Shown here: positions 1 through 20,000 of the stretch, in pieces | How positions within the stretch are numbered: position 1 is the stretch's first letter | Layout of the letters: each line of letters starts with the position of its first letter | Origin: an uncultured virus (IMG/VR IMGVR_UViG_3300046786_000599) | Lineage: Duplodnaviria > Heunggongvirae > Uroviricota > Caudoviricetes | IMG/VR virus record: IMGVR_UViG_3300046786_000599 | Strand: one strand, 5' to 3' | Length of the DNA stretch: 20,000 bases | Translations under genes and position numbers: made by a program | Notes under the pieces: model-generated | Told to the model about the DNA's origin: nothing | What the model saw: only the letters and a program-made list of their open reading frames with translations | Databases searched by the model: none

Positions 1-543
1 CATATAATCGTTCCAACCATTGGAAGATGTTTTGAAGTCGAAGATTTTGATGTCTCCTGTTTTCTTTTCACGTAGAACAAGGTCAATATATGCTACGAAG
101 TTGACGTTGTTTTTGATAGGCATATCAATTTCCAATTCAACGTCAACGAACTCGTATTTGTCTTTTGGGAAGTGTTTTATTCTAGTAGCTGTTTCGGAAA
201 ACTCTTTTAAGATATCCTCCCCATCAAACATGAATTCAGTATATTCATCCTCCGTATGTTTAACTTCCGTATTTTTTAACTCTTTTTCAAACGTTTCTTT
301 GAAGAGTTTGTATAATTCTATTGAGTCTGCTTTTTCAACACCTTCTGTATATAACGTCTTAACATAGGTTTGAATGGTTTCGTGAATAGCCGTTCCAAAA
401 CAAGTATTAATACTATCATCAAACTGTTTAAGACCTCGCACGTAATCCAACATCCACCAGTGAGGACATTTTAACCATTTAGCAAATTGTGAAAAAGAAA
501 CTCTTATTTTTTCTTCTTTTTTGTGATTTTCTACATTTTCCAT
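1..543 (-). CDS. PD-(D/E)XK nuclease, RecB/Cas4-like phage exonuclease (3' end runs off the window)
   Basis: Not in ORF track. Manual translation from ATG 543: MENVENHKKEEKIRVSFSQFAKWLKCPHWW...FGTAIHETI...VDVELEI...YIDLVL...KIFDFKTSS; S-x-S..CP, G-T-x-x-H, ID and DxKT motifs of the PD-(D/E)XK_1 family. Confidence 0.88.
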   Translation of the reverse strand, partial: MENVENHKKEEKIRVSFSQFAKWLKCPHWWMLDYVRGLKQFDDSINTCFGTAIHETIQTYVKTLYTEGVEKADSIELYKLFKETFEKELKNTEVKHTEDEYTEFMFDGEDILKEFSETATRIKHFPKDKYEFVDVELEIDMPIKNNVNFVAYIDLVLREKKTGDIKIFDFKTSSNGWNDYM

Positions 544-549
544 TTTATT

Positions 550-578
550 AGATTAACACGACTCAGTTAAGTTGTAAA
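550..578 (-). promoter_or_regulatory. Putative sigma70-type promoter for the exonuclease (leaderless)
   Basis: Minus strand TTTACA (578-573), 17 nt, TAATCT (555-550) preceded by TGn, then 6 nt to ATG 543; no SD. Confidence 0.55.
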
Positions 579-833
579 TTTTTTATTCAGACGCATGTTA
601 TTTTCATAAATATCTTCAACATTATTTGGAAATTGATAATCATAATTACATTCTCCTAAACATATCCATCCGCTTGCGGATAATCGAGATTTATTTACAA
701 TTCCCTTTAAATTATCTCGTTTTAGATTATATTTTTTTAAAAACTCACCAAACGTACCGATAAATTTCAAATTTGGTTTTTTAAAAAAAGCATAATATTT
801 TTTATGTTTATTTAATATATAATTGACTAAAAT
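567..833 (-). pseudogene. Homing endonuclease remnant: C-terminal HTH-like DNA-binding module without a nuclease domain
   Basis: Open frame 833-567 (NKHKKYYAFFKKPNLKFIGTFGEFLKKYNLKRDNLKGIVNKSRLSASGWICL) aligns with the C-terminus of the GIY-YIG protein at 8261-8917 (KTMFTFLNVITKKTFIGIRSDFSKKYSFDKANLYNLIHKRSNNCKGWIVI). No ATG ahead of the domain, only TTG 770. Confidence 0.65.
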
Positions 834-867
834 TCACTCTCTTCTTTTTATTTACTTCTTCATCCAT
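808..867 (-). pseudogene. 19-aa mini-ORF resembling the N-terminus of the adjacent exonuclease
   Basis: MDEEVNKKKRVNFSQLYIK* versus exonuclease MENVENHKKEEKIRVSFSQF (RVNFSQ/RVSFSQ). Confidence 0.5.
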
Positions 868-914
868 AATACTTATTATTGTATCCTAAATACAATATTA
901 CAACAACATATTTT

Positions 915-1697
915 ATGTTAAACCGAATTAAATTAACACTACTGACTTTGCTTTGTTTCAGTTCAGTTCTCTATGCCGAACAAATAAATGGCTTTGTAAC
1001 AGTCTATAACCATTCCGAAGGTTTAAATTATCAATCTTACAAAGTAGATACTAAATCGTTTGTAACTAATGGTTTAGAACAATACAAAACATATGAAATT
1101 GACGTTAACACTTTTGAAATAAACACTAAACCCAACGAAACTGTAGGTTTATATTTTGTGAACGGCAATGTTGTAAAGGTTTCTGAAAATTCTGAGTTCA
1201 GAGTAGATTTGATGAACGTCACTTTAAAAAACAAAACAACGTATCCTTCAAAAGTTGATGTAGAAACTTATAATTTGAACATGGCGTTAATGGAAGGAGA
1301 GGGGTGGTTTGATGTAAAAACTTCAGGAAACGATCAATGTTTATTACAAACACCGCTTGTAAATTTGGGGTTGGATACAGGAAAGTTCTATATTCAAACT
1401 ACAAAGAATAGCGTAATGGTTTATATTATTGAAGGTAGTTTAGGTGTTTATGATAATGTGACAAATAAAAAAGAAGAAATTCAATCAGGGAATGCTGTGT
1501 TGATTAGACCCTCCCCTAAGCTTAGTCCTAAACAACTGGAGTTATTTGCTGATAAAATGACTACAGTTATTAAAAAAGCTAAACCAGAAACATTTAAAGT
1601 ACATTTAGAAACTATCAATCAACTTAAAGAAGCTTGTACAGCAGAGTTAATGATTGTACAAATAGACAATAAAATAATAGGTGTCAAGATAAAATAA
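915..1697 (+). CDS. FecR-domain exported protein
   Basis: ATG 915 gives a signal-peptide-like start (MLNRIKLTLLTLLCFSSVLYA). FecR-like pattern ETVGLYFVNGNVVKVSENSEF...LMEGEGWFDVK...LQTPLVNLG...GKF...VYIIEGSLGV...IQSG. Confidence 0.7.
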   Translation: MLNRIKLTLLTLLCFSSVLYAEQINGFVTVYNHSEGLNYQSYKVDTKSFVTNGLEQYKTYEIDVNTFEINTKPNETVGLYFVNGNVVKVSENSEFRVDLMNVTLKNKTTYPSKVDVETYNLNMALMEGEGWFDVKTSGNDQCLLQTPLVNLGLDTGKFYIQTTKNSVMVYIIEGSLGVYDNVTNKKEEIQSGNAVLIRPSPKLSPKQLELFADKMTTVIKKAKPETFKVHLETINQLKEACTAELMIVQIDNKIIGVKIK

Positions 1698-1698
1698 T

Positions 1699-2841
1699 AT
1701 GAATTATAGACAATTTTTTATCGAAGAATTAGAACAATCATTGAAATTTGATATTCAATCAGTTGGTTATCACAACAACCAACACGATTTGGTGTTGACT
1801 GCTAAAACAGAAGATGGCAACGTAGTTGGCAAAATAGAATATAATGAGTATCAAGGAAAACCACATATTAGTTGGATAGAAGTTGAACCTTTGTTAAGAA
1901 AACAAGGTATTGGAAAAAAAATGATTAATTTTTTACAAAACCAATATCCTGACGAAGAAATTAAAATTGGAGGTACTACTGATTTAGGAACTAAATTTTT
2001 TGATAAGTTACCAAAAACGTTTGAAAAGAACGAAAGGTATGATACGTTAGTAAAACGATTAAAATCTTTACAAAACGCTGAAAATAGATTAAATAAGTAT
2101 GTTCAGAAAACAGGAATTTCTAGTGAAAGAATTTCAAATTTATACAATGATATAAGTGATGAAATATGGCAAATAGAACAGGAGCTACAAGATATGTCTC
2201 CAGGAAAAACAAAATTTAAAGAAACCTTTATATCTGAAGATTATCCTCCCAACTGGAATATCGAAACTTTCAAATCTATCAAATCATTCTCTAAGAGAGT
2301 TGCTTATTGCAATCAAAACCTACAACGTCTTGCTTCGGGGTCTTCCAGAATAGCATACAAAATAGATGAGGAAAAAGTTTTGAAGTTGGCTAAGAATAAA
2401 AAAGGCATTGCTCAAAACAGCGTAGAAAGAGACTGGTATGTTCAACAATCATACGGAAATATTGTTGCTAAGGTTTATGATGTCGATGAAAATGACTTAT
2501 GGTTAGAAATGGAATTGGCCAAGAAACTCACGCCTAGCCGGTTTAAAGCGTTAGTCGGAGAACATGTAGACGATGTTGGGGATTATCTATTGAACAGAGA
2601 TGACGAAAATAACGGTAAAAGACGAGTTCGAGCAGAAGATCCAATTGTGAAATTAGTATTGGATAAAAACGAATGGGTCCAACAAATTTACTCTCTCTGT
2701 CGTGAAGTTGACCTTCAGCCAGGAGATTTCGGTCGAATTTCCAGTTATGGTGAAGTAATCAGAGATAATAAACCAGCCGTGGTTATAATTGATTTGGGTC
2801 TTAGCAAATCTGTTTGGAACGATTTCTATGGAGTAACTTAA
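1699..2841 (+). CDS. GNAT acetyltransferase-like domain + coiled coil + protein-kinase-like domain fusion
   Basis: GNAT motif A (HISWIEVEPLLRKQGIGKKMI); kinase-like elements LASGSSRIAY (Gly loop), VLKLAK, helix-C Glu (NSVE), GDFGRISSYG, VIIDLG (DFG-like). Confidence 0.7.
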   Translation: MNYRQFFIEELEQSLKFDIQSVGYHNNQHDLVLTAKTEDGNVVGKIEYNEYQGKPHISWIEVEPLLRKQGIGKKMINFLQNQYPDEEIKIGGTTDLGTKFFDKLPKTFEKNERYDTLVKRLKSLQNAENRLNKYVQKTGISSERISNLYNDISDEIWQIEQELQDMSPGKTKFKETFISEDYPPNWNIETFKSIKSFSKRVAYCNQNLQRLASGSSRIAYKIDEEKVLKLAKNKKGIAQNSVERDWYVQQSYGNIVAKVYDVDENDLWLEMELAKKLTPSRFKALVGEHVDDVGDYLLNRDDENNGKRRVRAEDPIVKLVLDKNEWVQQIYSLCREVDLQPGDFGRISSYGEVIRDNKPAVVIIDLGLSKSVWNDFYGVT

Positions 2842-2847
2842 AATAAG

Positions 2848-2876
2848 TTGAATTTCTTTTCTAACTGTGTGATAAT
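2848..2876 (+). promoter_or_regulatory. Sigma70-type promoter (leaderless) for the macrodomain gene
   Basis: TTGAAT (2848-2853), 17 nt, GATAAT (2871-2876), 7 nt, ATG 2884. Confidence 0.55.
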
Positions 2877-2883
2877 GTTAAAC

Positions 2884-3444
2884 ATGATTACACATCGTAT
2901 AGGAAATCTAGTTAAAGAACCTCTTGATGCTTTTATTCACCAGGCAAATTGTTTTAACACAATGGGTTCTGGTGTAGCAAGGGAAATCAAAGACACTTAT
3001 CCAGAAGTTTACTATGCGGATTGTAGAACTAACAAAGGATCTCTGAATAAACTTGGAACTTTTTCCTATGCTAGAACGTTGGATGGAAAAATTGGTTATA
3101 ATTTATATAGCCAATATGACTATGGTTATGATGGCAAATTGTATACCAATTATGAAGCGATGAGACGGGGTTTGGAAAAAATATTAGAACATGTAAAGAC
3201 ACATTTGAAGTCCGATGCTAAAATTGGCATTCCGTGTCGAATGGGGTGTGCTAGGGGAGGCGGCGACTGGAATGAAGTTCTAAAAATTATTAGAGAAGTT
3301 TTTGAAAACGAAACATTGGAGATAGTTATTTGTGAATTTAAAGAATATTCTCCTCAAGAAGAAGATTTCAAAAATAAGTTACGAGCGGCTTATAAAAAAT
3401 CTGAGTTGTTAGGATTAACCGAAAGTGATACAAATGAAAGTTGA
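2884..3444 (+). CDS. Macrodomain protein (Appr-1''-p processing / ADP-ribose hydrolase family)
   Basis: GNL...FIHQANCFNTMGSGVAREIK...NLYSQY...IGIPCRMGCARGGGDW: classic phage macrodomain motifs. ATG 2884 preferred over TTG 2848, which is the -35 box. Confidence 0.92.
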   Translation: MITHRIGNLVKEPLDAFIHQANCFNTMGSGVAREIKDTYPEVYYADCRTNKGSLNKLGTFSYARTLDGKIGYNLYSQYDYGYDGKLYTNYEAMRRGLEKILEHVKTHLKSDAKIGIPCRMGCARGGGDWNEVLKIIREVFENETLEIVICEFKEYSPQEEDFKNKLRAAYKKSELLGLTESDTNES

Positions 3445-3598
3445 TGAAACAAATATTGATCTAAACAGTTTTATACATGAAATTAAAGAACGGCTACCTA
3501 ATTTTGAAATTAATGTTTTAAGATTGGGTGAAAATTTTGTAAAACCAAAGACGTTTTCTGAGTGGATGGAACTCTTTGTAAGATGGAATAACACATGA
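3434..3598 (+). CDS. Hypothetical protein (54 aa)
   Basis: Below ORF-track cutoff: MKVDETNIDLNSFIHEIKERLPNFEINVLRLGENFVKPKTFSEWMELFVRWNNT*; overlaps the previous stop and has an ATGA overlap with the next gene. Confidence 0.7.
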   Translation: MKVDETNIDLNSFIHEIKERLPNFEINVLRLGENFVKPKTFSEWMELFVRWNNT

Positions 3599-3870
3599 TA
3601 CCCGCCGGACTTTGGCCACACATTTCTATAGATGAAATAAACTCTTTATCGGAAGATGAAGCGTTTATGCTTTTGTATATTTGTAATGTATGGGCTCCTA
3701 TAAGACCTCCAGTTCCTTCCGAAAACGACCAACATCCAATTACTTTAAAATTGATACGGTATGCTCGGCGAGAAGCAATACTTGATAGAGTTAAACAGGC
3801 AGAATCCGTTGTAAAAGAAGAACACAAGGAAATATACAATGGACTTAAAACGAAGTTGAAAGTACCATAA
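3595..3870 (+). CDS. Hypothetical protein
   Basis: 91-aa ORF, ATGA-coupled, co-oriented in the operon. Confidence 0.75.
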   Translation: MIPAGLWPHISIDEINSLSEDEAFMLLYICNVWAPIRPPVPSENDQHPITLKLIRYARREAILDRVKQAESVVKEEHKEIYNGLKTKLKVP

Positions 3871-3874
3871 CTAT

Positions 3875-4126
3875 ATGAAAAATAGAATGAGTATAGAAAT
3901 TGTAGGACATACCACAGAACTTAGAGAGTTAATTCATATTCTAAAATGTATTCAAAAGTGTGGTGAACGAGGAACCCATAGAACATTTCAAGTTAGTGTT
4001 GATGGTGACGGATCTGGTCGATTATTGTTTTTGTATAAGAATGAGTTTGGAGAAGATGAATTTTTCCCAACGGATGATATTGATTTAGATAAAGAAGAAT
4101 TGAGAAACCTTTCTATCGGGGAATAA
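3875..4126 (+). CDS. Hypothetical phage protein (VDGDGSG motif)
   Basis: 83-aa ORF with 4-nt gaps to its neighbours. Confidence 0.75.
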   Translation: MKNRMSIEIVGHTTELRELIHILKCIQKCGERGTHRTFQVSVDGDGSGRLLFLYKNEFGEDEFFPTDDIDLDKEELRNLSIGE

Positions 4127-4130
4127 AGAA

Positions 4131-4373
4131 ATGAACGTAAAAGTTTCAGATAATGTTAAAAATCTTAAAGAAAATGTTTATGACTGGCATAATAGGTATT
4201 TAGAAATATTAAGAAAACAAAAGGAACATACAATTATGAATGTTTTAGGAAATAACAATCAAATTATTACGGGAAATAATAACATTCAAAAAATAAAGTC
4301 ATCTAAAAAATGGATTTATATTTCGATTTCTATACCGATAATTAGTTATTTATTTTATTTGATATTATTCTAA
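4131..4373 (+). CDS. Small membrane-anchored hypothetical protein
   Basis: GNNNQ-like repeats followed by a hydrophobic C-terminal helix (WIYISISIPIISYLFYLILF). Confidence 0.65.
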   Translation: MNVKVSDNVKNLKENVYDWHNRYLEILRKQKEHTIMNVLGNNNQIITGNNNIQKIKSSKKWIYISISIPIISYLFYLILF

Positions 4374-4403
4374 CGCTTTATGTTCTAACGTAATATTTAT
4401 TGT
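4368..4403 (+). promoter_or_regulatory. Upstream motif of microprotein-HEG cassette 1: TTCTAACG direct repeat + TATTTATT
   Basis: TTCTAACG at 4368-4375 and 4383-4390; TATTTATT at 4394-4401, 2 nt before ATG 4404. Confidence 0.5.
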
Positions 4404-4553
4404 ATGGGTCGCAAAAAATTAAATAGAAACAAAGAAGAAATCCGAGAACAAAATCGGTTGCGTGCTCGTAAATATTATGAGAGACATAAAGACAAGATCA
4501 AACAAAACAGAATGCGAAGATATTGGGAAAGTTTGGAAGAGAAATTGTTCTAA
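4404..4553 (+). CDS. Basic 49-aa 'MGRKK' microprotein overlapping the downstream homing endonuclease
   Basis: MGRKKLNRNKEEIREQNRLRARKYYERHKDKIKQNRMRRYWESLEEKLF*; homolog at 8877-9038 (14/42 identities, gapless). Confidence 0.75.
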   Translation: MGRKKLNRNKEEIREQNRLRARKYYERHKDKIKQNRMRRYWESLEEKLF

Positions 4554-5181
4554 GTGTGGCGTTGAGATGGTTTATAATCACCAATCCAATTTTTGTCGAA
4601 GTAAGAGAACCAATGCCAAGTGTATTCGGTGTCGTCACGACGGCCAACTTATAGGACGAGTTCAGTCGGAAGAAGAAAAAGAAAAACGGGCTAAAAAACT
4701 TAGAGGAAAGAAAAGAAGTTTAGAATCGAGAAAAAAATACTCCGAATCTAAAATTGGAAAAAACAATCCGCGGTTTGGAAAACACACGTTAAAATCGGAA
4801 GAACATAGACGGAAAATTAGACTATCCTGCATTGAAACTATTAAAAAACGTTTAGAATCAGTTGGGAAAACTATGCGTCCGAGTTTTAACATTAATGCAT
4901 GTAAAGCAATAGATGAATATGGAAAATTGCATGGATATAACTTTCAACACGCAATGAATGGCGGAGAATATCATATTAAAGAATTGGGATATTGGTTGGA
5001 CGGTTATGATGAAGACAAAAACACAGTTATTGAATTTTTTGAAAACAACCACTGGCACAGAAAAAACAAAAATAAAGATTTAAACCGAGGGAAAGAGATA
5101 GTTGACTTTCTGGGGTGTGAGTTTATAATACTAAGAGAACAGATTGGAGGCATTTATTTACCAGAATATTTTTTGCGATAA
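4477..5181 (+). CDS. Free-standing homing endonuclease-like protein: Cys-rich N-terminus, NUMOD3-like repeats, Vsr/DUF559/Hef-like nuclease domain
   Basis: CSKC...CIRC; repeats QSEEEKEKRA, RSLESRKKYSESKIGKNNPRFGK, KSEEHRRKIR; C-terminal GEYHI...YWLDGYD...VIEFFENNHWH...KD. ATG 4477 preferred over GTG 4462. Confidence 0.78.
   Translation: MRDIKTRSNKTECEDIGKVWKRNCSKCGVEMVYNHQSNFCRSKRTNAKCIRCRHDGQLIGRVQSEEEKEKRAKKLRGKKRSLESRKKYSESKIGKNNPRFGKHTLKSEEHRRKIRLSCIETIKKRLESVGKTMRPSFNINACKAIDEYGKLHGYNFQHAMNGGEYHIKELGYWLDGYDEDKNTVIEFFENNHWHRKNKNKDLNRGKEIVDFLGCEFIILREQIGGIYLPEYFLR
5102..5150 (+). promoter_or_regulatory. Sigma70-type promoter and SD for DNA polymerase, inside the HEG coding sequence
   Basis: TTGACT (5102-5107), 16 nt, TATAAT (5124-5129); GGAGG at 5146-5150. 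Confidence 0.7.
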
Positions 5182-7822
5182 GAAGAATGATTTAGTATAT
5201 CTTTGGGATGACGAACAGGGAATGCGGTCTTTTAAATTCCAAAAGTATGCTTACAGAAGACGTACTGGCGGTCAGTATAAATCAATGTATGGTGATGATT
5301 TAGAGAAAACTATTCATTTCGACCCCCGTGATCAAGATGTTTTTGAAGGCGATGTTCCTCTCGAAACGAGAATTTTGATTGATGGTTATGAAAATTCAGA
5401 TGAACCGTCCAAAGGACATAAGGTTTTAATTTTCGACATCGAGGTTAGTTCCGAAGGTGGATTTCCTGTAATTGAAACTGCTGATAAGGAAATTACCGCT
5501 ATTGCTTTATACGACAAAGTTGCTGATCAGTATCACGCTTTGATTGTAGATAAGGATTACAAAATCAAAGATGAAGATAAAGGCAACGTTTTCATCCGAT
5601 CTTATCAGAATGAAGAGTCGCTTTTAAAAGCATTTCTCAATAAGTGGGAAGAAATTCAACCAACAATTGTAAGCGGTTGGAACATTGACTATTTTGATGT
5701 GCCTTATATTCACAACAGAATTAAGGTTGTATTGGGTGAAAGAGATGCTGGTAGACTGTCTCCAATTGGAATTTGTTATATGAACAAATTCAATAAAAAA
5801 ATGGTGGTTGCTGGAGTTTCTTGTTTGGATTACATTTTACTTTATAAGAAGTTTATTGGAAAAAACCGACCATCTTATGCTTTGGGTCAGATTGGTAAGT
5901 TAGAAGTAAAGATGGATAAAATCGAGTATAAAGGTTCTCTAAATACTTTGTATAAAGAAGATATCCAAAAGTATGTAGATTACAACTTGAACGACGTTTA
6001 TATTGTTAAAGCATTGGATGATAAATTCAAGTATATTGAACTTGCCAGAGAGATTTGCCATGTTGGACATGTTCCTTATGAATGGTTTCATATGTCATCA
6101 AGGTATCTTGAAGGGGCAATCCTAATGGATTTGAGGCGGAATAAGTTGGTTGCTCCGAACAAACCTATCAATGGAGCAGAAGAACTTGAACAGAAGGAGG
6201 CTGACGGTGAAGAGGGGTTTGAAGGAGCATATGTTAAACGTCCTGTTCCTGGTCGGTATGATTGGTTGTATGATTTGGACCTTGCATCAATGTATCCAAA
6301 TATCGTCATTACACTCAATATCAGTCCGGAAACCAAAGTCGGAAAAGTTCGTTCTGTGGAACTTACTCCAGAAGGAGGAAAGTATTTCACGGAAAAACTA
6401 AAAGGACGTTATGCTGAGTTAGATGAAAAAGATCAAAAAAACTTATCCGAGTTTGATTATGTTAAAATGCATATCAGTGATTTTGATTCCGACTGTTTTT
6501 CTCAGAATTATATTTCTAATGTAGATTTGGGTGGTTCAAAATATACAATTGAGGATTTCAAGAAACTGCTCACCGAAGAAAAACTTGGAATTAGTAGTAA
6601 TGGTGTAATTTACGTAAGTCAACAACAAGGCGTTATTCCTAAGTTGTTGAGCCAGTGGTTCAAACAACGTAAGGAAATGCGTCAACTTTCCAAGAAATAC
6701 CATGATGAAGATAATAAAGAATTGGAAGAGTATTACGACAGAAAACAATATACTTGGAAAATCATGCTTAACTCCATGTATGGTGGCCTTGGTTTGCCGG
6801 TTTTCCGTTTTTATGATGTTGACAATGCTGCTGCTGTAACAGTGACAGGTGTGACAATTATTCAAACGACTGGTAAACTGATTAATCAGTATTATAGGAA
6901 CGTTTGTAAGACAAATGAGGATTATGTGGTTTATCAAGATACCGATTCTTGTTTCGTTTCTGCGGTTCCTATTGTTAAGGTTAGAAATCCTAATATGGAT
7001 GTTTCTGCTACTGAAAGTAATGAAGAAATGGTAAAAGCAATTCTCGGAGTTGCTTCCGAAATTCAGGATTTCATTAATAAAACTTATACAGTAATGGCAA
7101 AAAGAATGTTCAATGTAGATAAACACACATTGGAGATTAAACAAGAAATCATATCAACCACAGGGTTCTGGCTTGCTAAGAAACGATATGCTCAATGGAG
7201 AATCAATGAAAACGGTAAATACATCAAGGATGATAAACACAAACTTGAAGTAAAAGGAATTGACGTTGTTAGAACAAGTTTTCCTGCTAGGTTTAGGTCA
7301 TTTTTAGAAGAGATATTAAAAGACATTTTGGCTAAAAAGCCTAAAGAAGAAATTGATGAAAAGATTCTTGCTTTTAGAAAAGGATTGAAAGATTTATCTG
7401 TGACGGATGTTGCTAAAAATACATCCGTCAAATTTTTGAGTCAAGATGGCAAAACCAATTATGACCCCAAATCAAGACATCCATTTCATATTGTTTCTGG
7501 AACACCAGCTCAAGCAAAAGCTGCTATATACTACAACGATTTGTTAAAGAAATTCAATCTACAAGTTAAAGTAGAAAAAATCCATAGCGGTAGTAAAATT
7601 AAATGGGTTTATTTAAAAGGCAACCCACATTGTATGGATTGTTTAGCGTTTAAAGCAGATGGAACCGATCCAGATAAAATAATGGAAATCATTAATACTT
7701 ACATAGATAAGAAGGGTTTGTACGAACATGAATTGAGAGGTAAATTAATGGATTTCTATACAATTCTCGGATGGAATTTTCCATCGGCAGATGCTAGAAA
7801 ATCATTGGAGTTTTTCTCATGA
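5144..7822 (+). CDS. polB: Family B DNA polymerase (T4 gp43-like); true start may be ATT 5156
   Basis: Exo I FDIEV, Exo II GWNIDYFD, Exo III YNLND; polymerase motifs DLASMYP, KIMLNSMYG, YQDTDS, KKRYA. No intein seen. Confidence 0.97.
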   Translation: MEAFIYQNIFCDKKNDLVYLWDDEQGMRSFKFQKYAYRRRTGGQYKSMYGDDLEKTIHFDPRDQDVFEGDVPLETRILIDGYENSDEPSKGHKVLIFDIEVSSEGGFPVIETADKEITAIALYDKVADQYHALIVDKDYKIKDEDKGNVFIRSYQNEESLLKAFLNKWEEIQPTIVSGWNIDYFDVPYIHNRIKVVLGERDAGRLSPIGICYMNKFNKKMVVAGVSCLDYILLYKKFIGKNRPSYALGQIGKLEVKMDKIEYKGSLNTLYKEDIQKYVDYNLNDVYIVKALDDKFKYIELAREICHVGHVPYEWFHMSSRYLEGAILMDLRRNKLVAPNKPINGAEELEQKEADGEEGFEGAYVKRPVPGRYDWLYDLDLASMYPNIVITLNISPETKVGKVRSVELTPEGGKYFTEKLKGRYAELDEKDQKNLSEFDYVKMHISDFDSDCFSQNYISNVDLGGSKYTIEDFKKLLTEEKLGISSNGVIYVSQQQGVIPKLLSQWFKQRKEMRQLSKKYHDEDNKELEEYYDRKQYTWKIMLNSMYGGLGLPVFRFYDVDNAAAVTVTGVTIIQTTGKLINQYYRNVCKTNEDYVVYQDTDSCFVSAVPIVKVRNPNMDVSATESNEEMVKAILGVASEIQDFINKTYTVMAKRMFNVDKHTLEIKQEIISTTGFWLAKKRYAQWRINENGKYIKDDKHKLEVKGIDVVRTSFPARFRSFLEEILKDILAKKPKEEIDEKILAFRKGLKDLSVTDVAKNTSVKFLSQDGKTNYDPKSRHPFHIVSGTPAQAKAAIYYNDLLKKFNLQVKVEKIHSGSKIKWVYLKGNPHCMDCLAFKADGTDPDKIMEIINTYIDKKGLYEHELRGKLMDFYTILGWNFPSADARKSLEFFS

Positions 7823-7974
7823 TATATAAAAGCATAGACGAGTTGGACGAATTAACTTTGGAAGACATTGAAGAGTTCGATAGCGTTCTTATATGGGACG
7901 TGAGTGAACAAAAAACAAAAAAGGTGTCAATACAAACTTTAATGGATTATTTAAAAATGATTAATAGTCAATAA
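7819..7974 (+). CDS. Acidic hypothetical protein (51 aa)
   Basis: ATGA overlap with the polymerase stop: MIYKSIDELDELTLEDIEEFDSVLIWDVSEQKTKKVSIQTLMDYLKMINSQ*. Confidence 0.7.
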   Translation: MIYKSIDELDELTLEDIEEFDSVLIWDVSEQKTKKVSIQTLMDYLKMINSQ

Positions 7975-7983
7975 TAAATTGAC
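7953..7983 (+). repeat. 31-bp direct repeat, copy 1 (contains hairpin GTCAAT-AATAA-ATTGAC and the start of a -35 box)
   Basis: AAAAATGATTAATAGTCAATAATAAATTGAC; 30/31 identical to 8220-8250. Confidence 0.9.
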
Positions 7984-8006
7984 GTTATTTGTGTATAGTG
8001 TAAACT
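7979..8006 (+). promoter_or_regulatory. Sigma70-type promoter (leaderless)
   Basis: TTGACG (7979-7984), 16 nt, TAAACT (8001-8006), 7 nt, ATG 8014. Confidence 0.6.
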
Positions 8007-8013
8007 ATTGACA

Positions 8014-8241
8014 ATGAAAATTAATTATGGATTGATAGCACTTCAACACGTAAAAGGTGTAGATTTTAGAATTTTACATTTTTGTGGATATGAGGAACCA
8101 CCAACAGATTTTGATAAAACTTCTTTAATGAAAGAATTAAAATTTGATCCGGAATTTGGATTAATTAATGAAGAATTTATTATAATAGAAGCAGAACCAC
8201 GTTTAGTAAAAGAGTATTCAAAAATGATTAATGGTCAATAA
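8014..8241 (+). CDS. Hypothetical phage protein (75 aa) flanked by direct repeats
   Basis: MKINYGLIAL...ILHFCGYEEPP...DPEFGL...KMINGQ*. Confidence 0.75.
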   Translation: MKINYGLIALQHVKGVDFRILHFCGYEEPPTDFDKTSLMKELKFDPEFGLINEEFIIIEAEPRLVKEYSKMINGQ

Positions 8242-8250
8242 TAAATTGAC
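8220..8250 (+). repeat. 31-bp direct repeat, copy 2
   Basis: AAAAATGATTAATGGTCAATAATAAATTGAC. Confidence 0.9.
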
Positions 8251-8260
8251 TAATTAGTTG

Positions 8261-8917
8261 TTAAATAACAATCCACCCTTTACAGTTGTTGCTTCTTTTA
8301 TGGATTAAGTTGTAAAGGTTTGCTTTATCAAAACTGTATTTTTTAGAAAAGTCGGAACGTATTCCTATAAATGTCTTTTTGGTTATTACATTTAGAAATG
8401 TAAACATTGTTTTGTTAGGAGTTCCCATTTTTAATCTTGTTTCATTTGAATGCGTTTTTCCAAAATTTGGATTTTTTGAACCTATATATCTACCTTTCAT
8501 CAGATTGCTTTGTCGTTGTTTTTGTTCTTCTGTATGTCTGAACTCAAAATGGATTTTTAATTTTTTATGAGTTTTGCTCATTTTTTCTTTTGTGGTTTTG
8601 TTATGAACTCTGTTTCTCATTGGAGCGATGGCATCAAAACAAATATTATAAGTTTTGTCTGGTTCTGATTTTGCTATATCCAAATATTTTTGTTCAATTA
8701 ATAACAAATCGTTTGACTGAACATTTTCTATTACAGAATATGACCATACCGATTTTTCATACTTATTCCAGGCATTTTGGAGTTTCGGATTATTATGTCG
8801 GTTTTTATTTAAAAGCCGTTTGTGGTCATAAAATCTTTTTTGTATATTACTACTGCTACCAACATAGTAATTTCCGTTAGTTTCGTTGATTATTTTGTAT
8901 ATTCCGCTTATTTTCAT
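8261..8917 (-). CDS. GIY-YIG homing endonuclease (Seg/I-TevI-like) with NUMOD3 repeats and C-terminal HTH-like module
   Basis: SGIYKIIN...YYVGSS.NIQKRF..H...HNNPKLQNAWNKY...EQKYLD...YN; HNKTTKEKMS, HTEEQKQRQS, GSKNPNFGKTHSNETRLKM. Confidence 0.93.
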   Translation of the reverse strand: MKISGIYKIINETNGNYYVGSSSNIQKRFYDHKRLLNKNRHNNPKLQNAWNKYEKSVWSYSVIENVQSNDLLLIEQKYLDIAKSEPDKTYNICFDAIAPMRNRVHNKTTKEKMSKTHKKLKIHFEFRHTEEQKQRQSNLMKGRYIGSKNPNFGKTHSNETRLKMGTPNKTMFTFLNVITKKTFIGIRSDFSKKYSFDKANLYNLIHKRSNNCKGWIVI

Positions 8918-9038
8918 AATATCTTTTTAATGCTTTGTTTCGTTGTTTTTTTACATTTTTCCAGTAATAACACATTTGTCTTTTTCTTCTAGCAATTAAT
9001 TTTTCTGTATCGGTCAGATATTTCTTTTTTCTTCCCAT
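8877..9038 (-). CDS. Basic 53-aa 'MGRKK' microprotein overlapping the GIY-YIG gene
   Basis: MGRKKKYLTDTEKLIARRKRQMCYYWKNVKKQRNKALKRYYENKRNIQNNQRN*; homolog of 4404-4553. Confidence 0.75.
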   Translation of the reverse strand: MGRKKKYLTDTEKLIARRKRQMCYYWKNVKKQRNKALKRYYENKRNIQNNQRN

Positions 9039-9087
9039 ATTAATAAATAATATTTAGAATTATAAAAGTAGAGAAAAAGTAGAGAAA
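9039..9087 (-). promoter_or_regulatory. Upstream motif of microprotein-HEG cassette 2: 11-bp tandem repeat + TTCTAA..TATTTATT
   Basis: Plus strand AAAAGTAGAGA at 9064-9074 and 9075-9085; minus strand TTCTAAATATTATTTATTAAT directly before ATG 9038. Confidence 0.5.
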
Positions 9088-9112
9088 GATTTAATTTTAA
9101 TTTACCAAAAGG

Positions 9113-9141
9113 TTGACTTTTTGTTGCGTTGTTGTTATGAT
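9113..9141 (+). promoter_or_regulatory. Near-consensus sigma70-type promoter with extended -10
   Basis: TTGACT (9113-9118), 17 nt, TATGAT (9136-9141) preceded by TGn; AAGGA SD-like sequence before ATG 9166. Confidence 0.75.
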
Positions 9142-9165
9142 GGTTTTTAACAAAAGGATTTTAAT

Positions 9166-9600
9166 ATGAAAATAGATTTAGAAGAAGTTGAAGCTAAAAT
9201 GTTGGAACTCAAGATTGACCCGATGAAGGTTAATCAAGTTGTAACCGAGTTGGAAAAAGTAGTTGAAGAATTGGCAGATGAACGAAAAGCTGAAGCAGGT
9301 CCAAAGGCAAAGTGGGAATTTGTTATAGTTCTCAATGACAAAGATGGTTATTTGAAGGGCAAGGAAATTGCTGGATGGGTAGTTCAGAAGCCAGAAGAAG
9401 ATGATGCTAATCTTGTACTTTCTAAATTGGCAGATGCTGCTAAGTCACAGAATGAAGTGACAAAGAAAAAGGCTAACAGAATTAACGATCTGGTTTCTTT
9501 ATTTGAACACCTTAAATCCAAGTTCACTAAGGAAAAGAAGGTTAGAGTTAAGACCAAGGAACTCACTAGAGTTCTTATTACAGATGGGAATATCGTATGA
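9166..9600 (+). CDS. Hypothetical protein
   Basis: 144-aa ORF behind promoter and SD; ATGA-coupled to the next gene. Confidence 0.85.
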   Translation: MKIDLEEVEAKMLELKIDPMKVNQVVTELEKVVEELADERKAEAGPKAKWEFVIVLNDKDGYLKGKEIAGWVVQKPEEDDANLVLSKLADAAKSQNEVTKKKANRINDLVSLFEHLKSKFTKEKKVRVKTKELTRVLITDGNIV

Positions 9601-10004
9601 ATGAAGAAGATGTTGGTTTAAAGAAAGAAATGAATGAAGCTTTTCATACCATGAAGGATAATACACAGGTCAATAAAGATGAAAAACAACTTCGAATTGC
9701 TAAGTTGAACATGCCTGCTACCGTTGTTGATTTTTTGATGGACCATTATGGGTTTTTTGATTTGGTAGAACTTAATACACTTACCCTTTATATTTTAAAA
9801 ACCTTCGGTCATATAGAAAATGATGGTTTTAAATTCGCCATACATAAAACGACAGAAGGCAAAACTGAAGCGTATGAACTTGATATTCACGACTTGATTG
9901 CTAAGTTTAGAATTCAGTTGGCTCAATCTTTAAATCAAAATAAACTATATGACCCTGAAATAAAGATTGAACATAAGGAGAAAAATGAAAAAGATAGTGT
10001 GTGA
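9597..10004 (+). CDS. Hypothetical protein
   Basis: 135-aa ORF in operon. Confidence 0.8.
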   Translation: MNEEDVGLKKEMNEAFHTMKDNTQVNKDEKQLRIAKLNMPATVVDFLMDHYGFFDLVELNTLTLYILKTFGHIENDGFKFAIHKTTEGKTEAYELDIHDLIAKFRIQLAQSLNQNKLYDPEIKIEHKEKNEKDSV

Positions 10005-10182
10005 TAGTTGTGGCTCAGAAAATGCTAAATCATATAAGTATGAAGTTTTTCCTACACGGGCAATCTATTTCAAAGACTTCTGCGTAAACTGTTTACAAGA
10101 GTTTGTTTTGAAAAATCAGGTTAAACTTACAGAAGTTCAGGAAGATAACAGATCTACTAAAAAAAGGATTATACATGGCTGA
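9985..10182 (+). CDS. Small putative zinc-ribbon protein (CxxC...CxxC)
   Basis: AAGGAG SD at 9975-9980, ATG 9985; CDSC and CVNC. Confidence 0.7.
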   Translation: MKKIVCDSCGSENAKSYKYEVFPTRAIYFKDFCVNCLQEFVLKNQVKLTEVQEDNRSTKKRIIHG

Positions 10183-10330
10183 TGAAAAGAAAATAGAAGT
10201 TCCAAAAGAAAAACATCTATTCAAAGATAAGAGTGCGGCTGGCAAGGGTGACAGACCGAGAAATGTTAGTCGTGACTATTGGAATAATTGGGAAGATATA
10301 AAAGGCTTTAAAAAGCCGAAGTTTAAATAA
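10175..10330 (+). CDS. Small phage protein (51 aa) with GKGDRPR...NWEDI motif
   Basis: MADEKKIEVPKEKHLFKDKSAAGKGDRPRNVSRDYWNNWEDIKGFKKPKFK*; AAGGA SD-like sequence upstream; fills the gap to the methyltransferase. Confidence 0.7.
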   Translation: MADEKKIEVPKEKHLFKDKSAAGKGDRPRNVSRDYWNNWEDIKGFKKPKFK

Positions 10331-10331
10331 A

Positions 10332-11210
10332 ATGGCAAAGAAGTATAATAAGATTATGCCTTTTGAGGATAACACGAAAGTCTTGACTCAATTTGGTCAA
10401 TTGCCTCTTTCGGTTATGGAGTTTCAAAACGAACCGAAATGGAGTTGTGCATATTTTGAACAAGATAAAGAAGAACAACGTAGGTCAGATGACTCTAAGT
10501 ATTTGCCTGGATTGGGAATGTCTGAGTTTTCATCTGCCGTGTGTGAATTTATAGTCAAATACTGGTCAATGAAAAACGCAACTATTATTGACCCATTCGC
10601 TGGTAGAGCGACGAGGGCAGTAATTTCGACCAAATTGAAGAGGAATTACGTTGGTTATGAAATTTCGCCTAGAACATATCAAAGGAGTTTAGAACACTTT
10701 GCTAAATTAGAAATTAGTCCAGCCGTTTATTTAGGTGATGGATGTAGTATGGATATGACCGGAAAAGATAGAGCACATCTTTGTATGACATGTCCTCCAT
10801 ATTGGAAACTTGAAGAATATGAAGATGTAGAAGGACAACTTTCAAGTTGTAACACGTATGAAGAGTTTCTTGAAGAAATTAAACATTGTGTAGGAAATGT
10901 GGGTCGTATATTAAAGCCAGGTGGATTTGCTTGTTGGGTGGTTGGAGATTGGAGAGATTCCGGTGGTTATAGAATGTTCACTCATGATGTTCAGAGTATG
11001 TTTATAAGTTATGGAATGATTCCGCACGACACGGTGATAATCAAAAATAACTCTCCGTTTGCTGCTTTTCAAGCGTACAAATGTGCTTGTAAAAGAATTA
11101 CTTCTAAAATTCATGAAACGATAGTGGTGTTTCGAAAGCCAGGAGAATTGGATTTAACTGGTCTTGTTAAGGATGAAATTAATGAAAAGGCCAATGAATT
11201 TTTCTCTTGA
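10332..11210 (+). CDS. Amino (N4-C/N6-A) DNA methyltransferase, orphan
   Basis: SAM-binding IIDPFAGRAT, GYEIS, catalytic-position TCPPYW, RILKPGG, HETIVVFRK. Confidence 0.88.
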   Translation: MAKKYNKIMPFEDNTKVLTQFGQLPLSVMEFQNEPKWSCAYFEQDKEEQRRSDDSKYLPGLGMSEFSSAVCEFIVKYWSMKNATIIDPFAGRATRAVISTKLKRNYVGYEISPRTYQRSLEHFAKLEISPAVYLGDGCSMDMTGKDRAHLCMTCPPYWKLEEYEDVEGQLSSCNTYEEFLEEIKHCVGNVGRILKPGGFACWVVGDWRDSGGYRMFTHDVQSMFISYGMIPHDTVIIKNNSPFAAFQAYKCACKRITSKIHETIVVFRKPGELDLTGLVKDEINEKANEFFS

Positions 11211-11219
11211 TATTATAAG

Positions 11220-11247
11220 TTGTTTAACTGTTGGAGTATGATAAACT
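11220..11247 (+). promoter_or_regulatory. Possible sigma70-type promoter for clamp/clamp loader
   Basis: TTGTTT (11220-11225), 16 nt, TAAACT (11242-11247) preceded by TGn, in the 60-nt intergenic gap. Confidence 0.4.
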
Positions 11248-11270
11248 GTAGACCGTAAGAATCAAAAAAT

Positions 11271-12011
11271 ATGAAAAAGAGTGTATTGTTGGAATTTATT
11301 AAGAAGCACACCAAAGAAATCACGAAGGCTAGATGGATTAGCAGTGTTAAAGACAAAACATTAAAAGCAAATGTTGCTGCTGATACAAGAAATTTGTTGA
11401 TAGACCTGACGTTGAAGAATTGGGATGGTTGGGCAGATGCTGAAATTGGCATCGGTGATATGGTGAAGTTCAATAAAGAACTTAATGGTATCTATGATGA
11501 AGATGTCACATGTTTGCTAAATCAAAACGATGATAAGACACGAATTATCAGTGTCGATTTCACAGATAGTGGTTCTGTAGGTACATTTACCACCTCTGAT
11601 TTGGATATGATTGGTCCTGTTTCCAAGTTAAAGAATAGTCCTCCAGTTTCCGCAGAAATCATCTTTGATGAAGAGATGAAGGGACGTTTTTTGAAGGCTA
11701 AGTCTGCTCTTCCTGACGTAAACACGTTTACTGTTATGATGAACAAAAAAGACGTTTTGGAATTGGTAGTAGGATATAGCAAAATCAATTCAAGTAGGTT
11801 TTCTATCAAAGTTAAGACACAAGATGGAAAAGATAAAGTTGACGAACCTCTTCATTTTAGAGCCGATTATTTGGCCGAGGTTTTGTCCGTAAATTCAGAG
11901 TGTGGAGATACGGTCCTTAAAGTTTCTAACAACGGACTTTGTTCTATCGAGTTTTCGGCGGGCGATTTTGAATCGAAGTATTATTTAACTTCTACTGACG
12001 ATCAGGATTAA
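11271..12011 (+). CDS. DNA polymerase sliding clamp (T4 gp45-like)
   Basis: 246 aa, acidic, EIGIGDM..F and C-terminal LKVSNNGLCSIEF...SKYYL pattern; directly upstream of the clamp loader. Confidence 0.8.
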   Translation: MKKSVLLEFIKKHTKEITKARWISSVKDKTLKANVAADTRNLLIDLTLKNWDGWADAEIGIGDMVKFNKELNGIYDEDVTCLLNQNDDKTRIISVDFTDSGSVGTFTTSDLDMIGPVSKLKNSPPVSAEIIFDEEMKGRFLKAKSALPDVNTFTVMMNKKDVLELVVGYSKINSSRFSIKVKTQDGKDKVDEPLHFRADYLAEVLSVNSECGDTVLKVSNNGLCSIEFSAGDFESKYYLTSTDDQD

Positions 12012-12014
12012 TTT

Positions 12015-12956
12015 ATGGAAGAACTTGAAATAGTTCCTAAAAAGGAAAAGAAACAACATATTTGGGTGGAGAAATACCGCCCAAACAAATTGGAAGATTA
12101 TCTTGGCAACGCTCTTATTAAAGAAACTTTTTCTCTTTATGTAAAGAACCAAGATTTCCCTCATATCCTTCTTTGTGGTGGTCCTGGCACAGGAAAAACT
12201 ACATTGGCTAAGATGTTGACTAAATCCGTTGATTGTGAATTTATTTACATCAATGCTTCCGACGAAAGAACGATAGATACCGTTCGTGATAAAATCAAAA
12301 ATTTTGTTTCATCGGCAGGATTCAAACCGTTGAAGGCTATCATTTTGGACGAGTTTGATGGTATGCCCGAATTATCTCAAAGGACACTTCGATCAGTGAT
12401 GGAAACGTATGCTTTGAGAAATAGATTCATCTTAACGGCAAACTATAAAGAAAGAATAATCGAAGCAATTGAATCGAGATGCCAGAAATTAGAATTGATA
12501 TCACCAACTAAAAAAGAAGTTGCTCTTCATCTGATTAAAATCTTACAACAAGAAAACGTTGAGTTCAGAAACGAGGATCTAGCCGAAATCATAACGAGTC
12601 AGTGGCCTGATATAAGAAAGATAATCCAAGTATGTCAACAATCTAGTTTAACTGGAACGTTGAAACTCTCTCAACAAGCTCTTATATCACAAAACACCAA
12701 GAATAGAATTTTGGATCTTCTAATTAAAAAATCTTCTTTTCAAGAAATCCGTAAGTTTGTAGTTGAACAAGATTTGAAGAAATTTGAAGAAATTTATGAG
12801 TATCTTTATGAAAATCTTGACAAATTTGCTGAGGGAAAACAAGCATCTGTGATACTTAAACTTGCTGATGGTCAAAGAGACGATATATTATCTGTAAATA
12901 AACAAATTTCGTTTCTAGCAACAATCATAGGTATATTACAGGCACTAAAAGTATGA
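12015..12956 (+). CDS. Clamp loader AAA+ subunit (T4 gp44 / RFC small subunit-like)
   Basis: WVEKYRP, Walker A GGPGTGKTT, INASDER, Walker B ILDEFD, SRC motif. Confidence 0.96.
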   Translation: MEELEIVPKKEKKQHIWVEKYRPNKLEDYLGNALIKETFSLYVKNQDFPHILLCGGPGTGKTTLAKMLTKSVDCEFIYINASDERTIDTVRDKIKNFVSSAGFKPLKAIILDEFDGMPELSQRTLRSVMETYALRNRFILTANYKERIIEAIESRCQKLELISPTKKEVALHLIKILQQENVEFRNEDLAEIITSQWPDIRKIIQVCQQSSLTGTLKLSQQALISQNTKNRILDLLIKKSSFQEIRKFVVEQDLKKFEEIYEYLYENLDKFAEGKQASVILKLADGQRDDILSVNKQISFLATIIGILQALKV

Positions 12957-13201
12957 AATGGTATGATAAAAATCGTTATAAGATGTTAGATTTGAGTACA
13001 ATAAACGGATATGTTTACATCCCAGCAAAAGAATATGTGGAACAAAATCCACAAGAATCTGATGTTGAAGACTTTAGACAAAACGGCGATAGGATTGAGC
13101 TTATTATTGGAGGGGCTGTTTTTGTGTTTCGTGGGGATGTAGCAAAAGAGTTGTGGGAGTTGTTACAGACGACAGATTCAAGTCAGTTATTGAAAGGTTA
13201 A
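12953..13201 (+). CDS. Hypothetical protein
   Basis: 82 aa, ATGA overlap. Confidence 0.75.
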   Translation: MKWYDKNRYKMLDLSTINGYVYIPAKEYVEQNPQESDVEDFRQNGDRIELIIGGAVFVFRGDVAKELWELLQTTDSSQLLKG

Positions 13202-13204
13202 ATT

Positions 13205-13453
13205 ATGGATAGACAAAAAAAGCAGAGTATCATAAATGCGGTGACAGAAGAGTTTAAACGAAGACAGTGGTTTAATGGTTGTGGTTTTGACGATGATAGG
13301 CTAATTATAGCTTACAACTATTATCCAGCGTTTGAACTTGTTCAGTTTAAATCCGCAATGTTGAAGTATGGCGTGGAATATGATTTGAAAGATATTCGTG
13401 TTGTGTTGCCAGGATCACAAAAAGACGACGTGCCATCTTATATCAAACAATAA
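13205..13453 (+). CDS. Hypothetical protein
   Basis: 82 aa, in operon. Confidence 0.75.
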   Translation: MDRQKKQSIINAVTEEFKRRQWFNGCGFDDDRLIIAYNYYPAFELVQFKSAMLKYGVEYDLKDIRVVLPGSQKDDVPSYIKQ

Positions 13454-13454
13454 A

Positions 13455-13997
13455 ATGTCCCCCAATGTATTACAACGGACCAAATGCACTGTCATTGGTC
13501 CCATGCAGTTTGCTGATGGTACTGGCATCCGAAACTATTTCAAGGATGCTTTTGGAAAACGTAACATAACGGTATTCGATCACTATAACAACCCATTTTT
13601 ATTCGAACATATTAAGGACGACAAAGAAACCGGTCTTAAGATAAAGAAACTTGTCGAGGAAGAGAAGTGGGAAGAAATTGCTGAACATAAGAAGATTCGA
13701 ATTTATGATTTGGCTTTAATTGATAAGTCAGATTTTATAGTGGTTAACTACAATCCACATATTCAAACATGTGGAACGTGGGAAGAATTCTTTTGGGCAA
13801 ATCGAATGAAGAAACCTATTTTCTTCATTAATGAAATAGAGTTCAAACTGACTCCGGTTTGGGTGTTTTGGACAATCCCTGTTAAATACGTTTACAAGAA
13901 CAAAGAATCAGTTCTTCAAACTATAGCCGATATTGATGACGGTGTGTTACCAATTGATTCAGACAGATGGAAACTGCTTAAACCAGAATTGAGGTAA
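13455..13997 (+). CDS. Nucleoside 2-deoxyribosyltransferase / nucleotide N-glycosidase-like protein
   Basis: VIGPM...VFDH...YDLALIDKSDFIVV...TCGTWEE...KKPI matches the NDT-like pattern D-L-x-x-I-x-x-S-D...G-T-x-x-E...K-P. ATG 13455 follows the previous stop. Confidence 0.75.
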   Translation: MSPNVLQRTKCTVIGPMQFADGTGIRNYFKDAFGKRNITVFDHYNNPFLFEHIKDDKETGLKIKKLVEEEKWEEIAEHKKIRIYDLALIDKSDFIVVNYNPHIQTCGTWEEFFWANRMKKPIFFINEIEFKLTPVWVFWTIPVKYVYKNKESVLQTIADIDDGVLPIDSDRWKLLKPELR

Positions 13998-14000
13998 ATT

Positions 14001-14141
14001 ATGGAATCGTTAATTGTAGTATTGTTGGCATTGTTGTTGGTATATCTTTACACTCTAGTTCCAAAATCTAAAGGAAAACCAAAGGAATTTGGAAAAGGAA
14101 TGTTCATAAGTAGTAATAATTCGGATTTTGGAAAGCACTGA
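14001..14141 (+). CDS. Small membrane protein (46 aa)
   Basis: GAGG upstream; MESLIVVLLALLLVYLYTLVPKSKGKPKEFGKGMFISSNNSDFGKH*. Confidence 0.6.
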   Translation: MESLIVVLLALLLVYLYTLVPKSKGKPKEFGKGMFISSNNSDFGKH

Positions 14142-14142
14142 T

Positions 14143-14427
14143 ATGCCTTACATTAGAAAAGAGGAACGTGAACGGTATGACATAACTATAGACCGAATCA
14201 CAACGTTGTTGCTTGATAAGTTTCCTGGTGATAACAACAGACACTTTCAAGTAGGTGATTTGAATTACATAGTATCGTCTATAGTTTGGACATTGTTCGA
14301 TTCAAACCCATCTTACACTAGAGGCAATGAACTTGTGGGGGTATTGGAATGTGTTAAACAAGAGTTTATTAGACGACGGTTAAATGACTATGAAGATTTA
14401 AAAATAAAAGAAAACGGAGATTTGTAA
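14143..14427 (+). CDS. Conserved phage protein of unknown function (MPYI...GDLNY...GVLECVKQEF.RR...YED.KI.ENGD family)
   Basis: Recognisable motif pattern of a widespread small phage family; ATG 14143 preferred. Confidence 0.75.
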   Translation: MPYIRKEERERYDITIDRITTLLLDKFPGDNNRHFQVGDLNYIVSSIVWTLFDSNPSYTRGNELVGVLECVKQEFIRRRLNDYEDLKIKENGDL

Positions 14428-14454
14428 CGTTTTGTATTTATAGTCTGAGACAAA

Positions 14455-17151
14455 ATGTCTATACTAAAATCACTTCTTAAAAATAGCAAAGGAGTTCTAT
14501 TTCATTCCCCAAAAGGAATTTCTGAATATGCTGAGTCGGGAAAAAGAACTGTTCACCAATTATGCGAACAGGAAATTCCCGTATCTTGGCATCAGTTTTC
14601 TGTAGATGATTTAACCAACGATGAAACTGATTCTATTTATCAGTTAGCCAAGAAGACTTTAAATAAAAATCTGGAGTTCGACACTGCTATTTTTTGTTGT
14701 ACTCCAGATGTTTGGTTTAATCATATAGAAAAATATAAAATTAAGTTTCTTAGAAAAAAGAAAATTGGTTATACTGCTTGGGAGACGAACAAGTTTCCTG
14801 ATTTATGGGTTAAGTATTGTAATTTAATGGATGAAATATGGGTTCCTAGTAAATTCAACAAAGAGGTTTTAGAACGATGTGGTGTAGAAGTTGCTGTTAA
14901 AGTTGTTCCTTATCCATTTATTGAACGAAATTTATACGAAATCAATGCAGAGACGATTTCTAAATTGATTGCAATGTCTATATGGCATGGAGGAGAGAAA
15001 GAACAATTCAATTATAGTTCAGAATATAAAATATTTTATACAATTGGAGAGTGGTCTGATAGATCAAATATAGAATGCGTCGTAAGATCTTTTTGTAAAG
15101 CGTTCACTATAAACGATAAAGTTAAATTAGTTATAAAAACTTATCGAGAAGATTATTCAAAAAGAAACATAACGTATTGTGCAAATCAAGTTGAGACTTT
15201 ATTAAAGAAATTCCCAGACCATCCTGAAATTCTTCTTATTACAGAAAACATTTCCGTTCAAGATACACTTCTTTTACATTCAATAGGAGATTATTATATT
15301 TCCTTTTCCAGAGGAGAAGGATTTTCCATAGATATATTTGATGCTTTCAATTACAATAAAAAAGTAATAACAACCGGTTATGGCGGTCAGTGTGATTATT
15401 TAGATAAAAATTATGATGGTTATGTTAATTTTACACTCGTTGATGTAAGTTATAAAGATAAAGAAAAGATTTATAGTGACGATCAAAAATGGGCAGATCC
15501 TTTAGTAGACGATTGTGTTTTTAAACTTAAAGATGTATTAAAAATTACAAAATCCGTCAACGAAACGCCTATAACTCTTAAAAATGGGTGGTATTTTTTG
15601 GAAAAGAAGAATGGAGTTATTTTTAGACAATCATCTCCAACCTCAACATTAACGATTAATGATGGTTCATACGATTTTGTAAAGTTAAAAGTTAAGTATG
15701 AAAATGGCGTTTCTACTAAAAACTTCACTGTATTGATTGATTCTTTGATTAAACGAGATTTTGTATTAACAAAAAACGTTATTCAAGAAATCTTAATTCC
15801 TATAACAGGAATAAAGCAAATAGATTTTTCTATAATCGGAGACCAATCGGATACAGTAAAACAAGATAATAGACTTCTTGGCATTTCGTTGGAAAGCGTA
15901 TCTTTAATAAAGAACAATTCGGTTTCAACGTATACTGTTGATAAAGTTTTAACAGAAAATGAGTTATCTGAACTTTATGTTTTTTCTAAACAAGAAAAAG
16001 AGTTACAGAAAATGCCAGATTTTAACCAAACGATTCAATCGCTTAATTATGAATTGAAACCGTTTGGATCAAAGATTACGCAAGTGAGAGTAAAAAACGA
16101 ATCCGAGTTTAATGGCATAACATACATAGGACAATATGGTACCAGTGGCTATGCTACAGCTGCCAAAGGAAATTTAATACATTTCTTTACTAAAGGAGTT
16201 CCTATTTCTTGGATTCCTCTTTACTTTGATAATTCACAATTAAGCGATGAATGTTTTTACAATGCAATGGTAAAATCTCTTATCAAGAAACCTATAGATA
16301 ATTTCGATACAGTCATCCTTCATTGTACTCCAGACCTTTGGTCTGAAATGCGTAGTCGTCATAAGGATCTGATGAAAGACAAAAAAGTGATTGGATATAC
16401 TGTATGGGAGACCAATAAATTGCCTTATTTGTGGGTCGAATCTATTAATGATTATGTTGATGAAGTTTGGTGTCCTTCTGAACACAACAGATTTGTGTTT
16501 AAAGAATCCGGAGTAAAAATTCCAATAAAAGTGTTTCCTCATATATTCATGCCAAAAGAATTGCCTTTAAAAGAATCGGTATTAATGAATGTATTGGATG
16601 GGGAGATAGTAAACAAAGAAAATTCGTATTACACATTTTATAACATCAGTGAGTTAAATCCGAGAAAAGGTGTAGAAGATTTGGTAAAAACGTTTTGTAA
16701 AGCGTTTTCTTCAAAAGATAAAGTTCGTTTAATACTGAAAGTACATTATAAGAACTATGATGATAAGAATAAAAAATATTGTATTAGTGTGTTAAATGAT
16801 ATAATATCGACTTATGAAAATCCTCCCAAAATTCATATAATTTTAAATAACTTAACAGAACGTGAGATATTAGGATTACATTCTATAGGAGATTGTTATG
16901 TTTCTCTTTGTAAGTCTGAAGGATTTGGACTTACAATATTTGAAGCGTTTAAATATGACAAAAAGGTAATAACAACTGGTTATGGTGGGCAAATAGATTT
17001 TCTTGGTAATAATTATGAAGGGTTAGTTAAATACAAACTTGAAAATGTCGTTGGGATGGATGGTTTTGCTAAACATTATTCGGAAGATCAAAAATGGGCA
17101 TATCCGGATTTAAAACATGCTGAAGAGTTAATGATAAAAGCAACAAGATGA
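14455..17151 (+). CDS. Tandem GT-B (GT4-like) glycosyltransferase with a central beta-rich domain
   Basis: Two homologous halves (GYTAWETNK/GYTVWETNK, DEIWVPS/DEVWCPS, GEGFS/SEGFG, KKVITTGYGGQ twice, DQKWA twice); central GWY..E...DNRLLGI domain. Confidence 0.9.
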   Translation: MSILKSLLKNSKGVLFHSPKGISEYAESGKRTVHQLCEQEIPVSWHQFSVDDLTNDETDSIYQLAKKTLNKNLEFDTAIFCCTPDVWFNHIEKYKIKFLRKKKIGYTAWETNKFPDLWVKYCNLMDEIWVPSKFNKEVLERCGVEVAVKVVPYPFIERNLYEINAETISKLIAMSIWHGGEKEQFNYSSEYKIFYTIGEWSDRSNIECVVRSFCKAFTINDKVKLVIKTYREDYSKRNITYCANQVETLLKKFPDHPEILLITENISVQDTLLLHSIGDYYISFSRGEGFSIDIFDAFNYNKKVITTGYGGQCDYLDKNYDGYVNFTLVDVSYKDKEKIYSDDQKWADPLVDDCVFKLKDVLKITKSVNETPITLKNGWYFLEKKNGVIFRQSSPTSTLTINDGSYDFVKLKVKYENGVSTKNFTVLIDSLIKRDFVLTKNVIQEILIPITGIKQIDFSIIGDQSDTVKQDNRLLGISLESVSLIKNNSVSTYTVDKVLTENELSELYVFSKQEKELQKMPDFNQTIQSLNYELKPFGSKITQVRVKNESEFNGITYIGQYGTSGYATAAKGNLIHFFTKGVPISWIPLYFDNSQLSDECFYNAMVKSLIKKPIDNFDTVILHCTPDLWSEMRSRHKDLMKDKKVIGYTVWETNKLPYLWVESINDYVDEVWCPSEHNRFVFKESGVKIPIKVFPHIFMPKELPLKESVLMNVLDGEIVNKENSYYTFYNISELNPRKGVEDLVKTFCKAFSSKDKVRLILKVHYKNYDDKNKKYCISVLNDIISTYENPPKIHIILNNLTEREILGLHSIGDCYVSLCKSEGFGLTIFEAFKYDKKVITTGYGGQIDFLGNNYEGLVKYKLENVVGMDGFAKHYSEDQKWAYPDLKHAEELMIKATR

Positions 17152-17155
17152 AATT

Positions 17156-18190
17156 ATGAAAATTTTATACATGTCATGTCATATAGTTTTAGAATATGAC
17201 GAAGTACGGTTACTTCACGATTTGGGACACGAAGTATTTTCAATAGGAGGATATTGTGATCCTAGAAAACCTCATAACAATATGAGACCGCCTTTGGATT
17301 TTGACGCAAATCAAGAAGTATTGTCTTTATTCTATCACATGTGTCATCAAAATTTTTTAAAAGGAATTCCAGAAGGAGAGTGTGGAAAACACGTTACTAA
17401 AGAATTTGTAGATTATTTTGATTGTGTTATAGTTGCACATAGAGAAGATTGGATAAAATTAAATTGGGATGTGTTTAAATCAAAACGAGTTATTCTCAGA
17501 ACAATTGGACAGAACACTATAACGAATGAGGAAAATTTAAAACGTCTTATAGATAAAGGCGTTAAAATAGTTAGGTATTCTCCAAAAGAACGAATGATTA
17601 AGAATTTTGTAGGAGAGGATACAATAATAAGATTTTTGAAATATAAGTCGGATTTTAAAAAAAGAAACATAGTAAATAAAAATGCAATGACGTTTGGACA
17701 AAGTGTTAAACATAGAGAAAAATTTTGTTTCGGACATTGTGTAGAAATGATTTCGAAACAAGTTGTATATAAGTTATATGGTCCTGAAAACGAAAGTTAT
17801 AGTTTTAACGGAGGTTTTTTGTCTTATGAAGAACAAATAGATAAACTTTCGAATACATCAGCATATTTTTATACAGGAACATATCCGGCTCAATATACTT
17901 TAAATTTTCTTGAAGCTATGTTGGCAGGAATACCAATAGTATCAATTGGATCTGAAATAATAAAAGATTTTGGTGAACCGTTTCCTTTTGAAGTTCCAGA
18001 TATTTTAGATACAATTCATCCGGAATTGTATTTCGATTACATCAATCAAATTTCTTTTCGATTAAATGAATTAATTCAAAATGAAAGTTTAAACAAAATG
18101 ATATCTGAAAAGCAATTAGAAGTTGCAAACAATCTTTTCAGTGTAGAAAAAAATAAATATCAATGGAATGATTTTTTATACTCTTTATGA
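17156..18190 (+). CDS. GT-B fold glycosyltransferase
   Basis: MKILYMSCH...LHDLGHEV...YTLNFLEAMLAGIPIVS. Confidence 0.8.
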   Translation: MKILYMSCHIVLEYDEVRLLHDLGHEVFSIGGYCDPRKPHNNMRPPLDFDANQEVLSLFYHMCHQNFLKGIPEGECGKHVTKEFVDYFDCVIVAHREDWIKLNWDVFKSKRVILRTIGQNTITNEENLKRLIDKGVKIVRYSPKERMIKNFVGEDTIIRFLKYKSDFKKRNIVNKNAMTFGQSVKHREKFCFGHCVEMISKQVVYKLYGPENESYSFNGGFLSYEEQIDKLSNTSAYFYTGTYPAQYTLNFLEAMLAGIPIVSIGSEIIKDFGEPFPFEVPDILDTIHPELYFDYINQISFRLNELIQNESLNKMISEKQLEVANNLFSVEKNKYQWNDFLYSL

Positions 18191-19185
18191 ATATTTTAGT
18201 AGACCACCACCACGGAGCTCTTTTAAGAAGTATGTCTTATTTGTTTAAAAAAAGATTTAATTGTAGAGTTTTTGTTCCAAAAGGAATGGAGTGGTTAGAT
18301 GAAACTAGGTTATATTCGTGTTATCCTATGCGTGATACTGCGGATCAAATGTTAAATTCGTGGGTTTGGGATTCAAAATATAATAATGAGTTTGAACCAT
18401 TGACATTAGAGATGTTTAAAAACATACACATTGATGTTATAGTATCTAGTTTATGGGAAAATCATTCTATATTTGATAATATAATAAAAACACATGATAA
18501 AAAATCAAAATTAGTTCTACAGGTAGGGAATAATATACATCCAAATTTAGTATATAGTACCAATACTAGAAATTTGTTATCTTCATCTTGGCCAACATAT
18601 GTAAAATCTGATGTAAAGAATAAAGTGTTTTATCATCAAGAGTTTAACACAGATTTATTTTCTGTACCGCTTATAAGCGATGTTAATATAAAATCTGTAG
18701 CTAATTTTAAAAATATTATGGAAGAGGATTTCCATTTATTTACTGAGTTGGAACGTAGATTGCCAGATTGGACTTTTAAAGCATATGGCGCTTTAAATAG
18801 AGACGGTAGTATTCACGATTCTGAATTAGATATATCCAACGAAATAAAAAAGTTTGGATTTATATTTCATGTAAAAAAGGATGATGGATATGGTCATATA
18901 ATTCACAATTCATTTGCTTGTGGTAAACCTATGTTAATAGATTACAAAAAAACATCGGTGGATTGGAACGGAGAATTAATACCAATTACAGCAAATAAAC
19001 TATATGATAATAACGATACTATTATAGACGTAAATAATGGAGTAGATTTTATTGTGGAAAAATTGTTGTATATGTCAAACAATTATAAACGATATTCAAA
19101 TATAGTTTATTCAAAATTTCAAAAAATTGTAAATTTTGACAAAGAACAAACCGATATAGAAAAATTTCTAAAAAATTTAGTATGA
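18187..19185 (+). CDS. GT-B fold glycosyltransferase-like protein
   Basis: MNILVDHHH...FIFHVKKDDGYGHIIHNSFACGKPML (variant of the EGFG..EA.ACG.P motif). Confidence 0.72.
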   Translation: MNILVDHHHGALLRSMSYLFKKRFNCRVFVPKGMEWLDETRLYSCYPMRDTADQMLNSWVWDSKYNNEFEPLTLEMFKNIHIDVIVSSLWENHSIFDNIIKTHDKKSKLVLQVGNNIHPNLVYSTNTRNLLSSSWPTYVKSDVKNKVFYHQEFNTDLFSVPLISDVNIKSVANFKNIMEEDFHLFTELERRLPDWTFKAYGALNRDGSIHDSELDISNEIKKFGFIFHVKKDDGYGHIIHNSFACGKPMLIDYKKTSVDWNGELIPITANKLYDNNDTIIDVNNGVDFIVEKLLYMSNNYKRYSNIVYSKFQKIVNFDKEQTDIEKFLKNLV

Positions 19186-19853
19186 ATATAACAAATTATA
19201 TATTACAAAAATCGAGTTTAAAAATATATCAAGAACCGACAGATTTTAGATATAAAATGTTTAATACAGGAGGAGTGGAGTGTGAAATCGGAGAGTTTTT
19301 ATATTCTTTGGTTAGAATGATAAAACCTATTTCAATATTAGAAACAGGTACTCATTTTGGTATTTCCAGCACTTATATGGCGTTGGGAATGAAACACAAT
19401 GAAACGGAAAATGGTGTTGTGACAACAATTGATCCGATTTATTGGTCAGAAGCAAAAACTTTACATGAAAAAATGGAAGTGTTGATGTATATAAAACAAG
19501 TCGAAATGCATGCCGAAAATTATAATACTTCAGATGAATACGATTTAATGTTTTTAGATTCGGAACCAATTCTTCGATTTAACGAATTTGATAAATTTTT
19601 TAGAAATTTAAAACCAGGAGGAATTGTTTTAATACACGATTTACATCCACATTTTTGTTATGGTAATATAAACACAGACCATCCAATGTTTAAACATTGG
19701 CCATATGGGGATTTTACTCAAAAGTTGGGTCCATATATAAAAAATTTAGATGTTCAGATTATATCATTTACTACTCCAAGAGGAATAACGATGTTTCAAA
19801 AAAAATCACTAAATATGTCATATGTTTCATATTTAAACAACACTTTATTATGA
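19182..19853 (+). CDS. Class I SAM-dependent methyltransferase (Methyltransf_24 / O-methyltransferase-like)
   Basis: ILETGTHFGIST, TTID, YDLMFLDS, LKPGGIVLIHD. Confidence 0.88.
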   Translation: MNITNYILQKSSLKIYQEPTDFRYKMFNTGGVECEIGEFLYSLVRMIKPISILETGTHFGISSTYMALGMKHNETENGVVTTIDPIYWSEAKTLHEKMEVLMYIKQVEMHAENYNTSDEYDLMFLDSEPILRFNEFDKFFRNLKPGGIVLIHDLHPHFCYGNINTDHPMFKHWPYGDFTQKLGPYIKNLDVQIISFTTPRGITMFQKKSLNMSYVSYLNNTLL

Positions 19854-20000
19854 CAAGTCTTTTGTTACCAACTCCTGGAGATCCTTTAATATTAGATACG
19901 TGGTTAAGAAATTATAAAAAATATGAATATTTAATAGACGAGTGTATAATTTGTATAAATGGAGTTAGTGTTCCTGTTGATATATTAACAAACAATTTAC
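19850..20000 (+). CDS. Partial ORF, possibly a GT-A (GT2-like) glycosyltransferase N-terminus
   Basis: ATGA overlap; MTSLLLPTPGDPLILDTWLRNYKKYEYLIDECIICINGV... has a GT2-like start pattern; truncated by the window. Confidence 0.5.
   Translation, partial: MTSLLLPTPGDPLILDTWLRNYKKYEYLIDECIICINGVSVPVDILTNNL

Follow-up and report, generated by a model that had tools for sequence, protein, structure and literature searches.

The two small open reading frames (ORFs) studied here, encoded in a 20,000-nt stretch of viral DNA (the window), belong, as judged by profile comparison, to a single microprotein family, whose members mark the 5' ends of homing endonuclease genes with six or more different architectures (75 viral loci). 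We infer that this microprotein and the DNA in front of it form a module that controls expression of the nuclease. Homing endonucleases endanger their carriers, and, to our knowledge, restraint of the free-standing ones is known only for a few T4 genes. The features of the two loci, referred to here as cassette 1 (P0001 and the overlapping nuclease) and cassette 2 (P0002 and a GIY-YIG nuclease), are listed in Table 1.

Table 1. Positions of the features of both cassettes in the window
Feature	Position	Strand	Details
Direct repeat, copy 1, TTCTAACG	4368-4375	+	Stop codon of ORF 4131-4373 lies inside it
Direct repeat, copy 2, TTCTAACG	4383-4390	+	15 nt after copy 1; CTTTATG between the copies
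TATTTAT box	4394-4400	+	3 nt before ATG 4404; present in the anchored alignment of loci
Microprotein ORF P0001	4404-4553	+	49 aa, MGRKKLNRN...RKYY...RRYW...; 72.7 bits (E 4e-22), typical family member
Homing endonuclease ORF, +1 frame	4477-5181	+	Zinc ribbon, NUMOD3, C-terminal PD-(D/E)XK-like domain
Parts of the cassette 1 nuclease			First Cys codon 4546; NUMOD3 ~4705-4821; PD-(D/E)XK-like ~4987-5055 onward
Family-B DNA polymerase (PolB)	5144-7822	+	Neighbour of cassette 1
GIY-YIG homing endonuclease, +1 frame	8261-8917	-	GIY-YIG ~8666-8905; NUMOD3 ~8426-8539
Segment absent from another sample's contig	8264-9180		From just past the nuclease stop to 15 nt into ORF 9166-9600
Microprotein ORF P0002	8877-9038	-	53 aa, divergent, MGRKKKY...ARR.RQM.YY subtype; 28.9 bits (E 2e-8)
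TATTTAT box	9043-9049	-	4 nt before ATG 9038
Repeat element	9052-9086	-	TTCTCTAC at 9079-9086 and 9068-9075, 11-nt period, then TTTTAT
Degenerate third copy, TTCTAAAT	9052-9059	-	Part of the cassette 2 repeat element

An earlier note on this DNA had reported small ORFs of 49 and 53 aa on opposite strands that align without gaps, and both are present as claimed. BLASTP reproduces the ungapped alignment at the residues named there, with 14 of 43 positions identical, a similarity that is weak by itself (E 0.027). Their homology is secured by a profile HMM built from 64 distinct family peptides of other loci, with the window excluded: scored against all 380 stop-to-stop segments of at least 25 aa in the window, it matches only P0001 and P0002, and the third-best segment reaches 7.0 bits. 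Composition-preserving shuffles of P0002 (n = 1000) score at most 10.8 bits, versus 29.4 for the real peptide, which answers the concern that shuffled K/R/Y-rich controls might do as well. A six-frame motif scan of the window found no third copy. P0001 belongs to the class in which the small ORF is the first ORF after the box. P0002 has relatives of its own subtype (P0156, P0157 and P0123), and its tail (ENKRNIQNN...) is the N-terminus of the GIY-YIG nuclease read off-frame.

The family comprises 265 clusters at 50% identity (E<=1e-3); among those listed, 144 of 150 clusters have members of no more than 100 aa. Seventy-five viral loci were kept out of 101 confirmed matches. All 75 begin ATG-GGN-MGN-AAR-AAR, and in 72 of them the small ORF stands alone, with 45-58 codons. 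The peptide is very basic and consists of an arm (MGRKKLNRT) followed by one long helix with RYY and RYW motifs; M1 and R3 never vary, and G2, K4, Y25 and Y40 are kept in at least 90% of 148 sequences. Over codons 2-41, dN/dS is 0.18 in frame 0, 0.84 in frame +1 and 1.09 in frame +2 (23 independent pairs), so that the purifying selection proposed as a check in the earlier note is indeed found. This pattern points to constraint at the protein level and, together with the mRNA folding scores given below, led us to reject RNA structure as the cause of the conservation. As far as substitution patterns can show it, the small ORF is translated and its product is under selection as a protein. The module is also fused in frame to nucleases (P0155, P0046 and L047), from which it follows that the domain works alongside a nuclease; cultured-phage relatives of the fused P0155 align only from residue 29 on. 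A tblastn search with P0001 and the L019 peptide against 50,697 records of cultured phages gave no match at E<=1, although the low-complexity filter may mask such K/R-rich queries. In genomes of bacteria and archaea, a pattern scan was negative, and a DNA pattern matched a single 6-kb MAG contig (L078). Full-text searches of the literature yielded no account of the family or of any microprotein dedicated to homing endonucleases, and the string 'MGRKK' only in nine unrelated papers.

AlphaFold2, run with 148 sequences, predicts an extended arm (residues 1-9) and a helix (residues 10-48) with a pLDDT of 92.4. No match to this fold was found in the PDB with Foldseek, a null result that is uninformative because the fold is a single helix. 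A profile search of the PDB gave a chance-level match only (E 0.8) and no sequence relative, Pfam gave nothing for the 148 members beyond a weak DUF7516 match in 12 of them, and the ESM Atlas gave unnamed viral clusters only; none of these four resources yielded a relative of known function by sequence or fold. Basic-region helices (bZIP, the MADS arm, lambda N) likewise pair a basic arm at the N-terminus with a long R/K/N-rich helix behind it, and ACG(T), as in bZIP half-sites, is also frequent in the repeat cores described below. The likeness is an analogy only, since the microprotein has no sequence relation to bZIP or MADS proteins (no Pfam match), no leucine zipper, and sites that are direct repeats. 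Identity as a bZIP protein was rejected (no bZIP family in Pfam even at E<=1 for the 148 members, no zipper heptads evident), and the repeats, being direct and not palindromic, rule out a bZIP-like dimer bound to a dyad. A type II antitoxin-like regulator (CcdA, HicB, RHH) was also rejected, there being no Pfam or PHROG match and the predicted fold being a single helix.

Across the family, the element upstream of the small ORF is made up of a pair of 8-bp direct repeats spaced about 15 bp, then TATTTAT, then the first ATG, which lies 2-7 nt past the box in 53 of 68 non-redundant loci, compared with 23% for other TATTTAT sites. The cassette 1 repeats are in register with this element; the 8-mer TTCTAACG has only two occurrences in the 20-kb window, both upstream of P0001, and no Shine-Dalgarno sequence lies between box and ATG. 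Cassette 2 is atypical, with an 11-nt repeat spacing and a degenerate proximal copy, and its 8-mer TTCTCTAC is found window-wide only at its two sites there. Within a locus the two copies agree at 5.97 of 8 positions, compared with 3.94 between loci (maximum of 10,000 permutations, 4.51), and four cassettes carried by a single 354-kb phage (L012, L029, L066 and L071) have different repeats. The repeats track the subtype of the peptide, not the type of nuclease: TTCTAATG, for example, is common to a GIY-YIG locus (L009) and one of the zinc-ribbon type (L016). Residue 21 of the peptide corresponds to the repeat core as follows: D with CGTCG/CGAC (10 of 10 loci), L or V with TAATG (4 of 4), Y with CAACG (3 of 3), M with TTACG (2 of 2) and S with TCAC-type cores (17 of 23). 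Peptides with S at this position occur both with TCAC and with TGACG cores, and the correspondence is not one-to-one; the co-variation could also be simple linkage, given that peptide codons and repeats are 20-60 nt apart. A general phage promoter was rejected, because the combination of repeats and box occurs in the window only at the cassettes. In the 354-kb phage, the element pattern has 17 matches, versus 10 for the control, and is at control level apart from five matches directly upstream of family ORFs. A T4 late promoter, with the box as the reverse of TATAAATA, was likewise rejected (one occurrence of the motif in the window, 3.2 expected). From its geometry, the box may be a promoter giving an mRNA that is leaderless or nearly so.

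We tentatively favour a reading in which a portable front end is joined to an exchangeable nuclease, the promoter is leaderless, the peptide binds the repeats and autoregulates, and overlapping starts keep the nuclease low. The front end would consist, in order, of the two 8-bp repeats, the AT-rich TATTTAT box, a first ATG without Shine-Dalgarno sequence and the ORF of 45-58 codons. With the box as promoter, the mRNA would have little or no leader. The microprotein would be a minimal DNA-binding helix seated on the two repeats beside the promoter box, autoregulating the cassette in trans, as I-TevI does with its own DNA-binding domain, and competition between the two overlapping start sites would result in a low nuclease level. 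Among the options offered in the earlier note for such a leader (a DNA- or RNA-binding helix, an inhibitor or a translational leader), the DNA-binding helix is our best guess, because of the co-varying repeats in front of the small ORF; a pure translational leader agrees poorly with the selection at the protein level and with the in-frame fused forms. It is possible, if doubtful, that each cassette is moreover an orthogonal regulator-operator unit, in which helix positions around residue 21 set the site that is read. A single helix of 50 residues would then read an 8-bp site, presented twice beside a leaderless promoter, and one stretch of DNA would supply, in two frames, both the regulator and the leader of the nuclease. 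If true, many cassettes could share a genome without cross-talk, the microprotein would represent a novel kind of minimal DNA-binding protein with sequence specificity, and a control module both dedicated to homing endonucleases and transferable would be known for the first time.

The loci support an exchangeable nuclease. Of the 75 downstream ORFs overlapping the small ORF, 58 carry GIY-YIG, Vsr/DUF559, HNH_3, NUMOD3, treble-clef/CapR or REase domains, the enrichment for endonucleases that had been proposed as a check, and further ones match endonuclease PHROGs. Near-identical front ends precede unrelated nucleases (GIY-YIG in L009 and L013, the zinc-ribbon type in L016), and with the 58 loci they bear out the suggestion that the module is portable, common to several nuclease superfamilies and swapped. 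The pairing of the second small ORF with a GIY-YIG nuclease was correct (Pfam GIY-YIG, E 3e-9; NUMOD3, E 5e-8). The label 'Vsr/Hef-like' for the cassette 1 nuclease draws its support solely from homologues; the window protein itself has no match to the Vsr or DUF559 profiles and matches only NUMOD3 in Pfam and the 'homing endonuclease' family phrog_314. Sibling nucleases align with it from end to end, and in them a CxxC...CxxC zinc ribbon is invariant and the C-terminal domain matches DUF559 or Vsr; two siblings pass DUF559 (L003, 25.0 bits; L018, 27.3 bits; cut-off 20.6) and three match Vsr below its cut-off (L004, L006 and L008).

The same variety of nucleases bears on a possible role of the microprotein as a protein that partners its nuclease, either a DNA-clamping subunit or an inhibitor or antitoxin-like brake, produced from the same mRNA in a fixed proportion. 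In-frame fusions are a classic hint of a single complex, co-translation from overlapping frames would couple the amounts of the two proteins, and small antitoxin-like genes accompanying multi-copy homing endonucleases in large aquatic phages have been proposed as regulators in the relevant passages of one study (PMC12619734). However, a single conserved peptide would need to recognise six or more unrelated nuclease folds, the nuclease parts adjoining the junction have nothing in common, the peptide is conserved far above any partner, and the co-varying upstream repeats are left unexplained. We consider a partner role unlikely. The predicted complex of the window nuclease (A3) with the peptide (A2) scored 0.00, a value that counts neither for nor against it.

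An arginine-rich peptide binding its own mRNA or the ribosome, and thereby tuning translation of the overlapping nuclease frame, seems rather improbable. Lambda N and HIV Rev have arginine-rich motifs to which the basic arm and helix can be likened, and the nuclease starts of both window cassettes have no Shine-Dalgarno sequence. The cassette 2 mRNA folds somewhat better than its shuffles (z -2.15, 3 of 200 shuffles), but cassette 1 is without excess structure (z -0.11), no conserved hairpin was seen, and dN/dS in the overlap fits protein constraint only. Moreover, the co-varying element is probably outside the transcript, because it lies upstream of both the box and the first ATG.

The relation between the two frames argues for independent initiation of the nuclease. 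In 72 of 77 rows, the long ORF that runs across the small ORF's stop is read in the +1 frame; the nuclease ORF joins after codon 41, and the conservation changes frame right after RYW/RYY. The small ORFs, described in the earlier note as preceding the nucleases, do lie on their 5' side and yet overlap them, by 77 nt in cassette 1 (from ATG 4477) and by 41 nt in cassette 2 (from ATG 8917). In cassette 1, this start is the first ATG past the last +1 stop (4420-4422), with GTG 4462 as an alternative, and its offset (+73) is identical in the homologous cassette L018; in cassette 2, it is formed within the Y-Y-E codons of P0002, with a +1 stop four codons upstream. In 62 of the 63 non-redundant, unfused +1 loci, a usable +1-frame ATG comes after the last stop of that frame. 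Stops in the +1 frame of codons 1-41 are strongly avoided in the 60 loci without a junction ATG (19 observed, 141.6 +/- 7.1 expected) and near expectation in the three loci with one, cassette 2 included (7 versus 8.1). Leucine before a codon starting with A is encoded by CTY in 35 of 51 and 42 of 64 cases (background 18.5%; before C, 21%). In about half of the loci, the nuclease ATG lies just upstream of the small ORF, which is then nested and dual-coding; dN/dS is 0.16 for nested small ORFs (36 loci) and 0.24 where the small ORF comes first (27 loci). On this sequence evidence, the nuclease is read from an ATG of its own in the +1 frame and not by frameshifting at the junction. The earlier note had omitted the +1 overlap, the avoidance of +1 stops and the fact that roughly half of the small ORFs are nested. 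Gene callers miss the small ORF or add a spurious N-terminal extension to the nuclease, and the family is thus also an annotation problem.

A programmed +1 frameshift after codon 41, joining the peptide to the nuclease as an N-terminal DNA-binding domain and making the 50-aa form a by-product, would suit the near-universal +1 relation and the change of frame exactly past RYW/RYY. Two loci (L038 and P0155) resemble the same junction minus one base, and in HNH/EndoVII-type partners further YY repeats carry on past the junction in the nuclease frame (L078 and P0046). Such a frameshift is nevertheless very improbable: it gives no reason for an open +1 frame upstream of the junction, where stops reach the expected level only in the three junction-ATG loci, and almost every locus has its own +1 ATG. 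The slippery site is not conserved either, because codons 41-42 vary (TGG GAA, TGG AAA, TAT GAA, TAT CAT, TAT TTC and others); junction frameshifting was rejected on these three grounds. Slippage on the A-run at codons 3-5 was also discarded, and it cannot be general because 16 loci, including cassette 1, carry a +1 stop directly after the run.

That the small ORF acts only in cis, as an upstream or overlapping ORF limiting the nuclease through ribosome traffic or coupling and encoding a functionless peptide, is scarcely to be believed: passages of PMC2988022 describe free-standing T4 endonuclease genes as often starting inside an upstream ORF (overlaps of 11-24 bp) and as thought to be read at low frequency via coupling or scanning, and one locus here (L059) has a classic ATGA stop-start overlap, but selection on the amino acids is strong, the arm is near-invariant and kept even when internal (P0138), fused forms exist, and the 36 nested small ORFs are retained under the selection given above even though, being inside the nuclease ORF, they cannot act as upstream ORFs. 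A non-functional leader peptide was rejected on the same basis, its sequence not being free to vary (dN/dS 0.18; M1 and R3 invariant).

Comparisons with other contigs indicate how the cassettes came to be where they are. Contigs of three other studies join across cassette 2, with joints at 8263->9181 (X5) and 7983->9181 (X3 and X4, which have 58 other letters in place of 7984-9180). Over cassette 1, no indels were seen in four studies. A relative with a 77% identical PolB (L001) has neither cassette, and more distant ones (L002/L018, PolB 50% identical) carry a family cassette at the same site upstream of PolB that is empty in L001. Since both cassettes are absent from this relative and cassette 2 also from other samples of the same phage, these alignments show both to be insertions, and cassette 2 to be a discrete one. 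Judged by nuclease family and by presence and absence, both loci classify as free-standing homing endonuclease cassettes. The 3' end of the cassette 1 nuclease overlaps the PolB start, and PolB is likely to be the target region of this cassette. A single phage of 354 kb carries 12 cassettes.

Hundreds of endonucleases of uncultured phages, from unrelated catalytic families, thus share one front end, which looks like a general solution that travels with them, and the question of their restraint becomes testable with a 150-bp module and a 50-aa peptide. Should the peptide prove to bind specific sequences, with a specificity that co-varies with its site, the family would offer a ready stock of DNA-binding parts of very small size. 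It is also a natural case of dual coding, in which one frame is selected as protein, the other is merely kept open, and the purging of stops is measurable.

Several known systems resemble parts of this arrangement. NUMOD modules of homing endonucleases were reportedly described as DNA-binding by Sitbon and Pietrokovski in 2003; NUMOD3, which we take to be Pfam PF07460, occurs in both window nucleases. Like the microprotein, NUMODs are short modules that are shuffled and common to GIY-YIG and HNH endonucleases; they lie in frame within the nuclease, whereas the microprotein, which has no Pfam model, is encoded in 72 of 75 loci by an ORF of its own that is read in a different frame. I-TevI, the endonuclease of the T4 td intron, is transcriptionally autorepressed through an operator overlapping its own promoter, according to the relevant passages of PMC2988022, and is similar to the model favoured here in that a homing-endonuclease gene limits itself by sequence-specific DNA binding. 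In I-TevI, the nuclease's own DNA-binding domain binds and the operator resembles the homing site (PMC2988022), whereas the putative binder here is a separate protein of 50 aa with tandem direct repeats that do not track nuclease type. The T4 seg/mob genes treated in the same passages share with these cassettes a nuclease start inside the preceding ORF and a poor ribosome-binding site, a combination that suggests low-level initiation (PMC2988022). In T4, the ORF upstream belongs to an ordinary phage gene, with overlaps of 1-24 bp (PMC2988022); here, in contrast, a dedicated conserved gene travels with the endonuclease, the overlap extends from 41 nt to the whole small ORF, and the second frame is measurably purged of stop codons. 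In the large aquatic 'moraphages', as set out in the corresponding part of PMC12619734, antitoxin-like (CcdA/HicB-like) genes are paired with PacI-like homing endonucleases, and the authors suggest that the antitoxin-like gene regulates the nuclease. Both there and here, a small putative DNA-binding regulator and a multi-copy homing endonuclease form one module; the moraphage pairs are adjacent genes with one nuclease family (PMC12619734), whereas those described here overlap and span at least six architectures, and the microprotein differs from the antitoxin-like genes in family and fold, with no Pfam antitoxin match.

The two very basic small ORFs described in the earlier note are both present (see the table) and align without gaps (14/43 identical, E 0.027); this E value is weak for K/R/Y-rich peptides, and homology was therefore tested with outside sequences. 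Scanning viral contigs with the alignment of both peptides confirmed 101 relatives, of which the best 80 represent 75 distinct loci. When 1.84 billion representative proteins were searched exhaustively with a profile, 265 clusters reached E ≤ 1e-3 (length ≤100 aa in 144 of the 150 family clusters among the matches listed). An HMM built on 64 distinct viral-locus peptides, with the window copies left out, picked only the two small ORFs from 380 stop-to-stop window segments (72.7 and 28.9 bits, against 7.0 for the runner-up), and the weaker window peptide scored at most 10.8 bits in 1000 shuffles. On these results, the microproteins are homologous to each other, as the earlier note had proposed. 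The second represents a divergent subtype; its relatives among the proteins from the profile search are P0156, P0157 and P0123. All 75 loci begin with an ATG and the arm MGRKK(L/K), 72 have a stand-alone ORF of 45–58 aa (longer in L038, L047 and L048), and the first 41 codons contain no indels in any of 68 non-redundant copies. A 354-kb phage record rated 100% complete (G001, with loci L012, L029, L066 and L071) has 12 family matches, a copy number comparable to the homing endonuclease load of T4. Two proteins of eukaryotic-looking composition (P0068 and P0091, 232 and 267 aa) begin with MGRKKLY and MGRPKLY, respectively, and repeat the motif once more. No description of the family was found in full-text searches of the literature.

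Features of the two cassettes and their surroundings
Feature	Coordinates	Strand
80-aa ORF	4131-4373	
TTCTAACG repeat, two copies (first cassette)	4368-4375, 4383-4390	
First microprotein (49 aa)	4404-4553	+
First nuclease ORF	to 5181	+
Family-B DNA polymerase (PolB), T4-type	5144-7822	
Second nuclease (GIY-YIG)	8261-8917	-
Second microprotein (53 aa)	8877-9038	-
TTCTCTAC repeat, two copies (second cassette)	9079-9086, 9068-9075	

Of 77 cases (the 75 loci and two window copies), 72 have a long +1-frame ORF that crosses the stop of the small ORF; the others are three +2 cases and two fusions. In a Pfam search, the 75 downstream ORFs matched GIY-YIG, including LEM-3-type (34), NUMOD3 only (8), Vsr or DUF559 (5), HNH_3 (5), Treble-clef/CapR/DUF723 (5), MTES_1575 REase (1) or weak zinc ribbons only (2). 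Among the 15 ORFs lacking a Pfam match, several match 'endonuclease VII' or HNH PHROGs or can be aligned to the zinc-ribbon family that includes the first window nuclease. The expected enrichment upstream of endonucleases is thus confirmed, with at least six nuclease architectures (Pfam and PHROG, 75 loci), and the module is common to, and exchanged among, nucleases. HNH/EndoVII-type partners (L078 at 2469–3275, P0046, L060, L072) carry extra 'YY...NK' repeats in the nuclease frame directly after the junction that follows codon 41 of the small ORF, so that the microprotein looks, from sequence, to correspond to the initial units of an extended repeat array in these enzymes. P0156 (256 aa) is apparently a decayed cassette, with a microprotein N-terminus of the second window type in frame with a GIY-YIG domain that lacks ~35 N-terminal residues and with them the GIY motif.

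The window DNA is phage-like and AT-rich (32% G+C), and also encodes a PD-(D/E)XK exonuclease, a clamp-loader-like AAA protein and DNA methylases. No near-identical phage was found among cultured phages, the closest cultured PolB being that of Microcystis phage Mel-JY01 (40.8% identity); near-identical DNA is present in freshwater, wastewater and sludge metagenomes from several studies. The cassettes are insertion polymorphisms. Both are absent from a relative (L001) with a 77%-identical PolB, and a phage with a 50%-identical PolB carries a DUF559-type family cassette in the equivalent position; as in the window, the 3' end of this cassette overlaps the start of PolB. Contigs bridge the second cassette: those of one study join 8263 to 9181, and those of two further studies join 7983 to 9181 with 58 other letters between. 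Contigs of four other studies had no indels relative to window 3500–9700, which rules out an assembly error as the source of the two-frame split. Across the first cassette (window 4227–5301), 279–744-nt pieces from these four studies had 0 differences, and on the PolB side (5302–7944) most pieces differed by 1.3–2.4% (two from contig set X5 had no differences); an identical cassette beside a diverged PolB would fit recent cassette spread with a co-conversion tract. In a contig from another set (X3), the match to the window extends over the small ORF, and unrelated sequence begins 4 nt past the stop (window 4557); this may be a further cassette that combines nearly the same front end with another nuclease. 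The last 38 nt of the endonuclease overlap the PolB start, and the window has ATT at the position of the L001 ATG (5144–5160), with GGAGG 5 nt upstream; the sole listed PolB start is TTG at 5144. Cassette insertion may have altered the polymerase initiation codon.

Upstream of nearly all loci, in an alignment anchored on TATTTAT, the order is repeat, TTTTAT, repeat, 2–3 nt, TATTTAT and first ATG, with a spacing of 15 nt between the two 8-mer repeats. The first ATG lies 2–7 nt past the box in 53/68 loci, versus 23% at other TATTTAT sites; it belongs to the small ORF in 25 loci and to the +1 frame in 39. This element is cassette-specific and co-varying: repeats agree at 5.97/8 positions within a locus versus 3.94 between loci (permutation maximum 4.51), and their sequence varies between cassettes of one phage, tracking peptide subtype rather than nuclease type. 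Neither window repeat has further copies elsewhere in the 20 kb. Shine-Dalgarno-like sequences are present at other window genes and absent at cassette starts. A general phage promoter was rejected; in the 354-kb phage, the loose pattern gave 17 matches versus 10 in the control, five of the 17 directly upstream of family ORFs. The ORF preceding the first cassette has its stop codon within the first repeat copy; its C-terminus is hydrophobic, and no family match was found for it.

We infer that the microprotein would bind the upstream repeats and autoregulate a leaderless promoter of the cassette; the overlap of start sites may further limit nuclease translation. The most probable of four alternatives is that it is a partner binding the nuclease, followed by a role as an RNA-binding regulator.

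Third in probability is the joining of the nuclease to the peptide by a +1 frameshift at the junction. The frame of conservation flips sharply, as at a +1 shift site, from frame 0 up to RYW/RYY (codon 41) to +1 from the next codon (ISGIYKI... or W-K-R-N-C-P-x-C-G...), the small-ORF tails being merely off-frame readings of nuclease N-termini, and L038 and P0155 resemble the same junction made in-frame. Three results weigh against frameshifting. Of 63 non-redundant +1 loci, 62 have an ATG in that frame that follows the last +1 stop and precedes the junction, the exception being L052, where GTG/TTG are the only candidates. Moreover, +1 stops in codons 1–41 number 19 versus 141.6 ± 7.1 expected from synonymous resampling (60 loci without a junction ATG; minimum 118 in 2000 runs), whereas +2 stops are only mildly depleted (239 versus 314) and the three junction-ATG loci, including the second window cassette, show no +1 depletion (7 versus 8.1). 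The depletion is context-dependent, with Leu before A encoded by CTT/CTC at codon 6 in 35/51 cases and at other positions in 42/64, versus 18.5% in the nuclease-gene background and 21% before C. It follows that translation of the +1 frame across the overlap begins at an ATG in that frame: the nuclease has an independent start, and the overlap DNA is dual-coding. This ATG lies 5–140 nt upstream of the small ORF (nested class) in 36/67 non-redundant copies and within it in 27/67, including both window copies. There is no selection on the amino-acid sequence of the nuclease leader, and +1 is preferred because conserved N-R and Y-E codon pairs force +2 stops. The second-cassette mRNA (8842–9038, −) folds more strongly than shuffles (z −2.15), with a long-range stem between C-Y-Y-W codons and nuclease S-S-S-N codons enclosing the nuclease start; comparable folding was not seen in the first cassette.

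The microprotein is a selected protein product. Over codons 2–41 in 23 phylogenetically independent pairs, dN/dS was 0.18 in the peptide frame, in line with the purifying selection anticipated earlier, 0.84 in +1 and 1.09 in +2 (peptide values of 0.16 in nested loci versus 0.24 with an internal nuclease ATG). A purely cis-acting small ORF is the least probable alternative, and the arm stays conserved when the module lies internally (P0138), which points to a role as a protein and not solely as a start-site signal. The predicted structure has an extended arm (residues 1–9) and one helix (10–48), with mean pLDDT 92.4 (AlphaFold2, 148 sequences).

The analogue of the proposed autoregulation is autorepression by I-TevI, and the overlapping starts can be likened to the translational limitation proposed for the T4 seg/mob genes (PMC2988022). 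The closest published idea found concerns large aquatic phages, in which antitoxin-like genes are paired with homing endonucleases (PMC12619734).
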